Below are positions 1 to 64,000 of a stretch of 64,000 nucleotides of DNA, one piece after another. Made by a program: the position numbers and the translations under genes. How positions within the stretch are numbered: position 1 is the stretch's first letter; each line of letters begins with the position of its first letter. The notes beneath the pieces are model-generated. The model was given only the letters and a program-made list of their open reading frames with translations. It did no database searches and was not told where the DNA came from. The DNA comes from an uncultured Candidatus Saccharibacteria bacterium (GTDB lineage: Bacteria; Patescibacteriota; Minisyncoccia; UBA6257; 1-14-0-10-44-23): contig CAYMXN010000001.1 in NCBI GenBank assembly GCA_964394435.1, positions 235,928 to 299,927 on the forward strand. Reading direction: 5' to 3'.

Positions 1-645
1 GAGCGCGTTCTTTCTTATGCGACTTCTGATCGCGCACTTTGCGTACCCTGCCGAGAGTCGATTGAGATTTTTGACGCACTCTGCTGCGCTTCCTGCCATG
101 CGCGTCTGGCGCAACAAAAGCCAATCTGCCACAAAGACCAACCCTACACACTGCTAGCGGCAAGTACGTATCAAAATCCAGCCCTCCAAAAGCTTATTTG
201 GCAGCTTAAGTATAAGAAACATACGATCGCAACCCATGAACTTGTTGAACTTATGTTTTGCGCGTACCAAAACGCTAATCTCACTGCCGAGAACTCGATT
301 TGCGTTCCGATTCCACTCCATCCAACTCGTCTACGCGAACGCGGATTTAATCAGGCGGCGCTGCTTGCGCAGCTTTTCGCAGCAAAAATTGGTACGAGCG
401 CGGTCGAGGCGCTTAGGCGTATAAAACAAACTGCATCACAAACCAAAATGCAGTCTGATGAACAGCGTACTGCAAATATGCTTGATTCCTTTAGTATCAT
501 TGCCCCAAATCTTATTGCTAATATGAACGTATTTCTTATTGATGATGTCGCAACCTCTGGTGCGACGCTCGCGGAAGCGGCAAAAATACTCAAAGCTGCT
601 GGTGCTCGAAGAGTTGTCGCCGTCGTGGCAGCTCGGGCGCGCTAA
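1..645 (+). CDS. comF: ComF-family phosphoribosyltransferase-domain protein (5' end off window)
   Basis: Frame 1 is open from nt 1 into the listed 253..645 ORF. N-terminal Cys pairs (CVPC, CCASC) and C-terminal PRTase motif VFLIDDVATSGATL. Confidence 0.75.
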   Translation, partial: ERVLSYATSDRALCVPCRESIEIFDALCCASCHARLAQQKPICHKDQPYTLLAASTYQNPALQKLIWQLKYKKHTIATHELVELMFCAYQNANLTAENSICVPIPLHPTRLRERGFNQAALLAQLFAAKIGTSAVEALRRIKQTASQTKMQSDEQRTANMLDSFSIIAPNLIANMNVFLIDDVATSGATLAEAAKILKAAGARRVVAVVAARAR

Positions 646-3275
646 GCTGTTTCGCGCTCGCGAAAAAGATACTTCGTGATCTCGATAAAAAGAATATTTA
701 CAATTCCAAATACGATCACGGCGACCACCCATGGTGCCGACAATGCTACGGTTCCAAATAAGCGCTGGAGTGGTGGGAAGTATACTGCTACGGTCATTAG
801 AACAATTCCAAATACTACGCTCATAACTAACGGCATATTTGAAAATGGGTTATAGCGGAAGATGCTCTTTGTGAGGCTGCGAACTGCGAAAATTAGGAAC
901 AAACTATAGGTTCCAAACGCGCTGAAAATAAATGTTTTTACGATTGCCGGATCAAATCCTCGATCAATAAGTCCGATATACACAATAAAGAGTAAGATAC
1001 TACTCACTAATCCGTTTACAAATAGCATAAAGCGCATCTCGCCTGTAAATAATCCGCGCGAAAGCTTGGCTGGCTGACGCTTAAATCCGTCGAGATGCTC
1101 TTCAAACGCGAGCGAGAGTCCCGGGAAGCTATCGGTGAAAAAGTTTACCCAAAGAATTTGCAATGCGGTAAGTGGCAATGGTATTCCGGCGATAATCGAA
1201 CCCCCGATTAGCAGAATTTCGTTAAAAATAGTTGAAGAAAGATATACGATTGCCCGACGAAGATTTTCAATGATTCTCCTTCCCTCTTTAATGGCGGCAA
1301 CAATAGTCTCGAAGTTGTCATCGAGCAAGATTAAATCAGCAACATCCTTTGCCACATCTGTACCCGAACCCATCGCGATTCCAATATCTGCCTGGCGCAA
1401 CCCTGGCGCATCGTTAATACCATCTCCATTCATTGCTACGATCTCACCCTTGCGCTGAAACGCCTTTGCGATACGCATCTTTCCTTCCGGACTGACGCGG
1501 GAAACAATTTTGAGACGCTTAAGCCGATGATCAAGCTCTCCATCGGTCAACTTATCAAGCTCGGTGCCCGCGATAACCTCGTCAAGCTCAATACTCATCC
1601 CTAACTCACGAGCGATCGCGATTGCTGTTCCTGCGTGGTCGCCCGTAACAATGACCGTGCGAATGCCGGCTTCGTGAACTTCCTGAATCGCTTGCGCAAC
1701 CCCCGGGCGGAGTGGATCTCTAAATGAAATAGTACCGAGTAGCGTTATGCCATTAAAATGCTTTTTATCATGAATATTTATTTGTCGGATATCTTCGATT
1801 TCGCGTATACCAACTGCGATGACGCGCTCACCTTTAGCCGCCATTTGATTTACCTCTTCAAGCAATCGCTCCTTCTCAAGCGCAGTTCCGGTCATAAATG
1901 GGATGAGCATTTCTGGCGCACCCAATACTGCGATTACATTAATGCACTTCCTGCTTCCTAAAAATCCAAACTGCTCACCACTTACCTGACACACTGATGC
2001 GGAGAACTTATCGCGTGAGTTAAATGGCAAGAAGTGCAAAGCGTTTTTCTCCTCTTTAAGCTGCGTAATAAGTACGCCGCGATTCGCTGCCTCTTTTGCA
2101 AGTGCTACCTCGAGCGGTTTACCGATTATTTTCCAGTTCTGAATATCATCGGTGGGATTTTCGACTGCGACATCGATATTGAGTAGTGCGGCCCGCAAGA
2201 GCATCTCTTCAGTCACCTTGCCCTTATTAAGAATCGCGATGGTTGAGAGTGAAAGCTTTGCTTGCGTAAGAGTTCCTGTTTTGTCGGTCAAAATAACCGT
2301 AGTACTTCCGAGCGTTTCGGCGGCCGAAAGACGACGTACTACCCCGTTTTTGCGCGCCAGCCGTTGAACACCAATCGCCAGAATTACCGTCATTACGATT
2401 GGTAATCCTTCAGGAACTGCGGCAACCAGTACAGCTACCGAGATAAGAAACGCTTCAAGCAGTGGAATCTCTGAAGCTCGGGCGACAAAAAATATTAACA
2501 CCGAAAATAAAATAATTACGGCGCTCGCCTGAACCGAAAGTTTTGCGAGTGCTTTTTGTAGCGGAGTCTGCTCTTCGGTAACAAACTCAACCGCCCGGGC
2601 GATTTTTCCAAGCTCGGTCTGCGAGCCAATCGCGGTTACTACCGCGTGACCAATACCTGCGGCAACCGTCGTACCGCTATAAATCATTGATTTACGATCA
2701 GCAAGTGGAATATCACGTGATACTGATTGCGGCGTTTTCTCTACCGGCATAGACTCGCCAGTGAGTATCGCCTGGTCGACGCTAATGTCATTAGCGTAAA
2801 TTAGCCGAGCGTCTGCGCACATCCTATCGCCCTGCGCCACATACATAATATCTCCGGGCACAAGCTGGTTCGCGGGAATCTCTTTCTCAACTCCCTGACG
2901 AAATACACGTACATTTTTAACAACATACTTTCGTAAATCGCTTAGCGCGGCTTCTGCTTTATTCTCCTGATAAAACCCAAGTGCCGCATTAATCAGTGCG
3001 GCAGCGAAAATAAACAGCGCGTCATTAAAATCCTTGAGCGCGAGCGTAATACCACCCGCGATAAGTAGCATAAAAATAAGCGGACTCTTGAACTGTTCAA
3101 GAAACAGCAAGATTTTTGCCGAACGATGACGCTGATCTATTTCGTTTCGCCCAAATACTTGCGCGCGCGTACGCGCCTCGCTCTCACTTAATCCGTCGGG
3201 CGTAGTCTCAAGCTCGCGCAGTGTGTCCGCGACCGACATTCCCCAAAATTGTTTTGCCGAGACTTCTTTGTGCAT
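642..3275 (-). CDS. Cation-transporting P-type ATPase (P2/Ca2+-Mg2+-like)
   Basis: 877 aa with DKTGTLT phosphorylation motif, PEGLP, TGDHAGTA and GDGINDAP motifs, and multiple TM segments. Confidence 0.9.
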   Translation of the reverse strand: MHKEVSAKQFWGMSVADTLRELETTPDGLSESEARTRAQVFGRNEIDQRHRSAKILLFLEQFKSPLIFMLLIAGGITLALKDFNDALFIFAAALINAALGFYQENKAEAALSDLRKYVVKNVRVFRQGVEKEIPANQLVPGDIMYVAQGDRMCADARLIYANDISVDQAILTGESMPVEKTPQSVSRDIPLADRKSMIYSGTTVAAGIGHAVVTAIGSQTELGKIARAVEFVTEEQTPLQKALAKLSVQASAVIILFSVLIFFVARASEIPLLEAFLISVAVLVAAVPEGLPIVMTVILAIGVQRLARKNGVVRRLSAAETLGSTTVILTDKTGTLTQAKLSLSTIAILNKGKVTEEMLLRAALLNIDVAVENPTDDIQNWKIIGKPLEVALAKEAANRGVLITQLKEEKNALHFLPFNSRDKFSASVCQVSGEQFGFLGSRKCINVIAVLGAPEMLIPFMTGTALEKERLLEEVNQMAAKGERVIAVGIREIEDIRQINIHDKKHFNGITLLGTISFRDPLRPGVAQAIQEVHEAGIRTVIVTGDHAGTAIAIARELGMSIELDEVIAGTELDKLTDGELDHRLKRLKIVSRVSPEGKMRIAKAFQRKGEIVAMNGDGINDAPGLRQADIGIAMGSGTDVAKDVADLILLDDNFETIVAAIKEGRRIIENLRRAIVYLSSTIFNEILLIGGSIIAGIPLPLTALQILWVNFFTDSFPGLSLAFEEHLDGFKRQPAKLSRGLFTGEMRFMLFVNGLVSSILLFIVYIGLIDRGFDPAIVKTFIFSAFGTYSLFLIFAVRSLTKSIFRYNPFSNMPLVMSVVFGIVLMTVAVYFPPLQRLFGTVALSAPWVVAVIVFGIVNILFIEITKYLFRERETA

Positions 3276-3553
3276 TGTGTATATATTTTACCTTACTTTT
3301 ATTTCTCGTGCTTATTTGTTGGGGATACTTGCAACTCCTGACTCAAACCGTTTAGGGTAAAGAAAGAACATCTCATACGCGGAGGTCCCCTTGAATAGCG
3401 AATCACCTACGGCGTTCAATCACGACAGGGAAATGTCTTGGTATAAGTGGCGTCCGACTCGTCGACACGTTCCTCGGTTTTGGCGTGAGCTACTGGATCG
3501 CTCGTACGGGGCACGAGCTTCGCCACGGTCACAGCCACCATCATCACCACAAA

Positions 3554-3595
3554 CCGCGCACCCCGTAAGGGATGCGCGGCCTTTTTATCATTTTC
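3554..3595 (+). terminator. Intrinsic terminator hairpin (GUAA tetraloop) with T-run
   Basis: ccgcgca/tgcgcgg stem plus ccc/ggg around loop gtaa, followed by cttttta...tttt on the + strand. Confidence 0.6.
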
Positions 3596-3619
3596 CTTCG
3601 AATCTCTAATTCTCAGGAC

Positions 3620-3817
3620 CTAGCGGCCAAGCATTTTCTTTACCTCATCACGACTTACTAAGTCTCGCTTAGCAATCTCGGAAGCGACTGCTTTTTGAAT
3701 CATCTCTTCCATTTGCTTCTGATAGTTTTGCGCCTGACCCATTAAGTCTTTCATCTGCTCTGGCGACATATTTTTCATCATATCTTTGGCCGCCTTCATA
3801 TTGTCAAAAAATCCCAT
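3620..3817 (-). CDS. Small Met/Lys/Gln-rich hypothetical protein (65 aa)
   Basis: ORF track only; helical low-complexity sequence with no recognised family. Confidence 0.45.
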   Translation of the reverse strand: MGFFDNMKAAKDMMKNMSPEQMKDLMGQAQNYQKQMEEMIQKAVASEIAKRDLVSRDEVKKMLGR

Positions 3818-3948
3818 ATTTTTTATGTATTAATTTTTACTCAAACAAGTATACGAAAATTTCTGAAAAAGTGAAATCGTTTATTCATCTTGCCCTTGAC
3901 GGGAAAAAAGAATAGTATAGAAACACCTTTATTAACCCTTAATTACCT

Positions 3949-5052
3949 ATGAAATTATCACATTCAGCCATTAGCCTGGCGGTACTCGGAAGCGTTTTAT
4001 TCGCCCCTATCTCGTCTGCCCTGGCCCAGGAAGCGATCACCCAAGGAACGGCCCGCCTTACCTTTACTACGCTAACTAAAGCGGGATTTCCTGAACAAGA
4101 CGTGTTTATCGGTGGACCGACGAGCGCCAATCCAAACACCCTAAATGAACAGGTAGTCCGCGTGTTTGGCGCTGATGCGAAAAACCCGGTTAACCTTGTT
4201 AAAACTATTTTCCGCAGCGAACAACCAGCGCCGCACGACTTAGCGCGCACGGGAGGTACTCCACTTGGGCCATTTGCACGCGGCAAAACACTCGATACCG
4301 CACTCCAGGCTTGGCTCAATGCGAAGGGCTCTGCCTCGTATACTATTCTCGGAGGTGGTTCTTCGCTCAATGCTGCGTTTGAAAACTTGATGCCGAACGC
4401 GCTTTATTCGCTTTGGTGCAACCGGTACACCGTCGGAGCTGCTGACTTTGTCGTCTCCCCTTGTCTACGCGGCGACGGATCGATGATTACCTTTACGACT
4501 GATCCAGGAGGAACTGCTACACTCTCGGCCTCATTTCCAACTGTAGCTCCGACTGGAAACTCAACGAAGTCTGTTTTTGCTTTGGTTTATCACAGCAATG
4601 GAAAAACCAATGGAAGCACTCCAGGCGAGTACGGCGTAACTGCGCACACCCACCTTATCGCCTTCTTGCCAACGAAGTCTGAAAATGCCGAGCAGCAGAA
4701 GTCGGACAGCGCACTCGCCCAAGCGGCGTGTATCGCCAACGCAGGAGAGGCGCGCGACTTAGCAATCTTAGAGACGTTTAAAAAGTACCACCTCGCACTC
4801 GAAGACGCCCTCCTCGCCCGTACTAAAGCTCTGAAGGCGGCGTGGAACATCACGACTAACACTGCCGAACGTAAGCTGGCGGTAAAAGCTGCGGCGAGCG
4901 CGTTTAATGACGCGGTGCGTAAGTCATGGAAAGATTTGAGTGAGAAGCGAAATGGAGCGTGGAAGACGTTCCGCTCTGAACAGAAAAAGTGTAATGCGGT
5001 TGAAAAATACGACAGCGAGTTTATCAACGAAGCATTTGACGCGAAGCTTTAA
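3949..5052 (+). CDS. Secreted hypothetical protein
   Basis: N-terminal signal peptide (MKLSHSAISLAVLGSVLFAPISSALAQEA). Followed by a strong terminator at 5057-5092. Confidence 0.7.
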   Translation: MKLSHSAISLAVLGSVLFAPISSALAQEAITQGTARLTFTTLTKAGFPEQDVFIGGPTSANPNTLNEQVVRVFGADAKNPVNLVKTIFRSEQPAPHDLARTGGTPLGPFARGKTLDTALQAWLNAKGSASYTILGGGSSLNAAFENLMPNALYSLWCNRYTVGAADFVVSPCLRGDGSMITFTTDPGGTATLSASFPTVAPTGNSTKSVFALVYHSNGKTNGSTPGEYGVTAHTHLIAFLPTKSENAEQQKSDSALAQAACIANAGEARDLAILETFKKYHLALEDALLARTKALKAAWNITTNTAERKLAVKAAASAFNDAVRKSWKDLSEKRNGAWKTFRSEQKKCNAVEKYDSEFINEAFDAKL

Positions 5053-5056
5053 CAAC

Positions 5057-5092
5057 AAAAAAACCGCTCTCATCTCGAGAGCGGTTTTTTTA
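5057..5092. terminator. Bidirectional intrinsic terminator
   Basis: aaaaaaaccgctctc-atctc-gagagcggttttttt; A-run and T-run flank an 8-bp GC stem between convergent genes. Confidence 0.8.
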
Positions 5093-5093
5093 T

Positions 5094-5630
5094 TTATCGT
5101 ACGATGGTTGTTAAGTCGATTTCACTTAGGCGGTTAAACGGTTCCGGCTGACTCTCTTCTTCGGCAACCGTACGTACGCGTGCGATTACTACATTATCCT
5201 GACGAATCACACTGAACTGTTCGCCAATTCCCGCGAACCAACACTGGGCGTAACCAAGTGAGGTCGCTCCTTTTGGCAGCACATCATCAGCTGGGGCGGC
5301 AACTTCTACGCACGAACCCTGATAGACACCGAGGCGATATGGCAAAACCGTAATTTGTCTGCCGTCTGGGCGATACACACCAGTGAGTTGAATACGAACC
5401 TTGGTATTTGGCGTGCCGTAGGCTCCTTCGGCTTGCGGCTCAAACAGCCACTGCACCTTATCAACACGATAGAGCTCACTGGTCGCTACGGTCGTTGAGG
5501 CGCTCTCTTGCTTTTGCTCTACTTCGCCGCCTATCGCGCCATCTTTTGGTCCGGAAAAAACTCCGTACAATACCAACGCAACACCAACTATCAGAATCAA
5601 CGGTACGAGATTGATAATAATCTTTTTCAT
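5094..5630 (-). CDS. Membrane-anchored hypothetical protein
   Basis: N-terminal TM helix (IINLVPLILIVGVALVLYGVF). Tightly follows the thioredoxin-like gene. Confidence 0.65.
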   Translation of the reverse strand: MKKIIINLVPLILIVGVALVLYGVFSGPKDGAIGGEVEQKQESASTTVATSELYRVDKVQWLFEPQAEGAYGTPNTKVRIQLTGVYRPDGRQITVLPYRLGVYQGSCVEVAAPADDVLPKGATSLGYAQCWFAGIGEQFSVIRQDNVVIARVRTVAEEESQPEPFNRLSEIDLTTIVR

Positions 5631-5631
5631 A

Positions 5632-5889
5632 CTATTTTACTCCAGCCCAATTTTTAACGTCTTCATAGCTCACCTCTCCACAAATCGTACTTCCGGTTTC
5701 GGTATTGATATAAAACGGAACGCCGCCGCACTTACCCTGATCATAGCTCTCCATTTTCTTTGCATTCTCTTCGTTGTGCCAAACCTCAAACTTTTCTACT
5801 TTTACTCCCGTCTCTTTTTCGAGTTGCTCGATGAGTGGCTGCATACGTACGCAGTGCGGGCACTCTTTTCCATAAAATTCTAATAACAT
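5632..5889 (-). CDS. Thioredoxin-fold protein (CPHC active site)
   Basis: 85 aa with EFYGKECPHCVRM motif, typical of small thioredoxin/glutaredoxin-like proteins. Confidence 0.75.
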   Translation of the reverse strand: MLLEFYGKECPHCVRMQPLIEQLEKETGVKVEKFEVWHNEENAKKMESYDQGKCGGVPFYINTETGSTICGEVSYEDVKNWAGVK

Positions 5890-5989
5890 ATATGACTAAG
5901 ATATCATATAGTTTTTTGATTGCAAGATTCTTTTGGCTATTTTAAAAAATAAAACGCCCCAACCAATCGCTTGGTGGGGGCGGAAGAAC

Positions 5990-6118
5990 CTAGCGCCGAC
6001 GCCTGGCAAGCATCAACGCAGTCGCTTTGAGAAACTCGAAAGCGACCGGGGCGAGCGCCTCGATTCGCTTAAGCTCCTTGCGATACTCCACCGGATCAAC
6101 CGTGAAGATACGACCCAT
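5990..6118 (-). CDS. GC-rich 42-aa micro-ORF (MGRIFTVDPVEYRKELKRIEALAPVAFEFLKATALMLARRRR)
   Basis: Hand translation. AGGAGG lies 6 nt upstream of the ATG. 29 of 42 codons end in G/C. Stop is followed by hairpin cgcccccaccaa-gcga-ttggttggggcg plus T-run. Possible TTCACA-N18-TATAAC promoter. Confidence 0.45.
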   Translation of the reverse strand: MGRIFTVDPVEYRKELKRIEALAPVAFEFLKATALMLARRRR

Positions 6119-6185
6119 TCGACCCTCCTGGGGTATGAGAAATGACCTGCCTTGTTATACAACAGGCCTATGTCCACTGTGAAAA

Positions 6186-6593
6186 CTACGATTCGTCTGC
6201 GAGTTTGTTTACCGTAATCATTACCGTATCGGGAAGCCTAAATCCCCCAAGCAAAAACTGATACCCACCATCACTTATCGCGATACGCGTGACGCTTCCG
6301 AGTGAGATTTCTTTTGTTTGCGTGAAAGTCGATCCGCTCAAACGAAGATACGCGTTAACCTCTCCCGCCCAAATACACTGTACGTCTTTTGGACAGCGTG
6401 AGTCAGTTACCTGAATAAGCTCGATAGATAATCCATCTGGATACTGAACTGGTACGCCTTTCTCAATCTCAATTTTTGAACCATACTCAACCGTAGTTGG
6501 CTCTGGCAGCTTGTCTTTTTGAATACGAATCCAGGCGAATGCAGCGCCGGCAATTGCGAGAATAAGCAAGATGATTTCGATTTTTTTCTTCAT
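6186..6593 (-). CDS. Membrane-anchored hypothetical protein (DSRCPxDVxCIWAG motif)
   Basis: Trimmed from ORF 6186..6779 to the MKKKIEIILLILAIAGAAF signal-anchor start; the start could instead be 6602. The upstream extension overlaps the neighbouring gene. Confidence 0.6.
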   Translation of the reverse strand: MKKKIEIILLILAIAGAAFAWIRIQKDKLPEPTTVEYGSKIEIEKGVPVQYPDGLSIELIQVTDSRCPKDVQCIWAGEVNAYLRLSGSTFTQTKEISLGSVTRIAISDGGYQFLLGGFRLPDTVMITVNKLADES

Positions 6594-6672
6594 AGATAGC
6601 ATCAGTATATCATGCCGCTGATACTCAAAATAAAACCGCCCACATCGTTTCGACGTGGGCGGACTACGGGTA

Positions 6673-7515
6673 CTACTTTCGCCGCGGCGCAGGCAACTCC
6701 AACTCTCGTAGTGCTCGTTGCTGATATGCGACCGCTTCTGCGCGAAGCTGACCAGACGTAAGGCGAAATGGATGCCCAAAGAAGTAGCACAACGCAGACC
6801 TTAACCCGAAGCGCTTGATGACCGGGTATACGAGCCAGTGCCCACCGTTGTAGATGAGCGAGATGCGCATCGCCCTGTCGCTCCAACAACTCTCATCAAA
6901 CACTACTGGTATCAACCCGATGCTTGGCGAAACGTCTTCCGGGCCATCGCGTTCGACATACCGCGCGATACCTTCACAGAGCATATCGCTTGCTATCTCG
7001 TTTTGATGATCGCCCGATCCATAGCCAATACTCGGGAATGTGCCAAACCCCAGTCGGCGACTTAGTTGATCGGCAAGTGCGTGTGCGAGCTCGTGCGTAA
7101 TCGTATTACGAAGCTCGAGAGATAACTCTGGGTTGCTCTTATCTGGTTGATTTATGATGCAGTAGTCGAGCAAGCGACGATTTTCCCTGACGTGTTCGAA
7201 ATAGCCTGGGTTAAGCGTAAAGCCTTGCCGAGTTAGCTCATAGTGCGCGGCAAACGCAACCCCCTCAAGCGCTGGATGCGTTACGATCGGTATTTCAAAC
7301 TTAATCGTTGGCTTCCAGTGTTGATCAAACTCGATTCCGTACAGTTGCTCGATCGCCTGCATACGAGCCTCAAACGCCCGCTCAAATTGAGCGTACACAC
7401 TCAACTGTTCACCCGTCATTACTAATGATTGTGTCGCGCTCGCCCGAATTCTCTGACTACAACCCATTCCAAAGAACGCAAGGAGCGCCAATGAGACAAG
7501 CGTCTTTGATCGCAT
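6673..7515 (-). CDS. Putative lipoprotein zinc metalloprotease (HExxH)
   Basis: Lipobox LAFFGMGC, HELAHALADQ motif, AAGGGGTG SD before the ATG, and a terminator hairpin ccgcccacgtcgaaacgatgtgggcgg plus T-run downstream. Confidence 0.65.
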   Translation of the reverse strand: MRSKTLVSLALLAFFGMGCSQRIRASATQSLVMTGEQLSVYAQFERAFEARMQAIEQLYGIEFDQHWKPTIKFEIPIVTHPALEGVAFAAHYELTRQGFTLNPGYFEHVRENRRLLDYCIINQPDKSNPELSLELRNTITHELAHALADQLSRRLGFGTFPSIGYGSGDHQNEIASDMLCEGIARYVERDGPEDVSPSIGLIPVVFDESCWSDRAMRISLIYNGGHWLVYPVIKRFGLRSALCYFFGHPFRLTSGQLRAEAVAYQQRALRELELPAPRRK

Positions 7516-7605
7516 CGTACACCCCTTTTCTTAAGGACCTCAAGTATCGTATTCCTTCAACTTGTGCGTGTCAAAATGTCATATTTTATCACTATTTATG
7601 GGCTA

Positions 7606-7634
7606 TTGACATATATATGCTTATATGCTATAAT
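7606..7634 (+). promoter_or_regulatory. Consensus sigma70-type promoter with extended -10
   Basis: TTGACA (7606-7611), 17-nt spacer, TGcTATAAT (-10 at 7629-7634). The spacer contains the direct repeat tatatgc-t-tatatgc. Confidence 0.7.
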
Positions 7635-7749
7635 GTACCTTAGAAAGCTGGTAAGTGGGACGTTCCCCTTGCTTGAGCTTTAGATCTTTGAGAAGAACAA
7701 GTCTGTGCGCTAAGAACGCACATTACGAAAGAAAGGCTCGGTTACTCGA

Positions 7750-8691
7750 ATGACCATGCACCACGTTCGCGCCACGATCTGCTTCGTGTCCCCCGACAAC
7801 CAGTGGGGGTTCGCGGAGGTCGTCGACTCGGAGACGGGCGACAAGAAGACGTGGATGTGCCACCGTCTCGGCCGTCGCGACGCGTTCGCGACGCAGCAGG
7901 GTACGATCACCTACTCCGACGCGAAGATCGCGTTCGGTCCCTTCCCGCAGCACGGCGACGTCGTCGTCGTGCTGGCGGAGAGGGCTCCCCAGGAGGGCAA
8001 GCAGTACCCCCAGGCCGTGTGGACCACGGCCGAGCAGTACGACCCCTTCATCGAGATCGCCGCGGGCAACCGCGCCGCCTTCGCCGAGTACGCTCGTGAG
8101 CAGGAGCGGCTCGCCGCCAAGCGGGCGGAGCTCGAGCAGAAGCTCGCCACCCGGCGGGTGGAGCTCGAGCCCCAGGTCGGGCCGCTGCAGAAGCGGTTCG
8201 CGATCCAGGACCTGTCCCCCATCTTCAACCCCCTGAAGATGACCCGGGTCGTCGTCAAGGAGCTCGGCCGCGAGCAGATGCTCGCGGAGACCGAGGACGG
8301 CGTCAAGGTCGTCCTGCCCCTGAACGTCCAGCACCTCGTGGTGATCAACCCGCGCGGCCCGTCGATCACGGCGGCGCCGGCGGCGACGCCCCGGATGCTG
8401 GCGATCGGCGAGGTCGCGTACGTGCGCAGCGCGTACGTGAGCATCCTCGAGGAGGACGAGGACCTCGTCCTCAAGATCCAGGCGAACGCCTGGATCAGCC
8501 AGCTCCAGGCGGAGCGGGTGGTGATGACGGGCCTCACGAAGGCCCAGAACACCCTCGCCATGAAGGCGGTGGAGGCCGCGGACACCGAGCGTCAGCGGCA
8601 GGAGGCGATCGCGCGGTCGCACATCAAGGGGCCGAAGCTGTCGCCCCCGCCCAAGGGCGGCATGGCGAAGGCGCTCGCTCGCGGGCGCTAG
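7750..8691 (+). CDS. GC-rich hypothetical protein: N-terminal cold-shock/OB-like segment plus coiled coil
   Basis: 313 aa. ATICFVSPDNQWGFAEVVDSETGDKKTWMCH resembles the CSD pattern (GxVxWF..GFGFI...G.D.FVH). Central EQERLAAKRAELEQKLATRRVELE coiled coil. Sampled lines have 42-43/60 G+C. Has its own promoter and terminator. Confidence 0.7.
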   Translation: MTMHHVRATICFVSPDNQWGFAEVVDSETGDKKTWMCHRLGRRDAFATQQGTITYSDAKIAFGPFPQHGDVVVVLAERAPQEGKQYPQAVWTTAEQYDPFIEIAAGNRAAFAEYAREQERLAAKRAELEQKLATRRVELEPQVGPLQKRFAIQDLSPIFNPLKMTRVVVKELGREQMLAETEDGVKVVLPLNVQHLVVINPRGPSITAAPAATPRMLAIGEVAYVRSAYVSILEEDEDLVLKIQANAWISQLQAERVVMTGLTKAQNTLAMKAVEAADTERQRQEAIARSHIKGPKLSPPPKGGMAKALARGR

Positions 8692-8717
8692 CACGCACTA
8701 CCCCATCCTACGGGGTT

Positions 8718-8762
8718 GGCGCGGATGCAGATCGAAAGATCTTGTGTCCGCGCCTTTTTTAT
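8718..8762 (+). terminator. Intrinsic terminator of the GC-rich cassette
   Basis: ggcgcgga...tccgcgcc stem (inner gatc-gaaa-gatc) followed by ttttttt; abuts the stop of the convergent M23 gene. Confidence 0.75.
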
Positions 8763-9598
8763 TTAAACGCGCTTACAAATTTAAGCGGGTCGATTGAGAT
8801 GCCGTTTACCTTCAGCGAAAGGTGTAAGTGTGGTCCGGAAGCGTACCCGGTTTGCCCAACCGTTCCGATGATAGTTCCTTTTTTTACTTTCTGTCCTGGT
8901 CTTACACTCATCGAGTTCAAATGAAGATAGAGCGTCGCAATACCCTGTCCGTGATCGACGATAACCGAGTTGCCGTAAATCGAATCGAGATACGCTTTTT
9001 GTACTACCCCGTCGTTGATGACCGCCACTGGCGTACCAACTTTAGCAGTAAAGTCTACTCCGTAGTGATGAGTTACTTCGGTGCCAGTTTTGCGCGTCTC
9101 GCCATATGTACTGCCAATATTACGATTATCGTAAAGCGGCAGACCAAACCCACTCGTAAAATATATTTCCGGTGTTTTAGTTTCGAGATCTTTATTAATC
9201 TGGGTATTTGAGGTAGCTAAACTTTGCGTAAGCTGTTTTGGCGTAAGATTAAGCTTTTCTGGCACGGGAAGATTAATAACCGTAAATACTCCCGGGCGAA
9301 CGGTAAGTGTTTTTTCATACGTTGTCTGGTCTTCAAACGTAATGACTAGTTTGTGTGCTCCAGCCTTGGTCGCAAACGCGATTGGCACGAGCGCCCGATA
9401 CCCTCCTTGATACGCGAAGAGCGGAACTTCTTGGGCGTCATACATCACTTTGACTGGCTTTACCTCATTACTTATTTTGATTACGACAGTCTCTCCTTGG
9501 CGCGGGGTAAGTGTAGAAAAATTTGGCGCCGTAGCGTAAGCGTTTATTGCTAGGGCGAGTGCACATATCGAAATTATAAACGGGGATAATCGTCTCAT
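8759..9598 (-). CDS. M23 family (LytM-like) metallopeptidase
   Basis: HYGVDFTAKVGTPV and GPHLHLSLKVNG motifs, with an N-terminal signal peptide. Confidence 0.85.
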   Translation of the reverse strand: MRRLSPFIISICALALAINAYATAPNFSTLTPRQGETVVIKISNEVKPVKVMYDAQEVPLFAYQGGYRALVPIAFATKAGAHKLVITFEDQTTYEKTLTVRPGVFTVINLPVPEKLNLTPKQLTQSLATSNTQINKDLETKTPEIYFTSGFGLPLYDNRNIGSTYGETRKTGTEVTHHYGVDFTAKVGTPVAVINDGVVQKAYLDSIYGNSVIVDHGQGIATLYLHLNSMSVRPGQKVKKGTIIGTVGQTGYASGPHLHLSLKVNGISIDPLKFVSAFK

Positions 9599-9662
9599 AC
9601 GCGTTTAGTATATCACCAAATAAAACGCCCCCTGCCAATTCTGACTGGGGGCGTTTTATTAT

Positions 9663-9740
9663 TTATCGATTGTGAAGACGAACTTTTTTGCCCTGCCGCT
9701 TATTGTGCTTTCGGCGAGCTAATTTACGCTTTTTATTCAT
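9663..9740 (-). CDS. Possible 25-aa highly basic peptide (MNKKRKLARRKHNKRQGKKVRLHNR), ribosomal bS22-like in composition
   Basis: Hand translation. Lies between the trmH-like stop and a strong terminator (cgccccc...gggggcg plus T-run, 9622-9657). No clear SD. Confidence 0.3.
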   Translation of the reverse strand: MNKKRKLARRKHNKRQGKKVRLHNR

Positions 9741-9782
9741 AGTAGAGCTAGTGTAGCGTATTTTACTTGAATACGCAACGAA

Positions 9783-10394
9783 TTATTTTGTCCCGCGGCG
9801 CAGAAACTCCTTAACTAACTTCGCTTTTTCCCGAGCGGGCAACAGATATTTTTTCATTCCATTTGCTTGGCGCTGACGGGTAATCTCGTATAGGAAAAGT
9901 GTTGCGGCTACAGAGAGATTAAAACTCTCAACCATACCGCGCATCGGGATATATACACACTCATCAGCGAGCTCCGCAGCTTCGACAGAAATTCCTCGAT
10001 GCTCGTTACCCAAAATAATAGCGAGCTTAGGGGCGGTAAATCGAACCTGCTCGATTGATTTACGTTTTTTCCCAGTCAGCGCAGTAGCGACGATGTGATA
10101 CTTCTGCTTACGCAGCTCTTTAATGCACGCTTTAGTCGAAGTGAATACCTTGAAGTCGAGCCATTTATTTGCGGAAGACGAGGTCGCCTTACCGACTCGC
10201 TTTGGGTTAAATGATGTGGCGTCGGACTGATTTTTTCCCGAAAAGATAAAGTATACGTTTTGAAATCCAAACGCGTCCGCGCTACGTAAACACGCCGCCG
10301 CGTTATGTGGATCGTGAATATCTTCAAGTACGAGTACGCCTTGCTGACGCTTACTCGCTACTTCGGTGAGTCGTTTTTTACGCTGAATAGTCAT
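9783..10394 (-). CDS. TrmH/SpoU family RNA 2'-O-methyltransferase
   Basis: Trimmed to MTIQRKKRL; the upstream extension is R/A/P-rich read-through into the GC-rich island. HDPHNAAACLRSADAFG, LGNEHRGIS and SFNLSVA motifs. Confidence 0.8.
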   Translation of the reverse strand: MTIQRKKRLTEVASKRQQGVLVLEDIHDPHNAAACLRSADAFGFQNVYFIFSGKNQSDATSFNPKRVGKATSSSANKWLDFKVFTSTKACIKELRKQKYHIVATALTGKKRKSIEQVRFTAPKLAIILGNEHRGISVEAAELADECVYIPMRGMVESFNLSVAATLFLYEITRQRQANGMKKYLLPAREKAKLVKEFLRRGTK

Positions 10395-10414
10395 TGAGGT
10401 GATTGAAAACTGAA

Positions 10415-10452
10415 CAATAGCGTCGGACAAACGCGCGAGGCGTTTGTCCGAC
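10415..10452 (-). terminator. 13-bp perfect hairpin after the small Cys-rich ORF
   Basis: gtcggacaaacgc-gcgag-gcgtttgtccgac; the trailing T-run is weak. Confidence 0.45.
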
Positions 10453-10459
10453 AAGGGAG

Positions 10460-10690
10460 CTAGGCGTCGAGGCTCTGCCGCGGAGTGCGCGGCGGCTGCT
10501 TGGACGGGCAAAACCCGTGGCACTCCTTGTCTTGGCGCGCGCCACAACACATCTTCTCGCCCTCGAGCGGGTCGATGGGGTACTGGGGTGATGAAGCCTG
10601 CGAACCCTCCACTGCGGGAACTTCAGGCAACAACCCCCTTGGACTAAGAACTGGATCCAGCTCGTCAACAAGCCTAAGCTCAATCGTCAT
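10460..10690 (-). CDS. GC-rich 76-aa Cys-rich peptide (..EGEKMCCGARQDKECHGFCPSKQPP..)
   Basis: ATG at 10690 is preceded by GGGAGG (5-nt gap). Own promoter at 10734-10762 and a hairpin after the stop. 37/60 G+C at 10501-10560. Confidence 0.5.
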   Translation of the reverse strand: MTIELRLVDELDPVLSPRGLLPEVPAVEGSQASSPQYPIDPLEGEKMCCGARQDKECHGFCPSKQPPRTPRQSLDA

Positions 10691-10733
10691 TGCGACCTCC
10701 CTGATGTTTCGCGCGATGCGAAAACACCACCCT

Positions 10734-10762
10734 ACTCTACCTAAGGGCTTTACAAAAGTCAA
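10734..10762 (-). promoter_or_regulatory. Putative promoter TTGACT-N17-TAGAGT
   Basis: Read on the minus strand immediately downstream of the rsmE stop, about 40 nt upstream of the peptide ATG. Confidence 0.5.
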
Positions 10763-10765
10763 AGT

Positions 10766-11464
10766 TTAATGCGTAGCAAGGTAGGTGGCGATCATCGCCG
10801 CTGTTTCGGCGCGTAACGTAAGCTGACCGAGATTGACTGGCTGCAGCCCAGCTGTTTTTGCTTGTTCTATCTCTTCGGTCGAAAACCCTCCTTCGGGACC
10901 GATCCAGATACCAACTGTTTGAATCGGACCGGTAAATACCTTCTGGGCCGGCTCACCGGTGATATCGCAAATACACCCTCGGTCGAATGATTTCGCAAAA
11001 TGGAGTGAGTCAACAAACTGCTCCGGCTCTCTGACTTCCGGAATCTTCCCCCTACCCGACTGCTCCGCCGCTTCCTTAGCTATTTTTTGTAAACGGGCTA
11101 ACTTAATACCCAACTTAACTGTTCGCGCAGTAATAATCGGAATAATAGTCGACGCACCACACTCAACTGCTTTTTGAACCGCCAGTTCAACGTTTTCGTT
11201 TTTCAAAATTGCGAGGTATAGCGTTATCTGACTTGATGGCTCACTCGTATTGGCAGCGACCGACTCGATCTCAACCTCAATCTCGTTTTTGCTAATTTTT
11301 TTCAGTGCCGCTTCAGCCTCAAACCCGTCTTCATTTACTAATATAATCTTTTCACCGATAGCGATCTTGAGTACATTTTTAAGCTGATTGGCGAGCTCGG
11401 CATCAAGTACGCGCGCAAACCCGGCACGGAGTGGTATAGTCACAAAAAAGCGATGAAGTTTCAT
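10766..11464 (-). CDS. rsmE: 16S rRNA (uracil1498-N3)-methyltransferase RsmE
   Basis: 232 aa with MKLHRFFV start, the characteristic PEGGFS segment and RAETAA C-terminal motif. Confidence 0.85.
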   Translation of the reverse strand: MKLHRFFVTIPLRAGFARVLDAELANQLKNVLKIAIGEKIILVNEDGFEAEAALKKISKNEIEVEIESVAANTSEPSSQITLYLAILKNENVELAVQKAVECGASTIIPIITARTVKLGIKLARLQKIAKEAAEQSGRGKIPEVREPEQFVDSLHFAKSFDRGCICDITGEPAQKVFTGPIQTVGIWIGPEGGFSTEEIEQAKTAGLQPVNLGQLTLRAETAAMIATYLATH

Positions 11465-11537
11465 ATTGATAGATTATTGATATAACCATAACACCGCCCA
11501 GGCTCGTCGTGAAGACGTGCGCTGGGCGGCGAGAAAT

Positions 11538-12026
11538 CTAGCTTGCCAAACTCCAGTACCGCTCAAATGGTATCGGAGTGCCATCGTGACGAGAAAAAAT
11601 CGGAGATGATGATACCCGCAGGATGTCGTGGATGACCTTCATTGGCCAAGCGAGCAGTTCGGGCAGAAACGCGTCGCCAAGTCCATCGATGCTTCGGCCG
11701 TCCCAACCACCAGAGATGAGCGCCGACCGAATCACTCCAGAGAAATCAGTGAACTCATCTGGACGCCAGAGTATCTCTGGTCGGAGCTTGGCAACATTAA
11801 GCGTTGCGAAACCCGGAGCGTTTTCGACGAAACGGAATCCCGCCCGAATAAACGCATCTCGCTGCACTCCTTCGTCGGGCTCGATCATAATCGCACCATA
11901 AGAGTCGGTTTGATCCAGATGAACATTGAACCAAATCCACAGGTCAACGACTCGAGACCCCAAGCCACTCAATCGGTCGAGACACTTCGCGTGAATGTCA
12001 TTAAACACGAAGACACCCTTAATCAT
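11538..12026 (-). CDS. Hypothetical protein (162 aa), moderately GC-rich orphan
   Basis: Trimmed to MIKGVFVFND, which has a perfect TAAGGAGG SD 6 nt upstream. Terminator hairpin ccgcccagcg...cctgggcgg downstream. No family recognised. Confidence 0.6.
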   Translation of the reverse strand: MIKGVFVFNDIHAKCLDRLSGLGSRVVDLWIWFNVHLDQTDSYGAIMIEPDEGVQRDAFIRAGFRFVENAPGFATLNVAKLRPEILWRPDEFTDFSGVIRSALISGGWDGRSIDGLGDAFLPELLAWPMKVIHDILRVSSSPIFSRHDGTPIPFERYWSLAS

Positions 12027-12083
12027 AGCTACCTCCTTAAGAACTATTCTTAGGGTATGCCGCTCCCTTTTTTCTGTCAAAAA

Positions 12084-12527
12084 TTATTCCGAACTTCCAA
12101 ACGGCTTTAGCTGTGATGCGAGACTAAATGCGAGTGCGATAATAACCAGGTTTTTAATAATATACTGCCCTTCAAGCGTTGGAGTTAGAACTCCTTGCCA
12201 AGTAATTGTCGGCAAAAGCACAAGCGGCATAAATGTCGTAATCATATGCGGGATAAGCAGCGCGATTGAGAGTCGCTCTCCACGTGGAATCAAAAACGAT
12301 ATACCGATAAGCATCTCATAGACACCAAAGCAGAAAATAAACTGGCTAAAAGTAACAAATGGCAACGTCGCCTGTTGAAGCTGCTCAACGAGCGGATTAG
12401 CCGGGCTTGTACCAATAAGTTTTAATATCCCGAACCAGAAAAACACTACGAATAATGCGATCCGACTTAGCGCGGGGGTGATACGGCGCAGAAATGCGAT
12501 AACATATCGGTCAAATTGTGCAATCAT
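12084..12527 (-). CDS. Small integral membrane protein (4 TM, DoxX/YkgB-like)
   Basis: Hydrophobic helices throughout; the family assignment is tentative. Confidence 0.6.
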   Translation of the reverse strand: MIAQFDRYVIAFLRRITPALSRIALFVVFFWFGILKLIGTSPANPLVEQLQQATLPFVTFSQFIFCFGVYEMLIGISFLIPRGERLSIALLIPHMITTFMPLVLLPTITWQGVLTPTLEGQYIIKNLVIIALAFSLASQLKPFGSSE

Positions 12528-12549
12528 ATACTCTTAGTATATCAAATTC

Positions 12550-13794
12550 TTAAGCGTTTGAGCCCGCGACCCAGCCGGTCGTCCAGCACAGCTGCAACGA
12601 GTATCCGCCCGACGGACGATTAATATTTAAAAGATCACCGGTAATTGAAAGATTTTTACAGCGTTTTGAACGCATTGTTTTGGTATCAACTTCATTCATC
12701 ATCACACCCCCATCGGCTACTACGGCGCGATTGCCGTCCATTAAGCTGGTGATGGTCAGCGGAAGACCCTTAAGCGTATCGACAATTTTACGCCGCTGCT
12801 CTTTAGTAATGCTGTGTACTTTAGTATCTAGGTTTATCTCGATGAGAGCGAGGGCCACGCCTGGCGCCATACCCTCTGGCACTATCTCCTTGAGTACATT
12901 TTTGAGTAGTTTATTTTTATTAGCTTCAAAAATCGAAAGGATTCGAGCGTCGAGCGCGCCGATATCCGTCGTTGGATAGAGGTCGATATATGTCGTCACC
13001 TCGCCTTCGTGTAATAAGTCACCCACCTTACTCGCAAGGTTGAGAATTGTCGGACCAGAGATGCCAAAGTGGGTAAAAAGCACCTTTCCTTTTTCAGAGA
13101 AATGTTTCTTGCCATCTACGAAGAAAGTCAATTTAACCCCTTCAACCGAGATACCAGAAAGTGTGTGCCCCCACTGCTCGCTCGTCGCCAAGGGAACGAG
13201 GCTTGGCGTTGGCGTTTTGACGGTGTGCCCGAGCTCGCGTAGCCAATCAAAGCCGTCGCCCGTTGAGCCAGTTTCGGGATGCGAAACACCGCCGGTAGCG
13301 AGAATATACTGTTGCGCGGTATACATATCTCCTCCCGCGATAACGCCGTCAATCTTTCCATCTGAACTCTGAATACGCTCCACAGCTGCTCCGGTCTTTA
13401 TCTCTACCTTGCCTTTCTGCATATATCGAGTGAGCGCACTAACTACATCAACTGCCCGCTCTGTTTTTGGAAAAGCACGGTTGTGCGCTTGAGTTACGAT
13501 AGGCAAACCCAGCGCCTCAAAAAAAGTAAACGTCTCTTTTACGCCAAATTGCGCAAATGGTGAAAATAAAAATGGCGCAGCATCGCCGTACTTTTCGAGC
13601 AAAACGCGAACATCTGGAGTTGCGTTGGTTATATTGCATCTTCCTCCGCCAGAGATTTCTAGTTTTTTCCCAAGCTTTTTATTTTTTTCGAGCAAAAGAA
13701 CGCGCTTACCAAGCGCGGCTGCCCGGCCAGCAGCCATCATTCCAGACGCACCTCCGCCGATGACTATTACGTCGTATTGCTTTGAAGGGTTCAT
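12550..13794 (-). CDS. FAD-dependent oxidoreductase, HI0933/BaiN-like flavoprotein
   Basis: Trimmed to MNPSKQYDVIVIGGGASGMMAAG (GxGxxG dinucleotide fold). GGGRCNITN motif typical of the HI0933 family. Confidence 0.8.
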   Translation of the reverse strand: MNPSKQYDVIVIGGGASGMMAAGRAAALGKRVLLLEKNKKLGKKLEISGGGRCNITNATPDVRVLLEKYGDAAPFLFSPFAQFGVKETFTFFEALGLPIVTQAHNRAFPKTERAVDVVSALTRYMQKGKVEIKTGAAVERIQSSDGKIDGVIAGGDMYTAQQYILATGGVSHPETGSTGDGFDWLRELGHTVKTPTPSLVPLATSEQWGHTLSGISVEGVKLTFFVDGKKHFSEKGKVLFTHFGISGPTILNLASKVGDLLHEGEVTTYIDLYPTTDIGALDARILSIFEANKNKLLKNVLKEIVPEGMAPGVALALIEINLDTKVHSITKEQRRKIVDTLKGLPLTITSLMDGNRAVVADGGVMMNEVDTKTMRSKRCKNLSITGDLLNINRPSGGYSLQLCWTTGWVAGSNA

Positions 13795-13956
13795 TGGTGT
13801 GGACCTAGGCGGAATCGGACCGCCGCTTCGTCCTTGCAAAGGACGCACACTACCATTATGTTATAGGCCCAGTAAGTGATGTATTTAAAATAGCCGAAAC
13901 AGGCCAAAAAGAAAAGGAGGTGGCAGCCGGAGAACCCGAAAGCCACCTCGTACTAC

Positions 13957-14433
13957 TTAGGCCGAACTAACCAGGCGCGGACGACGCGAGCGCTCGTCGC
14001 AAAGGTGCGGACCGTACATCCGCATATACTCCTCGCGGGGCAGCGTCTGCACTAGATAGCCTAGGATGCGATGCATCAACTCGTCGTGCCGGGGGTTGTC
14101 TGAAAACCACTCCTCGCAAAGACGATCGATCTCTGTCTTATCCGGCGTCTCTTCGACAGGGATTCGCAGAAAAAGTCGGATGAGATCGGCGCCAGTCGAA
14201 GTATCGCCGAGACGGAGAACATCCCCAAATGGAACCTCGCTAAACCCAAGACTGACATACATCTTGGTCCAAATCTGGAGATATGCGATGACCGCCTTAA
14301 TCTCCGGACTGGGATGGTCGCAAAACGAGATAACCGAGCTGCGCGCCTGCCAGAGCGCCTCTCGATACATACGCTCTACTTCGGCAACTCGCCGCTCTTT
14401 CTGCCGCCTTCGCCACCACCGCAATAGCCTCAT
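13957..14433 (-). CDS. GC-rich hypothetical protein (158 aa)
   Basis: Trimmed to MRLLRWWRRR, which has GGGAGGGAG SD 5 nt upstream. Terminator gaggtggc...gccacctc plus T-run downstream. 35/60 G+C at 14041-14100. Confidence 0.55.
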   Translation of the reverse strand: MRLLRWWRRRQKERRVAEVERMYREALWQARSSVISFCDHPSPEIKAVIAYLQIWTKMYVSLGFSEVPFGDVLRLGDTSTGADLIRLFLRIPVEETPDKTEIDRLCEEWFSDNPRHDELMHRILGYLVQTLPREEYMRMYGPHLCDERSRRPRLVSSA

Positions 14434-14520
14434 ACAACTCCCTCCCATTTGCGCTGCTCGCCTATACAGCGCAAGCAAAGACAGTACCATTTTTATCAAA
14501 AAACAACAAGGCCATTTTGG

Positions 14521-14558
14521 GAAAATAAAATAACCCCGTCAACAAACGCTGACGGGGT
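14521..14558 (-). terminator. Intrinsic terminator
   Basis: accccgtc-agcgtttgtt-gacggggt followed by tattttatttt on the minus strand. Confidence 0.75.
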
Positions 14559-14569
14559 CGTACAAATCC

Positions 14570-15001
14570 CTAGGCTACCCACCGGAACGCTATGCCATGG
14601 AGATACTGCTGGTACTCCTGCTCAAAATCGGCACGGCCGTACGCCCCAAGTCCGACGAAATCTTCGATTCGATCATCCGCAGTCTTCTGGAAGATCTCGG
14701 CATCAATCAGGGCAAATACGATTTCACCAAGACAACGAGCATCTCTAATGCCAAGCTCACCCAAGACTGTGTGAGCGGCTAAGCCAAACTCCTGGAGTGC
14801 AAATGGCTTGAGGCTTGCTTCGAGCTCGACGCCAGAAACGTGCTTTTTCAAATTACCAGGGTTTAGTCGGTTGAGCGTATAGTCGAGCAACGCCGATACA
14901 AAGTGTAGCGCTTCGAGACCACACCCTATTCTCCGCGACGCCTCCATGAATCGGCGATATGAACGCTCAACGTCATCTTCTGCACCCTTAGTCGAGTCCA
15001 T
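14570..15001 (-). CDS. Minf_1886/TIGR04138-like protein of unknown function
   Basis: HVSGVELEASLKPFALQEFGLAAHTVLGELGI...GEIVFALIDAEIFQKTADDRIEDF matches my recollection of the family signature (HVSG.EL...FG....VL..WG...DFGEIVF.L...G.L.KT..D..EDF). GGAGGG SD. Confidence 0.55.
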   Translation of the reverse strand: MDSTKGAEDDVERSYRRFMEASRRIGCGLEALHFVSALLDYTLNRLNPGNLKKHVSGVELEASLKPFALQEFGLAAHTVLGELGIRDARCLGEIVFALIDAEIFQKTADDRIEDFVGLGAYGRADFEQEYQQYLHGIAFRWVA

Positions 15002-15052
15002 ACACCGCCCTCCACAAATGAGCCTATCTTAACCTAGCAAATGAGATGCCCT

Positions 15053-15307
15053 TCAGGCAACCTTGCGCTCATTTTTAAGAAGTTGCTCTTTATTCCCTCT
15101 TAATCCGTTATAACCTCCAACTGTTCCGTCGGATTTAATAACCCGATGGCACGGAATACTTTTGTCAGTATTTTTACCCAAAATAGTCCCCACGGCACGA
15201 TAAGCGTTTGGCCGACCAGCATACGCCGCAACCTGCTTATAGCTCAACGTCTTTCCTTTGGGAATCTTGCGGACGATTTCGTATACTGCTTTTGTAAAAT
15301 CAGTCAT
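15053..15307 (-). CDS. Methylated-DNA--protein-cysteine methyltransferase, DNA-binding/active-site domain only
   Basis: 84 aa with IPCHRVI active-site motif and the C-terminal MGMT domain fold pattern. Confidence 0.8.
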   Translation of the reverse strand: MTDFTKAVYEIVRKIPKGKTLSYKQVAAYAGRPNAYRAVGTILGKNTDKSIPCHRVIKSDGTVGGYNGLRGNKEQLLKNERKVA

Positions 15308-15582
15308 CGGGGGTGTTTGCGCATGTTTTCATCACTCCAATTCCACCAAAGCAACAGTCCGGGCTTGTGAGTTTTGTTTGAAGCGTAATATACGGCGCAC
15401 CGGAGCACGTACAACATACACCGATCAATTTGTACGCCCTGTTGTTTACACATTTTCGCATACAACTTTTCGGGGTTTTGATTCTTAAGACAACTCGGGC
15501 GGTCGATGCCGATCGCGCGTAAATCAACGGCGATACTTCTACCTACTCCTGGAATTGACTCAAGTCCCTTTCCGGTCTTCAT
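15304..15582 (-). CDS. Helix-hairpin-helix (Cdd1/pathogenicity-locus-like) domain protein
   Basis: Trimmed to MKTGKGLESIPGVGRSIA (HhH GVG motif). Its stop overlaps the MGMT start (ATGA), which suggests coupling. Confidence 0.6.
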   Translation of the reverse strand: MKTGKGLESIPGVGRSIAVDLRAIGIDRPSCLKNQNPEKLYAKMCKQQGVQIDRCMLYVLRCAVYYASNKTHKPGLLLWWNWSDENMRKHPR

Positions 15583-15648
15583 GTGCTTATTGTAGCAAAT
15601 TAAAACACCCCGGGCGGTTGCTCTAGCGCTCAAGGGTGTTTTTTACGT

Positions 15649-16152
15649 CTATTTACAGACCAGTGGGTAAGTAATCGAATCGTTACAATGCCTACGTTCA
15701 CCTATTAGCTTAGGCCGAATCCTTAACCTTACTGTTCCTGCCATTATCTCATCTTCCCAGTATATCCATTTCTGCTCTCCTGACCGAAGCGTTACGGAGG
15801 TATTATGATACTCAGTTGTTTTTTCAGGGGTATCGCGAAGGTCGACGAGCGAAAATCCTGAAAGGTTTGTCTCGGCAGCAATCATCGATATTTCAATTGG
15901 AGCACCTGAATTATAGAAGAGCGCCTTCCCTCCCGAATACCAACCATCCCCTGAAATCGACGCTCTTTTTATGCCACAGCTCGCTTCTTTGATACTAACT
16001 TGAACCTGAGCACATACAACTGGCTCGCCCCCCTTAGGCTCCTTCGATGGGATAGATGTGCGAGCTAAGATAAATCCAAAAAGAGCTGGAAGAATAACCA
16101 CTAGGATAATTATCACTACTATTGCGATGATGAGATATTTTAGGATTTTCAT
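15649..16152 (-). CDS. Membrane-anchored hypothetical protein
   Basis: N-terminal TM (YLIIAIVVIIILVVILPALFGFIL); no family recognised. Confidence 0.6.
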   Translation of the reverse strand: MKILKYLIIAIVVIIILVVILPALFGFILARTSIPSKEPKGGEPVVCAQVQVSIKEASCGIKRASISGDGWYSGGKALFYNSGAPIEISMIAAETNLSGFSLVDLRDTPEKTTEYHNTSVTLRSGEQKWIYWEDEIMAGTVRLRIRPKLIGERRHCNDSITYPLVCK

Positions 16153-16153
16153 A

Positions 16154-16567
16154 TTACACCCAGTAGATCAGAACTAGCGCCATCGCGAGCAATGAAACAA
16201 ACGAGTGCGCGGCGTTAAAGGCAAAGAGTGCGAATGAACGCCCCTCCCAAAGCCACTTACCAGCGAGCGTTGGCATCGTAAAGCCGAGCCACGGCCAAAA
16301 TGCGAGCTGGAGTGCGCCGAGTACGCCAACGAGCGGAAACGGTGTTACTGCACTAATCCAGGCGAGTACCCAAGCGGTCAGAAAAGTCATGACAAATCCA
16401 AGCGTCATCGCGGTGCCCGCGGTCATCTTCATCGCCTTCATGCTCTCCGGCGTAAATCCCTCAAGTGCCATCCACTTCTTTCCAAGGATCGGACCATGCC
16501 ACATCCAACCGACGAAATACGCTGCGATAGTTGCTACTAAAATGTGTACGTAGTTAAGTTCAATCAT
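16154..16567 (-). CDS. DUF1761-like membrane protein
   Basis: 137 aa, 4 TM, N-terminal pattern ILVATIAAYFVGWMWHGPILGKKW. Confidence 0.6.
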   Translation of the reverse strand: MIELNYVHILVATIAAYFVGWMWHGPILGKKWMALEGFTPESMKAMKMTAGTAMTLGFVMTFLTAWVLAWISAVTPFPLVGVLGALQLAFWPWLGFTMPTLAGKWLWEGRSFALFAFNAAHSFVSLLAMALVLIYWV

Positions 16568-16583
16568 ATGTTTATATTAATTT

Positions 16584-16883
16584 TTATGCTTTTTTATCGA
16601 GCTTCTCAAGACGGAGCATTTTGAATCCGAAATAAATTACAGCCGCAATAACAATAAAGTCGATAACAATAGAGACAAAGTCACCCCACATAATCTTTGC
16701 TGACCCGATTTGAAAAAAAGCTTCTTTGAGTCCAGCGGTCGAACCGAGCAGTAAGCCGACTAACGGATTAATAATATCAGTAACGAGCGCCGAGACTACC
16801 TTCGAGACCGCACCGCCGAGGATAAAACCGATCGCGAGACCGATTACCCCTTGGGCGCGTATAAAATCAATAAATCCACGCAT
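16584..16883 (-). CDS. mscL: Large-conductance mechanosensitive channel MscL (short form)
   Basis: MRGFIDFIRAQGVIGLAIGFILGGA...DIINPLVG is a classic MscL N-terminus. Confidence 0.8.
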   Translation of the reverse strand: MRGFIDFIRAQGVIGLAIGFILGGAVSKVVSALVTDIINPLVGLLLGSTAGLKEAFFQIGSAKIMWGDFVSIVIDFIVIAAVIYFGFKMLRLEKLDKKA

Positions 16884-16996
16884 AAGTTAGTTATAATTTG
16901 TAATAAATCAAGTTTAGCAGAACTAATAGCTCAATTAAAGCATCATCCCCTTAAGACTTGAGAAAAAGCCCATTTTCTCTTAAACTCTATCAATAC

Positions 16997-17084
16997 GGAG
17001 GTGTCGCATAGTGGTCTAGTGCGCAGTCCTGGAAAGACTGTGTACCGCAAGGTACCGGAAGTTCGAATCTTCCCACCTCCGCCA
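16997..17084 (+). tRNA. tRNA-Ser (GGA), CCA encoded
   Basis: Acceptor GGAGGTG/CACCTCC. Anticodon arm CAGTC-CTGGAAA-GACTG. Long variable arm TGTACCGCAAGGTACCG. T arm GGAAG-TTCGAAT-CTTCC. Ends in GCCA. Confidence 0.9.
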
Positions 17085-17134
17085 ACACAACGAATTAAAC
17101 CGATTTCTACTTTTTTAAACCTTCGATGACTAAC

Positions 17135-17176
17135 AAAACCCCGCACGTATGACGCGTCATACGTGCGGGGTTTTGC
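17135..17176. terminator. Bidirectional terminator, 16-bp perfect palindrome
   Basis: aaaa-ccccgcacgtatgacg|cgtcatacgtgcgggg-tttt. Confidence 0.8.
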
Positions 17177-17216
17177 TTACTACTTCTGGAAGAGTGATTA
17201 AAAAATTCGAAAGTTG

Positions 17217-17804
17217 TTATATAACCTCGCTCGCTTTTACTACTTTATTCCTTCCCGCTCGCTTTGCTTGATAGAGTGCTTTATCAGCCTGCTTAAATAA
17301 GTCTTCAAAGTCTTTCGCATGAGCGAGGTCGGCGACTCCACAGCTGACAGTTAGATTAAACGACTTTCGTTTGTGTTTGATTGGTGTGTTTTCGACATGG
17401 CTACGGATATACTCGGCGATCACTCCCCCATCAACTTCGCTCGCACCAACTAAGCCAATTAAAATCTCTTCACCGCCCCAGCGACCAACGACATCAACTT
17501 CACGTACGCGCTCGGTAATCAGCTTGCTCATCATTTTGAGCGCCTCATCGCCCGCATCATGGCCATACGTGTCATTTATTTTCTTAAAGTGATCAGCATC
17601 GACAATAATCAAACAAAAGTTTTTCACTAAAAACGCCTGACGACGCTCGGGAAAGTTTTTAAACGCAACCACCTCGCTTAAAAATTTGCCCGCCTCTTCT
17701 TTAAAGCCACGACGGTTGTAGAGTTTAGTAAGCTCATCCTTAAAGGCGAGTTCTCGTAAGCGAGAGATTTCTTTTTTAAGCTTTTTAATTTCAGCGGCTG
17801 ACAT
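17217..17804 (-). CDS. GGDEF-domain diguanylate cyclase (GGEEI variant) with short coiled-coil N-terminus
   Basis: LTKLYNRRGF, DADHFKKINDTYGHDAGD, RWGGEEILIG and ADKALYQAKRAGRN motifs. Confidence 0.85.
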   Translation of the reverse strand: MSAAEIKKLKKEISRLRELAFKDELTKLYNRRGFKEEAGKFLSEVVAFKNFPERRQAFLVKNFCLIIVDADHFKKINDTYGHDAGDEALKMMSKLITERVREVDVVGRWGGEEILIGLVGASEVDGGVIAEYIRSHVENTPIKHKRKSFNLTVSCGVADLAHAKDFEDLFKQADKALYQAKRAGRNKVVKASEVI

Positions 17805-17818
17805 ATATAGCTACTATA

Positions 17819-18184
17819 TCAAATAACGCCTGCGGAGACCATTGTGAGAGCGGTAAGCGCAAGAATCGAGCCGACGACGAGTGCATCGGTTTTAAAGCCT
17901 GGGCGAGGCCAAAAGTAGTGCATGAGCCAAAAGCCAGCACTCGCAAGCAAAATATCCATTAGACTGTTTTGAATTCGGTCAGCTCCAGCGAGATACAACT
18001 CGACGAATTCCCAGCCAACCATGAGCGTGAGCGCGATGACATACGCCCATTTTTTTGAAAAACCCAACATACGTAAAAGCGCGGCGAGCATAAAGCCCCA
18101 CCCAAAGTGCACAAACGACCAGCGGTCGATATACACGCCAAGACTCCATGAACTAAGGACGATATTTGCGCGAGGGTCTGCCAT
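17819..18184 (-). CDS. Small integral membrane protein
   Basis: 121 aa, 4 predicted TM helices. Confidence 0.6.
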   Translation of the reverse strand: MADPRANIVLSSWSLGVYIDRWSFVHFGWGFMLAALLRMLGFSKKWAYVIALTLMVGWEFVELYLAGADRIQNSLMDILLASAGFWLMHYFWPRPGFKTDALVVGSILALTALTMVSAGVI

Positions 18185-18188
18185 GGTC

Positions 18189-19094
18189 TTACTTCAAGTC
18201 CATACCCCGCAGGGCCTTGATTCTTTCTTCGATTGGCGGATGAGTCATAAAGAGCTTGTGCAGAAATGGAGTTTTCTTTTCTCCGTTAAAGGGGTCGTCA
18301 ATCCATAAATGCGCCGTACTGTTATTGGCTGGTGGCATCGGCGTTTTGTCAGTCGCGATTTTCTGTAACGCGTTCGCGAGCCCTTCAGGATAACGAGTTA
18401 AGAGCGCGCCAGAGGCGTCTGCGAGCGACTCACGCCGACGAGAGATTGCTAATCTCATTAATGTAGCGGCGATGGGTGCTAAGATAGCGAACACCAGTCC
18501 GATAACAAGCATTACCGCTTGTATCTGTCCGCCGTTGCGATCATTGCTCGACCGACGAAACATTGTTGAGCGAAGAAAAATATCTGAAAGAATAGCAATA
18601 AATCCAGCGAGCACCACGATCACCGTCGAAACAAGCATATCGCGATTGCCGATGTGCGAAAGCTCGTGCGCCAACACACCTTCGAGCTCTGCCTTATCTA
18701 ATTTAGCCAAAAGGCCGGTAGTCACCGCGATTACCGCGTGTTCAGGATTGCGCCCGGTCGCAAATGCATTTAATTGTGGTTGGTCGATAATATATATCTT
18801 TGGCACGGGCAGTCCGGCGGTGATGCAGAGATTTTCTACTAAGCGGTATAGTTCACGATTATTCTCTACACTTACCGGCTGGGCGCGGTACATTTTGAGT
18901 ACGAGCTTGTCCGAAAACCAGTACGCCCAGATATTCATACAGAGCGCAAATGCGACGGCGATATACAAAATACTTGTGTTGCCATAGATCTGACTGAATA
19001 CCCAGCCGATGCCAATGACGATAACTAAAAAGAGCGTGAGCATAACCCACGTTTTACGAATATTAGAGGTTTTCTGTGAATACAAAGAAGCCAT
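18189..19094 (-). CDS. htpX: HtpX-like M48 zinc metalloprotease
   Basis: HELSHIGNRD (HExxH), 4 TM helices, C-terminal HPPIEERI motif. Confidence 0.9.
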   Translation of the reverse strand: MASLYSQKTSNIRKTWVMLTLFLVIVIGIGWVFSQIYGNTSILYIAVAFALCMNIWAYWFSDKLVLKMYRAQPVSVENNRELYRLVENLCITAGLPVPKIYIIDQPQLNAFATGRNPEHAVIAVTTGLLAKLDKAELEGVLAHELSHIGNRDMLVSTVIVVLAGFIAILSDIFLRSTMFRRSSNDRNGGQIQAVMLVIGLVFAILAPIAATLMRLAISRRRESLADASGALLTRYPEGLANALQKIATDKTPMPPANNSTAHLWIDDPFNGEKKTPFLHKLFMTHPPIEERIKALRGMDLK

Positions 19095-19146
19095 TTATCT
19101 TAGTATGTAGGAAGTAGTTCGTTTAATAACCACCTTCCGTAGTGAT

Positions 19147-19704
19147 TTAAAACTTCACACTCACTGGCTGCTTTTCGGCTTCAGAGGCGGCCTCGAAAAA
19201 CTTTTCGGTCGAGAAGTTAAACATACCGGCGACGAGGTTTGACGGGAAGGTCTGAATTTTGGTGTTCAGATCGAGGACGGTGTTGTTGTAGAAACGACGA
19301 GCGGACATCATTTTGTTCTCGGTATCGGAAAGTTCCTGCTGAAGCGCCAAAAAGTTCGCGTTAGCCTTTAAATCTGGATAGTTTTCAGAAACTGCGAATA
19401 AGGTTTTAAGTGTTTGCGAAAGTTGATTTTCAGCACCTGCCTTATCTATTGCCGAGCCGGTCGCACCCATCGCGGCAGCGCGCGCCTTAGTTACGTTTTC
19501 AAAAACTCCCTGTTCGTGTTTCGCATACCCTTTGACGGTTTCAACTACGTTTGGAATTAAGTCGAAACGGCGCTTGCTTTGCACGTCGATATCGGAAAGT
19601 GCCTCGCGCATACGGTTACGCATACGGATGAGCCCGTTAAACGTGCCAATGAGCCAGAGAACCAGAACCGCAAAAACAATAATCAAAATAGTAAGTGTAG
19701 ACAT
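19147..19704 (-). CDS. lemA: LemA family protein
   Basis: N-terminal TM, FNGLIRMRN...SDIDVQSKRRFDLIPN...RRFYN signature; classic LemA-HtpX pairing. Confidence 0.85.
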   Translation of the reverse strand: MSTLTILIIVFAVLVLWLIGTFNGLIRMRNRMREALSDIDVQSKRRFDLIPNVVETVKGYAKHEQGVFENVTKARAAAMGATGSAIDKAGAENQLSQTLKTLFAVSENYPDLKANANFLALQQELSDTENKMMSARRFYNNTVLDLNTKIQTFPSNLVAGMFNFSTEKFFEAASEAEKQPVSVKF

Positions 19705-19798
19705 ATGTGATTAGTTTAGATGTTTTGACCTGCAGGTGCAAGTAATGAGGATTAATGCGGGTCTCAAAGGCTAGAAATCAGCATTTCTACCCCACCCC

Positions 19799-19826
19799 TT
19801 GACAAATATAATAGGTATGCTATACT
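19799..19826 (+). promoter_or_regulatory. Promoter TTGACA-N16-TGcTATACT driving the orphan RNA
   Basis: -35 at 19799-19804, extended -10 TGC plus TATACT at 19818-19826. Confidence 0.65.
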
Positions 19827-19832
19827 AATTTT

Positions 19833-20064
19833 ATCCACGGGTGGGGAAACCAGCCCCGCGGACGCGCAAGCGGCGTTACGAAAATAACGTTGCGGGCGGC
19901 CACCTGGAGAAGTTAAGAAATCACTCTTGGGCTAACGGCCCACCCCGCTGGCACGGCGCGCAAGTGTCGTGCCAGCGGGCTCTACTCTAATTTAGGGGCA
20001 TCTACATCTAATATTCGCCCCGCCTAAAGGCCAGACTCTTCTCAGAGCTCTGGCCGCTTTTTTT
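19833..20064 (+). ncRNA. Orphan GC-rich structured RNA of unknown class (~230 nt)
   Basis: No ORF of 60 aa or more in any frame. Helices: 12-bp cccgctggcacg/cgtgccagcggg (19944-19979) capped by a GCAA tetraloop; gcggcgtta/taacgttgc (19870-19893) with G-U pairs valid only on the + strand; long-range gggtggg/cccaccc (19839-45 / 19939-45). Terminator hairpin 20029-20055 plus T-run. Confidence 0.6.
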
Positions 20065-20683
20065 ATTTAAACGCAATCAGATCAAGAAGCTGCTGGGCGG
20101 TCATCGGCGAGTCCTGGCCAAAACGAATCGAGAGTACTCGGTCGCCAAAACGATTTTGTAAGAAGTAGTGCGTACCACTCGCGCCACAGTTATAGAGCTC
20201 TCCAGTCGGGGTGACCTGAAGCTTGCGACATACTGGGTCTACGCACGGACCCTGGTTTGGGTCGCAAGTTTTTGAAGCAGTTTTTAATAACTTGCCTTCG
20301 ACATAATCAACTGTTTTTGCGTTAGCATTAATCCAGTCGGTTATATTCATAAGCGGATCCTTTTCGCTCACGATAAATCGATACGTGTATGGGTTGTCCC
20401 CTGTTTCAAGGGCCTGATTGATATACTCGCCGTCAATGACGAGGGTTTTTAGTGTACGCTCGTGAACTGAAAATCCATCTGGCAAATTAATCACGTAATC
20501 AGTTTCGCCAGACTTTGAAGGCGCAGAAACATTAATGCGTGAACCAGACGATGCGGTCGACGAAGCGTTCGTGTTGGTTGTTGTTTGCTGAATAGGCAGC
20601 GTACCGCTCGCACTTCCGAATATGAATCCGGCGATTGCAGCAACAACTAATATACCAATAAACGTATAATGACGTTTTTTCAT
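20063..20683 (-). CDS. Membrane-anchored/secreted hypothetical protein
   Basis: N-terminal TM/signal (YTFIGILVVAAIAGFIFGSASG) and a T/S/N-rich linker. Confidence 0.6.
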   Translation of the reverse strand: MKKRHYTFIGILVVAAIAGFIFGSASGTLPIQQTTTNTNASSTASSGSRINVSAPSKSGETDYVINLPDGFSVHERTLKTLVIDGEYINQALETGDNPYTYRFIVSEKDPLMNITDWINANAKTVDYVEGKLLKTASKTCDPNQGPCVDPVCRKLQVTPTGELYNCGASGTHYFLQNRFGDRVLSIRFGQDSPMTAQQLLDLIAFK

Positions 20684-20738
20684 ATAGCTTTAGTGTACCA
20701 AACAAAAACCGCCAGCCCAAGGCTGGCGGTTTTCTTTT

Positions 20739-22382
20739 TTACATCCCCATGCCCATACCTCCACCCATGCCACCTCCTGGCATCGCCGGCTCATCCTTCT
20801 TTGGTAGGTCGGCAACTGCGGCACCAATCATTAAGTAATTTGAGGCGACGGAGAGTGCGTTGAGAAACGCTGTCTTGGTTACTTTGAGCGGATCTACAAT
20901 CCCCGCCTCCTTGAGATTACCAAGCGTGTTGGTCATCGCGTTAAAGCCCAGCCACGCATCATTTTTGGCACGCTTCTCGGTTTCAAGCTTTTTCACGATT
21001 GAGTCGGATTGCCCACTGTTGGCGACAATCGCCATAATTGGGGCGCGGAGCGCGTGCTGGAGAATTGCTACCGCGGCTTTGCCCGCATCGCTGGTCGAAC
21101 TCATCTCTTCGAGACCAACATTAAAGAGCGCAATACCACCACCTGGAACAATACCCTCTTCCATAGCGGCGCGTGTTGCGGCGACCGCGTCTTCAACGCG
21201 CTGTTTCAGCTCTTTTTGCGCGGCCTCGGTTGGGGCACCGACTTTAATGACGGCGACACCGCCAGCAAGCTTACCAAGACGCTCTTGAAGCTTTTCTTTA
21301 TCAAAGCTCGAGTCGGTCTTGCTAATCTGAGCCTTAATCTCGGCAACACGGGCGGAAATATTTTTCTTGTCGCCCTTCCCACCGACGATCGTCGTATTGT
21401 CCTTGGTTGAAGTCACGCGACGAGCGTGTCCGAGGTCAGAAAGTTCAACTGTCTCTAGCTTTTTGCCGAGTTCGTCAGCGATAAACTGTCCACCGGTGAT
21501 AATCGCGATATCCTGGAGCATCTCTTTCTTGCGGTCACCAAATCCTGGAGCTTTGACTGCCAGTACGTTAAACGTACCGCGGAGTTTGTTTACGATGAGC
21601 GTAGTGAGCGCCTCACCCTCAACCTCTTCAGCGACAATCACCATTTCTTTCTTTCCGCTCTCAACCACCTTTTCTAAAATTGGCAGCAACTCCTTGATCG
21701 AGCCGATTTTCTTATCCGTAACGAGGATGTATGGATCTTCTAAAACCGCCTCCATACGTTCGGTATTACTCACCATATACTGACTGATATAACCACGATC
21801 AAACTGCATGCCTTCGACAAGCTCGTACGTGTTGGAAATTGTATTGGAGTCGTCGATTGAGACAACGCCCTCGCGACCAACCTTACCCATTACTTCGGCG
21901 ATTAACTTACCAATCTCTGCGTCTTTGGCGGAAAGTGTCGCAACCTCCTGAATCTTTTTATTGTCGTTAATTGGTTCTTTCTGCTTTTCGAGCGCCTTAA
22001 TTACGTCCTGGGAACGGCTCTTGAGCTCGTCAGCCAACTGAATAACGTTAAAACCATCTTCTTTGATTGCCTTTTCACCCGCGTTAATCATCGCGTGTGC
22101 GAGCACGATCGAAGTGGTCGTCCCATCACCCACATTGTCGTTGGTTTTGTCGGCAGCTTGCTTGATAAGCTCCGCGCCGAGATTTTCAAACTTGTCCTCG
22201 AGCTCAACTTCTTTGGCTACCGTAACTCCGTCAAACGTAACCTGTGGAGCACCATAACCCTTTTCAATAACCACCGCACGGCCGCGAGGACCAAGCGTCA
22301 TCTTGACCGCTTCGGCGAGCTTATCGATACCTTTTTTGATTGAGGAGCGCGCCTCGTCGTTGAATTTAAGTTGTTTAGCCAT
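20739..22382 (-). CDS. groL: Chaperonin GroEL
   Basis: 547 aa with [11 protein letters not shown] start, GDGTTT motif and C-terminal [11 protein letters not shown] tail. Confidence 0.97.
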
Positions 22383-22390
22383 AAGAATGA

Positions 22391-22690
22391 TTAACTAAGA
22401 ATTGCTAATATATCGTCCTCGTCCCCGACTAAGTACTTTTTGCCCTCGATCTCGATCTCGTCCGGGCCGTATTTTTTATATATTACCTGGTCGCCAACTT
22501 TGACGGTCATCGGCACGAGCTTGCCGTCATCAAACTTGCCCGGCCCTGTAGCCACCACCTTACCAATCATTGGCTTTTCACCTGAAGCATTTTCTGGAAG
22601 CACGATACCTGACTTAGTCTTTTTGTCTTCACTGACTGGCTCAATTAATACCCGACTACCTAATGGTTTAATGTTCATCCCGTTACTCAT
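22391..22690 (-). CDS. groES: Co-chaperonin GroES
   Basis: MNIKPLGSRVLIEP...GKVVATGPG...; the start is either MSNGM (22690) or MNIKPL (22678). The upstream ORF extension was rejected. Confidence 0.9.
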   Translation of the reverse strand: MSNGMNIKPLGSRVLIEPVSEDKKTKSGIVLPENASGEKPMIGKVVATGPGKFDDGKLVPMTVKVGDQVIYKKYGPDEIEIEGKKYLVGDEDDILAILS

Positions 22691-22844
22691 AATTAGTGTG
22701 TATATTTTTGTAATTAACTGCTTTTGGTATACGACCCGATCCATCACTAGATACAGCCGTGACTACGGGACAAGTATTGTTTAAAAGTTAAATATTACCG
22801 AAAATTACTTATTTTTAATGATATCTGACCTTTAAAGTAAGGCT

Positions 22845-22873
22845 AGTATAAACCCGAAAAAACACCCAGTCAA
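22845..22873 (-). promoter_or_regulatory. Putative groES-groEL promoter TTGACT-N17-TATACT
   Basis: Read on the minus strand. Leaves a leader of about 150 nt. No CIRCE inverted repeat seen. Confidence 0.55.
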
Positions 22874-22909
22874 TATAAAACCGCCTTTCGGCGGTTTTAT
22901 ATACTCTCG

Positions 22910-23863
22910 TTACTGATGTGCTCCAGTCAGATGATTTCTATGAAGGAAGTCGTAGATGTTCAAAATCGCTTTTACCGCGTCACCGGCAGATATGTTGTTC
23001 TGTTTATAGAGCACATCAGACACATCACCTGCCGCCCAAATACCAACCTGTGAGCTTGCTTGCGTTTTATGATCAACGATTACCTCGCCAATTTTATTCA
23101 GACTGACAATATTTTTCACAAAGTCAGAATTTGGCATCGAACCGATTTCGATAAATACACCATCAACCTTAAGCTCTTTCGCTTCGCCGGTCTTTGCATC
23201 TTTGTACTGAAACGCATTGACGGTCTTTTCACCAAGAATTTCAGCTGGTACCGCGTTAAATAAGACGCTCACCTTTGGGTGCTTCTGAATCTTTTCATAC
23301 GTAGTGGCGTCACCGCGAATCTGGTCACCACGAACAATGAGATAAATCTTTTCTGCGTACGGAATTGAGTCGATGACCGCCTCAAGACCGGCGTTGCCGG
23401 CACCCACCACTGCTACGGTTTTATTTTTGAACAGCGGCGCGTCGCAGGTCGAACAAAATACGACACCCCTTCCATCAAGACGATCTTCACCTGGAATACC
23501 TAGCCGCTTGCGACGACTGCCACTTCCGAGAAAGACTGTGTTTGCCTCAACTACCTTTCCACTTTCTGTTGTAATACGAAAAAATCCTTTTGGTGGTTCG
23601 CCATTTACTTTTTCAATTGACTTTACGCGCTCACCGTCAACAATCTCAAGGCCCTGCTGTGCACGAACATGCGCCTCAAGATCTTGCGCAAGCTTAAGAC
23701 CAGGGATTGAGGTTGTACCAATCCAGTTTTGGATATCATTAGAAACAATTGACTGTCCGCCAAATGTTTCAGTAATGAGGACTGTTTTGATTTGTTTGCG
23801 GGCGGCGTAGACGCCGGCGGCTACTGCCGCCGGGCCACCTCCGATAATTACCAACTCGTACAT
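22910..23863 (-). CDS. trxB: Thioredoxin-disulfide reductase-like flavoprotein
   Basis: IIGGGPAAVAAG FAD motif, redox CSTCD, VVGAGNAGLE NADPH motif, WAAGD. Confidence 0.85.
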   Translation of the reverse strand: MYELVIIGGGPAAVAAGVYAARKQIKTVLITETFGGQSIVSNDIQNWIGTTSIPGLKLAQDLEAHVRAQQGLEIVDGERVKSIEKVNGEPPKGFFRITTESGKVVEANTVFLGSGSRRKRLGIPGEDRLDGRGVVFCSTCDAPLFKNKTVAVVGAGNAGLEAVIDSIPYAEKIYLIVRGDQIRGDATTYEKIQKHPKVSVLFNAVPAEILGEKTVNAFQYKDAKTGEAKELKVDGVFIEIGSMPNSDFVKNIVSLNKIGEVIVDHKTQASSQVGIWAAGDVSDVLYKQNNISAGDAVKAILNIYDFLHRNHLTGAHQ

Positions 23864-24099
23864 TATTTTGCTGCAGCTACTACGTTTTCGATCTCCTTTT
23901 TATTGAATCCAACAAAAATCTGACCATCGATATCGATAACCGGCACACCAAGCTGTCCAGACTTCTGAACCATTTCTTCGCGCTCGTTATCATCTTCGGC
24001 GACATTTACTTCGGTATACTTCAGGTTCTTTGAACCGAAATACTCCTTAGCCATCTTACAGTAGACACAACTCGGGGTTGAATAAATTTTGATGTTCAT
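23863..24099 (-). CDS. Glutaredoxin/NrdH-like small redoxin (CVYC)
   Basis: 78 aa with IKIYSTPSCVYCKMAK and GVPVIDIDG motifs. Confidence 0.8.
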   Translation of the reverse strand: MNIKIYSTPSCVYCKMAKEYFGSKNLKYTEVNVAEDDNEREEMVQKSGQLGVPVIDIDGQIFVGFNKKEIENVVAAAK

Positions 24100-24148
24100 A
24101 GTGTTATTAGTTTAATTAATTACTTTCAGTATACCAAGGCTGTCAAGT

Positions 24149-24802
24149 TTATTTACCAGCTGCTTGCAGTGCTGCGTCGATCGCTGATTTAAATACTGCG
24201 AACGGTTGAGCTCCAGAAACTGGTGTGCCGTTGATATAGCTCGCTGGTGTGCCATCAACTCCGGCCGCATTTCCGTCGGCGGTATCTTTCGCAATCTCAT
24301 CTTTCGGCTTTTGCGAGGTTAGACACTGACTAAAAACTCCTTTATTGAGTCCAAGATCCCCGGCGAGCTTCGTGTAATCGAGCGTTGCGATCTGTGCCTG
24401 ACGATCAAAAATAGCGTCGTGCATCTTCCAATAAGCCCCCTGATCTTTAGCGCACTCTGCGGCAATCGCAGCTGGCATAGCGGACAGGTGGAATGAGAGC
24501 GGGTAGTCGCGAAATACCATACGAACCTTACCTGTTTTAATATATTGCTCGCGGATCTGCCCTTCAGTCTCCTTGTACATCTTTTCACAAAACGGGCACT
24601 CGTAATCACCAAATACGATCATCGTAACTGGCGCATTTGGATCACCTAACACGACATCGTCATCAATAGTTGGAGCGGCTGGCGCAACTTGCTGCCCTGG
24701 TTGCTCATTTTTTACTGGCGCTCCTGTGCGCGGACCAGCAGTGTAGATCACCGCACCCGCGATCAAGATACCGGCAAAAATAATACTCGCGGGCACCATC
24801 AT
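24149..24802 (-). CDS. DsbA/thioredoxin-domain thiol:disulfide oxidoreductase, membrane-anchored
   Basis: Trimmed to MMVPASIIFAGILIAG (GGAAGGA SD upstream); FGDYECPFCEKM CxxC motif. Confidence 0.75.
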   Translation of the reverse strand: MMVPASIIFAGILIAGAVIYTAGPRTGAPVKNEQPGQQVAPAAPTIDDDVVLGDPNAPVTMIVFGDYECPFCEKMYKETEGQIREQYIKTGKVRMVFRDYPLSFHLSAMPAAIAAECAKDQGAYWKMHDAIFDRQAQIATLDYTKLAGDLGLNKGVFSQCLTSQKPKDEIAKDTADGNAAGVDGTPASYINGTPVSGAQPFAVFKSAIDAALQAAGK

Positions 24803-24937
24803 TTTATTACTTCCTTCCATATAATTTTTGAAAATATATTTATAAATTTTATTGCCCGCCGCACCTTGGACAAGGGGCTTGGATTTCATTATGATGAGGC
24901 TGTATACAGGTTGTCAAACAACCCCCTGTGAGCGAAT

Positions 24938-26302
24938 ATGAACCCATTCATTAAAATCCGCGCGCTAGCCCGTATTCCTGTGCTTATCCTTGGCGATATC
25001 GCTATTTTTTATGCTTCACTTTTTATCGCCTTAAGTATTCGCTATGGTCTCGCTCCACTTAGCCACCTTGCTGACCACTTGATTCCTTTTTCAATCGGAC
25101 TGCTCCTCTGGCTCGTTATCTCATACATCAGTGGCCTCTATGAGCGTGCTTCGCTTAAAAATACCTCGTCATTTTATGCGACCTTTTTAGTATCGCTGGT
25201 TATTGAGATGCTCGCACTTATCGCCCTCTTCTATTTAGTTCCGGCATTTGGCATCGCTCCAAAAGCAAACCTCTTTATTTTTACCGCTGTTTTTGCCGTA
25301 CTTGAAGCTATTTGGCGCGCCATACTTAATATCATATTGCGCGCAAGCGGTTCGCGCATACGGCTTATGTTTCTTGGTGCTAGCCACAACATGACCGAAA
25401 TCAAAGAACATCTTGAGCGCAATCCGCAGCTTGGATATGAAGTAATCACTTGGTACAGCGATGAGCCAACGCACCAGACCAGCGAACAGCTTTTACGCGA
25501 AATCGCTACTAAGCAAATCCACTTTGTTGTCGTTTCTGCACAGCTTGAAAAAACAAAAACGTTTAAAGACTTTGCGTATAAAAATGCGGTTAGTGGAGTT
25601 CCGCTTCTTAGTCTTGCAGTGCTCTACGAGCAAATCTTTTCCCGCGTATCACTGGCCGAACTTGAAGAGTCGTGGTCACTTAAAGATATAACGTATGAAG
25701 CTCGCCTGTACCAATCAATAAAGCGTGTTCTTGAACTTTTGGGCGTGCTCCTTATTGGAATTATTGCACTTCCCTTTGCGATTATTACCGCACTCGCCAT
25801 CCTACTTACTTCTCGCGGCCCTGTTTTTTATAAGCAGCGACGCGTTGGTAAACGAAAACAGCTTTTTTGGCTTTATAAGTTTCGTAGTATGTATGCTGAA
25901 AAAGAAAAAAACCCAGACGCTGATGCGAGTAAGCCAATTTGGACCAGCGGCAATGACCAACGCATCACTCCAGTTGGGAAGTTTATTCGCTTCACTCATC
26001 TCGATGAGCTTCCGCAGCTTATCAATATAGTAAAGGGAGAGATGTCGTTTATCGGCCCGCGCCCCGAGCGACCAGAATTTGACGCGGATTTAGAGCAAAA
26101 GATCCCGTACTACGAGCTCCGCTATCTCGCTAAGCCTGGTATTACCGGCTGGGCGCAAATCAACTATCGATACGGCGCATCGGTTGAAGACGCGTACGCT
26201 AAATTGCAGTACGACCTGTACTACCTTGCTCACCGATCACTGCTTTTAGATATTTCCATCCTGCTCAAAACTATTAAAAAGTTTTTTGTGCAGGTTGATT
26301 AA
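24938..26302 (+). CDS. Polyprenyl-phosphate glycosyl-1-phosphate transferase (bacterial sugar transferase, WbaP-like)
   Basis: 454 aa. N-terminal TM helices. C-terminal SRGPVFYKQRRVG, DELPQL and KPGITGWAQ motifs. Confidence 0.85.
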   Translation: MNPFIKIRALARIPVLILGDIAIFYASLFIALSIRYGLAPLSHLADHLIPFSIGLLLWLVISYISGLYERASLKNTSSFYATFLVSLVIEMLALIALFYLVPAFGIAPKANLFIFTAVFAVLEAIWRAILNIILRASGSRIRLMFLGASHNMTEIKEHLERNPQLGYEVITWYSDEPTHQTSEQLLREIATKQIHFVVVSAQLEKTKTFKDFAYKNAVSGVPLLSLAVLYEQIFSRVSLAELEESWSLKDITYEARLYQSIKRVLELLGVLLIGIIALPFAIITALAILLTSRGPVFYKQRRVGKRKQLFWLYKFRSMYAEKEKNPDADASKPIWTSGNDQRITPVGKFIRFTHLDELPQLINIVKGEMSFIGPRPERPEFDADLEQKIPYYELRYLAKPGITGWAQINYRYGASVEDAYAKLQYDLYYLAHRSLLLDISILLKTIKKFFVQVD

Positions 26303-27223
26303 ATGAACAAGCGACTCAACATCATCGTAACGGGTGGCGCTGGATTTATCGGAAGCCATATCGTTGATCTCTATATTGCCGCCGGTCATCACGTTGCGAT
26401 AATCGACAACCTTTCAACTGGCTTCAAGAAGAATATTCATCCTCGAGCGCGTTTCTACCATGCGGATATTCGCGACAAACAAGCGATCGACAAAATTTTC
26501 GCCATCGAGCGGCCAGATATCGTAAATCATCAAGCGGCACTCGCTGCGGTAGTAAGTGGTGAAAAAAACCAAAATGCGGCGTATGAGATTAATGTGATTG
26601 GTACTATAAACCTCTTAACTACCCCTACCCCGATTAAACGGTTTATCTTCGCCTCAACTGGCGGAGCGATGTATGGACTTAATGCCCGGCCAAGACCAAC
26701 AAATGAAGAGGCGCCGCGCCGCCCAGTTTCTGCATACGGTTTTTCAAAACTCCTCGCTGAACAGGCGGTTATCCACTTTGCCCGCGAACGAAAATTTTCG
26801 TATGTAATCCTCCGTCCGGCAAACGCTTTTGGTCCTCGCCAAAATCCAAAAGGAGAAGCTGGAGTTGTCGCCCTATTCACCTATATGATGAAACACGATA
26901 TCCAGCCAATCATCTATAATAAGAAGGCTACTCGCGATTATGTATATGTTGGTGATATTGCCGCTCTTAATCTCGCCGCGCTCTCCGGACCAAAGAATGT
27001 AATTTGTAATGTTGGGACCGGCATTGAGACTTCGAACGAGCAGATTTTTAAGCTCATTGCGAAGCAGTGCGGCTATGCGGGTAAGCCAGTTTATAAACTA
27101 GCGCGACAAGGCGAAGTGCTTCATGCAGCGCTTGATGCTCGCTATGCGCGCAAAATCTTTAAGTGGAAACCAGCTGTCAATCTAACTACAGGTATTACCC
27201 ACGTATATGCTCAAAAAGATTAA
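26303..27223 (+). CDS. NAD-dependent epimerase/dehydratase (GalE-like)
   Basis: VTGGAGFIGSH Rossmann motif and YGFSK (YxxxK). Confidence 0.8.
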   Translation: MNKRLNIIVTGGAGFIGSHIVDLYIAAGHHVAIIDNLSTGFKKNIHPRARFYHADIRDKQAIDKIFAIERPDIVNHQAALAAVVSGEKNQNAAYEINVIGTINLLTTPTPIKRFIFASTGGAMYGLNARPRPTNEEAPRRPVSAYGFSKLLAEQAVIHFARERKFSYVILRPANAFGPRQNPKGEAGVVALFTYMMKHDIQPIIYNKKATRDYVYVGDIAALNLAALSGPKNVICNVGTGIETSNEQIFKLIAKQCGYAGKPVYKLARQGEVLHAALDARYARKIFKWKPAVNLTTGITHVYAQKD

Positions 27224-28679
27224 ATCACTTCTTTTTACCAACACGACCGCCGGACAAACGATTGTTAAGAATACGTTTTGGTTAATGACGGGCGAGATCG
27301 TCGGACGCTTAATTCGCGCCGGCATCGTTATTTACTCTGCGCGCGTCTTAGGTGCCGGTGAGTATGGAATTTTTTCCTATGCGATATCGGTAGCCGCATT
27401 TATTACTGTCTTTTCTGACATCGGACTCTCGGCCGTACTCACCCGCGAAACATCAAAAAGTCCCGAACTACGCAGTAAGTATCTTGCTAATTCATTTTTT
27501 CTTAAAGTAATCCTTATTAGCCTGAATATTCTTTTTGTACTCTTTGTTGTCCCGTTTATCTCTAAACTCGGTGGCGTTAATCAGCTCCTTCCGCTGGTCG
27601 CTGTGATGATTATTTTTGAAAGCCTACGCGAATTTGGCTTTGGTTTTAATCGTGCACTGGAAAAAATGGAGCGTGAGGCGTATGTGAAAGTAATTCTCAA
27701 TCTCTCCATAGCCGCCCTAGGCTTTATCGCGATTTTTACTCACCCAAACGCCTACACACTGCTTATCGCATATGTACTTGGCGCCCTTATTGGATTTTTA
27801 GCCACCGTATGGTTTTTGCGCGCTCACCTGCGTGAACTTTTTGGTGCGATTGATTTTTCGTTTGCGTGGCACATATTCAAAAACGCCTGGCCGGTCGGAC
27901 TCCTCACTGTCTTAGGTGCGGTAATGATCAATACCGATATGATTATGCTTGGCTGGTGGCTTGATAAAAATCCAGTCGGGTATTACGCTGCTGCACAGAA
28001 AATTATCTTACTACTCTACATTATTCCAACACTGCTTTCCTCGGCAGCATTTCCGGCATTTGCCCGTCTTGCGCACAGCTTAAATCATGAGCGCTTCCGC
28101 GCCATCCTTGAGCGAACGATCGCCTTCGCCTTTTTAATCGGCATTCCGCTCGCTTTTGGCGGACTCATCTTGGCGCGGGAAACAATTGCGCTTCTCTATG
28201 GCACCGAATATCTCCCGGCCGCAACGACATTTCGCATTCTGATGGCAACGATGTTTGTCGTTTTCCCAAGCACGATTATTACTAACGCACTTTTTGCTTA
28301 CAATCAGCAAAAACGTTTTATTTGGTACGTTGGTCTTGGTGCGCTCTCAAACGCGTTTTTTAACTATCTCTTTATTCCACGCTACGGCATCGAGGGAGCG
28401 GCGGTTGCTACGCTTAGCTCTCAAATTCTTTCTAACTTTTTGATTTGGCGAGCGATGAAAAAAGTAAACTACTTCGTGATTATTCCGCGCCTCACGCGTA
28501 TCTGTATTGCCGCCCTACTTATGTCCTTGTATGCGTATGGCGCGAATCAACTCGGGGTTTCTGCCCTTACTATTATCCCTACAAGCATCGCCCTCTATGG
28601 TGTTTTGATCGTTTTATTTAAAGAACCACTGCTTCGCCAGGCGAAGCAGGCTGTTTCAGTAGACGAGTTAAAGGGCTAA
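27207..28679 (+). CDS. Oligosaccharide flippase (Wzx/MOP family)
   Basis: 490 aa, about 12-14 TM helices; overlaps the upstream gene by 17 nt. Confidence 0.75.
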   Translation: MLKKIKSLLFTNTTAGQTIVKNTFWLMTGEIVGRLIRAGIVIYSARVLGAGEYGIFSYAISVAAFITVFSDIGLSAVLTRETSKSPELRSKYLANSFFLKVILISLNILFVLFVVPFISKLGGVNQLLPLVAVMIIFESLREFGFGFNRALEKMEREAYVKVILNLSIAALGFIAIFTHPNAYTLLIAYVLGALIGFLATVWFLRAHLRELFGAIDFSFAWHIFKNAWPVGLLTVLGAVMINTDMIMLGWWLDKNPVGYYAAAQKIILLLYIIPTLLSSAAFPAFARLAHSLNHERFRAILERTIAFAFLIGIPLAFGGLILARETIALLYGTEYLPAATTFRILMATMFVVFPSTIITNALFAYNQQKRFIWYVGLGALSNAFFNYLFIPRYGIEGAAVATLSSQILSNFLIWRAMKKVNYFVIIPRLTRICIAALLMSLYAYGANQLGVSALTIIPTSIALYGVLIVLFKEPLLRQAKQAVSVDELKG

Positions 28680-28716
28680 CTCCTCCTTGCTTTTTTATTC
28701 CTGCCCGTTCGCTCTA

Positions 28717-29538
28717 TTACTTTTTATATCTCCGAAAAACTGCGAGACGCAGCTTATCTGAAATGAGCGATCCAAACGCCGAGTATGCGAGGTACCGCAT
28801 CCAGGCTTTCAGTTTTGAGATACGATAGCGCGGATACAATCCTTTATAGCGACTTATAATCGCAATCGCTTGGCGAAGCTGGGCGCGTTTATTACTCCAA
28901 CTGATTGAGCCGCTACGCAAGGTAAACCCCAGGGCGTAATCAGGCAGGTTGGCAAGTTTACCCATTGTGCCGAGCTTGAGCCAAAGATCATAGTCTTCAA
29001 CACGATGCGTAAGGGGGAGTTCGCTATACCCTCCCGCCGCTACTGCTGCTAGGCGACGGAAAACAACGCTCGCGTGCGCGAAACAATTGCGATATAAGAT
29101 ACGGCTACGAATCTGCCCATCTGTTTGTGGATTTTGATACCTAAAAAGCTCTTTACTGTTTTCATCAACTACCATTACCGCAGTACCAACCAGCACGTGA
29201 TCTGGATTACTTTCGAGAAACTCTATTTGATTTTTAAGCTTATTAACATCTGTCCAAAAATCATCATCATCAATACGAGCGATAAACTCACCAGTCGCCT
29301 CTTTAAGTCCGTGATTAAGCGTTTTTTGGATACCAAGATTGTGCGGATTACGTAGTGGGCGGACGCGCTTATCAAGCTGCGCGTACTTTTGAATTAAAAG
29401 CGGCGTTTTATCGGTCGAACAGTCATCGATGATGATTAACTCAAAATCACGATAGCTCTGTACGAGCACGCTTTTAATTGCACGCTCGATAAAGCGTTCG
29501 CCATTGTAGACCGGCAGCAAAATTGAGACACGTGTCAT
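28717..29538 (-). CDS. Glycosyltransferase family 2
   Basis: SILLPVYNGERF, IIIDDCSTD and ARIDDDDFW motifs. Confidence 0.85.
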   Translation of the reverse strand: MTRVSILLPVYNGERFIERAIKSVLVQSYRDFELIIIDDCSTDKTPLLIQKYAQLDKRVRPLRNPHNLGIQKTLNHGLKEATGEFIARIDDDDFWTDVNKLKNQIEFLESNPDHVLVGTAVMVVDENSKELFRYQNPQTDGQIRSRILYRNCFAHASVVFRRLAAVAAGGYSELPLTHRVEDYDLWLKLGTMGKLANLPDYALGFTLRSGSISWSNKRAQLRQAIAIISRYKGLYPRYRISKLKAWMRYLAYSAFGSLISDKLRLAVFRRYKK

Positions 29539-29540
29539 GA

Positions 29541-30614
29541 TTATTTATTTTCAACCCCCATCACCTTAAAGATGTGATCAAACCGATTAGCGTACGTATG
29601 CTCGCGAACGGTGCGCTCATATCCAGCTTTACGAATCGCCTCGCGTTCCTCGTCATGTGCGAGATAATACTTCGCCTTCTCGATTAAGTCGGCGGTGTCG
29701 GTAAAAAGAATAATTTCCTTGCCAGGCACGAAATACTCCTCAACATTATCAGCGCGGTCGGTCATAAGTAGTGCGCCAGAACCAGGAACTTCAAAGTTTC
29801 TCGTTTTGATTTGGTACGTATTGAGCCGGTCGATGTATGCGCGCAGTTGATCAAGCCAGGTACCAATTGGATTCATATGATACTTACCCGCGCTATCTTT
29901 ATTGATAAAGATACGAGCGATACCTTTCAAGTTGAATGCTCCGGAACTACGGGCAAAATTTAGATTTATTTTACTCGCGCAAAACGCTTTAATCATCGCC
30001 TCGCCAAAAATACGGCCGTTTGGCCACCCTGGGCCAAAACACTCTACCTTAACTCCTGCATCTTTCAGTGCTTGAATAATCTCCGGGCGCTTACCATATG
30101 GCTGGCCGATAAATGAGACGTCGTACTGATATGGGACATCGTAACGCTTATAGAGCGACGGACTGCACGCCCACTGCGTTTTAATCACATTGGTTAAGCC
30201 GGCTTTTTTATAGCGAGGAAGCGAGCCATTATCGGTTGTCGATACCCAGTGAAACAGCGGTGCGTAGTGCTTACTGAAGTTATGAAATCTCCAGTGATCG
30301 TCGCAATACCAGTTATAGGTTATCGCGCCAGATTTTTCTTTAATCTCCTTCAGCGTTTCTTTGTTAATTTCGTCGTTAAACAACACAAAGAAGCAGAGGT
30401 CTGGCTTTTGCTCATATACTGTTTTTAATAAGCGAGCGTTCATCTGCTCTTTACCCACTTCATGCATCACCTCATCAAACGGGAAGTAGATAACCTTATG
30501 CTTACCACCCTGATACGCAACCAATGACTCGTAAAAGTTGTAATGCTCGAGACTATAGCCCCCGCGCTTCGGATCGCCATAATCGTACTTCATTGCGACA
30601 TACAGGATTTTCAT
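29541..30614 (-). CDS. CgeB/DUF3880-like glycosyltransferase-fold protein
   Basis: MKILYVAMKYDYGDP start; C-terminal region resembles the CgeB-type glycosyltransferase family. Tentative. Confidence 0.5.
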   Translation of the reverse strand: MKILYVAMKYDYGDPKRGGYSLEHYNFYESLVAYQGGKHKVIYFPFDEVMHEVGKEQMNARLLKTVYEQKPDLCFFVLFNDEINKETLKEIKEKSGAITYNWYCDDHWRFHNFSKHYAPLFHWVSTTDNGSLPRYKKAGLTNVIKTQWACSPSLYKRYDVPYQYDVSFIGQPYGKRPEIIQALKDAGVKVECFGPGWPNGRIFGEAMIKAFCASKINLNFARSSGAFNLKGIARIFINKDSAGKYHMNPIGTWLDQLRAYIDRLNTYQIKTRNFEVPGSGALLMTDRADNVEEYFVPGKEIILFTDTADLIEKAKYYLAHDEEREAIRKAGYERTVREHTYANRFDHIFKVMGVENK

Positions 30615-30618
30615 ATGC

Positions 30619-31677
30619 TTATTTTTTAGTTGCGTTTGTGTGCTGGGCGATCATTTCGCGCAATGTGCGCTCGAGGTCGTATTCGTATTTCCAGTCCGGA
30701 TAGTGCTTTTGGAACTTAGATACATCAGAGATATACCAGATGTGGTCACCGCGACGGTTCTGATCAACATATTCATAATCAGCCTTTTTACCGCTAATCT
30801 TTTCAATCATCTCGATCGCCTCAATCATCGAACAGTTACTAAACCGACTGCCGCCCATATTGTATACCTCTCCTTTTCGCGGATTGAGATAGAAGTGATA
30901 GAACGCGTTAATTAAATCGTACGAGTGGATATTGTCGCGAACCTGCTTACCCTTATACCCAAAAATTTTATATTTTTTACCGCTTACTACGCATTTGACG
31001 AGATAGCTCAAGAATCCGTGCAGCTCTACGCCAGCGTGCGACGGACCAGTTAAGCAGCCACCGCGAAAAACCGCCGTCTTAAGTCCAAAATACTTCCCGT
31101 ACTCCTGCACGAGAATGTCTGCCGCAACCTTACTCGCACCAAACAAGCTATGAAGTGAGTCGTCGATACTCATCGTCTCATCAATACCTTTTTGATACGG
31201 GTGCTTCGGATCTATCTCCCAGCGCTTCTCGGTTTCGATAAGCGGAAGCGTATTTGGTTTATCTCCATATACCTTATTTGTCGAGGTAAAAATAAAGACT
31301 GCTTCAGGCGAGTAGAGCCTAAAGTGCTCGAGGATGTTCAGTGTACCGTTTGCGTTAACCGTAAAATCGGTAAGTGGCTCTTTTACAGCCCAGTCGTGCG
31401 ATGGCTGCGCTGCGGTGTGAATAATTAAATCAAACTTATGCTCCTTGAAGAGCTTAGTGAGCTCCTCTTGGTTGCGAATATCAAAATTATAGTGCTTAAA
31501 ATGCTGATGTTTATCTTTGAGTTGTTGATTGCGACTCTTCGTACTCCCATCTGGGCCGAAGAAGTAGCTACGCATATCGTTATCAATACCCACAACCTCA
31601 AAGCCCTTGTCGGCGAAAAAGCTGACGGCTTCTGAACCAATCAGCCCTCCCGAGCCTGTAATTAACACTTTTTTCAT
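30619..31677 (-). CDS. Extended SDR epimerase/dehydratase-like protein (catalytic Tyr position reads Phe)
   Basis: [10 protein letters not shown] Rossmann motif; the expected YxxxK reads FGASK. Confidence 0.7.
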
Positions 31678-31709
31678 AGCAATATTTTGTCTTAATTTCT
31701 AAATTTTGT

Positions 31710-32852
31710 CTACTTTTTGCTAACCAGCTCTCCCGCTAATTGCTCATACCTTTCGACGATGCGCTCCCATCGATGCTCCTGATCCCAAAGCTCGAATGCG
31801 CGCTGTGTAGAGCGATGTCTTAGTGCATCATCGTTAAGCAGTCGATCAGCTATATGCGCCATTTCTTCCGGCGTCTGTACGATAGAGAGATACTCTTTGT
31901 GATCAGCAACATTACCAACTGGTCGAGTGATAAATGACACCTTGCTGGCAAATGACTCATACATTACCAGTGGCGCACACTCAACTCGTGAGCCAAACAA
32001 AAATAAATCGGCGTTTTTATACGCAGAAATAACCTCGGCTCTATTTTTCCCAGAAATAATTTTAATGCGAGGATTTAGCAGGCTGGCTATCCAACACGGC
32101 AGATACCCTGTAATGATATGCGCGAGTTTTTTTACTCCCTTGCTGGTCGGCAGTTCACCGATGAGTGCGAGCGTGACATCTTTGTTACGCATTTTTTTAA
32201 TGGCCTTAATAACGAAGCGCTGGCCTTTCGCGGCGTAAAAATTCGCAACAGTTATGGCGAGGTATTTTGTTCGTATATGTGCTCGCTCTCTAAAGCGATA
32301 GAGATCGGATGGGATAAACTCGTCAGCAGAAGCACCATTTGGAATATATACCGCCTTCGCACCCACTCCGTGCTCGTCGCCAAATACCTTGTCCTGATAA
32401 CTCATCGACATATAGACGAGCGAGTCGTATTGCGCAAGATACGCCGGAAGTTGCGCAAAATATGCTTGATAGATCGGATTATGTAGTCCCGAGTACCCGC
32501 ACGGGATAAGCACTTTTTTTGCTTTGATTTTTGATAATACTGCGAACGCAAGATCGGTCGACCAGTTTTGCGCCGCATAATTAATCACCACATCAAAATC
32601 TCCTTGGAGATATTGATGATAACGTGCCTGCTCATCGCTTGCTCCTACGAACCCTTTGGCAAGATTTCCTCCAAGTTTAAAACTCTCAACTCGCACGCCA
32701 TTGAGTGCGGTGAAATTGCGCTCACTCGTGTACGATGTGGCGACCGAAACTTGATGTCCTTTTTTAAGAAGCCCTTCCGCGAGCTGCTTCACCACCTGCT
32801 CAACCCCACCTTTTCGTGGCTCATAAAACTCAACCGTAAAAAGTATTTTCAT
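31710..32852 (-). CDS. Glycosyltransferase family 4 (GT-B)
   Basis: 380 aa with N-terminal EPRKGGVEQVV; C-terminal FLFGSRVECAPLVMYES (EX7E-like). Confidence 0.75.
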   Translation of the reverse strand: MKILFTVEFYEPRKGGVEQVVKQLAEGLLKKGHQVSVATSYTSERNFTALNGVRVESFKLGGNLAKGFVGASDEQARYHQYLQGDFDVVINYAAQNWSTDLAFAVLSKIKAKKVLIPCGYSGLHNPIYQAYFAQLPAYLAQYDSLVYMSMSYQDKVFGDEHGVGAKAVYIPNGASADEFIPSDLYRFRERAHIRTKYLAITVANFYAAKGQRFVIKAIKKMRNKDVTLALIGELPTSKGVKKLAHIITGYLPCWIASLLNPRIKIISGKNRAEVISAYKNADLFLFGSRVECAPLVMYESFASKVSFITRPVGNVADHKEYLSIVQTPEEMAHIADRLLNDDALRHRSTQRAFELWDQEHRWERIVERYEQLAGELVSKK

Positions 32853-33646
32853 AAGCGAATTAACGTTCCGATTACGACCTTGGCAGCATTAACAACGTAT
32901 TTACGCATGAGCGTAAAGCGGTTATATCCAAATCGCCTGTTTTTCAAAAAATCAGCATACAGCCAACATAGGCGCTTATAGCTCTTTACTCGGCTTTTTG
33001 AAGTCTGCTCTGGGTGAATTCGGTAGCGCATCAAAGGCTCATTTATGGCCTTAAATTGGCCCGTAGGAGCGATTTTGAGCCATAAATGGTAATCCTCTAT
33101 AGCGAGTCCACGCCCCTCTTCGCTAAACATACCCGCACGCTCAATTGCCGACTTGCGCGCCACAACGGTCGAGGCGGGAATAAAGTTTTTTTGAATGAGT
33201 CTGTCGGCAACCGCACCAACCGATAGTTCACCGGTCATTTGCGAGTACAGCGCATACGTTTGCTGCGCGGTGCCGAAAAATTCTGCATCAGAATATACAA
33301 GATGTACGTTGATATCATCAAATAGCGGCATCTGCTTGGCGAGCTTTTCACTCTGCCAAAGATCGTCGGCATCTAATAACGCGATAAACTCACCTTGAGC
33401 AATTTTAATACCCGCATTACGCGCCGCGCCCGTGCCTTTATTTTTCTGATAGATATATGTAATCGTTTTTGCATCAATATACGACTGCAAAACTTCGCGC
33501 GTGGTATCAGTTGAACCATCGTCAATAACAATAATCTCGATTGGCTTGTATGTTTGCGCACGAACCGAATCAATCGCCTCGGCGATGTACTTTGCTGCGT
33601 TATAGCTAGGGATAATTACCGAGACGAGCTTGCTCATACTAGCCAA
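32849..33646 (-). CDS. Glycosyltransferase family 2
   Basis: VSVIIPSYNAAKY, IIVIDDGSTD and ALLDADDLW motifs. Confidence 0.85.
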   Translation of the reverse strand: MASMSKLVSVIIPSYNAAKYIAEAIDSVRAQTYKPIEIIVIDDGSTDTTREVLQSYIDAKTITYIYQKNKGTGAARNAGIKIAQGEFIALLDADDLWQSEKLAKQMPLFDDINVHLVYSDAEFFGTAQQTYALYSQMTGELSVGAVADRLIQKNFIPASTVVARKSAIERAGMFSEEGRGLAIEDYHLWLKIAPTGQFKAINEPLMRYRIHPEQTSKSRVKSYKRLCWLYADFLKNRRFGYNRFTLMRKYVVNAAKVVIGTLIRL

Positions 33647-34313
33647 AAATATCCTTAAGCCACACTTCGAGGATCTCCTCCTCTTTTCCTAATAACGAGA
33701 GCGAAAGAACTTCGCGCGCAACTGCGCGCTCGTCAATCGACTGCGCACCCTTATGTGCTTTCGCAATTACGTTGTGCAGTCGATGACTAACTCCCGGAAT
33801 AATCGAAGCCAACTTAGCTGCCCGATCAGGAACAAGCTTGCTCGTATACACGATTTTTGATTCTATGTTTGGATTTACAAAACCAAGTTTTTCAAACAGA
33901 TAGGCAAATTTTTCTTTTCCAAAAAAATCTTTATGGAGCGCCCAATCTGACTCCTGTGAGCCAAAAAGATGTCGGGCGATGCGAAACTTTTCAGCTAATG
34001 AGGCGCCAATAAAATCACGCGCGCCGGTTTCAAAGTCAGGTGTTTCGATAAACAGCAATCCGTTTGGCTTAAGCCAGCGACGCCACTGAAATAAGATCTT
34101 AAGCGCCTCTTGGCGAGTGAAGTGCTCAAACAAGTGATGCGTACGAATCTCGTCGACGGTATTATCCGCAAACTGAAGCGTCCGAATATCTTGATACACA
34201 TCCGCCTTCGCCTTCATAACCGTCTGCCCCTGCGGCGGTAAGTCGACGTTAGTATACCCTTCTAAATAATTCGCACCGCAGCCGAGATGTAATCTGATTG
34301 GTTTTGTTGTCAT
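33639..34313 (-). CDS. Class I SAM-dependent methyltransferase
   Basis: LHLGCGANYLEGYTNVD motif I; Methyltransf_11-like layout. Confidence 0.7.
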   Translation of the reverse strand: MTTKPIRLHLGCGANYLEGYTNVDLPPQGQTVMKAKADVYQDIRTLQFADNTVDEIRTHHLFEHFTRQEALKILFQWRRWLKPNGLLFIETPDFETGARDFIGASLAEKFRIARHLFGSQESDWALHKDFFGKEKFAYLFEKLGFVNPNIESKIVYTSKLVPDRAAKLASIIPGVSHRLHNVIAKAHKGAQSIDERAVAREVLSLSLLGKEEEILEVWLKDIFG

Positions 34314-34318
34314 ATGCG

Positions 34319-34939
34319 TTATTTCTTAATCATAATGATATTATTTCCAAGCTCAAAAGTAATTCGCATCGAGACTTTGCCACTCAATAACTTCACCTCA
34401 TCAATAGTCGGATATCCATTTTGACCGGTAAATAGATGAGCATCATCAACGAGCACGATACTTTCAGGGCCATACTTCCAATTAAGAATTGCTGAAATTT
34501 CTTTTCGAAGCGGAGAGTCTTCTGCTGCGCGCGCCGTGTCGCCACCCGAGTAATGACCATCAAGCCAAAATATAGCCGGCTGATTAAGCTGCGCTAAGAT
34601 CTTTGAGAGCTCGACGCCACTATCGCCATATACAATTGATATATTAGAGTCCTGCCTAAATCGATGCACCGCAGCCTCGTAATATGATTTGGCTAACTCA
34701 ATTGAATATAGATGAGTGAAGTTCGACTTGAGCGCGCTTATCGTGTCACCCATATACGTCCCTGTTTCAACGAAAACCTTTATATTGGATTGCTTAGCTA
34801 TGGTGCGAATACATTTTTGCTTAGCGATACTTGGCGCAAAATCAGCCTTGCCTTTTATGAGCCAGCCTACATATGAAAGTCGAGCGAGAACTATTCGCTT
34901 GAAATAGGAGAGGCCAAGTTTTTGCAATAGTTTTTTCAT
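34319..34939 (-). CDS. Putative methyltransferase-fold protein
   Basis: VFVETGTYMGDT resembles SAM motif I of TylF/cephalosporin-hydroxylase-like proteins. Tentative. Confidence 0.45.
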   Translation of the reverse strand: MKKLLQKLGLSYFKRIVLARLSYVGWLIKGKADFAPSIAKQKCIRTIAKQSNIKVFVETGTYMGDTISALKSNFTHLYSIELAKSYYEAAVHRFRQDSNISIVYGDSGVELSKILAQLNQPAIFWLDGHYSGGDTARAAEDSPLRKEISAILNWKYGPESIVLVDDAHLFTGQNGYPTIDEVKLLSGKVSMRITFELGNNIIMIKK

Positions 34940-34940
34940 A

Positions 34941-35867
34941 TTAGATCAATTTAAGATATTCTTCCGCGGCTTTGCGATCGGTAAAGTTTTGTAAGTGATA
35001 TGCGCGAGGGCGAAATGTATCAAGCTTTTTGAGAAAACTATCCAATTTTACACTCAACTCTTGCTCGTCCTTAAACTCAATACCAACTTCGTCACTTAAG
35101 TACGGGGCTGAACTTGCGCCCATCCACTCATAATCTCCCGCCTTAAACAATCGCCTGTCCCACACAAGCGTTGGCACGTCCATCATCCACGCCTCATGAA
35201 TCGCAATACCCTGACTCTCGGACTCACTCAAAAAGATAAGCGCTTTCGCCCGGTTCAATTCGCTTAGGTATGCGCGCCGACTATATGCTCCATATCGCAC
35301 AACCTTATATGGTAACCCCCTCTTTTGTAGTTCAGAAATAATATATTCAAATAATGCGGTCGGACATTTCTTCTGGTACACAATAAATGTACCGCGTTCA
35401 CTTGAAAGTTTGGTTATCGGCGCGGTTTCTACGCCGGCTGCCCAAATACTTAGCGCCTGCGCACGAGTTGGTGCGAGTGAGGCGAGCCAGTCTTTCGCCC
35501 AGCCTGATGGAGCGAGCAATGTATCAACTTGTTCGCTAAAAATAATCCCATTGTGCTCTTTGGGCATCGCGATATTAGGACCGGCGATTATTTTTTTAAT
35601 CTTACCTTCCTTTTTTGCCTGTATAGCCCAGCGCAACCCCTCTACCGAACTAAGAACACCAACAACTGCATCTTGCGGTACTCGCACCGGATTGTACTTA
35701 TACGAGACTCCCAGCTCGTTTAACCCGCGCAGAAGACTTTGCGCTACCGCACGTGGTCCGCGCGTTCTGCGACTTACCTGTTTGAGGCGTGATTTAATAT
35801 ACCCAACTAGACCTGGGCGCTCGGTAAGTAACACTAATGGCGTATTGTTAGATATTGATGTACTCAT
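34941..35867 (-). CDS. Putative GT-B glycosyltransferase-like protein
   Basis: Trimmed to MSTSISNN; C-terminal LIFLSESESQGIAIHEAWMMDVP resembles the GT1/GT4 EX7E region. Confidence 0.5.
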   Translation of the reverse strand: MSTSISNNTPLVLLTERPGLVGYIKSRLKQVSRRTRGPRAVAQSLLRGLNELGVSYKYNPVRVPQDAVVGVLSSVEGLRWAIQAKKEGKIKKIIAGPNIAMPKEHNGIIFSEQVDTLLAPSGWAKDWLASLAPTRAQALSIWAAGVETAPITKLSSERGTFIVYQKKCPTALFEYIISELQKRGLPYKVVRYGAYSRRAYLSELNRAKALIFLSESESQGIAIHEAWMMDVPTLVWDRRLFKAGDYEWMGASSAPYLSDEVGIEFKDEQELSVKLDSFLKKLDTFRPRAYHLQNFTDRKAAEEYLKLI

Positions 35868-36534
35868 TTTTAAACGCGTCGTGCCAGCGTAAACCAAGAT
35901 TCGCCAACGTCTTAAATGCCCATTTTTTCTTTTTTGCATACTGAAAGAGATCCGTCTCAAGACTCACCCTTGTTTCTGCTAACTGCTTCAGATTTGCCTG
36001 TTCACAATACTCACGTAGCGCCTCCACTGGACAACTAAATAAACCTGTCCAAAACTGCTTAAGCGTTTTTGAGAATATTCGCATAAACTTAACTTTGACG
36101 CTCGTTACTTTAAGATACGTTTCCGGCGCGGCCACGAATTGATCAAAAAATGATATATCGACCATCTCTTGCCGTGGCTCAAAATGAATGACGTATGTAT
36201 ATCCGCCCGCCGCTAAGCTAGGCAAGACCCCTCTCCACGCAGCGATTACCCCACACCCCTTATTTACCCGCCCATACTCGTTATCATAAAACGTTTTTTC
36301 ACCACACAGATTTGGCAAAGCTTTGATTGCGCTCATAAGCCGCTGATCATATTGCTTCTCGGGTTCGATCGTATTGTCTACCCAAAATACATCAAAGTCG
36401 TTTGGATACTTTTGTATAACCTCGGCAATTCTACTAAACCCGGCGCAGTATTGCCGGATGCGCTCATCATGATCTGCTGTACTACCGAGCGTTGTAATAA
36501 ATGCCGTTGGAAGAACAATCGCAGTTTTTTTCAT
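35848..36534 (-). CDS. Hypothetical protein in glycan operon
   Basis: 228 aa ORF, tightly packed in the operon; no family recognised. Confidence 0.55.
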   Translation of the reverse strand: MKKTAIVLPTAFITTLGSTADHDERIRQYCAGFSRIAEVIQKYPNDFDVFWVDNTIEPEKQYDQRLMSAIKALPNLCGEKTFYDNEYGRVNKGCGVIAAWRGVLPSLAAGGYTYVIHFEPRQEMVDISFFDQFVAAPETYLKVTSVKVKFMRIFSKTLKQFWTGLFSCPVEALREYCEQANLKQLAETRVSLETDLFQYAKKKKWAFKTLANLGLRWHDAFKNEYINI

Positions 36535-36537
36535 ATC

Positions 36538-37671
36538 TTACCAGCCTTTTTTAATTGAATCGACAATATACTGACGCTGCTTTGGAGTGAGCCACCAACC
36601 AACTGGAATACAGATAATTTTCTGACTAAGCTCATCAAGCTGGGGCAGCGGGCGCTTGTATGCCGCAACACAACTGTGTTTATCGTTTCGCTCATGTACG
36701 CGACTTACCATAATTCCCCGCTCTTTCATCGCTCTCATAAAATCTTCGCGGCGGTCGACTTTGAGCGTGTAGATCCAGTACGCACTCTTATACCCAGCCT
36801 TGAGCGGCATAAGCTCAACACCTGCAACCCCTTTTAAAGCTTTGTTATAAAACGCAGCATTTGCCTGATGCTTTTTAAGGGTAGTGTTTACATATTTTAA
36901 TTGCTCAATGCCAATCGTCGCATTAACATCGTTCATATGCATCTTGTACCCCCACTCTGGAATATCGTTCTCTACTCGGAAATCGCTACTTCCCTTGCGC
37001 TCCTCGCGATCAATTCCGTACCAACGCAAAAGCTTTCCACGCTTATATGCTTGCTCATCCTTTGCGATTAACAATCCCCCATCGACGGTAGTCATATGCT
37101 TAATCGCTTGAAGACTAAATGCACCAAAATCACCAACTGTTCCGAGCGGCTTACCTTTGTAGGTAGCGCCAAACGCGTGCGCACAATCTTCAATTACTTT
37201 TAAGTTATGCTTTTGTGCAATCGCATTAATCTCATCCATGTCACATGGAGTGCCGCCCCAGTGCACGACCATAATTGCTTTTGTTTTAGGCGTGATACGG
37301 GCCTCGATAGTCCGCCAATCTATATTTGCCGTTTCTTGATCAACATCCGCCCAAACTGGAACGCCTCCTGCGGCCAAAATGGCCCAATTGGTCGCCGTAC
37401 AAGTTAGCGCTGTTGTGATTACCTCGTCTCCGCGACCAGGCTCGATACCCGAAAGCTTTACTGCGAGTTGCAAGGCAGATGTTCCGCTGTTTACCGTCAA
37501 TACATGCTTTGTTTTTAAGCGTTTACGCAAAAGACCCTCAAACTCTTCAACGCGCGGACCCTGCGTAATATATCCACTTAGTAATGTTTTTTTCAGCGGC
37601 GCCATTACGCTCGCGGGCATATATACCTTAAACAGAGGAATAAGTGGCTTTGCGTTTTCTTTTTTAGGCAT
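36538..37671 (-). CDS. DegT/DnrJ/EryC1/StrS family sugar aminotransferase
   Basis: 377 aa with NSGTSALQLA and FSLQAIKHMTTVDGG (PLP lysine) motifs. Confidence 0.85.
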   Translation of the reverse strand: MPKKENAKPLIPLFKVYMPASVMAPLKKTLLSGYITQGPRVEEFEGLLRKRLKTKHVLTVNSGTSALQLAVKLSGIEPGRGDEVITTALTCTATNWAILAAGGVPVWADVDQETANIDWRTIEARITPKTKAIMVVHWGGTPCDMDEINAIAQKHNLKVIEDCAHAFGATYKGKPLGTVGDFGAFSLQAIKHMTTVDGGLLIAKDEQAYKRGKLLRWYGIDREERKGSSDFRVENDIPEWGYKMHMNDVNATIGIEQLKYVNTTLKKHQANAAFYNKALKGVAGVELMPLKAGYKSAYWIYTLKVDRREDFMRAMKERGIMVSRVHERNDKHSCVAAYKRPLPQLDELSQKIICIPVGWWLTPKQRQYIVDSIKKGW

Positions 37672-37674
37672 AGC

Positions 37675-38262
37675 TTAGTGTTTTCGAATTAACGTAATGG
37701 AAGGAAATGGCGCAACAGTAAAATACTCGATATCTCCGCGCTGTTTCGCAAATTGCTTTAACCAGTCAGCAATCGGCTGTTTCTTAAACTTAACCATCCA
37801 CTCAACCTTATCGCGCTCTGGCGAGCCTCCTTCGATAATAATGCACTGCCGAACCTTATCGATCCATTTGGGAATAATCTCCTCGAGAATCTCTCCCTTG
37901 TTACTTACATCGACGTGCAGTATATCAACCATGTCGTGTTCTTGGTCGACTCCAACCGCATCACGCAATGTTAGTTGAACGACATCTTTTACTTCTTTTA
38001 GGTTTTCAGCAGCTACGGCTTGCGAGCACGAGCTAAACTCGTACTTCTCCCAGAGGTCGTAGCAAAATAACTTCCCTTTTTTGTTGTCAGTTAGTCCACG
38101 TGCGATATGATACGCGCTGTACCCATCTTTTGTACCAAGCTCTACTACTTTTTCTGGTTGGTAGGTTTTGATAAGTGCGTAAAATAACTCGCCGTATGCG
38201 TGCTCCTCGTATGATGAGTGCCATTTTGATTGGCCCATTTTATCTTTCCATTGTTCAGGCAT
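37675..38262 (-). CDS. Class I SAM-dependent (O-)methyltransferase
   Basis: VVELGTKDGYSAYHIA motif I. Confidence 0.65.
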   Translation of the reverse strand: MPEQWKDKMGQSKWHSSYEEHAYGELFYALIKTYQPEKVVELGTKDGYSAYHIARGLTDNKKGKLFCYDLWEKYEFSSCSQAVAAENLKEVKDVVQLTLRDAVGVDQEHDMVDILHVDVSNKGEILEEIIPKWIDKVRQCIIIEGGSPERDKVEWMVKFKKQPIADWLKQFAKQRGDIEYFTVAPFPSITLIRKH

Positions 38263-38268
38263 ATAGTT

Positions 38269-39117
38269 TTATTTATTTTTTATTTTTCGCTTTATCCACC
38301 GAAATCCATCAAGCAGGATTGGTGGAATAAACGCCTTTATTACATCTTTAGTAGTAGTTAAATCTACCTCGCGCTTTACTGCTTCGTCGCCAACTGGCCG
38401 CGCTTGAAACAGTGTATTGTGATTCTCGATTCCTTTATTAATCTCCTCGACTGGACGGCCATTCGTATAGTAGTACAAGGCGAGCGACTTACGACTCATT
38501 CCTGGCGGGCAGGCTAACGGCTCTGGATGGCCGTGGTACGTAAAATCATTGGTAGAGAAAATAGCCATGCGATTAAATAATGGCAAAATCTTTGCTTGCG
38601 ATTTTTTCATCTCCTTATCCCACAACTCAAAATGGCCACCGTACTCCTCTTTCCAGTTCTTATTAAGATATACGAGCACGTTAATACGCCGATCGAGATT
38701 GTTATAGTGATGCTTATTAAAATCAGCGTGGATTTTTAACCAACCACCCGGCTGAATCTCATGAAATCCACCCCCATCAAAATATGCGTCCGCAATGAGA
38801 TTTTGAATTCCGGTAAGCTCGGAAAGGAAATCAAGGAATGGCTGTGAGTTTAAAAAGTGAGCAAATTCACGCGTTGCTGGACCAAACTGATCCTCAACGA
38901 GTGTTGCGGCCTTTTTATTTTCGTATTTATTCGCAAATTGTACCGGCGCCTCTTTCTGGAGCGCAGGAAATTCCTTTAAAACCCGATCGAGCAACTCGGT
39001 TGGAAAAAAATTATCAAAATACGTATGCGGAAACGGCTGCGCGCCCATATAGGCCTGATGCTTTTGTTTTCCAAGTTCGCGAAGTTCTTGAGCTGTTTTT
39101 CCGATAAGTGTTTTCAT
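38269..39117 (-). CDS. 2OG-Fe(II) oxygenase superfamily protein
   Basis: KIHADF (HxD) plus a distal YHGHPEP His; overall 2OG-FeII_Oxy-like layout. Confidence 0.65.
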   Translation of the reverse strand: MKTLIGKTAQELRELGKQKHQAYMGAQPFPHTYFDNFFPTELLDRVLKEFPALQKEAPVQFANKYENKKAATLVEDQFGPATREFAHFLNSQPFLDFLSELTGIQNLIADAYFDGGGFHEIQPGGWLKIHADFNKHHYNNLDRRINVLVYLNKNWKEEYGGHFELWDKEMKKSQAKILPLFNRMAIFSTNDFTYHGHPEPLACPPGMSRKSLALYYYTNGRPVEEINKGIENHNTLFQARPVGDEAVKREVDLTTTKDVIKAFIPPILLDGFRWIKRKIKNK

Positions 39118-39139
39118 ACGAGTGGGTAATTGTTATTTT

Positions 39140-40711
39140 TTAATTGAGCCAATGCGTTTTGTATGCGTCGCGATTCCATCCTGTATACAAGTAATCCATT
39201 TGATCGACCTTGTCGTAGTTATATGTTTTGAATCGAAAATTTGTCCAGTCTGCGAACTGCGGGCGCTCTTGGCAAATACAACCCGCAATCGCATCCATTC
39301 CAGTCCCGATGTCGATAAACACTGCATCACTGTACGCTTTTAATCGATGCAGTATTGCTGTTTTTGCGTGCCCCATACCGACAAGGAATATTTTAGCTTT
39401 CGAATTCTGAATTTGCGCACCAATTTTAGCCATTAACTCTTCTGGATAATCGGCCGCCCCTTTTTGCGGTACTCCGATGTATTCAGTAAATGATGGCGTT
39501 CCTAGATACGCTTGGTATGCGGGCTGCTTCATAAGCTCGCTCACTAGCTCCATCTTGTGTTCATTGCCAATCAACCCAATCTGCCCCGAAAACTCCCTAA
39601 AAATCCACCGACTGGCAATAAGAGCATAAATCGCATCGTGTGGAATTGATGGACTATATAAATTCTCAAATACTCCCTGCGCATACTTCTTGAGCGCAGA
39701 AAATACCTTCCAGTCTCCTAGACGAATTAATCGGCGTAAAAATATACGATTAAGCCATAATGGACGCGTAACAAGATACCAAAGCATCTTACGGCGATAG
39801 CGCGGCTCTGGATGATACGAGATAAGGTCATTTTCAAATATGCCGTATCGAAATGGAGCGATGTCGATCTTGTCATAACTCAGCGTACTACCTCTTCGCC
39901 CTGGAGTGGCGCTTCCAACTGCTTTTTTACGCAAAAAGTAGAATTCTCCATCCGACACACGAATTATCGTTCCTCCTCCGAGCACTGCAAGTTGCTTGAT
40001 TTTCTTTTTAAGTGAATCGAAACGTTCTTGAAAACTTGCGCGAAACATTGAATACCCGAGCTCAATTTGCACATCACGAAGACCCCAAATTGTGTAAAAT
40101 CGTCGCGCAGTCTTGCGTCGCTTCTGATAAATCGTCACAGTTTCTGCCCACCACTGATGCCCGTATGGACTTACTGTACTCTTGAGCTCCGCCCGGAATC
40201 GCTTAGTTGCGTTTTTCTCAATCCAAAATCCACGCTTTTTTATCTGTGACTGAATATATCGTGCAGTTCGTGGATTGAAATGCTGCTCGCCGGGATGCTT
40301 TGACCAACTTAAAATGAGAATATCCTTAGTTATTCTCGCAAGGTTATCTAAGAAAATCGCCTCATGTTCTTTTTGCAAATGCTCTCCGACTTCTGTTGAA
40401 TTTACGACCGAAAACGCCTGATCCATACCAACAATCGGCTGACGAAGATCTCTCACTTCGATACAATCTTTAATTTCTGTCGCCGCATTTTGCTTACCCC
40501 ATTCAAAACCCTCCAGCCCCTTTAATGCCAAGTGCGGATAATGCGCCTTAAGATTTTCAAGTAATCTCCCGTTTGAGCAGCCGACGTCGATAAATGACTC
40601 AAACTGTTTTAAGTCGAGCGCGTGCGATAGTGCTTTTCGATATAAATTGTAAAAACGCATCTGACGGCGATACTCATTTTCCTGATACATATGTGAAACG
40701 TCTTGCATCAT
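39140..40711 (-). CDS. Fusion protein: N-terminal SAM methyltransferase plus C-terminal GT-D/DUF1792-like domain
   Basis: FIDVGCSNGRLLENL motif I in the first ~190 aa. The C-terminal ~300 aa ends with IFLVGMGHAKTAILHRLK..FIDIGTGMDAIAG, reminiscent of DUF1792. Tentative. Confidence 0.5.
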   Translation of the reverse strand: MMQDVSHMYQENEYRRQMRFYNLYRKALSHALDLKQFESFIDVGCSNGRLLENLKAHYPHLALKGLEGFEWGKQNAATEIKDCIEVRDLRQPIVGMDQAFSVVNSTEVGEHLQKEHEAIFLDNLARITKDILILSWSKHPGEQHFNPRTARYIQSQIKKRGFWIEKNATKRFRAELKSTVSPYGHQWWAETVTIYQKRRKTARRFYTIWGLRDVQIELGYSMFRASFQERFDSLKKKIKQLAVLGGGTIIRVSDGEFYFLRKKAVGSATPGRRGSTLSYDKIDIAPFRYGIFENDLISYHPEPRYRRKMLWYLVTRPLWLNRIFLRRLIRLGDWKVFSALKKYAQGVFENLYSPSIPHDAIYALIASRWIFREFSGQIGLIGNEHKMELVSELMKQPAYQAYLGTPSFTEYIGVPQKGAADYPEELMAKIGAQIQNSKAKIFLVGMGHAKTAILHRLKAYSDAVFIDIGTGMDAIAGCICQERPQFADWTNFRFKTYNYDKVDQMDYLYTGWNRDAYKTHWLN

Positions 40712-40719
40712 AAATTTAG

Positions 40720-42246
40720 CTATATACTTCTAGGAATTTTTATATACGAACGAATAAGTCGCCAATCGCTTTCTTCAAAGAACCCAAGCACGCGATAGAG
40801 TCCGATAAACACACCACCCGAAAGCCCACCGCAGAGCACGGTCAAAAAAAGAGTTGTCGTTAGTGGAAGTATAAACCATTTCATGAGTACGTAATACATA
40901 ACCCCGGTTATGAGCAACTTCGAAATGAGTTTTGTATGAAACGCAATGCTATCAGTTAAGCCAAAAAATCGGCGCTCACCAAAATACAGCACAAAAGGCA
41001 TTGGCGCTAAACTCGCAAGGTATGCGTATGCGGCACCGGTGATGCCGTACGCTGGTAGCCACCAAGCAAGAAAGACGACGTTTAGCACCAAAAAGAGGAG
41101 CGTGTATTGCGCAAGGTGCTTCACCTTTCCCATGCCGAGCATAAAATGCCCAAATGAGGTAAAAATCCCGAGAATAAAATAAGTTACTGCGAGGATATAT
41201 AGCCCGGTTAGACTCTGCGCGAGGAAATCCTGACCGACCCAGTATTGTAAGATTGGCTTACCAAATGCGATAACAATACTCATAAGCGCAAACCCGATTA
41301 CCGAAACTAAACGCAGCGTTTTACGGTAAATATGTCGTAAGCGCTCATGCTCGCTATTAGCTGAAAGACTCGAAGATACGGGCAAAAAAATACTTGTTAA
41401 ACTTCCGACCGTTCCCTGAATCTTCTGACTAACGGTTCCACTAATATTGTAGTAAGAAACCGCGGCTGGCCCCAAAATCGTACTGATAAGCACTTTATCG
41501 AGCTGAAACAGAAGCGTTGCCGCTGACTCATGCACATACGCATACACATTTAGCTTCAAGTAAGGCAAAAAATATTTCTTTGAATACATAATTCGAATCG
41601 GAATCTCTGGGATAATTTTTCTAAGTGCAAGATAGTAGCTTACAAGCAGTCCGATATTAGTGACTACCTGCATCGCAATGAGACTCAAAACGCCAAATCC
41701 CAAGTCGAGCAATCCAATCATGCCAAGATTAAGCACGATCATGCCGCTTAGATAGATCTTGGTATACACATCGGCTCTATGCGACGCGGTGATCGCGCCC
41801 GTAAAGGCCGAGCACAAACAGCTGAACATAAACCCCAGACCAGCAAGTATAAAGATAATTCTTGCCTGTGCGTGTTCGGCGAGCGGAATCTTGAGTACAT
41901 CAAGACCGTAAAATCCGACCAAGCTTGAGCCTATAAGTCCAATCACGCCAACCCCCAACAGAAGCATGAGCGTCGAACCAATCACTTCTTTTACTCCCTC
42001 ACTCCGCTTATGTCCGTGATATTCCGATACTACCTTTGCGACACCATATGAAAGGCCAAACGTAAGCAGGCTAAAAAACGTAGTAATAACGCTCGCCAAC
42101 ACAAACAATCCATATCGCTCGATGCCAAGCTTATGAATGATGAGTGGAGTTAAGAATATCGTGAAGAAGATTGGAACCACGTACGACAAAAACCCATAAA
42201 ATGAGTTTTTGGCTGTTCGTTTTGAGAGTGACTGAACTGATTCCAT
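40720..42246 (-). CDS. Second oligosaccharide flippase (Wzx/MOP family)
   Basis: 508 aa polytopic membrane protein. Confidence 0.7.
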   Translation of the reverse strand: MESVQSLSKRTAKNSFYGFLSYVVPIFFTIFLTPLIIHKLGIERYGLFVLASVITTFFSLLTFGLSYGVAKVVSEYHGHKRSEGVKEVIGSTLMLLLGVGVIGLIGSSLVGFYGLDVLKIPLAEHAQARIIFILAGLGFMFSCLCSAFTGAITASHRADVYTKIYLSGMIVLNLGMIGLLDLGFGVLSLIAMQVVTNIGLLVSYYLALRKIIPEIPIRIMYSKKYFLPYLKLNVYAYVHESAATLLFQLDKVLISTILGPAAVSYYNISGTVSQKIQGTVGSLTSIFLPVSSSLSANSEHERLRHIYRKTLRLVSVIGFALMSIVIAFGKPILQYWVGQDFLAQSLTGLYILAVTYFILGIFTSFGHFMLGMGKVKHLAQYTLLFLVLNVVFLAWWLPAYGITGAAYAYLASLAPMPFVLYFGERRFFGLTDSIAFHTKLISKLLITGVMYYVLMKWFILPLTTTLFLTVLCGGLSGGVFIGLYRVLGFFEESDWRLIRSYIKIPRSI

Positions 42247-42257
42247 CTCGGCTTTGC

Positions 42258-43172
42258 TTAACTCTTAATAATTCCCTCTTCCTTGAAATATTCAATGAGT
42301 CCCTGCTCAAAACTATATTGCGGCTTCCAGCCAAGGCCAATAATGCGAGTATTATCCATACGGTAGAAGCGATCATGTCCGGCGCGTTTTCCATCGTGAT
42401 AGGTAACTTTTTTCCCAGTTAACTCCTCGGCCTTCTTGATAAGATCAACTACCGTAAATCCATCACGATTGGTTATGTTGTAGGTTCGATCTCCCTTTTG
42501 CATCACTAGATCAATTACCGCGGGGATATTTTTCACATAGAGATATTCACGATATCCTTCTCCGCCGTTTTGTAGTGCGATCGAAAATCCCTCTTTAATA
42601 CTCTTAATTAAGAGCGGCATAATTTTTCGCGTATCCTGACGTGGTCCAAAAATATTACACATACGAATCTCGGTTGTTTTGTCGTGAATCTCTGGAAACG
42701 TATTATCATACGCGTACCGCATTAACGCACCCGCTGCTTTTGAGGCCGAATACGGATTGCGCGGGAAAAGTATCTCGGTTTCATTTTTTGCGTGCTCACA
42801 CTCGCCATACACCTCGTCTGTATTTACATACAATAACTTTTTCAACTTCGGAAGCTGTCGCGCAGCCTCAAACGCATTAAGGTTGCACATATAGTTGTTA
42901 TAAAACACCTCTTCCGGATGACGAATTGAGTGATCGACGTCGGTGATTGCCGCAGCATGAATAATCCAGTCAGGCTGCTCCTCGACAATTAGCTTCCAGG
43001 CAGATGGGCGACTAAAGTCTTCTTTTAAAAGCTTAAATTTACCCGTATGAATCTCTGGATGTGAACCAGTCGAGCAGTTATCAATCACAACTACGTCGTG
43101 ACCTTTTTCGACAAAATATTCAGTAACGTGACTAAAGATAAAACCGAGACCGCCCGTGATGACAATTTTCAT
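42258..43172 (-). CDS. NAD-dependent sugar dehydratase/epimerase (RfbB-like)
   Basis: ITGGLGFIFSH, YSASK (YxxxK) and NIFGPRQ motifs. Confidence 0.8.
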   Translation of the reverse strand: MKIVITGGLGFIFSHVTEYFVEKGHDVVVIDNCSTGSHPEIHTGKFKLLKEDFSRPSAWKLIVEEQPDWIIHAAAITDVDHSIRHPEEVFYNNYMCNLNAFEAARQLPKLKKLLYVNTDEVYGECEHAKNETEILFPRNPYSASKAAGALMRYAYDNTFPEIHDKTTEIRMCNIFGPRQDTRKIMPLLIKSIKEGFSIALQNGGEGYREYLYVKNIPAVIDLVMQKGDRTYNITNRDGFTVVDLIKKAEELTGKKVTYHDGKRAGHDRFYRMDNTRIIGLGWKPQYSFEQGLIEYFKEEGIIKS

Positions 43173-43194
43173 AAATTATGAGTATTAATGGTAA

Positions 43195-43440
43195 TTACCA
43201 ATCCTTCATCGCAACTTTCGCCTTGCGCTTAATTTTTTGATACAAACGTACTGCTTTTTCTTCGACCCGCGGAGAAACGACCCGTAAAATTTCTCGGCCA
43301 AGGATCCGATACTGACCGCCAACCTTATTAGCTTTAATTACGCCTTTCTTAAGAAGACGTTTGATCGTACTCGTACTCACTTTTAGAAGCTCCTTAGTTT
43401 CGTCGCTCGTGTATACGGTATTTGGGTCGATACTGCTCAT
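43195..43440 (-). CDS. Excisionase-family helix-turn-helix DNA-binding protein
   Basis: Trimmed to the ATG at 43440 (the listed ORF starts at a TTG). VYTSDETKELLKVSTSTIKRLLKKGVIKANKVGGQYRI matches the excisionase/MerR-like HTH pattern. TTGACA-N17-TAAAAT ends about 8 nt before the ATG, so the mRNA may be leaderless. Confidence 0.7.
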   Translation of the reverse strand: MSSIDPNTVYTSDETKELLKVSTSTIKRLLKKGVIKANKVGGQYRILGREILRVVSPRVEEKAVRLYQKIKRKAKVAMKDW

Positions 43441-43500
43441 ATCGCCTATTTTAGACGAAGTGTCAAAAGGTGTCAAAAAGGTTCATGGGGATAATCGGTA

Positions 43501-43539
43501 ATAAAAAGAGCGGACGATGTATCTCTACATTGTCCGCTC
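43501..43539 (-). terminator. Strong intrinsic terminator after the Nudix-like gene
   Basis: gagcggac...gtccgctc long stem followed by tttttatt on the minus strand. A second hairpin lies at 43543-43566. Confidence 0.75.
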
Positions 43540-43570
43540 ATCGCCCGCCTGTTGGCGGACGGGTGCGAAA

Positions 43571-44263
43571 CTAGTGACCGAAGCGGTAACCGTAACCCTG
43601 TGCACGCGCCCGATGGGCCGCCAACATCACCTCTACAAACGTGTGGCTCATGTCGTACGACCACTCTCCCTCGATCGGGAGCGTATCGAGAGAGTACCAC
43701 TCGAGGCCACTCGCCTCGGCCTGGTTGTCTCCGCTCTTCACCCCGAACACGACCTGCTGGTCGTGCGTACCCGCGTACGTCACGATGTGGGTCGAGGCGT
43801 AGCTGTGCTTGCCCGGGTCGTGGGAGAATCCGTTGCGATTACGACCGTCCATCTGAGGCGCGTACTGGCGCATACAGACCGGATGGGCCCAACCGAGCGG
43901 CAGCTCGACGTCGATGCCGAGATCGCTCTTGTAGTGGAACTTCAAGGCGTCCTCGATGGACTGGTAAAGTCCGACCACGCCGCCGACGATGGCGAGCTTG
44001 CCAGGAAAGCGCCCCGTCCGACGACGGATGACACCGCCGAGCAACTGACCCGTCTTCGGGTCCTGCTTGACGATGACGCCGTCGACACAGGGCACGGCAC
44101 CGAGCTTCGTACGCAAGGGCCAGACCGCTCCCGAGACCCGCCCGTCCGGCTGGACGAGCTGATCGAGATCCGAACGCTGGGCGAGGATCTCGGCGAGTTG
44201 CCGAGTGCTGTAGCCCACCAGCCGATCCGCAAGGTCGGCAGTCGAATCAGTCCTTTCGGACAT
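43571..44263 (-). CDS. GC-rich Nudix-fold, DUF4916-like protein (degenerate Nudix box)
   Basis: Trimmed to MSERTDSTADL (GGAGG SD 6 nt upstream). AVPCVDGVIV...GKLAIVGGVVGLYQSIEDALKFHYKSDLGI follows the Nudix strand-loop-helix layout without the full GX5EX7REUXEEXGU box. 42/60 G+C at 43981-44040. Confidence 0.65.
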   Translation of the reverse strand: MSERTDSTADLADRLVGYSTRQLAEILAQRSDLDQLVQPDGRVSGAVWPLRTKLGAVPCVDGVIVKQDPKTGQLLGGVIRRRTGRFPGKLAIVGGVVGLYQSIEDALKFHYKSDLGIDVELPLGWAHPVCMRQYAPQMDGRNRNGFSHDPGKHSYASTHIVTYAGTHDQQVVFGVKSGDNQAEASGLEWYSLDTLPIEGEWSYDMSHTFVEVMLAAHRARAQGYGYRFGH

Positions 44264-44314
44264 CGGAAACCTCCGGGAAATACCCTCCGCAACCGATTGT
44301 TGTGGATTAGATAT

Positions 44315-44343
44315 GTTATAGCATAAAATATGCCCAAAGTCAA
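44315..44343 (-). promoter_or_regulatory. Promoter TTGACT-N17-TGcTATAAC with GCATA-TTT-TATGC palindrome in the spacer
   Basis: Minus strand reads gaTTGACTttggGCATAtttTATGCTATAACatat. Confidence 0.65.
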
Positions 44344-44396
44344 TCACCTGCTGTTGCGCCCACAAATCAAAAGCCCGCCAGCTGGCGGACTTTTGA

Positions 44397-46631
44397 TTAC
44401 TTCGTGCTTACTCCCAAGGCTTCAAAGACTGGCATAAATTGAGCGGCGTTCGGATTGCCTAGGAAGAAGTCTGGGACGTGAGCTAAGAACTGCCGTAGGT
44501 ATGTAGCTGCTTCAGCATTTTGGCCAGTAAAAGCCAGTACGACACCGAGCTTGAGCTCGGACTCGTAATCAGCTTCGTTGTACTTGAGTGCGAGACGATA
44601 TAACCTCGCCGCTTCTTCATAATTCTCTGCGTCACCATAATACCCGGCAACAATACGAGCCTCTGGTGCAGTGTTTGGGTTGCGCCCCCTGCTCTTTGCT
44701 AGTTCGATCTCTTCAAATCCTTTTTTCTGATCGCCAACTTCAAATGAAAGCAACCCATAGAAAAAGTGCGGGTCAGCAGCTACCGGATCAAGGTCGATAG
44801 CGTTTTGCATTTCTTTGAGCGCCGCTTTTTTATCTCCCTGGAGCAAGCGAAGCTTTGAGAGCATATAATACGTCTGCTGACGATTGGATGAGATACTTAT
44901 CGCCTTACGAATATTTTCCTCGATCAACTTGAAATACTTTTTATCGAGGTTTTGAAAAATCATTCCGGCATCGGCGCGTACAATGTACAGATAGTAGTTA
45001 TTCGGATCAGCCTGGATAGCCTTATCAAACTGCGCGAGTGCGTAGTCAACAACTGCTATCGTATTTGAAATTTCCTGCTGCTGCACCATCTGCGACAACG
45101 CACTTACCATGCTCTGACTGATCTCGTGCTGATATGGCTCGTTGAGTGCGATTCCTTTTTTATACGACTCGATCGCCTTATCTGGCATTCGATTTACGAA
45201 ATAGTTCAGCCCCCAGAACTGGAGGTGGTTTGCATATACAATTCTACTATTCACTACTACTCCGATGAGCAACCCGGCAACCACTACGCCTACTACGCAG
45301 CCGCCAAAGACCTTCTTTGTTGTAGTAAACGAACCTACCTCGCTGGTTGCACGATGCCGATCTGGAACATACTGGTCGACAAGCGCAATAAACACAATGA
45401 GCATCAAGTACGAGCCAAACGCATCAAAGACGAAAAAGTTTTGAGCGAGATAAGCGACTAGGGCGCCGAGTGCGAATGGGCGGAGCTCCAGAGGCGCGAA
45501 GCGAATAATCGTTCGGATAAGCAAGCCAATAAGTAGTACGTAGGCGAGAAAACCGACTACGCCACTTGTCGCTAAAATCTCAAGATATACGTTGTGCGGC
45601 TTATCCCAGTACGTTTCAGCAAAGCCAGTACGAAGCAAAACTGGGTTATAACGCTGATCAAATGGGTATTTAAAGTTTTCCCAACCATATCCCAGTAGTG
45701 GCTTTGTTTTAATAATATCGATTGCGGTTTTCCAGGCGATTAAACGGTTACCGACGGTCGCATCAAAACTTGAGATTTGAGCTAAGCGATTGAGCCCTGG
45801 GACCTTTTGCCATACAGCTGCGCTGCGGGTAGCAAAAAATACTCCACCAAAAATTATCATCGCGACAATACCGAGTAGCGGGATGTTTTTTACTATTGAT
45901 GTGCGCACTGTAAATGGCTTGAGCTTACGAAGAGCAACATACCCAAGCGTACTCATTGCGCCCAATGTCAAACCAACCAAAGCACCACGCGTCTGTCCGA
46001 GTAAGATAACAACGGCTAGGGTTGCGATGCCAAACCATAGCCAAACTCTTACCCCTTTTCGCTGGGTCGTACGAGCAAGCCAAGCTCCAATAAACATATT
46101 AAACATAAGATATGGAGCTAAAAATGCTGGGTTGCCCATAAAACTACCTGGGCGTTGAGCATCACTCCCCTCAAACACCGTTGGTGCGATTTTTTGGATG
46201 ATCGCAAAAAAGCCAACGATAAAGGCTAAGCCAAATAGATAGCTCATAAATGAGCGCCAGTTAATACGGCGACGCATCGCGACTAATACCAAGAAGTATG
46301 CGTAAAAGTGTAGGAGTGAGAAAATACCAATCGCGCGCTCTTGAATTGACCAAAAACTTCGATGCAAATTAACTCCCGTCAAACTAGCGAGCGCGAGCAT
46401 CCCCAAAAATAAACCTAGGGCGAGTACTAACTTACTTGCCCGAGGACGGTACTCTTTGCGAAATACTGCGAGCCCAATCCAAGCAGCTACTGTTAGCTCA
46501 ACTAAAATATGAAAGCCAAATACCTTTAAGGTTACGAGTGGATAAATGAGGTTATTAATATAGAGCAAAATGGCGAGCGGGCAGATATACAATCCCCAGC
46601 GCACGATTTTCGATAATACGTCTGTGTTCAT
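44397..46631 (-). CDS. O-antigen ligase (Wzy_C)-like polytopic membrane protein with C-terminal TPR repeats
   Basis: 744 aa: about 12 TM helices in the first ~450 aa, then repeated TPR-like helices (AIESYKKGIALNEP..., AIQADPNNYY..., ALKEMQNAIDLDP...). Confidence 0.75.
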   Translation of the reverse strand: MNTDVLSKIVRWGLYICPLAILLYINNLIYPLVTLKVFGFHILVELTVAAWIGLAVFRKEYRPRASKLVLALGLFLGMLALASLTGVNLHRSFWSIQERAIGIFSLLHFYAYFLVLVAMRRRINWRSFMSYLFGLAFIVGFFAIIQKIAPTVFEGSDAQRPGSFMGNPAFLAPYLMFNMFIGAWLARTTQRKGVRVWLWFGIATLAVVILLGQTRGALVGLTLGAMSTLGYVALRKLKPFTVRTSIVKNIPLLGIVAMIIFGGVFFATRSAAVWQKVPGLNRLAQISSFDATVGNRLIAWKTAIDIIKTKPLLGYGWENFKYPFDQRYNPVLLRTGFAETYWDKPHNVYLEILATSGVVGFLAYVLLIGLLIRTIIRFAPLELRPFALGALVAYLAQNFFVFDAFGSYLMLIVFIALVDQYVPDRHRATSEVGSFTTTKKVFGGCVVGVVVAGLLIGVVVNSRIVYANHLQFWGLNYFVNRMPDKAIESYKKGIALNEPYQHEISQSMVSALSQMVQQQEISNTIAVVDYALAQFDKAIQADPNNYYLYIVRADAGMIFQNLDKKYFKLIEENIRKAISISSNRQQTYYMLSKLRLLQGDKKAALKEMQNAIDLDPVAADPHFFYGLLSFEVGDQKKGFEEIELAKSRGRNPNTAPEARIVAGYYGDAENYEEAARLYRLALKYNEADYESELKLGVVLAFTGQNAEAATYLRQFLAHVPDFFLGNPNAAQFMPVFEALGVSTK

Positions 46632-46764
46632 ATAGCTTTGATACTACCAAGTTTGCTCCCCTTTTTCCACCAAAGCAAACGCCCCCTTGCGGGGGCGTTT
46701 GCCGGTTTACTCCACTACACAAATTGCTTTATGTAGTTCGAGCTATCCCATGCTGACGTTACTA

Positions 46765-49700
46765 CTATTCGTAGCTGACGTTGGCGATGGTGAACGGAAC
46801 AACCGTTGACTCGATCGAGATGTTGCTCGTCGTGCCATCGTTGAACGTGATACCCGAGGCAGCGTTGATAAGCGCTGAGAGGGAGTCAGAGGTGTTGGAA
46901 CCGTTGTAGAAGCTTGAGGAGTTCACACGAACCTTAGCAGCCTTCGTGGTGCCTGGGTCAACTGTGTATGACGGGTTAAACGTCACAGAACAGGAGTTAC
47001 CAGCACCTGGAGTGCAAGTCTGTTGAGCTGCACTGCCGAGAGCTGAGTTGGTGTTGGCGTCAAGAAGGTCAACCGTGAAAGCGGTCGAACCGTTGCTGAC
47101 AGCCTGACCAGAGAACTTGACCGTTACAGTACCAACTACAGCCTGGTAGGCCGAGTCAGCCGTAAAGTTCAAGGTTGCAAGGTCGTCAACCGCTACACGA
47201 GTACGGCCAGTGGATGAACCAAGGACCGCGCTTGAGAGCGAGAGCTTCGTGCGGTAAACCGTGACAGTGTTACCTGAAGCAGAACCAGACTTCGTAGCAG
47301 ACGTGTTCGAGTCCTTACCATACGCCGTAACGAAGTACGTCGGCTGGGAGAGACCGAATGCGTGGGTGCTGTTTGAAGTGGCACCACCAGAGCTGTACGT
47401 CGCAACATCACCCTTTACCACGAGGTTAACCGTACCGTTTTTCGGAACGATAACTGGGTTGAGGCTGAAGGTCGCCGTAGCAACTGAACTGCCAGACATC
47501 GTCATCGAGATAGGACCAGCTACCTGAGTAGAGCCGTTCCAGAGCGTTACGTTCTGGAATGAAGCGATACCAGCTGAACCGTTACCTACCGTGTCGGTGA
47601 GCGAGATGTCGGTTACGCGGATGTCCTCAACGTTGTCCGCGGTAAGGCGGATCGTTAAGAGGGCGTTGCCGGTTGAACCCATTACTACGTACTTAGAAGG
47701 CGCCGTGTCGGAGCCAGTAGCGACCGTAAGGGTTGGACCAGACGAGATTACGATACTCTGACCGTTAACTGCACCTGGGAAGGTAATCGCCGAGTTCGAG
47801 ATCGAACCCAAAGCGCTCCAACCGATGATGTCGATAACTGCAGAGTGAGTCGCAGCCGTCGAGCTGGTCAAGATGTCGGCGTAAACGTCAATCGTTACTG
47901 AACCACCCTGTGGAACAGTGACTGGGGTCGCAGCGCTGAACGCGAGCGAGGTTTCCGCATCACTGATCGTTGGGCGGGTCGTTCCGAACTGAGTCGAACC
48001 GATCATAACCTTCATGTTCTGCATGTCGAAGTTCGCGTTGCTGTCCTTGTCAAAGGTAAGCGACGAAAGGGTCGCACCCTGGGCTGAAGAAGCAGTTACG
48101 ATGAACGAAGCGACACGAGCGTTGTTGCTACCAGCGATAAACGTTGGTGAGTTAAACGCTGAGTTTACAGCAACCGTGAGCGGAGTCGTCGTAACAGCGA
48201 GCGTCGCGCCGGTTACAGAACCGGATGAAGCTGACTGGAACGAGGTCTGACCCTCAAGGTTTGTGCTGTTACCTGGCAAGCTGCCCTGGAGCGTCGTGAC
48301 GTCAGCACCCGAGAGGATGTCAACGACGAGCGAGACTACACGGACAGTGTTGGCCGGAACAATGTAGTTAATTGGGGATCCGGACGTACCGAAGTGGCAA
48401 GTAATCGAGCCGGAAGCGAGCGTACACTGACCGGAGGAAGAACCACCAGCAACAGTGTTGATCGCGTTACCAACCTGACCACCTACGTCATCGATAAGGC
48501 GGATGTTTTGGATGTCGTCCGTCGGAGCAGTAGCCCAGTTAGTACCGGAACCAACCTGCGAGATGGTCGCATCTAAGAACTTAACTTTAACTGCCTCACC
48601 AGCTGCATAAATGCGAGCGCGGAGAAGAGTTACGCCAGAGGCACCTACTGGAATTGGAGCAGTTGGGGTGTCTGAAGCGAGAGATACCGTGATCGAACCG
48701 GTGTTGATCGTAATCGTTGTCTGGTTCGTTGAGGTGATGGAGACCGTGATACCAGTGTTGTACTGGGTGTCGATCGCCGTGACCTTAAACGGCTGGAGCA
48801 ATGAGAACGTCAAAGTGCGGTTAGGGCTGCCGTTGATGTCAGCGAAAAGCTGAATCGTCGAGTTACCCGTGTTGAGCACGATACCCTCTGGGAAGTTGAA
48901 GTTGGTGTTCGTCGCGCCAGCTGCGAGAGTCGCAACCTGCGTGCCGTTAACCAAAAGCCTCAAATTCTGAACATCGCCTGGGTTAGCTGAACCGACCATG
49001 CTGAACTGCATGTTGGTGAGCTTGACCTTGCTGTTAGAAACGTTCGCAGTCCAAGATGAAACGAGGACCGAGGCCGTACCAGCATCAACTGTTGAACCTA
49101 CCGCGTTAGCAGTAAGAGTCATCGTTGAAAGTGATGGGTTGGAAACTGAAGTGACAGTCAAGGAAGCGGTGGAAACTGGAAGACCAGTAACCGTCGCACC
49201 CGTCGCCGTTACACCCTTAAGCTGCCAAGCGAGCGTGTTGCCAGCTGAAGCAGATGAAGAGAGGTCAAGGCGGAGCTCACCAGTCCAAGTCTGACCAGCT
49301 GGGATCATCAAGTTGAGACCCGAGAAGGTTGCGACTGAGTTGGTGAGTGACTGGAACTGAGCAACAACTTCACCGGTCGCCGCGTTGGCGAGGTAAAGGT
49401 TGTTGATGTTGCTGTCAGATACGACACCAACCTTGTTGAATGTAAGGCCAGTAACCGTTACTGCAGCGCCAGCTGGAGCGGTGAAAGCGAAGCGGCCAGC
49501 GTTGATCTGACCAGCTCCGGCGATTGCCGAGCCAATTGGGTTGTTACCAGCGAGGGTAACGTTAAGAGTGGAACCGGCTGGGAGTGAAACGCCCGTGCCA
49601 GTACCAGTGCCAGTGTTCACAGAGCCAGTGAAGGCTGCGCGAGACTTTGCACCGAAGTAACCAGAAGCTGGGGTGATGCCAGCAGAAGTCTGCCAGGCCA

Positions 49701-50034
49701 TAACCGCCGCCTTGGTGATGCTACCGAAGTAGCCCGTTGGGGAAACACTGAAGTGACCCTTTGACGCAAGAACCTGCTGGAGGCAAGTAACATCAGCGCC
49801 CTTTGAGCCCACGGTGAGGTCGCGGGTGAAGGAACATGCTGAGTTGCCGCCAGTCGAGTTGTTGAGCTGGGACTGCAGGTTAGCCAACGTTGCGAGCAAC
49901 GCGTTGATCTGAGTCTGGATGTCTGAAGCTGATTGCGCACCGGCAACCGCTACAAATGAACCAAAACCAGAGAGCGTAGCCGCAGTGGTTACCGTCAGGA
50001 TTACTGAGGCAACCTTGTTGCTAAATTTACTCAT
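46765..50034 (-). CDS. Large cell-surface protein: signal/anchor, PG_binding_1-like domain, long Thr/Ser/Ala/Gly/Val-rich beta-repeat region
   Basis: 1089 aa. LTVGSKGADVTCLQQVLASKGHFSVSPTGYFGSITKAAVMAWQ is a peptidoglycan-binding repeat, followed by a TGTGTGTG linker and repetitive T/S-rich segments. Confidence 0.8.
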   Translation of the reverse strand: MSKFSNKVASVILTVTTAATLSGFGSFVAVAGAQSASDIQTQINALLATLANLQSQLNNSTGGNSACSFTRDLTVGSKGADVTCLQQVLASKGHFSVSPTGYFGSITKAAVMAWQTSAGITPASGYFGAKSRAAFTGSVNTGTGTGTGVSLPAGSTLNVTLAGNNPIGSAIAGAGQINAGRFAFTAPAGAAVTVTGLTFNKVGVVSDSNINNLYLANAATGEVVAQFQSLTNSVATFSGLNLMIPAGQTWTGELRLDLSSSASAGNTLAWQLKGVTATGATVTGLPVSTASLTVTSVSNPSLSTMTLTANAVGSTVDAGTASVLVSSWTANVSNSKVKLTNMQFSMVGSANPGDVQNLRLLVNGTQVATLAAGATNTNFNFPEGIVLNTGNSTIQLFADINGSPNRTLTFSLLQPFKVTAIDTQYNTGITVSITSTNQTTITINTGSITVSLASDTPTAPIPVGASGVTLLRARIYAAGEAVKVKFLDATISQVGSGTNWATAPTDDIQNIRLIDDVGGQVGNAINTVAGGSSSGQCTLASGSITCHFGTSGSPINYIVPANTVRVVSLVVDILSGADVTTLQGSLPGNSTNLEGQTSFQSASSGSVTGATLAVTTTPLTVAVNSAFNSPTFIAGSNNARVASFIVTASSAQGATLSSLTFDKDSNANFDMQNMKVMIGSTQFGTTRPTISDAETSLAFSAATPVTVPQGGSVTIDVYADILTSSTAATHSAVIDIIGWSALGSISNSAITFPGAVNGQSIVISSGPTLTVATGSDTAPSKYVVMGSTGNALLTIRLTADNVEDIRVTDISLTDTVGNGSAGIASFQNVTLWNGSTQVAGPISMTMSGSSVATATFSLNPVIVPKNGTVNLVVKGDVATYSSGGATSNSTHAFGLSQPTYFVTAYGKDSNTSATKSGSASGNTVTVYRTKLSLSSAVLGSSTGRTRVAVDDLATLNFTADSAYQAVVGTVTVKFSGQAVSNGSTAFTVDLLDANTNSALGSAAQQTCTPGAGNSCSVTFNPSYTVDPGTTKAAKVRVNSSSFYNGSNTSDSLSALINAASGITFNDGTTSNISIESTVVPFTIANVSYE

Positions 50035-50570
50035 TGATTTGTTTTTCGTAGAAACTTAGTTAAATTCTTTGTAATTAATGTGTGGTTGTTCCGGGAAATC
50101 ACCCCCTCTTTTGGCTCCTTCGCTTACCCGCCACACGTGACGGATAAAAGGATCGACCGCTACAAAAGCTTAAGGATGACTTTAGTAACTTTGTTGAGCT
50201 CTCTTACTTTCTTTTACTCCCGATAAAAGAAAAGAGCTTCGCACAAATGCGAAGCTCTTTTCTAGATTGGAAGTAATACGCTAAACGCAACTAAAATAAA
50301 CCCGCGGCTTGGCGCACAGACCTTTTATATAGAAAGCCTACATAAAAGCACGGCCAAACCGGTTGCGTATACCGTATTACCCCCACTAGACCAAGCCTCA
50401 CACTCGGGCTAATGAACGTACTTACCTAACAGAAACAGTATATCAAATAACGGAGAAATTAGCAATACATGTGGATAAATCCGTCAAGAAGGCGAAGTTA
50501 ACCTCATACACTGCTCATAAGGTATAACGAGCAGGAATCAAATCTATTACACCCCTCCCCCTGGGCAAAA

Positions 50571-51239
50571 CTAGACCCCTCCTAGGGCGTAAAAATTGGA
50601 TGGACCGCCATTACCCTGACGCGTCAATTTGCCGGTTTCACAAAGGTACTTAAGGTCGTAACGGATAGTTCGCTCGCTCACACCCGGCAGCCCGGCAATA
50701 ATGTCTTTGAGTTGCAACTTTCGCTCTGCCGACTTCTGAATCATTGCCACGATCGCTAGCTGCCGATTAAGCGCTGACTGACTCGCCTCGCCTGTACTCA
50801 CCTGAACATCTGGCTTACTTATGATTGCCGGAATGCGCTGTTCTGATTGCCTGATTGGACTCGCCGCCTGCCTGATTGCCATTAACTCACGGGTTGGGCT
50901 TTTCTCAAGCGGCTTTGCCGAAAAGATGGATTCGATACTACCCGATGGTAAGACCATTTCCAACTTCTGAATCTCGCCCGCAAGAAGCTCAAGTTCGCGC
51001 GTGATAATCTTGGCGTTGACCGGCTCGATCTCGTAAACACTTTTGCCGAGCGAGACTAGTGAGTCGATCGCCTCAATCGTACCAAGGGTGAGCTCGGTGT
51101 TTTTATACGAAACATTCTCCAGCAAGTGGTACGCGAGCACCTCAAGACGGCGGCGGAGTTCAAATCGACGAACGTATGCGGCAAGACGAAGTACTGCGTA
51201 GGAGATTTCTCTGGATTTTTGCCTAATGAATTGATTCAT
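50571..51239 (-). CDS. Putative winged-helix (DeoR/HTH_11-like) transcriptional regulator
   Basis: C-terminal LQLKDIIAGLPGVSERTIRYDLKYLCETGKLTRQG HTH. Start set at MNQFIRQK; could be 51281. Confidence 0.5.
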   Translation of the reverse strand: MNQFIRQKSREISYAVLRLAAYVRRFELRRRLEVLAYHLLENVSYKNTELTLGTIEAIDSLVSLGKSVYEIEPVNAKIITRELELLAGEIQKLEMVLPSGSIESIFSAKPLEKSPTRELMAIRQAASPIRQSEQRIPAIISKPDVQVSTGEASQSALNRQLAIVAMIQKSAERKLQLKDIIAGLPGVSERTIRYDLKYLCETGKLTRQGNGGPSNFYALGGV

Positions 51240-51282
51240 ACTGTTGCCGATATCATATGCCAGATAGTCTAGGCAAGTCAAA

Positions 51283-51316
51283 CAAAAAAACAGGCAACGA
51301 TGTTGCCTGTTTTTTG
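51283..51316. terminator. Bidirectional terminator after alaS
   Basis: aaaaaaa-caggcaac-gat-gttgcctg-tttttt. Confidence 0.8.
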
Positions 51317-53104
51317 TTATTCGACTGTCGCCCTAATGCGCCTGATTCCAGCTCCGACCGCCTCCTCTTTGACTATCTTGAACTTGCCGATTACCGCTGT
51401 GTGGTCCACGTGCGGTCCACCGCAAAACTCCTTACTAAATGATTCCGGAATCGTGTGTCCGACGTAGTACACTTTTACTTTTGCCGGATACTTTTGCTTA
51501 AAGAAGTATAACGCCCCAGTCTTTTCCGCATCCTCCTTTGCCATCTCGACAAATCCTACCGGCAAATCTTTAGCTACAACCCCATTTACGATATCCTCCA
51601 CCTTCTTAATCTCCTCCGGAGTGAGCTTGCGCGGAAATGAGAAGTCAAAACGCATACGCTCCGCAGTAATGTCACTACCCGCCTGATGCACCTCCTGGCC
51701 GAGCACCATACGCAGCGCCTGTTGAGTTAAGTGTGTGGCGGTGTGTAATCGTGTTACCTTTTTCAGCTCTTCTTCATTAGCAGCTTTGAGCTCACCGGTG
51801 TCTAATAACAACCCGTGACCGCCAAACTTCTTTTCCGCTCCGGCGCGAGATATCTCTTGGTGCTTTTTAAACTCCTTTTCGAAATCAGCAACGCTTACTC
51901 CTTTGAGCACCTCTGGTGCCATCTCTTTCATGAGTTCAAAGTTAAGCCCGAAAGTTGAGTTGATTAAAAACGCCTCTTCCACACTCAACGTCTGGTGCTT
52001 CTTAAGCTCCTTAAGCCCATTAGCAACTACTTTTTCAAACTTTTCTTGCTCCTCTAAAAGCACTGTCATAATCTCCGGCTTAGTTATTTCCGGATAAGTA
52101 GTGCTAAATTTTTCTACTACTACTGGAACAAGTTGCTCAAACAACCCGCCATGGATGTCATATCGGACTTTGTAGGCAAGGATACGGCGAATGAGACGGC
52201 GCAAGATATATCCCGCCTCTTTGTTGGCTGGGCGGACACCGTCAGCAATCAAAAAGATACTAGCGCGCATATGATCAGCGATTACCTTCTTCTCTTTTTC
52301 AGGAAGCTGTGGCGCGAGCTGACTAATTGCCGAAAGAATGCCTGTGAATAAGTCGGTCTGGTAGATGTTTTCTACGCCCTGTAAGACGGTTGTTAAGCGC
52401 TCAAACCCCGCTCCAGTATCAATACCCGGAAATGGCAACGGCTTAAGCTCACCCTTGCCGGCGATAAGCGACTCTTTGGAAACATTTGAGTAGTACTGAT
52501 TAAATACCACGTTCCATACCTCAACCCCCTTGCCTTGTTTTGCCAGATCTTCGGTCGGTGCGACATAGATCTCGGTTGTTGGTCCGCACGGCCCCTCGTT
52601 GCCAGTTGGCCCCCAGAAGTTATCCTCCATACCAAAGCGACGAATCCGCTCTGCCGGAATACCAATCTCTTTGTGCCAGATATCATAGGACTCGGCATCA
52701 AATGGTACTGCCACATTACCCGTAAACACCGTGACGTACATCCTTGCCGGATTTATACCAAGCTCTTCGGTCAGTAAGCGATACGCGAAATGAATAGCCT
52801 CTTTTTTAAAATAGCCACCAAACGAGAAGTTGCCGAGCATCTCAAAAAACGTCAGGTGGGTGTTATCCCCAACCTCCTCAATATCTCCGGTACGGAAACA
52901 CTTCTGAATTGAAGCGGTACTCTTTGCACCAAAGTCAGTTTGCGCATCAAGCTCGCCAGTATAGTACTTTTTAAACTGCTGCATACCGGCAGTGGTTAAG
53001 AGTACTGACGGGTCAGACGGGACGAGCGATGACGAAGCAATAGTCGCGTGACCGTTACGCTTGAAAAACTCGAGGAATTTTTTGCGAATTTGTTCTGAAG
53101 TCAT
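51317..53104 (-). CDS. alaS: Alanine--tRNA ligase, short form lacking the C-Ala domain
   Basis: 595 aa with a canonical N-terminus (MTSEQIRKKFLEFFKRNGH), editing-domain HTATHL and CGGPHV motifs, and an end at ...GIRRIRATVE. Confidence 0.9.
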   Translation of the reverse strand: MTSEQIRKKFLEFFKRNGHATIASSSLVPSDPSVLLTTAGMQQFKKYYTGELDAQTDFGAKSTASIQKCFRTGDIEEVGDNTHLTFFEMLGNFSFGGYFKKEAIHFAYRLLTEELGINPARMYVTVFTGNVAVPFDAESYDIWHKEIGIPAERIRRFGMEDNFWGPTGNEGPCGPTTEIYVAPTEDLAKQGKGVEVWNVVFNQYYSNVSKESLIAGKGELKPLPFPGIDTGAGFERLTTVLQGVENIYQTDLFTGILSAISQLAPQLPEKEKKVIADHMRASIFLIADGVRPANKEAGYILRRLIRRILAYKVRYDIHGGLFEQLVPVVVEKFSTTYPEITKPEIMTVLLEEQEKFEKVVANGLKELKKHQTLSVEEAFLINSTFGLNFELMKEMAPEVLKGVSVADFEKEFKKHQEISRAGAEKKFGGHGLLLDTGELKAANEEELKKVTRLHTATHLTQQALRMVLGQEVHQAGSDITAERMRFDFSFPRKLTPEEIKKVEDIVNGVVAKDLPVGFVEMAKEDAEKTGALYFFKQKYPAKVKVYYVGHTIPESFSKEFCGGPHVDHTAVIGKFKIVKEEAVGAGIRRIRATVE

Positions 53105-53201
53105 AGGTGAAATATGTATTATGTACTGTACCTTTTTTGCGGTCCGAAATCAAAGCGCCCCCGCTTTTAGGCGGGGGCGCTTGTTGACCTTATGTATTAG
53201 T

Positions 53202-54557
53202 CTAGTTTACAAGCAGTCCAGCGATAAAAGCGAGACGAATTTTGAGGTTACGGATATTTGCCCCTGCGGCCGAAAGATCTTTGCCGGCTGAAATACGCGC
53301 AGTAAGATCAGCGATTTTAGTCTTCATATCAGCGAGTAGTGCCTGAGCGGTCTCAACATTCTCGGTTAATACACCGCTCGCAGTAGCTAACTGGCCAACT
53401 AGGTCGTATTGCGTGCGGAGCTTGTCGAGCTCGGCCTCAAGGTCGAAATCGGAAAGCTGTACGCGTGCACTACTTGCGGCAGCGTAAGCGAGCTTGGCTT
53501 GCAAATAGGCGTTTTGAAAAGCCCCTTCGGATAAGAGCGCTTGCGCCTGCTCGTTGTTAAAGTTCGCACGAATAAGCATCGCTGAAAGCGCAGGAATTGA
53601 GTTCGCGCTCGTTGCGGTTGCGGTATAGATCTGAATAACACGTGCCGACGCCTTAATAGCCGCGTCAGCTGCGTCTTGGGTAAACAATCCCTTTTCTTCA
53701 GCAGACTTAATCACCTTTGAACGAACGACATTGAGCTGACTCTTAAGTTCAGAATCGACTAAGCGTTCGGCGATTTCCGCAAATGATGCGAGGCGGCCAA
53801 CCCCATCTCCAGAAAGCGAAGCGAGGTCATCCAATGTCGCACTTTTCCCAAGCGAGTGTTGAGCCTCTAAGACGCCGGCAAATTGTACGTATAAGTCATC
53901 AGCTCCGCGGCGCAACTCGATTAACGACTCGTCGTTTTTAACAATGCGCGACAGCACTTCGGCTAAGCGCAATGACTGATACTCGGTCTCACCACCAAGT
54001 GCGAGTTGCTCGGCTTTCTGACGCAACCCCTTTTCGGTTTCAAACGACTTGAGTGAAGCGGTGGCTAGGTCAACTAAGGCTTGATTAAGATTGGTCGCGG
54101 CCGTACGAATCGCCGGAGTCGCCGGATTAGTCAAAATATCATCGGCAAACTGGAGATGAACTAAGATACGCTCGGCGAATAAATCGACAAAGCCCGGCTC
54201 GATTTCCGAAGCTTTGGCGCGGTTAATGCGAGCCAGTAGTGTAGTTGCCGCTTTTTGGTACTGCGTTAAGCCACCGAGCATCAAACTCTCATTGTCAGGC
54301 GCGATACGCAATGATTTACCAACCTCGGCCGCTTTGTCATCAAGCGCACTTAACGCGGTCGTGAGCTTTGTACCCGAGAAAAAACGCTCAAATCCAACCT
54401 TAAATGCGTAAAATGGGTTGTTTGGTAAAATAGCCGGATCGCTACTGCTTAACTCGGCTAGTGAGACGGCGCCGATGATCGAAGACTGAATAGCAAAAGC
54501 CGGTACGGTCAAGGCGAGTGAGAACAAACTAATTGCGGCAACAATAAATCGTTTCAT
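53202..54557 (-). CDS. Secreted helical protein, DUF5667-like
   Basis: Signal peptide, ILPNNPFYAFK motif near the N-terminus, long alpha-helical repeats. Confidence 0.55.
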   Translation of the reverse strand: MKRFIVAAISLFSLALTVPAFAIQSSIIGAVSLAELSSSDPAILPNNPFYAFKVGFERFFSGTKLTTALSALDDKAAEVGKSLRIAPDNESLMLGGLTQYQKAATTLLARINRAKASEIEPGFVDLFAERILVHLQFADDILTNPATPAIRTAATNLNQALVDLATASLKSFETEKGLRQKAEQLALGGETEYQSLRLAEVLSRIVKNDESLIELRRGADDLYVQFAGVLEAQHSLGKSATLDDLASLSGDGVGRLASFAEIAERLVDSELKSQLNVVRSKVIKSAEEKGLFTQDAADAAIKASARVIQIYTATATSANSIPALSAMLIRANFNNEQAQALLSEGAFQNAYLQAKLAYAAASSARVQLSDFDLEAELDKLRTQYDLVGQLATASGVLTENVETAQALLADMKTKIADLTARISAGKDLSAAGANIRNLKIRLAFIAGLLVN

Positions 54558-54574
54558 ACGTTTGAATAGGAATA

Positions 54575-55804
54575 TTAGTACCCTTCGAGCATCGTCGACT
54601 TAAGGTGACCACGGATACGGAGCAAGGCTTTCGCCTCGATCTGACGAATACGCTCACGCGTAACACCAAACTCCTTACCTACCTCTTCAAGGGTGTGTGT
54701 AACTCCATCCTCCAACCCAAAACGCATCTGTAAAATCTTTTGCTCGCGCGGCGTTAAATCAATCAAAATTTCACGAATTTTTTCACGCAAGAGCGCCTGG
54801 CTGGCAACTTGAGCCGGCGTCAAACTCTTATCATCTTTAATAAACTCGGAAAGCGTCGAGTCATCGTCTGAATCACCAACTGGCGACTCGAGGCTGACCA
54901 CGTCCTGACTAATTTTCTGGATGTAGTGAATCTTATCGATTGGCATATCCATCTCACCGGCGATCTCTTCAACGAGTGGGTCGCGGCCAAGCTCTTGAGT
55001 TAATCGGCGCTTAACCTGCGTGTATTTACTGATTGTTTCCACCATGTGTACTGGAATACGAATCGTACGGCTCTGGTCGGCCAGTGCGCGGGTAATAGCC
55101 TGACGAATCCACCAGGTGGCGTAGGTTGAGAACTTAAAACCACGGCGATAATCAAACTTATCAACAGCGCGCGAGAGACCCATATTACCCTCCTGAATCA
55201 AGTCGAGAATCGAGAGGTTGGAGCTGCGGTTTACGTAGCGCTTAGCGATAGAAACGACTAAACGCAAGTTGGCGCTAATAAACTTTTGACGAGCAACTTC
55301 GTCGCCCTTTTCGATACGCTTAGCGAGCTCTTTCTCTTCAAATGACTTTAAAAGCGACGCCTTACCAATTTCTTTGAGATACATCTGTACCGAGTCCGGG
55401 AGGTTGTCCTCGTAATTAATCTCGGTAGCACGCTGGAGCTCTTTCTCGGTAATCTCCTCTTTGTCGCGCGGAACATCAATTAACTGACTCGTTTCAATAA
55501 CTTTAATACTCGACTCGTCGAGCTTGCGATAGATTTCGTCTAAAAAGGTCACATCTTCCTCAATGCGCGGGAAGTAGTGAAGCACCTCGGTATCAGTAAC
55601 ATAACCACGGTCCTTGCCGCGATCGATAAGATCGCCTAACTGTTGGAGGTTAATTTCTTCTCGCTTTTTAGCTTTTGCAGTCTTAGCTGATGCCGCCTTA
55701 CGGGCACTCTTTTTCAGAACAGTCTTTTTCGGCTTGGCGGACTTAGAACGTTTTGCAGCTTGAGCAGATTTTGCTTTTACCGCTTTCTTTTTTGGCATAG
55801 TCAA
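54575..55804 (-). CDS. rpoD: RNA polymerase sigma factor RpoD with Lys/Ala-rich N-terminal extension
   Basis: Region 2-4 motifs: [59 protein letters not shown]. Confidence 0.95.
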
Positions 55805-55933
55805 ACCAGTATTAATTATAACCCAGATTTCCCTGACAAAAAAATAAGACTATCAATGTGCCAATCCCTATCACTTTTCTCGTATAATGACGCTTCAAAC
55901 GCCTTTATATTGACACAAATAGCCTACTGTTGA

Positions 55934-55961
55934 AGTATATGGTATTTTTGCGATTTGTCAA
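55934..55961 (-). promoter_or_regulatory. Putative rpoD promoter TTGACA-N16-TATACT
   Basis: Read on the minus strand about 125 nt upstream of the rpoD start. Confidence 0.5.
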
Positions 55962-56142
55962 TGTAGCCGCCTGCCTACCTAATAAGAGTAAATGACCACT
56001 AACTCAATGCTCCAGGCTATCTGAAATGCTGAGTTAGTTGCAGGAGAAGAGGTTTGAATTCTTCTCCTGCGATGCTTGAGGCGAACTCGTACGTTCGCCT
56101 CGACCTGTTGCGCGGGGTACGACCCGCTGTCTCGAGTCTCGC

Positions 56143-56976
56143 CTACGAGGCGAGACCCTTCTTCACCGCGGCGAGGACCACCTCGCCGTCGATTCCGCTG
56201 GCACCCCAGTAGGCGGGCTGTCCCGCCTTGCCGAGGCCTGCGCCACCCGACCAGCCACCCAAGTGCTCCTTCAAGCTGGCACAGAGCGCGCCGTCCCCGT
56301 AGAAGTTCACCTCCCCGTCCTTCGAGAGGATGAGGAGCTGGTCGACGGCCCCGTAGAGGCGGTCAGCGACCGCTGAGGTCTTCGAGTGGTCCATGCGGAC
56401 CACCGTCAGACGTCCGTCCACCTCCTTCGCGCCGATGGCGCGGAGGGCCTCTGTCTCGTGCGCGGGGGTCACCCCCTGCGCCGCACGGTCTAGCGCACGA
56501 ATGCGCTCGACCTCGGCGTCAGATGCCCCGAGCGCCCGCATCGCAGGGACGTACCCCGCGTCGTTGGCACCTACGAGCTCGATCCAGCGACGAGTCTGCT
56601 CGCTGGTCGGCATCTTAATCAGTGCCAAAACCTGCTGCACCGCCGGGGGACGGTGCGACTGGTCGCCGTGATGGTCGACGACCACCACCTCAGTCTGCTC
56701 CGGCCACTCCTTGGTCGGCGAGCACTCGACGAAGATGACGCATTCGATGCCGGCACACCGCGTCGACTTACGGTTGTGCTGCCAGAAGTCTGGTCCGGTC
56801 TGGACCAGGATCTCCTCGACCGTGAGGCCAAGGTCGCCTGCGGCGGCGTAGACATGCGACCCCCAGCCCTTGTTGGGCTGGACCCACTTCTCACCCGCGA
56901 GGGTGAGGAGAGAGCGAACGACCTCCATTTCGAGGTCGTTCCCGCCGAGTACGAACAAACGGTTGGCCTTACCCAT
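56143..56976 (-). CDS. GC-rich DHH-family-like phosphoesterase (divergent motifs)
   Basis: Trimmed to MGKANRLFVLGGNDLEME (GGAG SD). Motif spacing fits DHH proteins: NDLE at residues ~13-16 (DxD-like), VECS at ~83-86, VVVVDHHGD at 97-105, C-terminal GGWSGGAG (GGGH-like). 45/60 G+C at 56461-56520. Confidence 0.6.
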   Translation of the reverse strand: MGKANRLFVLGGNDLEMEVVRSLLTLAGEKWVQPNKGWGSHVYAAAGDLGLTVEEILVQTGPDFWQHNRKSTRCAGIECVIFVECSPTKEWPEQTEVVVVDHHGDQSHRPPAVQQVLALIKMPTSEQTRRWIELVGANDAGYVPAMRALGASDAEVERIRALDRAAQGVTPAHETEALRAIGAKEVDGRLTVVRMDHSKTSAVADRLYGAVDQLLILSKDGEVNFYGDGALCASLKEHLGGWSGGAGLGKAGQPAYWGASGIDGEVVLAAVKKGLAS

Positions 56977-57174
56977 CGAAATCTCCAGTTGGTCCGGAAG
57001 GACCGTGAATCCACTTCGGGCGTTTCCGCTCAGGTAGGACGACACCTCTGGATAAGCACTTTATTTTACAACCCGGCTTGGAAGGTTGTCCGCTCTGCGA
57101 GCAGCGTTTTAGGCGCAAATACGCTCAAAACACTGCTCACGAACGGTCTATTTCAATGAACGACTTAGATATTT

Positions 57175-57203
57175 AATATAGCATATTTTTATGCTTTTGT
57201 CAA
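57175..57203 (-). promoter_or_regulatory. Promoter TTGACA-N17-TGcTATATT with GCATA-AAAA-TATGC palindrome in the spacer
   Basis: Minus strand reads gaTTGACAaaaGCATAaaaaTATGCTATATTaaat. Leaves a leader of about 190 nt before the DHH-like ATG. Confidence 0.65.
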
Positions 57204-57224
57204 TCTATCTCTTTTTGTTCCTTC

Positions 57225-58958
57225 CTACCCCTTTCTGCTCAATTGTTGATACTCCTGGATGAGTTTTTCGAGCAGTTGATGGTCCCCGGCACGTTCGGCG
57301 GCAGCCATCTGCCCCTGAATCTCCTGACGCCTCTGTTTTGCCCCCTCCTGGCGTAGTCCACGTACAATATCTTCAAACTCCTTCTTTACCTTTTTCGGGT
57401 CGTCGCTTACCACCAAACTCGCGTGCATCTGAAGCAGGCCAACTCGCGCGGCATCTTCTTGCGATAACTGCGCAACCTGCCCACCCTCGATATATGCATA
57501 TATCGCCTGATAGGTTTCCGGAATATACTCTCGCACTCCCTTTGATTCGATTAGTAATCCGGCTGTGTCATTTAAGAGCATCTCTAACAAACGCTCGACG
57601 AGAATGTCTTTACGCGTTGTTGGCTCGGGAATATCTACGTTGCCGTTTACCTCTTTAGGCGCACTACTACCTGCGAGATCGAGCTTGATCTGACTCATTT
57701 CAGCTATCAACGTCTGCTCGGCGATGCCGCTCATACGAGCAAGCTGGTGGAGCCAGTGGTTTTGTTCTACTGGACTACTCACCTGCTTAATTTTGCCAAG
57801 CGCCTGTCGTACCGCTTTTTTCTTACTTGCTATGTCAGTCGCCCGACCGATGCCGTAGAAGTTGAAGTAATACTCCATTGCGGGCACCGATCTTTCAATT
57901 AACTCTTTCATATGCCCCGGTCGAGACTTAGCGATATCGGCCGGATCTTTAAGATTCGGGTCGTCAAAGATAACTACTTTGACATTAAAGTCATTGGCTT
58001 GCGCCAGGTCGATTGTACGCTCGGCTGCCGCCTTGCCCGCGTTGTCGTTATCAAAAGAGAGCACGAGATTCTCCGCAAACCGGCGAATGGTCTTAAGGTG
58101 GTCGGCGGTAAGCGCGGTGCCGGAGGTGGCGACGAGATTTTTCACGCCATCCTGATAGGTGGCGATAAAATCCATCTGCCCCTCAACTAATACCGCGGTG
58201 TTGGCGTCGCGAATGTCATTTTTTGTTTTCCAAAAGCCAAATAGGAGGCGCGACTTGTTAAAAATAGGCGTTTCTGGACTGTTTACGTACTTTCCGATAT
58301 CCGCGCTCTCGTTGCCCGGCATAACACGCCCCGTAAAACCGATCACTTTCCCGAAGTGATTGTGGAGCGGAAACATAATTCGGTTGCGGAACCGGTCCAT
58401 ATACATTCCCCGCTCGGTTTTAAAGATTAACCCAGCTCGCTCAATATCGGCGGTCGCGTACCCGAGTTTTGTTACGTGGCGAAGTAGCGCGTCCATACCT
58501 GGACCCGCCATACCAATCTCAAACTCTTCAATCGTCTTCTCGGTTAGGCCGCGGCCGGTGAGATACGCTTTTGCTGGACGCCCCATATCCTCGGCGAGCG
58601 TCTGCTTGTAAAAATCTTTTGCGATTCGATTGAGCTCGTACAAGACGTCATACTTTTTCTGATCTTGGTTACCGTGCGTCTTAAGCTCAACCCCTGCTTT
58701 GTCAGCTAAAATTTTGAGTGCGTCTAAAAACTCGATGTTTTCATAACGCATCGTAAATCCGATTACATCTCCCCCGAGCCCACACCCAAAGCAGTGCCAG
58801 ATGCCACGGTCGGGCGAGACCATGAATGATGGGGATTTCTCTTTGTGAAATGGGCAAATTCCCTTCAGGTTTTTCCCTGCTGGTGCGAGCGCGACATACT
58901 GCTTAATAAATTCAGCGATGTCGATTTTTTCTTTGATGAGATCGGTGGTTTCGGCCAT
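57225..58958 (-). CDS. dnaG: DNA primase DnaG
   Basis: Zinc ribbon CPFHKEKSPSFMVSPDRGIWHCFGCG; TOPRIM LVEGQMDFIA...SFDNDNAGKAAA. Confidence 0.95.
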   Translation of the reverse strand: MAETTDLIKEKIDIAEFIKQYVALAPAGKNLKGICPFHKEKSPSFMVSPDRGIWHCFGCGLGGDVIGFTMRYENIEFLDALKILADKAGVELKTHGNQDQKKYDVLYELNRIAKDFYKQTLAEDMGRPAKAYLTGRGLTEKTIEEFEIGMAGPGMDALLRHVTKLGYATADIERAGLIFKTERGMYMDRFRNRIMFPLHNHFGKVIGFTGRVMPGNESADIGKYVNSPETPIFNKSRLLFGFWKTKNDIRDANTAVLVEGQMDFIATYQDGVKNLVATSGTALTADHLKTIRRFAENLVLSFDNDNAGKAAAERTIDLAQANDFNVKVVIFDDPNLKDPADIAKSRPGHMKELIERSVPAMEYYFNFYGIGRATDIASKKKAVRQALGKIKQVSSPVEQNHWLHQLARMSGIAEQTLIAEMSQIKLDLAGSSAPKEVNGNVDIPEPTTRKDILVERLLEMLLNDTAGLLIESKGVREYIPETYQAIYAYIEGGQVAQLSQEDAARVGLLQMHASLVVSDDPKKVKKEFEDIVRGLRQEGAKQRRQEIQGQMAAAERAGDHQLLEKLIQEYQQLSRKG

Positions 58959-58970
58959 ACAATTGCTGTT

Positions 58971-58991
58971 AGCTTATAGCTTATAGCTTTT
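58971..58991. repeat. Tandem heptamer agcttat-agcttat-agctttt
   Basis: Direct reading of the dnaG/59036 divergent intergenic region. Confidence 0.8.
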
Positions 58992-59035
58992 AGGGAACAG
59001 AAGCAAAGCGGTTGCAAAGAGTATATACAATCGAT

Positions 59036-59440
59036 ATGCTTTCCTTGGCCTATCTGGAGGCTCGCGTGGCAAAAAAGCTCACATTCGCCCAGCGAATTTA
59101 CCAAAAGCGAAAGGCGTGGCTCAAGGCCCACCCCGCTACGGCTCGACGATACAAGAAGCGCGCTCAAGAGTATGCGCGTCGGCGCTATCAAGAACTTAAG
59201 CGTCAACGCTACGAGATGAGCACTCCCTGTATCCGCTGTGGTCATGCAGCAGACCACATCTTTTACGGTAAGTGTCAGGCGGGGCAGAGCGTTGCCGAAC
59301 AGATGCTGCGCCCCAAGGAGACGTTTGATCATTGGCTGCAGCGCATTGCGAAGCAGAGGTGCGACTGCCCCATCCATATCTCGATTCTCCCCCGCGAAAA
59401 ACCCGCCCAGAGCCGGTCCAGTAAATCTTCCGAGCGATGA
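59036..59440 (+). CDS. Small basic Cys/His-rich protein (possible zinc-finger/HNH-like)
   Basis: CIRCGHAADHIFYGKC ... RCDCPIH motifs; K/R-rich N-terminus; terminator agcgatga...tcatcgct plus T-run after the stop. Start uncertain (TTG 59012 or ATG 59036) and no clear SD. Confidence 0.45.
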   Translation: MLSLAYLEARVAKKLTFAQRIYQKRKAWLKAHPATARRYKKRAQEYARRRYQELKRQRYEMSTPCIRCGHAADHIFYGKCQAGQSVAEQMLRPKETFDHWLQRIAKQRCDCPIHISILPREKPAQSRSSKSSER

Positions 59441-59531
59441 CTCACCCGCTGAATCATCGCTCTTGCTTTTTTATATGAAAGTGTATATACTAGCCCTATT
59501 GTCAAATTAGTAGCTATAGAAACTTACATTT

Positions 59532-59888
59532 ATGCGACACTGTGCAGTCTGTGGAAAAACTTCAAAGATGGGCGGTACCCGAAAACTTCTTCGTGGTCAC
59601 TACAACCCAACCAACTGGACCCGAAAGTACCCAAACCTCCAGTTGACCTTAACTCCTGACGGTGAGCGCCTTTTGGCTTGCACCCAGTGTATTCGCACCT
59701 TTAGTAAAGCTGCTCGCCTCGAGAAAAAGAAAGCCCTCAAGACCGAAGCTGCTCAAAAAGCTACTGTCGCAGCTCCAGTTGCCGAGAAGAAGGCAGAAGA
59801 GCCTAAAGCAGAAAAAGCCAAGGCACCTAAAAAGCCTCGCGTCCCATCGAAGAACAAGAAAGAGCCTAAAGCCAAAAAAACCGCGTAA
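59532..59888 (+). CDS. rpmB: 50S ribosomal protein L28 with Lys/Ala/Pro-rich C-terminal extension
   Basis: CAVCGKTSKMGGTRKLLRGHYNPTNWTRKYPNLQ core, then a ~50-aa KKAEEPKAEKAKAPKKPR tail; followed by a terminator. Confidence 0.8.
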   Translation: MRHCAVCGKTSKMGGTRKLLRGHYNPTNWTRKYPNLQLTLTPDGERLLACTQCIRTFSKAARLEKKKALKTEAAQKATVAAPVAEKKAEEPKAEKAKAPKKPRVPSKNKKEPKAKKTA

Positions 59889-59901
59889 GCGGTTTTTTTG
59901 A

Positions 59902-60624
59902 TCACCCATTCCAATTTCCAAACCGTTCGGCAAATACATTTTCATACGCAAATCCGGAGACTAGTAGGTTTTGCGTTATAGCCTCAACAAACGGGGTCGA
60001 TCCACATACATAGATGCGTGGCTTCTGGTCTTTTATCCGCCCGAGAACTTCTTCAAGCATCTTGCGATCGATGCGTCGTGCGTATCCACTCCATTCTTGA
60101 GGCGGACGCTTTGTGTATGTCGTGACGAGCTCAAAGCTGGGATGATTTTGCGCATAGCGCTCAAGCTCGGCTTGATATAAAAAGTAGTCGGGCGATTGGA
60201 CGCTAATCAAGGCGATAACCTGCCGCTGCTTACCCGACTCGATGTGATGCCGGAGCATACTCATCAGCGGAGCAAGCCCACACCCACCCGCGACCAGCAC
60301 CAGTGGCTCTGAAAAACTTGATCGCCAGGTAAAATCACTAACTGGTGCGAGCTGAAGCTCGACCCGGTCTCCCGTGTTCATCTTTGCGAGCTGCGGAGTA
60401 ATACGACCAGTTGGCGTAATTTGAATCGCAAACTCAACCTGATCTTTTTGTGACGGCGCAGACACAATCGAGTACTGCCGGATGTTATGTGTATCACTAA
60501 CTAAGCGTAGTAAGTAGTGCTGACCTGGAAGATGTGGCTGCCAATTTGGCAATGAAAAAGTTAAACCGATAATATCAGTCGCCAACTGTTCTTTTTTGAC
60601 TAATGTCGCCAGTTGCCAGCTCAT
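59902..60624 (-). CDS. Ferredoxin-NADP reductase-like FAD/NAD(P)-binding oxidoreductase
   Basis: RQYSIVS (RxYS FAD motif), LVLVAGGCGLAP NAD motif, 240 aa. Confidence 0.75.
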   Translation of the reverse strand: MSWQLATLVKKEQLATDIIGLTFSLPNWQPHLPGQHYLLRLVSDTHNIRQYSIVSAPSQKDQVEFAIQITPTGRITPQLAKMNTGDRVELQLAPVSDFTWRSSFSEPLVLVAGGCGLAPLMSMLRHHIESGKQRQVIALISVQSPDYFLYQAELERYAQNHPSFELVTTYTKRPPQEWSGYARRIDRKMLEEVLGRIKDQKPRIYVCGSTPFVEAITQNLLVSGFAYENVFAERFGNWNG

Positions 60625-60903
60625 CTACTGATCGATTTTCTTCTTGCCCCAACGCCACTCGGGTTTTTCACCGGTAAGAAAACAGATGCCAATAAGGGCG
60701 ACAGTTGAAACAATATATGGAATCACGAGACCGTAGAGCGTATCGCTGCCGGAGTGCGACGCACTATCGATTTTTAGAAAAAAGAAAATTATCACTACAA
60801 AATAGAGCGCTAAAACCATCCACCCCTCCCAACTGGCTGGCGTCCATCCCCACCCATACGTTTTATTTTTAAACCAGAGTTTTTTCATATTATTACCGAA
60901 CAT
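60625..60903 (-). CDS. Small membrane protein
   Basis: 92 aa, 2 TM helices; stop/start abutment with the downstream gene. Confidence 0.55.
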   Translation of the reverse strand: MFGNNMKKLWFKNKTYGWGWTPASWEGWMVLALYFVVIIFFFLKIDSASHSGSDTLYGLVIPYIVSTVALIGICFLTGEKPEWRWGKKKIDQ

Positions 60904-60942
60904 TGTTTACTGAGTTAACTCGCCCTGAGCGAAGCCGAAGGG

Positions 60943-61013
60943 TCGGGCTGCCGGGAATCGAACCCGGACCGCACACTCCCGAAGCGTGCATACTGCCACT
61001 ATACGACAGCCCG
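60943..61013 (-). tRNA. tRNA-Pro (CGG), no encoded CCA
   Basis: Acceptor CGGGCTG/CAGCCCG plus discriminator A. Anticodon arm CACGC-TTCGGGA-GTGTG. T arm CCGGG-TTCGATT-CCCGG. The D region is 1 nt shorter than standard. Confidence 0.8.
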
Positions 61014-61171
61014 TCTTCGTCGCGCCGAAGCTCGACTACGACGAGGCGAGGCCCGTTAGGAGAGCGAAGGCGGACATAATCAAAGCGCCGTAGCGTACAT
61101 TCGACGGGATAACCCGCCCATCGCCTACTAGCGTCGATGTTTTATAGAATATATTGAAAAGAGACGAAAGT

Positions 61172-61504
61172 CTATCGATTATCCCCCTGCCCCTTGATTA
61201 CATCTCGTTGCTTGCGGTCGGCAAGCTTTTTGATATTGCGAGCTACTACTTCTTCGAGTGGAATACCAAGTTCGTGCGCAATAACTGCGACATACCATAA
61301 CACATCGTTAAGCTCCTTTTTTAAATCTTCTTGGTCTTCATTGGTAATTATCCCATTGCGGTATGCGACGATTTTTTTCCATTTTTCAACTACCTCGCCG
61401 GCTTCGCCAGCAATGCCAAGCATCCAAATTGTTTTTTGCATCAATGGGTCGGCGTTACCCTCGAGCGTAGTGAGCGCTATTTTCTGATACTCATCAAATG
61501 TCAT
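61172..61504 (-). CDS. mazG: MazG-type nucleotide pyrophosphohydrolase domain protein
   Basis: 110 aa with GIAGEAGEVVEKWKK and ELNDVLWYVAVIAHELGIPLEEV motifs. Confidence 0.8.
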   Translation of the reverse strand: MTFDEYQKIALTTLEGNADPLMQKTIWMLGIAGEAGEVVEKWKKIVAYRNGIITNEDQEDLKKELNDVLWYVAVIAHELGIPLEEVVARNIKKLADRKQRDVIKGQGDNR

Positions 61505-61550
61505 AGATATATTTATTTATCTTGATCTTCGCTATACATTAAAACCGATT

Positions 61551-62204
61551 TTAAGCCTCTGGCGATTCAGCCAAACCGCTCCATGCAATTGGATTCTTCT
61601 TAAACATTTTAATTGTCTTGACCATGTTGCGCCCAACCATCGGCGAGCCCTCCCAAGCCCACGAAACTGCCTGCCTGTCCGTATTATTCCACTTCGCCGG
61701 ATGCCACAATACGGAGTTCGGAGGAATAAGTACTCCCATCTGTGCCAGCGCCCCCACCATCAACATAGCAGCCATCTCTAAACCTCCTTCGTTCTCCTTT
61801 GAGGCTGAAATAAATGCTGCAACTTTACCCTCTAACTGGAAACCATCATTCTCGAGCGGTGTCAGGTGCTCGATAAAATCCTTCATTGCCGCACTCATAT
61901 TTGCCCAATAAACCGGAGTTGCTAACACCAACCCGTCCGCACGCAAAATCTCTGGATACAGCTTCACAATATCGTCCTGCGGCATCATCGAAGGCGTCTC
62001 CTTATTCGGATCCTGACTGTAATAGCCCGGAGTGCGAACTGAATTCAATTCATAGAGATGGATGACTTTCGTCTCCGCCCCCTCTTTCTGCGCACCCTCT
62101 AAGACCCTATTCAGCAACTGCATCACAATCCCATCTTTATGCGGAGAACCATTAATACCCAACACAAACGGTTTTTTGGTCTTTGCAATCATCCTCTTAA
62201 GCAT
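61551..62204 (-). CDS. NADPH-dependent FMN reductase/flavodoxin-like oxidoreductase
   Basis: VLGINGSPHKDG start motif and LATPVYWANMSAAMK. Confidence 0.75.
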   Translation of the reverse strand: MLKRMIAKTKKPFVLGINGSPHKDGIVMQLLNRVLEGAQKEGAETKVIHLYELNSVRTPGYYSQDPNKETPSMMPQDDIVKLYPEILRADGLVLATPVYWANMSAAMKDFIEHLTPLENDGFQLEGKVAAFISASKENEGGLEMAAMLMVGALAQMGVLIPPNSVLWHPAKWNNTDRQAVSWAWEGSPMVGRNMVKTIKMFKKNPIAWSGLAESPEA

Positions 62205-62209
62205 ATAAG

Positions 62210-63733
62210 TTATTCAACTGAATATTTTTTCTTTATTTCATTATCAATCTTCTCTTGCTCCCCGGCCGCCCGCTCTTTCGACTTCTGAGACATTTTCACG
62301 AGCTCCTTCACCGACAGCTTCGCCAACGCCTTCACTCGCGCCAAAAGCAACTCTTTTTCATTCAATTCCGGCTTATCCAGCACCTCTTCGAGAAGTATGG
62401 CGATAATCGCACCGATAGCCGGGCCCGGCTCAACACCAGCAGCCTCAATCACCTCCTGTCCTTTAACCGCAAGCATCTTGGCGCTCACCGGGTCGGTCTT
62501 CACCTTTTCAATCATCGCCTGGAGATACCGCAAACGATACGGCTGCGCCTTTGGCACACCAGAACCAATTCGATCGGCTTCACGTACTTTAATCAGCGCC
62601 TCAACGTTATCCGTACCCACCCGACTCACCAGGCGACGAACACCGGAAAGCGTGACCACCTCCGGGTCATACACGAACATGTGTTCATAAACGAGCAGCG
62701 AAACCTTCTCAATGATATCGTTGCTGTATTTTAAACGCTGCAAGATTGCGGTTGTTTGCTTGGCGCCGATTACTTGGTGACCATAAAACGTCCAATCTCC
62801 TTTTTTACCGCCGCGCGTTTTCTTCCCGGTTGGCGTATTTTTCCACTGTCGGCTTTTCGGCTTACCCACGTCGTGTAATAACGCCGCTAAACGCAAATCA
62901 AGCGGAAATTCTTTTTCTACCGCGTACTGAAGCGACTTGAGGTTATGTTCGTATACGCTATAGATATGGTGCTGGTTTTGCTCCATATCAACGCCTTCAA
63001 GGAGTTCTGGGATGACGTATTGCAATAAGCCAGTCTGCCGCATCAGTTCTACACCCTCGTGCCCGCGACTAGTCATCAGCAACTTACTGAACTCGTCACG
63101 GATACGCTCTTTAGCGATGAACTCCAATAACCCGGCATGCTTTTCAATCGCAGCCTTAGTATCTTTAGCGATCGTAAAACCAAGTTGAGCACTAAATCGA
63201 ACTGCGCGCATTAACCGAAGCGCGTCTTCAGTAAAGCGCTCATTCGCATTACCGACGGCGCGAATTTTCTCGTCTTTTAAATCTTCGCGGCCATCAAACG
63301 GGTCAACAATATACTCCTCGTCAATCTCCCCGTCACCTACTAATCCTTCGGGAATCTGCAGTGCCATGGCGTTAACGGTAAAATCACGGCGAGCCAAATC
63401 CTCTTCAACAGTCTTTGCGAACTTGACCTCGTCTGGATGACGCTTATCAGTATACTTTCCCTCTAATCGAAACGTTGTAATCTCGATAATCTTAATTCGC
63501 GGATCTTCAGAACGCGTTTTTACCCCAACTGTTCCAAACTGATTTTCGTACACACTGTCGGGAAATAATTTTTGCACTTCCTCGGGTTTTGCGTTAGTTG
63601 TGATATCCCAATCCTTTGGCTCAACTTTTAATAAGAGATCGCGAAGACAGCCGCCAACTAAATAGGCGGAATGACCGCTCTGCTGTAAAATCGCGGCAAT
63701 CTGGAGAACTTCTTTTGGTACTTTTACTTCCAT
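62210..63733 (-). CDS. cca: CCA-adding tRNA nucleotidyltransferase with HD domain and C-terminal extension
   Basis: YLVGGCLRDLLL, DWDITT and RDFTVNAMA head-domain motifs; HDVGK HD motif. Confidence 0.9.
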   Translation of the reverse strand: MEVKVPKEVLQIAAILQQSGHSAYLVGGCLRDLLLKVEPKDWDITTNAKPEEVQKLFPDSVYENQFGTVGVKTRSEDPRIKIIEITTFRLEGKYTDKRHPDEVKFAKTVEEDLARRDFTVNAMALQIPEGLVGDGEIDEEYIVDPFDGREDLKDEKIRAVGNANERFTEDALRLMRAVRFSAQLGFTIAKDTKAAIEKHAGLLEFIAKERIRDEFSKLLMTSRGHEGVELMRQTGLLQYVIPELLEGVDMEQNQHHIYSVYEHNLKSLQYAVEKEFPLDLRLAALLHDVGKPKSRQWKNTPTGKKTRGGKKGDWTFYGHQVIGAKQTTAILQRLKYSNDIIEKVSLLVYEHMFVYDPEVVTLSGVRRLVSRVGTDNVEALIKVREADRIGSGVPKAQPYRLRYLQAMIEKVKTDPVSAKMLAVKGQEVIEAAGVEPGPAIGAIIAILLEEVLDKPELNEKELLLARVKALAKLSVKELVKMSQKSKERAAGEQEKIDNEIKKKYSVE

Positions 63734-64000
63734 ACTCGTTTGTTATTAATCGCCTCTTTATCCCAAAAAGCTTTTTCAAGATCAATACCCATACCGTTAC
63801 AAATACCTAAAATGTGGATCAACACATCAGCTACCTCGTGCTCCGGATTATATTCAGTAGAGTGCTTGCCCGTTTTGATTCCAACTGACTTACGCGAAGC
63901 TTTCGCGAACTCACCAATCTCTTCAATGAGAAGCATAAACTTTTGCGGAACTGTCTCCTCGGCAAAACCACGCTCTTTTGCCTTTTTGGCGATATAGCGC
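63724..64000 (-). CDS. Second MazG-like pyrophosphohydrolase (5' end off window)
   Basis: The frame stays open upstream of the listed Met to the window edge (..RYIAKKAKERGFAEETVPQKFMLLIEEIGEFAKA..). EVADVLIHILGICNGMGIDLEKA motif. Overlaps the cca start by 10 nt. Confidence 0.7.
   Translation of the reverse strand, partial: RYIAKKAKERGFAEETVPQKFMLLIEEIGEFAKASRKSVGIKTGKHSTEYNPEHEVADVLIHILGICNGMGIDLEKAFWDKEAINNKRVWK

Follow-up and report, generated by a model that had tools for sequence, protein, structure and literature searches.

We describe a GC-rich single-gene cassette in a 64-kb stretch of DNA (the window; GC 0.48) whose source is Candidatus Saccharibacteria, a small parasitic bacterium. 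The gene, which encodes a 313-aa protein, is best explained as a native, vertically inherited Saccharibacteria gene that constitutes an autonomous transcription unit. Its product would be an S1/cold-shock domain (CSD)-like RNA-binding protein, and its extreme G+C content at third codon positions (GC3) would be held by selection on the transcript, a stable and base-paired mRNA. Our confidence in this reading, taken as a whole, is evenly divided. The features on which it draws are observed: how the cassette is laid out and conserved, that its GC3 is maintained, that dS is suppressed and that the coding RNA is hyper-structured. Moreover, at least three genes of the window are built alike and represent a class of genes, not one oddity (Table 1).

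That a real gene with a textbook consensus promoter and a structured leader lies here had been claimed in a first-pass annotation, and the claim is borne out. The promoter can be read directly and matches the sigma-70 consensus at 12/12 positions, with an extended -10 element (TGcTATAAT, 7626-7634). It is the sole 12/12 + TG site within the window, where about 0.02 such sites would be expected by chance on both strands by our arithmetic, and its sequence is unchanged in four orthologous loci (the window, L002, L003 and L005). The hairpin-bearing leader of about 110 nt proposed at the same time has come out at nearly that length. Hairpin 1 (7644-7681) is formed by aaagct...agcttt around a GGGA/UCCC stem (-17.4 kcal/mol, z -3.0), begins about 3 nt past the predicted transcription start and has an equivalent in L002 with z -4.25; hairpin 2 (7704-7722) reads gtgcg-ctaagaa-cgcac. 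Compared with shuffles, the complete 120-nt leader shows a modest excess of folding (z -1.6). In the ortholog leaders both hairpins are found at matching positions with differing stem sequences, and Rfam holds no family for either of the cassette leaders examined, nor for the open reading frame (ORF). The 3' hairpins (8700-8760) reach -36 kcal/mol with z -6.2, and the 3' end of L002 is laid out alike, though its sequence differs (z -6.4). The stop codon of a convergent M23 peptidase gene and the U-run overlap, so that termination is probably bidirectional.

Table 1. Features of the 313-aa cassette and its two companions, in positions of the window.
Feature	Positions	Strand	Description
Promoter, 313-aa cassette	7606-7634	+	TTGACA 7606-7611, 17-nt spacer ending TGC, TATAAT 7629-7634
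5' leader	7641-7749	+	about 108 nt if transcription starts near 7642; hairpins 1 and 2; purine-rich stretch before ATG
ORF	7750-8691	+	313 aa; GC 0.695; GC1/2/3 0.68/0.43/0.97; no A-ending codon
Conserved nucleotide block	8527-8762	+	last 52-55 codons or so (basic tail) and 3' UTR
Predicted 3' terminator	8700-8760	+	tandem hairpins 8700-8716 and 8718-8754; U-run 8755-8760
Cassette 2	43515-44343	-	promoter TTGACT-17-TGcTATAAC (44343-44315); short leader; 3' hairpins
Cassette 2 ORF	44263-43571	-	GC-rich; 230 aa; degenerate Nudix-like box
Cassette 3	56040-57203	-	between dnaG and rpoD; promoter TTGACA-17-TGcTATATT (57203-57175); conserved structured leader of about 195 nt; three 3' hairpins
Cassette 3 ORF	56976-56143	-	GC-rich; 277 aa; NrN-like DHH hydrolase

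The 313-aa gene lies between a lipoprotein metalloprotease-like gene and the M23 gene, the latter 82% identical to its counterpart in a Candidatus Saccharibacteria MAG, and its orthologs in L002, L003/L004 and L005 have the identical pair of flanking genes. In the window these neighbours are chromosomal housekeeping/secreted-enzyme genes with no prophage setting, and the cassette is flanked by neither direct repeats nor genes for mobility. A stand-alone unit with its own predicted promoter and terminator around one gene, both kept in the orthologs, wedged between unrelated genes and set off by a sharp composition contrast, is reminiscent of phage morons. Unlike morons, however, it sits on a bacterial chromosome and not inside a prophage between phage genes, its locus is conserved, and its composition would be held by selection rather than given by a donor.

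The composition of the gene had at first been called foreign, a label that misleads. It is indeed atypical (GC 0.70 against 0.48 for the window), as in a genomic island, and it changes in a sharp step at both ends of the ORF, within tens of bases of the boundaries. GC3 stands against about 0.47 in ordinary genes of the window and against 0.43 (M23) and 0.56 in the two flanking genes; the flanks of the ortholog loci have a GC of about 0.47-0.50. The other marks of a genomic island, namely patchy presence, donor homologs and scars or mobility genes, were not found, and the locus is shared by four lineages. All four orthologs have a GC3 of 0.95-0.97, and although 33-42% of four-fold sites differ between them, only about 5% are A or T. 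Since GC3 is kept at a shared locus in four lineages whose flanking gene is close to synonymous saturation, and relatives outside them were not found among 1.8 billion representative proteins, the composition is actively maintained and does not reflect a fresh import.

This bears directly on the idea that the gene was acquired recently from an actinobacterial host of high GC, or from a phage of that host, and has yet to ameliorate. Saccharibacteria live on Actinobacteria, and the codon usage of the ORF resembles what we take to be that of high-GC members of this group. We consider such a transfer very unlikely. By our estimate, a GC3 of some 0.7-0.8 would be expected after neutral decay at the dS of the flanks (0.7-1.5), well below the actual values, and the promoter and terminator are, like the locus, common to the four lineages, with neither direct repeats nor mobility genes beside them. 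Homologs outside Saccharibacteria loci were found in none of 5.8 billion clusters, 1.8 billion representatives and a phage collection; the exhaustive HMMER search of the 1.8 billion representative proteins returned nothing beyond the 313-aa protein and a single ortholog cluster. Protein patterns run against GTDB genomes and JGI metagenomes gave no relatives, a search of phages with tblastn gave no match, and the DNA pattern of the conserved 3' block was not found in metagenomes. The composition evolved in place, to judge by the DHH homologs of cassette 3 (see below) and by a singleton in L005, a 161-aa paralog of the C-terminal half of the 313-aa protein that has normal GC.

Codons of the ORF end mostly in C or G, with T tolerated only in CGT, GGT, GCT and GTT. 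CCC makes up 12 of the 19 proline codons and CGG 10 of the 23 arginine codons, and both are absent from GroEL, which argues against adaptation to the resident translation machinery. The gene shares a low dS and a very strong promoter with the codon outliers produced by translational selection; it differs from them in favouring the very codons that GroEL avoids and in its shifted amino-acid composition. This shift is towards residues with GC-rich codons and indicates that the pressure acts on nucleotides. That highly expressed genes are GC-enriched in general was rejected, as GroEL has a GC3 of only 0.55. GC enrichment is not a general trait of the promoter type either, with the largest downstream GC jump at 114 viral-contig sites of the TTGACA-type promoter motif being +0.09. 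Avoidance of RNase motifs was likewise dismissed, for ACA and UAC triplets are not depleted in the ORF and the absence of A/T-only triplets is automatic with GC3 near 1.

Synonymous and nonsynonymous changes follow an unusual pattern in this gene. Across orthologs, dS is 0.68-1.49 in the flanking M23 gene and 0.45-0.55 in the cassette, these being NG86 values that are underestimates under extreme codon bias. Identities of the orthologs to the 313-aa protein are 57, 46-49 and 39-40% by different methods, dN across the body of the protein (0.35-0.65) roughly matches or exceeds dS, and the middle retains 16-38% identity for most ortholog pairs. Conservation at the protein level is seen in the N-terminal domain and the tail (dN/dS of about 0.3, window against L002), indels preserve the frame, and the length of the ORF is conserved. 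Fast protein evolution of this kind is also compatible with a protein engaged in an arms race or with mutational bias. In the conserved block at the 3' end, nucleotide identity is 85-97% among the window, L003 and L005, compared with 55-65% in the ORF body and about 80% in the neighbouring M23 gene, and dS in the last 52 codons is 0.10-0.20. Furthermore, the gene is a mosaic, with an N-terminal segment that joins the window, L002 and L003 and a C-terminal segment that joins the window, L003 and L005.

These last observations are also those that speak for GC-biased gene conversion, in which a recombination hotspot between diverged alleles, fed by natural transformation, would undergo heteroduplex repair that favours G/C, which would raise GC at every codon position, accelerate protein change and leave mRNA structure as a side effect. 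Segments that group different loci, a near-identical 3' block beside a gene with a dS of 0.7-1.5, an enrichment of amino acids with GC-rich codons and a fast dN all agree with it. Still, conversion seems an unlikely cause. The step in GC coincides with the ends of the ORF to within tens of bases, and the M23 gene, which terminates about 70 bp off and within the shared high-identity tract, keeps its GC3 of 0.43. GC-biased conversion in bacteria shifts GC3 by a few percent, not by +0.5, and it does not predict folding beyond dinucleotide or codon composition.

Such folding is found in the coding RNA of the 313-aa gene. Against dinucleotide shuffles it has a z of -8.3, with controls at +0.5 (M23) and -0.1 (GroEL). 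When synonymous codons were shuffled and folding was assessed in 120-nt windows, the four orthologs gave z values of -6.2 (the gene studied here), -4.7, -2.1 and -3.2, and six ordinary genes gave -1.1 to +2.2. RNAalifold with the four orthologs found no consensus structure across the ORF; the covariation term was unfavourable and many pairs were broken, and a specific conserved RNA structure over the ORF was set aside. Selection would consequently favour foldedness as such, a claim more difficult to prove than one for a specific structure.

A signal of this strength, together with a dN about equal to dS, could be taken to mean that no protein is made, the transcript being a long structured RNA whose open frame arose by chance from its GC content. 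High GC removes stops, and a long ORF is present on the antisense strand too (7723-8694, 323 aa). It shares its codon register with the sense ORF, follows as expected from a GC3 close to 1 and does not represent a second gene. That the RNA is non-coding we find scarcely credible: the G+C content of the three codon positions is a coding-frame signature, indels and ORF length respect the frame, the N-terminal domain and tail are under protein-level constraint, the structural model has confident folded domains, and the RNA lacks a conserved consensus structure. As an mRNA, the transcript resembles stabilised messages (with the ompA, ermC or aprE leaders or the cryIIIA STAB-SD), with which it shares a hairpin a few nucleotides from the predicted 5' end and strong tandem 3' hairpins. 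Hairpins at the two ends are known determinants of long half-life where decay of the RNase J/Y type operates. What sets it apart from these messages is that its whole coding region is recoded to drop A/U-rich stretches and is hyper-structured. We found no literature describing natural bacterial genes with this combination, nor any on GC-rich cassettes in Saccharibacteria or other CPR bacteria.

The product is best explained as a cytoplasmic protein with two predicted OB-fold (S1/cold-shock-like) beta domains. In the AlphaFold model (pLDDT 70, from a three-sequence alignment; N-terminal domain pLDDT 40-77), an OB-like beta segment (aa 4-93) is followed by a helix (aa 100-150) with an 11-residue repeat, a beta domain (aa 165-250), a second helix (aa 251-290) and a disordered basic tail of Lys, Arg, Pro and Gly (aa 291-313). 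The long helices probably mediate oligomerisation. A five-stranded antiparallel beta-barrel, as in the OB fold, is present in the predicted model, and the best, though modest, structural matches of the beta domains are S1-domain and CSD proteins (bS1, NusA S1, exosome Rrp4/Rrp40, CspA/CspB including M. tuberculosis CspB, Lin28 and Unr). They share the predicted five-stranded OB-type domains and aromatics on strands 2 and 3; bS1 also has a tandem domain arrangement. W19, W35 and H38 do not vary, F21 varies little or not at all, and all four lie where RNP1/RNP2 motifs would be, with QWGFAEV and TWMCHRL on the equivalent strands; the CSD motifs themselves are unmatched. In contrast to the S1/CSD proteins, the 313-aa protein has helices of about 50 residues between its domains, a basic tail, a confinement to a narrow lineage of Saccharibacteria, a body with dN about equal to dS and no detectable sequence relationship. 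Its most likely function, as we infer it, is to bind RNA or another single-stranded nucleic acid.

The first-pass annotation recognised no family and saw a CSD-like start. Searches of Pfam (no family at E<=1), NCBIfam, PHROGs, PADLOC and PDB sequences, the last both by single sequence and by profile, gave no match and bear out the former. Of the latter, the OB/CSD-like fold stands in the model and membership of the cold-shock family does not: the CSD profile (PF00313) gave no significant match, the S1 profile (PF00575) no match in Pfam or NCBIfam, and hhalign of the four-ortholog profile with E. coli CspA an E of 0.11 at 0.5% probability, in a register that places QWGFAEV and TWMCHRL at the RNP strands. 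The lack of an OB/CSD fold and of homologs had been named in advance as the outcome that would speak against the annotation; an OB-like fold is predicted and orthologs exist. The full earlier reading, a cold-shock-type protein of high-GC foreign origin under CspA-like temperature control by its leader, nonetheless appears quite unlikely. It draws on the CspB match, the aromatic residues at the RNP positions and the long structured leader, in which a U/C-rich element may pair with the purine-rich ribosome-binding region, though in the minimum-energy fold only. Against it are, besides the profile results, a length of 313 aa with several domains compared with about 70 aa in a cold-shock protein, a composition kept in four lineages with no donor homologs, and two further cassettes of equal design that encode hydrolases.

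These companions share with the 313-aa cassette the promoter type, the GC enrichment and the hyper-structure, and GC3 in genes of this design is 0.83-0.97. Cassette 2 adjoins a Wzy_C/TPR membrane-protein gene (by Pfam on the identical L007 gene), and its protein gave only a weak NudI hint in the family search. Its coding RNA (43571-44266, from 3 nt upstream of the ATG) has z -3.3 against dinucleotide shuffles and z -3.5 against synonymous shuffles, the shuffled region including one codon upstream of the ATG, in frame. The protein of cassette 3 matches PADLOC C3a116 (1e-46) and DHH_CorA (6e-31), and its coding RNA (56143-56973, with the start codon 56976-56974 omitted) has z -6.6 and -4.6 in the same two comparisons. 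Compared with L010, cassette 3 has a dS of 0.6, whereas dnaG, rpoD and alaS range from 2.6 to saturation (NG86 dS being underestimated under extreme codon bias). DHH homologs of its protein occur widely among other CPR bacteria and are not, or only mildly, GC outliers there. The enzymes of cassettes 2 and 3 probably hydrolyse nucleotides or nucleotide signals.

For the 313-aa gene, the following sequence of events can be proposed. Transcription would start at the near-perfect sigma-70 promoter and proceed through a leader with a hairpin almost at the 5' end and the ORF to the tandem terminator hairpins. Third-position G+C would be held through selection on this transcript and would not be a relic of import, with synonymous sites constrained and the coding RNA base-paired beyond the needs of codon usage or dinucleotides. 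Between its 5' and 3' hairpins, the GC-rich ORF would yield an mRNA without an A/U-rich single-stranded stretch, and such an mRNA would be long-lived, RNase-resistant and probably hard to translate. We infer that mRNA stability or translational gating is the purpose of the design. As GroEL, which is highly expressed, does without it, the purpose would be specific to these genes and is a guess. bS1 and CspA both bind and melt structured RNA and control their own mRNA through its leader.

A different role is conceivable if the cassettes are host-directed, that is, if their codons are tuned to a high-GC host in which RNA or DNA is delivered and expressed. Codons presumed to be like those of high-GC hosts and used against the resident preference, fast protein evolution that fits host-parasite conflict, an RNA that looks very stable, and companion enzymes predicted to degrade nucleotides or nucleotide signals are all in keeping with this. 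However, no transfer signals were found, the cassettes lie dispersed between essential genes (dnaG and rpoD, for example), neither the amino-acid shift nor the RNA hyper-structure is needed for it, and we know of no precedent for transfer of nucleic acid from an epibiont to its host; direction towards the host is thus highly improbable. Two bolder proposals for all three cassettes are, taken together, hardly less of a long shot. In one, the cassettes have been recoded to the codon style of high-GC actinobacterial hosts and their ultra-stable RNAs, or the genes themselves, act or are translated in the host cell, and the fast-evolving RNA-binding protein and the NrN-like and Nudix-like hydrolases would then be host-manipulating factors. 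In the other, less radical one, they form a regulon of stored, translationally gated mRNAs with the S1-like protein as a dedicated unwinder.

Islands of deviating composition are usually read as recent horizontal transfer. The 313-aa cassette is a counter-example: in a reduced epibiont genome of about 48% GC, single genes keep a GC3 of 0.83-0.97 in lineages whose synonymous sites are saturated elsewhere. Transfer detectors based on composition would misclassify such genes. If selection on the transcript is confirmed, these genes would offer a natural setting in which to see what purpose selection on synonymous sites and mRNA structure serves. Confirmation would also mean that Saccharibacteria treat a small, recognisable set of genes specially, an orphan S1/CSD-like protein among them, and the genes of the cassettes would be candidates for a part in the host-free or host-attack stages of these bacteria.

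Cassette 1 contains every feature that the first-pass annotation had described, namely a consensus promoter, a structured leader with two hairpins and a GC-rich ORF for a 313-aa protein. The promoter, with 12 of 12 consensus positions and an extended -10, is unique within the 64-kb window, and the first leader hairpin folds better than 200 of 200 shuffles (z -3.0). The ORF has a GC content of 0.695 (GC1/2/3 of 0.68/0.43/0.97) in a window of 0.48, and the GC profile along the window steps at both ORF ends. A 323-aa antisense ORF in the same codon register as the sense frame is an expected by-product, because the third positions are almost without A or T. The unit lies between two probable secreted hydrolase genes. 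One (6673-7515, minus strand) encodes a lipoprotein-like product with an HExxH metalloprotease motif, evolves fast (33-67% identity between lineages) and is faced by a promoter-like site at 7574-7546, divergent from cassette 1; the other (8759-9598, minus strand) encodes an M23 peptidoglycan peptidase with 82% identity to an M23 peptidase of a Candidatus Saccharibacteria MAG (L005), and the stop codon of this convergent gene shares bases with the U-run of the cassette terminator. The window genes (dnaG, rpoD, alaS, groEL, rRNA methyltransferases, a P-type ATPase and a GGDEF protein) are consistent with a reduced CPR genome.

Features of the GC-rich cassettes, the 313-aa protein and a candidate small RNA
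Feature	Position	Strand	Description	Basis
Cassette-1 promoter	7606-7611; 7626-7634	+	TTGACA, 17-nt spacer, TGcTATAAT	sequence
Cassette-1 leader	near 7642 (predicted start) to ATG 7750	+	~108 nt	sequence prediction
Leader hairpin 1	7644-7681	+	~3 bases from predicted 5' end	
Leader hairpin 2	7704-7722	+		sequence/folding
Cassette-1 ORF	7750-8691	+	313 aa	
Cassette-1 3' hairpins and U-run	8700-8760	+	small hairpin, then 16-bp hairpin; z -6.2	
Five-stranded beta domain	residues 4-93			AlphaFold model
Helix with 11-residue repeat	residues 100-150		~50 residues	AlphaFold model
Second beta domain	residues 165-250			AlphaFold model
Second long helix	residues 251-290			AlphaFold model
Disordered basic tail	after residue 290			AlphaFold model
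Cassette 2	44343-43515	-	promoter TTGACT-17-TGcTATAAC; 230-aa ORF 43571-44263	
Cassette 3	57203-56040	-	promoter TTGACA-17-TGcTATATT; 277-aa ORF 56143-56976	
Cassette-3 leader	window 57168-56977; L010 5806-6000	- in window	~195 nt, multi-hairpin consensus	
Candidate small RNA unit	19799-20062	+	promoter, structured stretch z -6.25, terminator	

The 313-aa protein had no matches in Pfam, PHROG, NCBIfam, PADLOC or PDB sequences. Among 5.8 billion protein clusters there were one identical copy and two relatives, to which an exhaustive HMMER search of 1.8 billion representatives added nothing; an additional, fourth ortholog was located in L005 (39-40% identity). Every relative, this one included, sits between the same two flanking genes, and all orthologs retain the leader hairpins, the terminator architecture and an invariant promoter, in comparisons that rest on four orthologs on short contigs. 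Just downstream of cassette 1 in L005 lies a 161-aa ORF (5703-6188, minus strand) that has a promoter and a Shine-Dalgarno sequence to itself and a GC content in the ordinary range (~0.53). This ORF, which the window lacks and which is a singleton in the protein database, is paralogous to the C-terminal half of the cassette-1 product (hhalign probability 86%, E 5.5e-6).

An AlphaFold model of moderate confidence, built from a three-sequence alignment, has a mean pLDDT of 70.5, rising to 80-88 across much of residues 121-250. Inside the first long helix, a 33-nt (11-residue) direct repeat at 8107-8285 (RLAAKRAELEQKLA / KLATRRVELEPQVG) suggests a coiled coil built from repeats. No signal peptide or membrane segment was seen on inspection by eye. 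The top Foldseek matches were two-domain bS1 and NusA in the PDB and, in BFVD, S1 proteins of phages, all at a marginal E of ~1e-3 and with the matching beta domain not specified by the output. These matches point with moderate confidence to an OB/S1/CSD-like fold, so the CSD-like character proposed earlier stands at the level of fold; membership of the cold-shock family does not, as the profile, compared with E. coli CspA, aligned the expected strands at a non-significant E of 0.11. A cold-shock reading of the protein is therefore possible for its fold only.

The composition, at first taken to be foreign, is maintained and not imported. GC3 is 0.95-0.97 in all four orthologs, in flanking DNA of 0.47-0.50 GC, and the two genes flanking the cassette in the window have GC3 of 0.43 and 0.56. 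Pairs of orthologs differ at 33-42% of the four-fold sites they share (saturation being 55%), and A or T occupies only ~5% of four-fold sites. By NG86, which is biased under extreme codon usage, dN is 0.35-0.65 and dS 0.45-0.55 in cassette 1, with dN about equal to dS or above it in most comparisons; the flanking M23 gene has dN of 0.03-0.11 and dS of 0.68-1.49. Synonymous change is suppressed, and the changes that do occur remain G or C; by our own estimate, neutral decay matching the neighbours' change would leave unconstrained third positions at roughly 0.7-0.8 GC. The evidence speaks against a recent transfer from a donor of high GC: no homolog was found in any possible donor (protein clusters, 1.8 billion representatives and phages), and no insertion scars were found at the cassette.

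Nor does the codon choice reflect adaptation to the resident translation machinery. GroEL, taken to represent highly expressed genes, has GC3 of 0.55, uses CCA for proline and has no CCC or CGG; in cassette 1, 12 of the 19 codons for proline are CCC, 10 of the 23 for arginine are CGG, and no codon ends in A. Amino-acid use is also shifted (more Ala, Arg and Pro; fewer Phe, Tyr, Ile, Asn and Lys), and therefore the pressure lies at the level of nucleotides and not of matching to tRNAs. A host-directed role for the cassettes, based on a codon usage that presumably resembles that of high-GC hosts, would be exciting but has a low probability.

The coding RNA is hyper-structured. The cassette-1 ORF folds at -516.5 kcal/mol against -448 ± 8 for dinucleotide-preserving shuffles (z -8.3), with ordinary genes at z +0.5 (the neighbouring M23 gene) and -0.1 (GroEL). 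When synonymous codons were permuted among positions, with protein and codon usage held fixed, each of the four orthologs was more structured in its native form than when shuffled (z -6.2, -4.7, -2.1 and -3.2), and six ordinary window genes gave z from -1.1 to +2.2. No single structure conserved across the ORF orthologs was found; the orthologs have dense local pairing in common and not a particular fold.

In the body of the cassette-1 protein, over codons 100-261, identity between orthologs is only 16-38%, except for the window and L002 (51-54%). The last 52 codons and the 3' UTR have 85-97% nucleotide identity in three lineages, well above neighbouring genes, with a dS of 0.10-0.20 in these codons. 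In the N-terminal segment tree the window joins L002 and L003, in the C-terminal one it joins L003 and L005, and from this conflict the gene is a recombination mosaic. GC-biased gene conversion as the source of the composition fits only in part, being consistent with this mosaic and with the amino-acid shift but not with GC boundaries as sharp as the ORF, a neighbour gene that is unaffected at a distance of 70 bp, or the excess of folding.

Cassette 1 is one of a class, since two further GC-rich islands of the window share its design. Their coding RNA is also overstructured, at z -3.3 (cassette 2) and -6.6 (cassette 3) against dinucleotide shuffles, and at -3.5 and -4.6 against codon shuffles; in both kinds of test cassette 2 was run from 44266, one codon upstream of the start at 44263, and cassette 3 over 56143-56973, which leaves out the start codon. 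The GC-rich cassette-2 ORF has a degenerate Nudix-like box and a weak NudI hint (E 0.013), with no match in Pfam. The cassette-3 product is a DHH hydrolase related to the CorA-associated NrN group, and its PADLOC matches (C3a116, 1e-46; DHH_CorA, 6e-31) describe type III CRISPR accessory nucleases; the gene stands alone between dnaG and rpoD, and neither CRISPR nor a CorA gene was noticed in its vicinity. Its ortholog in another Saccharibacteria locus, L010, keeps synteny, promoter, the ~195-nt leader and high GC3 (0.87), at a dS of 0.6, compared with 2.6 or saturation for dnaG, rpoD and alaS. The leader is ~80% conserved with six compensatory pairs between these two Saccharibacteria, whose synonymous sites are saturated; it is unmatched in Rfam and is a candidate for a new cis-regulatory RNA.

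DHH homologs occur widely across other CPR lineages, where they are at most mild GC outliers, and so the GC-rich state, at least of this gene, arose in place. At 114 viral-contig sites with the same promoter motif a comparable GC jump downstream was never seen. The homolog is again a stand-alone unit on two other CPR contigs. On L133 (3788-5921) it has a consensus promoter and adjoins phage-type integrase and T4SS pilin genes, a setting which suggests that the unit can be mobile; on L135 (5001-5705) its GC3 is 0.66 against ~0.42 in neighbours, and the annotated start looks truncated. On L011, a Staskawiczbacteria-like contig (1-12906), it lies within 13 same-strand genes with gaps of 60-560 nt and no Pfam matches, an arrangement that resembles a series of independent cassettes or a mobile element. 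In the window, a fourth like promoter (19799-19826, plus strand; TTGACA-16-TGcTATACT) precedes a ~230-nt GC-rich non-coding stretch ending in a terminator. The stretch matches no Rfam family, is not called tmRNA by ARAGORN and is a candidate unclassified small RNA.

Among the readings weighed, the one that accounts for the most evidence is that cassette 1 is a strongly transcribed, autonomous unit with an mRNA under selection for dense pairing without A/U-rich stretches. Its layout, its conservation, the maintained GC3, the lowered dS and the dense folding are shown directly, and the RNA-binding role of the protein and the purpose of the design are inferences. The S1/CSD-like protein probably binds single-stranded nucleic acid, and the three cassette products plausibly all act on RNA or nucleotides, although this link is speculative. 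With its 5' end capped by a hairpin and its 3' end by tandem hairpins, as predicted, such a densely paired cassette-1 mRNA should be long-lived and RNase-resistant and would probably be hard to translate; the design may serve stability or gated translation.

What the first reader, a model, noticed from the sequence alone, without database searches (positions are those of the whole stretch)
19799..20064. Orphan ~230-nt GC-rich structured RNA with its own promoter and terminator
This region lies between lemA (divergent) and a convergent hypothetical gene. It has no ORF of 60 aa or more and essentially no ATG, but it has a strong promoter (TTGACA-N16-TGcTATACT) and a hairpin plus T-run terminator (20029-20064). 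Helices include a 12-bp perfect stem (19944-55/19968-79) whose loop folds into a G-U-containing mini-stem capped by GCAA, and a second cgc-GCAA-gcg GNRA hairpin (~19864-19873). There is also a 9-bp helix (19870-78/19885-93) with two G-U pairs that would be C-A mismatches on the other strand, plus a long-range gggtggg/cccaccc pairing. I could not match it to RNase P, SRP, tmRNA, 6S or common riboswitch consensus sequences by eye. It is not followed by a gene, so it behaves as a stand-alone RNA.
Basis: seen in the sequence. Interest (0 to 1): 0.62.

Follow-up and report, generated by a model that had tools for sequence, protein, structure and literature searches.

The report
Strain-specific orphan small RNA gene
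The sequence does look like a separately transcribed, tightly folded non-coding RNA of about 230 nt in an uncultured Patescibacteria genome, but its body occurs only in this one strain and sits in a fast-changing gap between genes, so it is an unvalidated lineage-specific small RNA and not a new conserved RNA family.

Summary
There is a near-consensus extended -10 promoter at 19799-19826. About 230 nt follow with no ATG and no credible ORF, and they fold far better than shuffles (z -5.8 on +, -3.3 on -). A hairpin and T7 terminator abut the stop codon of the convergent gene. No Rfam family, tmRNA, phage or plasmid sequence matches.

The RNA body has no homologue anywhere I could search. Among close relatives (GroEL 97-98% identical), the slot between the 206-aa gene and lemA holds one of three things:
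- a different, unalignable structured RNA behind the same promoter and the same first ~20 nt (L085/L086);
- two small ORFs (L084);
- only 44-45 nt (L089-L092, L147).

A third, unrelated promoter-RNA-terminator unit occupies the GroEL-lemA gap in a more distant lineage (L093-L098).

Synonymous sites between the window and L085 are near saturation. Even so, the -35 box, the extended -10 box, the +1 region and the terminator T-run are conserved, while the promoter spacer and the RNA body are not.

Best reading: a real, strongly expressed, lineage-specific sRNA gene that is one allele of a hypervariable accessory slot. Its function is unknown. No helix can be tested by covariation.

The parts
19713..19741 (-). 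Candidate lemA promoter: TTGCAC, 17-nt spacer, TAAACT. Its -10 box ends 8 nt before the lemA ATG, so the mRNA would be leaderless or nearly so. It lies back-to-back with the RNA promoter.
   Evidence: Regex scan. The same elements (TTGCGC-N17-TAAACT) are present in L085. The 128 nt from the lemA start to the RNA start are 66% identical to L085, against 49 +/- 3% for shuffles.
19790..19846 (.). Imperfect 24-nt inverted repeat bracketing the core promoter (CCCCACCCCTTGACAAATATAATA / TACTAATTTTATCCACGGGTGGGG). It could be an operator, or it could be coincidence.
   Evidence: the repeat finder I1, 75% complementary. It is only weakly recognisable in L085.
19799..19826 (+). Sigma-70-type promoter of the RNA: -35 TTGACA, 16-nt spacer, extended -10 TG-c-TATACT.
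   Evidence: 11/12 plus TG. It is one of 6 sites at 11/12 or better in the window. The orthologous L085 promoter is 12/12 plus TG. The boxes are conserved and the spacer is not.
19833..20064 (+). Predicted non-coding transcript of ~232 nt, 58% GC in a 48% GC window. The start at A19833 is inferred from the -10 spacing, not measured.
   Evidence: Fold z -5.84. No ATG, and 9 G-U pairs among 71 in the MFE fold. No ORF with homologues. No Rfam match.
19853..19897 (+). Three-way junction domain: closing GCCC/GGGC (19853-56/19894-97), a small hairpin at 19858-67, and the 9-bp hairpin 19870-78/19885-93 with two G-U pairs. The alternative cgc-GCAA-gcg hairpin at 19863-72 competes with the 9-bp hairpin.
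   Evidence: MFE and centroid folds. This is predicted structure only.
19928..19942 (+). 6-bp hairpin UGGGCU-AAC-GGCCCA.
19944..19979 (+). 16-bp hairpin capped by GCAA: 12 perfect pairs plus 4 pairs that include two G-U. Its 5' half is a diverged direct repeat of 19854-19876.
   Evidence: I2, D1, D2. Pairing probability is about 1.
19980..20016 (+). Two predicted single-stranded copies of a U/A/C-rich motif, CUCUACUCUAAUUUA (19980-94) and AUCUACAUCUAAUAUUC (20000-16), separated by GGGGC. These are the best candidate interaction sites.
   Evidence: Unpaired probability is mostly 0.6 or higher. No target stronger than shuffled controls was found among the 64 translation-initiation regions in the window.
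20029..20064 (+). Intrinsic terminator: bulged stem 20029-20055, then GC, then T7 (20058-20064). It overlaps the stop codon of the convergent 206-aa gene by 2 nt.
   Evidence: -17.5 kcal/mol. GCTTTTTTT is conserved in L085.
19147..19704 (-). lemA, the divergent left-hand neighbour that bounds the variable slot.
   Evidence: Pfam LemA.
20063..20683 (-). 206-aa protein of no known family, the convergent right-hand neighbour that bounds the variable slot.
   Evidence: only 2 clusters in 5.8 billion proteins; no Pfam or NCBIfam hit.

Best explanation
This is a lineage-restricted, independently transcribed small non-coding RNA gene.

**How it is made.** A strong extended -10 sigma-70 promoter lies back-to-back with the lemA promoter. 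It fires away from lemA and produces an RNA of about 230 nt. An intrinsic terminator ends the RNA just before the stop codon of the convergent 206-aa gene.

**What the RNA looks like.** It is built from very stable GNRA-capped hairpins, which should make it long-lived. It exposes two tandem U/A/C-rich single-stranded motifs (19980-20016) and a purine-rich linker (19903-19927). I infer that it acts in trans through these segments, either by base-pairing with mRNAs or by binding a protein.

**Where it sits in evolution.** The gene is one allele of a hypervariable accessory slot between groESL-hyp206 and lemA-htpX. The promoter module is shared with one sister lineage. The RNA body is unique to this strain.

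**What is shown and what is inferred.** Shown: the sequence signals, the predicted stability, the absence of coding potential, the conservation of the promoter, and the non-conservation of the body. Inferred: that it is transcribed, that it acts in trans, and what it binds.
For: **Transcription signals and fold**
- The promoter scores 11/12 plus TG and is among the 6 best in 128 kb of both strands.
- The terminator hairpin and T7 run are present.
- Fold z is -5.84 on the + strand and -3.29 on the - strand, with 9 G-U pairs. The tile ranks 3rd of 188.

**No coding potential**
- There is no ATG, every frame has stops, there is no peptide similarity to the other slot RNAs, and there is no Pfam hit.
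- The only library hits to the 49-aa ORF are translated repeats with no DNA similarity.

**Promoter under selection**
- Four-fold degenerate sites between the window and L085 are 48-54% identical in hyp206, lemA and groEL.
- Even so, TTGACAA, TATGCTATA-T and TTTTATCCAC are identical. The 10-nt promoter spacer is scrambled and the RNA body aligns no better than shuffles.
- L085 also ends in GCTTTTTTT, and its different body also folds well (z -3.95).

**Other observations**
- Identical copies occur in contigs from two other sequencing runs.
- The exposed tandem motifs are predicted to be unpaired.
Against: - There is no expression data.
- No homologue of the body was found in any of these searches:
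  - 80 Patescibacteria lemA loci;
  - the closest relatives;
  - 709 kb of related loci searched with a covariance model;
  - viral contigs, four internal patterns;
  - phage and plasmid collections.
- Because there are no homologues, no helix has covariation support.
- Relatives with lemA 92-94% identical at the protein level lack any RNA gene in the slot, so the RNA is dispensable.
- No mRNA target in the window pairs better than shuffled controls.
- In L085 the conserved 5' end is predicted to be buried in a helix, which argues against a shared 5' seed.
- An internal direct repeat (19854-76 and 19943-70) looks like recent, unconstrained sequence growth.
Confidence: 0.5

Rival explanations
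1. It is a cis-acting insulator cassette. On this view the selected parts are the transcription signals: two back-to-back promoters, which give lemA-htpX its own start, and a convergent strong promoter plus terminator, which stop read-through from groESL-hyp206. The RNA body would be a free-evolving by-product with no function of its own.
For: - The conservation pattern is exactly promoters plus T-run, with nothing in between.
- In relatives with the empty slot, hyp206 and lemA are co-directional and only 44-45 nt apart, so they are probably co-transcribed. The cassette would uncouple them.
- The body diverges at or beyond the neutral rate and contains an internal duplication.
Against: - A 230-nt body is not needed for insulation.
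- All three unrelated bodies in this slot fold far better than shuffles (z -5.8, -3.95, -4.9). Unselected sequence would not be expected to do that.
- The promoter is one of the strongest in the window, which suggests the product matters.
Confidence: 0.2
2. It is a decaying remnant or RNA component of a mobile or accessory element that once occupied the slot, for example a toxin-antitoxin, defence or foreign-gene cassette. It would still be transcribed from the element's strong promoter but would no longer be functional.
For: - The slot turns over very fast. L084 and L089 are 95% identical in lemA DNA, yet one carries two small ORFs and the other only 44 nt.
- The body is more GC-rich (58%) than the genome (48%).
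- The same TATGCTATAxT strong promoters sit in front of GC-rich orphan genes elsewhere in the window.
Against: - There are no terminal repeats or target-site duplication, and no second copy in the window.
- No frame shows protein similarity to anything real.
- There is no match in phage, plasmid or viral collections.
- The L084 ORF pair matches no toxin-antitoxin family.
- The promoter has been kept intact across saturated synonymous divergence.
Confidence: 0.13
3. It is a highly divergent member of a known housekeeping or widespread RNA class (6S RNA, SRP RNA, RNase P RNA, tmRNA, or a riboswitch or leader) that the Rfam models miss in Patescibacteria.
For: - Its size, its stand-alone promoter and terminator and its high stability resemble 6S-type RNAs.
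- Rfam sensitivity is lower in poorly sampled phyla (general knowledge).
Against: - There is no Rfam hit even at E<=10, apart from chance hairpin matches. ARAGORN finds no tmRNA.
- The fold is multi-branched with local hairpins, not a rod with a central bubble.
- It is absent from sister genomes at the same locus, and a covariance model finds nothing in 709 kb of related DNA.
- There is no downstream gene for a riboswitch to control.
Confidence: 0.03
4. It is chance sequence with no biological role. On this view a GC-rich intergenic filler happens to fold well and happens to be flanked by promoter-like and terminator-like strings.
For: - It is a single-strain sequence with no conservation of the body.
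- Consensus scans are not evidence of function.
Against: - The promoter boxes are conserved with a scrambled spacer at saturated neutral divergence.
- Fold z is -5.8.
- The same architecture (promoter, structured body, terminator) occurs in three lineages at this junction.
Confidence: 0.1

Closest known systems
Lineage-specific trans-encoded bacterial sRNAs with an intrinsic terminator (the general class; for example enterobacterial core-genome sRNAs such as OmrA/OmrB, whose ends are conserved while the middle varies)
   Same: - Stand-alone gene in an intergenic region.
- Sigma-70 promoter and a hairpin plus U-run terminator.
- No ORF.
- Conserved promoter and extreme 5' end with a variable interior.
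- Rapid gain and loss between related genomes.
   Different: - It is about 230 nt long and much more heavily structured than typical 50-150-nt base-pairing sRNAs.
- No seed or target could be identified.
- The shared 5' end is not predicted to be accessible in the L085 version.
- Whether this organism has an RNA chaperone was not examined.
6S RNA (SsrS, Rfam RF00013 and related models)
   Same: An abundant-looking, stable RNA of about 200 nt transcribed from its own promoter and not followed by a regulated gene.
   Different: - No covariance-model match.
- The predicted fold is branched, not a long irregular helix with a central bubble.
- It is not conserved even between sister species.
Large orphan structured RNAs found by comparative genomics (raiA, HEARO/omega RNA, OLE, GOLLD, ROOL)
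   Same: GC-rich, multi-helix architecture with GNRA-capped hairpins, and no assigned function.
   Different: - Those classes are defined by many homologues with covariation, and often by a characteristic neighbouring gene.
- This RNA has no homologue, no covariation and no associated protein gene.
- None of those Rfam models match.
Retron msr-msd and other reverse-transcriptase- or nuclease-associated guide or template RNAs
   Same: A structured RNA of about 200 nt with possible pairing between its ends and a long perfect hairpin, located in a variable accessory slot.
   Different: - There is no reverse transcriptase, IscB/TnpB or recombinase gene next to it. The neighbours are lemA, htpX, groESL and an unknown secreted-looking protein.
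- It ends in a terminator instead of leading into an ORF.

Membership tests
Any Rfam 15 family (including RNase P, SRP, tmRNA, 6S, riboswitches, raiA, HEARO) | Covariance-model score at or above the family's gathering threshold | tested here: not met
   The whole window yields only 3 tRNAs. The region at E<=10 gives a best hit of 19.9 bits against a gathering score of 35, for a viral hairpin model. ARAGORN finds no tmRNA.
6S RNA | Rod-like secondary structure with a large central bubble flanked by closing and terminal stems | tested here: not met
   The MFE, centroid and pairing probabilities give a multi-branch fold with four local hairpins.
6S RNA | Conservation as a housekeeping gene among related genomes | tested here: not met
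   It is absent or replaced at the syntenic site in L084, L085/86, L089-92 and L147. No hit in 709 kb of related loci.
Stand-alone bacterial sRNA gene | Own promoter | tested here: met
   11/12 plus TG. The boxes are conserved in L085, where the promoter is 12/12 plus TG.
Stand-alone bacterial sRNA gene | Rho-independent terminator at the 3' end | tested here: met
   A stem of -17.5 kcal/mol followed by T7.
Stand-alone bacterial sRNA gene | No translated ORF | tested here: met
   No ATG. Stops in all frames. The 49-aa GTG ORF has no Pfam hit and only spurious library hits.
Stand-alone bacterial sRNA gene | Discrete transcript detected | not testable with these tools
   No transcriptome data are available here.
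Stand-alone bacterial sRNA gene | Identifiable seed or target, or a protein partner | tested here: inconclusive
   Duplex energies against the 64 translation-initiation regions in the window are no better than for shuffled RNA segments. Only 64 kb of the genome could be searched.
Evolutionarily conserved structured RNA (comparative-genomics standard) | Homologues whose helices are supported by compensatory changes | not testable with these tools
   No homologue was recovered. The only other copies are 100% identical.
Retron or other RT-associated ncRNA | Reverse transcriptase gene immediately downstream | tested here: not met
   The next gene downstream is the convergent 206-aa ORF. There is no RT domain in the neighbourhood.
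Type I / type III toxin-antitoxin RNA | Small hydrophobic toxin ORF overlapping the RNA, or tandem antitoxin repeats next to a toxin gene | tested here: not met
   The small ORFs of 20 aa or more are not hydrophobic toxin-like peptides, and there is no adjacent toxin gene.
REP/MITE-like repeated palindromic element | Multiple dispersed copies, terminal inverted repeats | tested here: not met
   There is a single copy in the 64-kb window and no terminal inverted repeats. The rest of the genome was not available.

The most novel reading that the evidence does not exclude
The groESL-lemA junction of this Patescibacteria clade could be a dedicated, promoter-anchored RNA slot. A conserved strong promoter and +1 region would drive interchangeable, non-homologous, highly structured RNA bodies. 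These bodies would be swapped between strains by recombination through the flanking genes, like alleles of an RNA-only accessory system, for example one involved in immunity, self/non-self discrimination or host interaction in an episymbiont.
Probability: 0.08. Interest if true: 0.65.

Novelty: new member of a known kind. Interest (0 to 1): 0.3.

Why it matters
Almost nothing is known about regulatory RNAs in Patescibacteria (the candidate phyla radiation). These organisms have tiny genomes and short intergenic regions, so a 358-nt gene-free gap carrying one of the strongest promoters in the region is likely to be used.

If the transcript is confirmed, it would be a rare candidate sRNA in this group. 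It would also be a clear case of promoter conservation combined with complete turnover of the RNA body between sister species.

As it stands it is a single-strain prediction. It cannot be validated by comparative analysis, and it does not open a new class.

Tried and rejected
**Searches for a known family or a homologue**
- **Known RNA families.** Rfam at gathering scores and at E<=10 for the window RNA, the L085 RNA and the L093 RNA, plus ARAGORN, gave nothing.
- **Synteny search through lemA.** I fetched 80 genome loci. nhmmer found no hit, and a divergent RNA gene upstream of lemA is not a general feature of these loci.
- **Metagenome scan.** I scanned for the conserved promoter plus 5' end (TGCTATANTNNTTTTATCCAC). 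All 47 hits were chance matches without the -35 box or any similar context. The one viral hit lies inside an ORF.
- **Other collections.** Four internal 19-22-mers against viral contigs, and blastn against phages and plasmids, found nothing.
- **Covariance model.** A model of the 5' 150 nt found no hit in 709 kb of related loci, including the L085 and L093 RNAs.

**Alternative identities for the region**
- **Toxin-antitoxin guess.** I guessed from memory that the two ORFs in the L084 slot were HicB/HicA. Pfam and NCBIfam do not support this, and I withdrew it.
- **Hidden small protein or pseudogene.** Six-frame comparison of the three slot RNAs showed no similarity. The 49-aa ORF hit only translated tandem repeats, with no DNA similarity.

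**Function and shared motifs**
- **Target prediction.** Duplex folding against the translation-initiation regions in the window gave nothing beyond shuffled controls.
- **Motifs shared with L085.** GAGAAG and AAUCACUCU are shared between the window and L085 RNAs, but at chance level (E 0.18-0.4) and not in a congruent structural position.

**Literature**
- **Paper search.** A search for Patescibacteria/CPR non-coding RNAs found nothing relevant.

Full report
**1. What is in the sequence**

- **Promoter.** It reads TTGACA, 16 nt, TG-c-TATACT (19799-19826), scoring 11/12 plus the extended -10 TG. Only six sites in the window, counting both strands, reach 11/12 or better.
- **Transcript.** Taking A19833 as the inferred start, about 232 nt follow with no ATG. 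There are stops in every frame, and the longest sense ORF is a 49-aa GTG ORF without a ribosome-binding site.
- **Fold.** The plus strand folds to -108.7 kcal/mol, against -80.0 +/- 4.9 for dinucleotide shuffles (z -5.84). The minus strand folds less well (z -3.29), consistent with 9 G-U pairs among the 71 predicted pairs. In a tiling of the window with 230-nt pieces (background z -0.53 +/- 1.51, n = 186), this piece ranks third of 188.
- **Robust elements.** These are a three-way junction (19853-19897) containing the 9-bp hairpin with two G-U pairs, a 6-bp hairpin (19928-42), a 16-bp GCAA-capped hairpin (19944-79), and the terminator (stem 20029-55, T7 at 20058-64).
The cgc-GCAA-gcg hairpin and the 9-bp helix share bases and cannot coexist. 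The 5' GGGUGGGG has two competing partners (19939-45 and 20018-25).
- **Single-stranded motifs.** Two copies of a U/A/C-rich motif (19980-94 and 20000-16) are predicted to be unpaired.

**2. It is not a known RNA**

- Rfam 15 at gathering scores finds only three tRNAs in the window.
- At E<=10 the region gives only sub-threshold hairpin matches.
- ARAGORN finds no tmRNA.
- blastn against phage and plasmid collections finds nothing.
- Four internal patterns against viral contigs find nothing.

**3. Who carries it**

GroEL and LemA homologues place the organism in Patescibacteria/Parcubacteria-like bacteria. Contigs from two other sequencing runs carry the RNA at 100% identity and are the same strain.

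The states I recovered for the junction between groEL and lemA (where hyp206 is present, the slot between hyp206 and lemA) are:

| Loci | Relatedness to the window | Slot content |
|---|---|---|
| window, L081, L082 | same strain | the RNA described here |
| L085/L086 | GroEL 98% | same promoter (12/12 plus TG), same TTTTATCCAC start and same GCTTTTTTT end, but a ~210-nt body that cannot be aligned; it folds with z -3.95 |
| L084 | GroEL 97% | two small ORFs (108 and 97 aa) with no family assignment |
| L089-L092 | LemA 92% (L089), 82% (L091) | a 44-nt spacer (confirmed between hyp206 and lemA in L089 and L091; L090 and L092 are too short to show hyp206) |
| L147 | LemA 82% | a distant hyp206 homologue, then a 45-nt spacer |
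| L093-L098 | LemA 76% | no hyp206; a 431-nt GroEL-lemA gap with a third, unrelated unit of promoter, ~250-nt structured RNA (z -4.9) and 13-bp terminator, in the same orientation |
| L087, L149, L152 | GroEL 81-82% | no such unit |

Eighty more distant lemA loci show no general pattern of a divergent RNA gene. nhmmer with each of the three RNAs, and a covariance model of the window RNA, find only self-hits in everything fetched. The single metagenome scan, keyed on the conserved promoter and 5' end, returned only chance matches.

**4. What is conserved and what is not**

- Between the window and L085, four-fold degenerate sites are 48-54% identical in hyp206, lemA and groEL, and lower (33%) in htpX. 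Neutral sites are therefore close to saturation.
- Against that background, the 128 nt from the lemA start to the RNA start are 66% identical, compared with 49 +/- 3% for shuffles.
- Within the promoter, the -35 box (TTGACAA), the extended -10 box (TATGCTATA-T) and the first transcribed bases (TTTTATCCAC) are identical. The 10-nt spacer between the boxes is scrambled.
- A candidate lemA promoter on the other strand (TTGCAC/TTGCGC, 17 nt, TAAACT, ending 8 nt before the ATG) is also kept.
- The RNA body aligns no better than shuffled sequence: 31 of 200 shuffles score at least as well.
- The few shared short motifs are at chance level.

This is the signature of selection on transcription signals. 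There is no detectable selection on the sequence of the body, and no common architecture between the two bodies.

**5. The slot is a recombination and turnover hotspot**

- lemA DNA identities give the order W | (L085 | (L084, L089)). The two lineages that share the promoter module are not sisters.
- L084 and L089 are 95% identical in lemA DNA but carry different slot contents.
- L089 and L091 share an identical 44-nt spacer although their lemA genes are only 79% identical.
- The neighbouring trxB-groES gap also varies in gene content between these genomes.

The RNA is therefore best described as one allele of an accessory, fast-changing locus, and it is dispensable.

**6. Interpretation**

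The most likely reading (about 0.5) is a real, strongly transcribed, intrinsically terminated, very stable small RNA that is specific to this lineage. I expect it to act in trans through its exposed single-stranded segments. What it binds is unknown, and no target signal exceeds shuffled controls within the 64 kb available.

The main rival (about 0.2) is that only the transcription signals matter. On that view the cassette uncouples lemA-htpX from the upstream groESL-hyp206 operon, and the body is a by-product. The conservation pattern fits this. However, it does not explain why three unrelated bodies at this junction are all unusually well folded.

The other readings are less likely:
- a decayed remnant of an accessory element (about 0.13);
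- chance (about 0.1);
- a divergent housekeeping RNA (about 0.03).

**7. Novelty and score**

This is a new, unvalidated member of a familiar kind: an orphan bacterial sRNA gene. It is not a new class.

The conserved promoter with interchangeable structured bodies is a modestly interesting evolutionary observation in a phylum where sRNAs are essentially uncharted. Without a transcript or any homologue the finding cannot go further.

Interest is 0.3. The most novel reading still open is a dedicated promoter-anchored RNA slot whose bodies are exchanged like alleles of an RNA-only accessory system (probability about 0.08).

Noticed in passing
window 7606-8750; 43571-44365; 56143-57203: Three orphan genes of 64-70% GC sit in a 48%-GC genome: 313 aa on the + strand, 264 aa on the - strand and 300 aa on the - strand. 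None has a Pfam hit. Two of them lie about 130-140 nt downstream of near-perfect TTGACA-N17-TATGCTATAxT promoters (7606, 12/12; 57203, 11/12) and have their own terminators. They look like horizontally acquired, strongly expressed genes. The tile at 8285 has the most extreme fold z-score in the window (-7.1).
   Followed up: partly
L085 12352-12594 (minus strand); identical in L086: The sister lineage has a perfect-consensus promoter (12/12 plus TG) and the same +1 region as the window RNA. It drives a completely different structured RNA of about 210 nt (z -3.95) with no Rfam match.
   Followed up: yes
L093 2587-2865 (minus strand); identical in L094-L098: A third, unrelated unit occupies the 431-nt GroEL-lemA gap of a more distant lineage: a promoter, a structured RNA of about 250 nt (z -4.9) and a 13-bp terminator. 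It has no Rfam match.
   Followed up: partly
L084 6730-7354: In this close relative the slot holds two co-directional small ORFs (108 and 97 aa). The arrangement resembles a toxin-antitoxin pair, but neither ORF has a Pfam or NCBIfam match.
   Followed up: yes
L089 / L091 spacer between hyp206 and lemA: The 44-nt spacers are identical although the flanking lemA genes are only 79% identical in DNA. By hyp206, L091 groups with L085. This is evidence of recombination across the locus.
   Followed up: partly
window 19854-19876 and 19943-19970: There is a diverged direct repeat inside the RNA (CCCCGC..GCGCAAG.G.CGT). The junction domain and the 16-bp hairpin appear to be related by an internal duplication.
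   Followed up: no
window 19713-19741 (minus strand): The -10 box of the candidate lemA promoter ends only 8 nt before the ATG, so lemA may be translated from a leaderless or nearly leaderless mRNA.
   Followed up: no
window 8716-8760 and 20029-20075: Both inserted units (the GC-rich 313-aa gene and the RNA) end in a hairpin plus T-run directly abutting TTATTTAAACGC. That string is the reverse complement of the last codons (...AFK, stop) of two different convergent genes (the 279-aa gene at 8759-9598 and hyp206).
   Followed up: no
window 3276-3948, 5884-6672, 35961-36537, 50035-50570: There are four further gaps of 536-789 nt without an ORF of 80 aa or more. That is unusually long for a small genome. 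A terminator-like hairpin lies at about 3545-3587 (+ strand). I did not examine these gaps for RNAs or small genes.
   Followed up: no
L087 11639-11891: The GroEL-lemA spacer of this lineage is filled with GC-rich palindromes, including a GTCATTGCGAG-type motif. It has no promoter in the RNA orientation and looks like a REP-like element.
   Followed up: no
L153 600-2515: An unrelated ENA contig carries GC-rich tandem arrays with 256-nt and 180-nt periods, which were called as a 339-aa protein. This was the source of the spurious protein-library hit to the 49-aa ORF.
   Followed up: yes

Follow-up and report, generated by a model that had tools for sequence, protein, structure and literature searches.

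NUDL, a rare Nudix-fold family predicted to be sister to DUF4916, in a surface-glycan locus of a Patescibacteria genome

The 64,000-nucleotide stretch of DNA analysed here (the window) encodes a 230-residue protein which, judged by its profile relationships, belongs to a small and rare family sister to Pfam DUF4916; NUDL is the name given here to this gene and its family. Within the Nudix clan, NUDL forms a rare branch, so far uncharacterised, that is marked by its own degenerate box and by a conserved partner enzyme of the short-chain dehydrogenase/reductase (SDR) type. The gene lies in a glycan locus (about 24.9-46.6 kb of the window), is old, constrained and fixed, and is a candidate for the control of nucleotide-activated sugars. 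The setting is that of candidate-phyla-radiation bacteria, of whose surface chemistry little is known. The features discussed below are listed in Table 1.

Table 1. Coordinates of NUDL, its signals, its neighbours and related features in the window
Feature	Position	Strand	Details
NUDL gene	43571..44263	-	ATG start, TAG stop, 230 aa (ORF and translation)
NUDL 5' UTR	44264..44314	-	GGAGG RBS at 44270-44274, 6 nt before ATG
NUDL promoter	44315..44343	-	TTGACT (44343-44338), 17-nt spacer, TATAAC (44320-44315), extended -10 TGC
Spacer palindrome GCATA-AAA-TATGC	44321-44333	-	inside NUDL promoter
First NUDL terminator hairpin	43543..43560	-	GCCCGCC-NNNN-GGCGGAC; copy 2 of the 18-nt direct repeat
Second NUDL terminator hairpin	43500..43539 (arms 43508-43539)	-	14-nt arms, then UUUUUAUU
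Hairpin of the bidirectional terminator of the Wzy_C/TPR gene	44373..44390	-	copy 1 of the 18-nt direct repeat
Wzy_C + TPR membrane protein, 744 aa	44397..46631	-	upstream neighbour; 2e-21
HTH_17/excisionase-family DNA-binding protein, 81 aa	43195..43440	-	3.6e-10; TIGR01764 32.9 bits (cut-off 28.8)
HTH promoter	43448..43479	-	TTGACA-17-TAAAAT, 11/12 consensus positions; overlaps tandem TTTTGACAC repeat
Tandem repeat TTTTGACAC-C-TTTTGACAC	43460-43479	-	10-nt period
CDP-tyvelose-2-epimerase-like SDR, 352 aa	30619..31677	-	64% identity to the NUDL-paired SDR of three other genomes
Single-gene high-GC islands	7750-8691, 43571-44263 (NUDL), 56143-56976		GC3 0.8-0.97

Identification of the NUDL gene

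The NUDL ORF is a real gene and is subject to purifying selection, as the window protein and its orthologue in a diverged relative (L021) share 81% amino-acid identity with a dN/dS of 0.25. On the opposite strand, a 269-aa ORF (43517..44326) is the entry in the gene calls of the long public contigs L004/L009 and of L021, so that the Nudix-like frame might be taken for its shadow. This reading has next to no probability, since the antisense frame matches no family and has a G+C content by codon position of 0.75/0.46/0.64, while the sense frame (0.66/0.44/0.80) has homologues, a confident fold and purifying selection, with the RBS, promoter and terminator all correctly oriented. For two of the GC-rich genes in the window, the public long-contig gene calls give an ORF on the opposite strand or in a wrong frame, so that databases under-count such genes. 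The homologues of the window protein form only 22 clusters among 5.8 billion proteins, while 227 cluster representatives are found at E <= 1e-3 to NUDL.

Fold, family assignment and the degenerate Nudix box

The AlphaFold model of the window protein (pLDDT 91.8) has the alpha/beta/alpha Nudix (beta-grasp) fold, in which the box is carried on a loop-helix-loop, with a long C-terminal helix at its end. The region GKLAIVGGVVGLYQSIEDALKFHYKSDLGI (residues 88-117) comprises a strand (93-96), a loop and a helix (103-115) in the model, in agreement with the strand-loop-helix layout proposed from the sequence by the first-pass annotation. The best structural match of the model is 4ktb, which is the closest solved structure and profile relative, matched by the NUDL family profile at 7e-06. 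The single-sequence search of the PDB with the window protein returned only noise plus 4ktb at E 0.14, and the family profile was needed. Direct scans of NUDL against Pfam, NCBIfam, PADLOC and PHROGs gave nothing usable, the sole match being NudI (E 0.013), and no DNA-binding or partner domain was detected in the profile scans.

As for the assignment to DUF4916 (PF16262, gathering threshold 27 bits), 13 of the 15 NUDL family members match this profile. Among ten relatives tested, the threshold is passed by P0004 (28.6 bits) and P0009 (37.8), while the L021 copy (17.2), P0167 (18.4), P0163 (21.9), P0006 (23.4), P0003 (24.9), P0010 and P0169 (25.8 each) and P0011 (26.4) lie under it. The window protein itself has no PF16262 match, and no match to the general NUDIX profile (PF00293, 21.1 bits) at E <= 10; for the latter the relatives score 15.6-32.7 bits (L021 16.3), where only P0163 (23.3), P0167 (21.3) and P0169 (32.7) pass. 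The earlier description of the gene as DUF4916-like is therefore right in that DUF4916 proteins are its nearest described relatives, but the window protein is below both thresholds.

The NUDL family contains the box G-x5-E-x7-R-H-hydrophobic-x-(T/S)-D-x-G-U, compared with the canonical G-x5-E-x7-R-E-U-x-E-E-x-G-U, and the window protein reads G95-x5-Q101-x7-F109-H110-Y-K-S113-D114-L-G-I. The box alignment agrees with the first reading of the sequence that the catalytic REUXEE glutamates are missing. Position 101 is glutamate in 46/53 close and 57/61 distant relatives, and position 109 is arginine in 47/53 and 56/61, respectively, against Q101 and F109 in the window; H110 and D114 are present in 51 and 50 of the 53 close sequences. 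Twelve polar positions (D61, R81, E101, R109, H110, Q133, Y134, D149, K152, H153, E183 and W189) are conserved across the 53 close and 61 distant relatives, a pattern that speaks for the retention of an active or ligand site, and the window protein retains H110, D114, D149, K152, H153 and E183. The family-specific invariant motifs are QYAP (MRQYAPQ), DPGKHSYASTH, GGQEA and EWSYDM.

Transcription unit and neighbouring genes

NUDL is predicted to be an autonomous transcription unit between the Wzy_C/TPR gene and an operon led by the HTH gene. The 230-aa ORF with GGAGG, its own promoter and a double-hairpin terminator had all been reported by the first-pass annotation, and all were found, as judged from sequence, fold energy and conservation in L021. 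The promoter was missed by a consensus scanner because the final base of the -10 box is C. The alignment with L021 shows that both promoter elements (-35 box and -10 region) are kept along with the RBS and the 5' UTR, while both arms of the spacer palindrome have changed together in L021 (TCATA..TATGA); GCATA..TATGC occurs twice in the window, where 0.2 occurrences are expected. A block of about 35 nt in the 5' UTR is nearly invariant between the window and L021, whereas the coding DNA differs by about 17%, and no significant RNA structure is detected in the 5' UTR (fold z -0.5).

The double-hairpin terminator has a fold energy of -36.7 kcal/mol (z = -5.7). Its first hairpin is without a U-run of its own and is kept in L021, while the second hairpin with the following UUUUUAUU is predicted to be the functional intrinsic terminator of NUDL; its arms differ in sequence between the window and L021, and the pairing is retained. 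The hairpin of the Wzy_C/TPR terminator is also kept in L021. The NUDL unit is bracketed by an 18-nt direct repeat, whose two copies are 16/18 identical and 830 nt apart.

The neighbours are those named in the first-pass annotation, as identified by profile matches: the Wzy_C/TPR gene on one side and the excisionase-family HTH gene on the other. A similar Wzy_C + TPR fusion adjoins NUDL in L020. The HTH gene leads the downstream glycan operon, has a host-like GC3 (0.45) and shares 96% amino-acid identity with its L021 counterpart; one base differs over about 65 nt of its promoter region. The tandem direct repeat described earlier for this promoter was found. The end of the -10 box lies 7 nt from the ATG, a layout that makes a leaderless mRNA plausible, as had been suggested. 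An integrative element consisting of an excisionase and a cargo gene was considered and rejected, as the HTH gene is host-like in composition and is retained together with its operon, and integrase, tRNA and element ends are all lacking. Scans of the window found no integrase or tRNA next to NUDL, where the flanking 18-nt hairpin repeat is the lone candidate mobility signature, and Rfam gave three tRNAs and nothing else over the window.

Glycan loci and the SDR partner

Glycan loci surround NUDL in five of seven independent contexts (a raw count, from a sample of only about eight contexts). In L006, L020 and L022/23, NUDL is arranged back-to-back (divergently) with an SDR of 352-354 aa, and these SDRs are 74-78% identical to one another. 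The window orthologue of this SDR lies 12 kb from NUDL within the same locus. In L016-19, an epimerase flanks NUDL on one side and glycosyltransferases on the other, while L022 further has gmd, a GT11 glycosyltransferase and a cytidylyltransferase-like gene. L001 and L002 carry NUDL outside glycan loci, with no SDR partner within 10 kb. The closest solved relatives of the SDR are 9rl0 (8.6e-43) and 1orr (2.2e-39), which are CDP-tyvelose/CDP-glucose 2-epimerases (PMC13098431), compared with 1e-22 for GalE and RmlB. The SDR was also considered as a GDP-mannose 4,6-dehydratase, as in a gmd-gmm arrangement, and this was rejected, since it reaches none of the NCBIfam cut-offs and the 2-epimerases are its best PDB matches.

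Base composition and age

The NUDL gene has a G+C content of 63.5% between flanks of 0.41-0.46, reaching 0.66 in a 300-nt window and 0.70-0.73 in 30-nt windows, in line with the value of about 70% first noted in a sampled line. Its GC3 is 0.80, compared with 0.43-0.47 in the adjacent genes and a mean of 0.50 (sd 0.10) in the other 50 ORFs of the window, of which just two more exceed 0.8. Codon choice is unlike that of the host throughout (e.g. the proline codon CCA has a share of 0.47 in host genes and 0.00 in NUDL). The L021 orthologue has a GC3 of 0.88, and across genomic contexts the value ranges from 0.46 to 0.88, usually higher than in the neighbours. From this composition (GC3 0.80) we infer that a GC-rich donor is demanded.

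The first-pass annotation had raised the absence of the gene from relatives at this position, and this was not borne out. All ten strain-level contigs sharing the flanks carry NUDL, 100% identical across the gene, and the diverged relative L021 has it at the same site, where the flanking Wzy gene has a dS of 1.09; an empty site was sought and not found among these eleven. NUDL thus predates a split with a flank dS of about 1.1, and its insertion is not recent. Between the window and L021, NUDL has a dN/dS exceeding that of its neighbours by a factor of 5-15. NUDL is hence a case in which a strong compositional anomaly need not imply recent transfer.

The single-gene islands, of which there are at least three, share a further regularity. 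The pattern TTGAC-N14-ATGCTATA occurs three times in 64 kb (0.06 expected), each time preceding a high-GC island, and the spacer palindrome GCATA-N3-4-TATGC is found in two of the three. The same islands occupy the same sites in relatives whose flanks are saturated at synonymous sites. On a reading that is conceivable, although rather doubtful, passive drift should have erased the high GC3 and something active would therefore be at work. The islands would then be a co-regulated foreign gene set whose G+C is kept either by a gene-specific process maintaining high GC or by a GC-rich partner organism, from which alleles would be imported again and again into fixed landing sites equipped with promoters. 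A promoter common to three GC3-extreme genes is a regularity worth a genome-wide look.

Distribution and origin

DUF4916 is distributed in actinobacteria, and NUDL had accordingly been attributed to an actinobacterial source. GroEL places the window organism in Parcubacteria-like Patescibacteria, and all close NUDL homologues with known taxonomy are from Patescibacteria, namely a Saccharibacteria MAG and Microgenomates OLB22 (48-60% identity), whose copies have a host-like GC3 of 0.43-0.46. The attribution is therefore not upheld, and by the refuting condition of the first-pass annotation (nearest homologues in the same low-GC lineage) the donor claim largely fails as well. A Saccharibacteria host with actinobacterial DNA acquired from its own host cell was also considered and dropped, as GroEL is Parcubacteria-like.

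A recent transfer from a high-GC Gram-positive donor (Actinobacteria), with NUDL as a true DUF4916 protein, is very improbable. A GC3 of 0.80-0.88 in a genome of about 0.47, with foreign codon usage, would fit such a transfer, as would the origin of 4ktb, the best solved relative, from the actinobacterium Jonesia, and the GC3 range of 0.46-0.88 could represent successive stages of drift from a GC-rich source. However, no close actinobacterial homologue was found: the nearest cluster representatives, about 90 in number, resemble mid- or low-GC organisms in amino-acid composition, and relatives with a high-GC make-up come in only as distant matches (E about 1e-12 to 1e-6), lack the N-terminal extension and are presumably the true actinobacterial DUF4916. 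Among 185,579 species genomes scanned for the motif, NUDL was located at only two loci, both in Patescibacteria, none was found in phages, plasmids or viral contigs, and a scan of JGI metagenomes gave nothing beyond the known L022 contig. The neighbour-joining tree places the window protein within the Patescibacteria-associated clade, beside the Saccharibacteria copy; its score under the PF16262 threshold and the age of the insertion also count against a recent actinobacterial source.

Proposed function and alternatives

NUDL is a cytoplasmic Nudix-fold protein with the Nudix loop-helix-loop kept. By analogy with Gmm/NudD, it is proposed with moderate confidence to bind a nucleotide-activated sugar made by the locus and probably to hydrolyse it, so as to control the precursor pool. 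This role is put forward because the same two box glutamates are lost as in Gmm/NudD and because NUDL occurs in surface-glycan loci with an SDR. As the window lineage has Q101 and F109 for the family E101 and R109, the window allele may be slower or binding-only. A literature search returned nothing on DUF4916, on 4KTB as a Nudix protein, or on a tyvelose 2-epimerase with a Nudix protein, and nucleotide-sugar control in surface-glycan synthesis would be the first testable functional hypothesis for DUF4916-type proteins. The context of L001/L002, the loss of E101 and R109 and the raised dN/dS are observations that count against a role on nucleotide sugars.

It is less probable, although still to be taken seriously, that the protein of the window lineage is a pseudo-enzyme, namely a non-catalytic Nudix-fold ligand sensor or adaptor that would bind a nucleotide derivative and act through protein contacts like NrtR and DBC1-type domains. 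Non-enzymatic Nudix proteins are documented (PMC5389931), Q101 and F109 replace a glutamate and an arginine which are near-invariant in the superfamily, both replacements are also present in L021 and hence fixed, and dN/dS is relaxed compared with the neighbours. However, the six retained polar residues are intact, and the DNA-binding or partner domain of such an adaptor was not detected. Moreover, the Gx5E glutamate of Nudix proteins is thought to stabilise the motif and not to catalyse (PMC5389931), and thus the joint loss of E and R may be a compensated structural swap. Unlikelier still is a general nucleotide-housecleaning or dinucleoside-polyphosphate hydrolase with no particular tie to glycan synthesis, whose position in a glycan locus is an accident of insertion. 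The deposit title of 4ktb (possible Ap4A hydrolase), the copies of L001 and L002 and the separately transcribed, compositionally foreign unit of the window would agree with it, but the recurrence of glycan loci around NUDL, the same divergent SDR partner conserved in three contexts and the lack of the canonical metal-binding glutamates of such hydrolases speak against it.

Comparison with known systems

DUF4916 proteins (PF16262; 4ktb of Jonesia denitrificans) share with NUDL the Nudix fold, the replacement of the RE glutamate by histidine and the residues D61, R81, Q133-Y134, D149, K152-H153, E183 and W189. The box of 4ktb is R-H-x-x-x-D-L-G and that of the NUDL family R-H-x-x-T/S-D-L-G, while the window allele (F-H-Y-K-S-D-L-G) has lost the arginine. 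NUDL proteins have 200-236 aa compared with 165-190 aa in distant DUF4916-like proteins, the surplus being about 35-45 N-terminal residues; they differ further in having DPGKHSYASTH, MRQYAPQ and EWSYDM as motifs of their own, and in occurring in low- or middle-GC Patescibacteria-type genomes, unlike the actinobacterial DUF4916. Canonical Nudix hydrolases (PF00293) share the fold, the position of the strand-loop-helix box, G94-G95 and the final G-U, but three of the four box glutamates and the arginine are absent from the window protein.

Phage morons and single-gene islets resemble NUDL as one-gene units with their own promoter and terminator and a deviant G+C content, lying between host units. 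NUDL differs from them in three ways: it resides on the chromosome of a cellular Patescibacteria organism, where neither a phage nor an integrase or tRNA is close by; it keeps its site in a lineage whose synonymous divergence is saturated; and its promoter is common to two other islands.

Gmm/NudD (WcaH; 1RYA, 2I8T) is, like NUDL, a Nudix-fold protein encoded in a surface-polysaccharide cluster beside SDR enzymes modifying NDP-sugars. Its box is GX5EX7RLX2AEXGU, where the same two glutamates are replaced (PMC5389931). In RLx2AE of Gmm/NudD and RHx2(T/S)D of NUDL the last acidic residue is kept, whereas the replacements are leucine and alanine in the former and histidine and threonine/serine in the latter. 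No specific sequence or structure similarity was found between NUDL and Gmm/NudD (1RYA/2I8T), and the partner is a CDP-tyvelose-2-epimerase-like SDR in the case of NUDL but gmd/fcl in that of Gmm/NudD.

Gene structure and protein family

The gene of the 230-aa Nudix-fold, DUF4916-like protein (NUDL) is preceded by GGAGG six bases 5' of its ATG and has a G+C content of 63.5% (maximum 0.66 in 300-nt windows), while both flanks lie at 0.41–0.46. Codon positions 1, 2 and 3 have GC of 0.66, 0.44 and 0.80, the last compared with a mean of 0.50 for the 50 remaining ORFs in the window and 0.43–0.47 for the adjoining genes, and the foreign codon choice extends along the whole gene. These features confirm the GC-rich Nudix-like gene of the first-pass annotation. 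The antisense ORF opposite NUDL was rejected as a real gene, as its codon-position GC is wrong (0.75/0.46/0.64) and it matches no family.

Table. Coordinates of features in the window and in related loci (L004, L020, L021 and L024).
Feature	Position	Strand	Description
NUDL ORF	43571–44263	−	693 nt, 230 aa, ATG to TAG
NUDL promoter	44343–44315	−	TTGACT-17-TATAAC, extended −10 TGC
Hairpin repeat, NUDL side	43543–43560		3' of NUDL
Hairpin repeat, Wzy side	44373–44390		Wzy_C/TPR terminator
Conserved stretch 5' of HTH gene	43441–43505; L021 3200–3267		~65 nt
Antisense ORF	43517–44326	+	269 aa, stored call opposite NUDL
Other antisense/wrong-frame calls	L004 8306–9115; L021 2378–3148; L024 14824–15948		stored calls
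Island 1 ORF	7750–8691 (within 7606–8757)	+	313 aa, GC 0.695, GC3 0.97
Island 1 in L024	14797–15838		same site
Island 3 ORF	56143–56976 (within 56143–57203)	−	277 aa (MGKANRLFVLGG...), GC3 0.83, DHH-like hydrolase
TTGAC-N14-ATGCTATA	7606–7632	+	island 1
TTGAC-N14-ATGCTATA	44317–44343	−	NUDL
TTGAC-N14-ATGCTATA	57177–57203	−	island 3
SDR orthologue	30619–31677	−	64% identity to NUDL-partner SDRs
PG_binding_1 protein gene	46765–50034		1089 aa
L021 genes after HTH	L021 3520–5772		differ from window
L020 high-GC3 block	L020 1–6714		five genes

In long public contigs, the stored calls for two GC-rich genes (NUDL and the island 1 gene) are antisense or wrong-frame ORFs, including a wrong-frame call for island 1 in L024. 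The true NUDL product is recorded solely from one 915-bp contig; as the true products of both genes are recorded only from short contigs, the apparent rarity of these families is overstated.

The window protein alone matches no Pfam family. A database search of 5.8 billion proteins gave 15, then 22 NUDL clusters (at 90% identity), which are 48–60% identical to the window protein, and an exhaustive HMM search that covered 1.84 billion cluster representatives yielded 227 with E ≤ 1e-3. Weak matches to PF16262 (DUF4916) occur in 13 of the 15 members and to PF00293 in 11; with DUF4916 scores of 17 to 38 bits against a 27-bit threshold the family straddles that threshold, and the window protein falls under it. 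The earlier assignment to the Nudix fold and DUF4916 family holds at a distance. The degenerate Nudix box has the family consensus G-x5-E-x7-R-H-hydrophobic-x-(T/S)-D-x-G-U (G-x5-Q-x7-F-H-Y-K-S-D-L-G-I in the window allele), where Q101 and F109 of the window clade are rare exceptions shared with the diverged orthologue in L021. The polar residues conserved among 53 close and 61 distant relatives (D61, R81, E101, R109, H110, Q133, Y134, D149, K152, H153, E183 and W189) argue that a ligand or active site unlike the canonical one has been preserved. Among Nudix/DUF4916 proteins, NUDL is a rare variant and a new one.

Expression signals and flanking repeat

A 51-nt leader separates the NUDL promoter from the gene, and two hairpins lie 3' of it, the second followed by UUUUUAUU; their joint fold has −36.7 kcal/mol (z = −5.7). 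The first matches the terminator hairpin of the upstream Wzy_C/TPR gene at 16 of 18 nt (GCCCGCC-NNNN-GGCGGAC), so that an 18-nt direct repeat, its copies 830 nt apart, brackets the NUDL promoter-plus-gene unit. The repeat is kept in L021 and may be a scar of NUDL insertion in the Wzy terminator.

The gene after NUDL encodes an 81-aa HTH_17/excisionase-family protein, whose promoter (TTGACA-17-TAAAAT) overlaps a tandem TTTTGACAC repeat, with 7 nt left before the ATG; the transcript is plausibly leaderless. Between the window and L021, the ~65 nt preceding this gene differ by one base, against ~17% for coding DNA, and take in both TTTTGACAC copies, the −10 box and the 7 nt between that box and the ATG, a pattern that suggests an autoregulatory operator and a leaderless start.

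Age and origin

The NUDL gene of the window recurs without a single difference in ten contigs from independent runs, thus no empty site was found. L021 carries NUDL at the same place, with the Wzy protein 92% identical and a flank dS of 1.09–1.65, which contradicts the recency implied by the first-pass annotation; its NUDL has a GC3 of 0.88 and is 81% identical to the window protein at a dN/dS of 0.25, and the NUDL promoter, leader, ribosome-binding site, both hairpins and the HTH promoter are kept. NUDL is therefore resident, functional and old. Given that synonymous divergence, a simple two-state model that we calculated, in which composition drifts toward that of the host, predicts GC3 of ~0.65 even from a start at 1.0, and the retained 0.80–0.88 exceeds this passive decay.

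The composition requires a GC-rich donor. The first-pass annotation pointed to an actinobacterial one, which is not supported. GroEL places the window in Parcubacteria-like Patescibacteria (73–77% identity to Liptonbacteria, Harrisonbacteria, Jorgensenbacteria and Wolfebacteria; 70% to Colwellbacteria), and a motif scan of 185,579 species, one genome each, found the family in only two loci, a Saccharibacteria MAG and Microgenomates OLB22, with host-like GC3 (0.43–0.46). The nearest ~90 representatives have an amino-acid composition typical of low- or mid-GC organisms (Gly+Ala+Arg+Pro to Phe+Tyr+Met+Ile+Asn+Lys ratio of 0.6–2.4); high-GC-type sequences (ratio 2.5–6, 165–190 aa, without the N-terminal extension), presumably actinobacterial DUF4916 proper, are found only among matches with E from 1e-12 to 1e-6. 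A neighbour-joining tree puts the window clade within a Patescibacteria-associated group beside the Saccharibacteria copy, and GC3-rich copies are dispersed over the tree. No NUDL was found in phages, plasmids or viral contigs.

Other high-GC islands

Besides NUDL, two further genes of the window form single-gene islands with extreme GC3 (islands 1 and 3 in the Table). The 64 kb contain exactly three copies of TTGAC-N14-ATGCTATA (0.06 expected), each just 5' of one of these three high-GC islands and on the correct strand. The island 1 protein finds no match in Pfam, PADLOC, PHROGs or phages; the promoter of its gene is perfect (TTGACA-17-TATAAT with TGC), and a hairpin terminator of its own follows the gene. 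In GCA_964602135.1 (L024) it has the same promoter and GC3 (0.97), with 48% amino-acid identity, dN/dS of ~1.1 and saturated flanks (dS 1.4–1.9). The island 3 protein matches PADLOC C3a116 (7.6e-47) and DHH_CorA (4.6e-31), with weak likeness to a region of Arcobacter plasmids that carries a CorA family transporter annotation; its leader is ~200 nt, and its ribosome-binding site plus spacer, GGAGATTTCGATG, is much like that of NUDL, GGAGGTTTCCGATG. The window has just two copies of the spacer palindrome GCATA-N3-4-TATGC (0.2 expected), one in the NUDL promoter and one in that of the DHH-like gene, and both promoters are followed by ATATCTAA; in L021 both arms of the NUDL palindrome are altered together (TCATA..TATGA).

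The 1089-aa Thr/Ser/Ala/Gly-rich protein with an N-terminal PG_binding_1 domain has a gene of raised GC (0.54) and positive GC skew, which is compositional bias and not an island; an L001 protein has similar architecture.

Glycan-locus context and proposed role

In three independent genomes (L006, L020, L022/23) NUDL divergently adjoins a 352–354-aa short-chain dehydrogenase/reductase (SDR), 74–78% identical among themselves, whose window orthologue lies in the same 22-kb glycan locus as NUDL, together with a Bac_transf initiating sugar transferase, glycosyltransferases, two flippases, a DegT-family aminotransferase, methyltransferases and Wzy_C. The nearest solved relatives of the SDR are CDP-tyvelose and CDP-glucose 2-epimerases (8.6e-43 and 2.2e-39; PMC13098431), with GalE and RmlB at 1e-22. 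L016–19 have an epimerase on one side of NUDL and glycosyltransferases on the other, L022 further holds gmd, a GT11 glycosyltransferase and a cytidylyltransferase-like gene, and two contexts (L001, L002) lie outside glycan loci. NUDL GC3 (0.46 to 0.88) is at least that of its neighbours in all contexts.

After the conserved HTH gene, L021 encodes a NUDIX protein of 157 aa whose box (RIAKRELG) resembles that of Gmm, followed in this list by an RmlB-like dehydratase and a nucleotidyltransferase; as these differ from the window genes, the downstream glycan operon is a variable cassette and Wzy-NUDL-HTH its constant flank. In L020, a partial ORF, Wzy_C/TPR, the CDP-tyvelose-2-epimerase-like SDR, NUDL and a flippase form a block of GC3 0.70–0.82, broken by a 73-aa ORF at 0.45 and adjoined by genes at 0.46–0.57; hence a glycan module of several genes may carry NUDL along.

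The SDR pairing, the glycan loci and the likeness of the box to that of Gmm/NudD together suggest that NUDL would bind, and probably hydrolyse, a nucleotide-sugar of the pathway, and a role in glycan-precursor control is plausible. NUDL is structurally no nearer to Gmm than to other Nudix proteins. The Gmm/NudD GDP-sugar glycosyl hydrolases have the same two box glutamates replaced (GX5EX7RLX2AEXGU; PMC5389931) and, like NUDL, are encoded in polysaccharide clusters.
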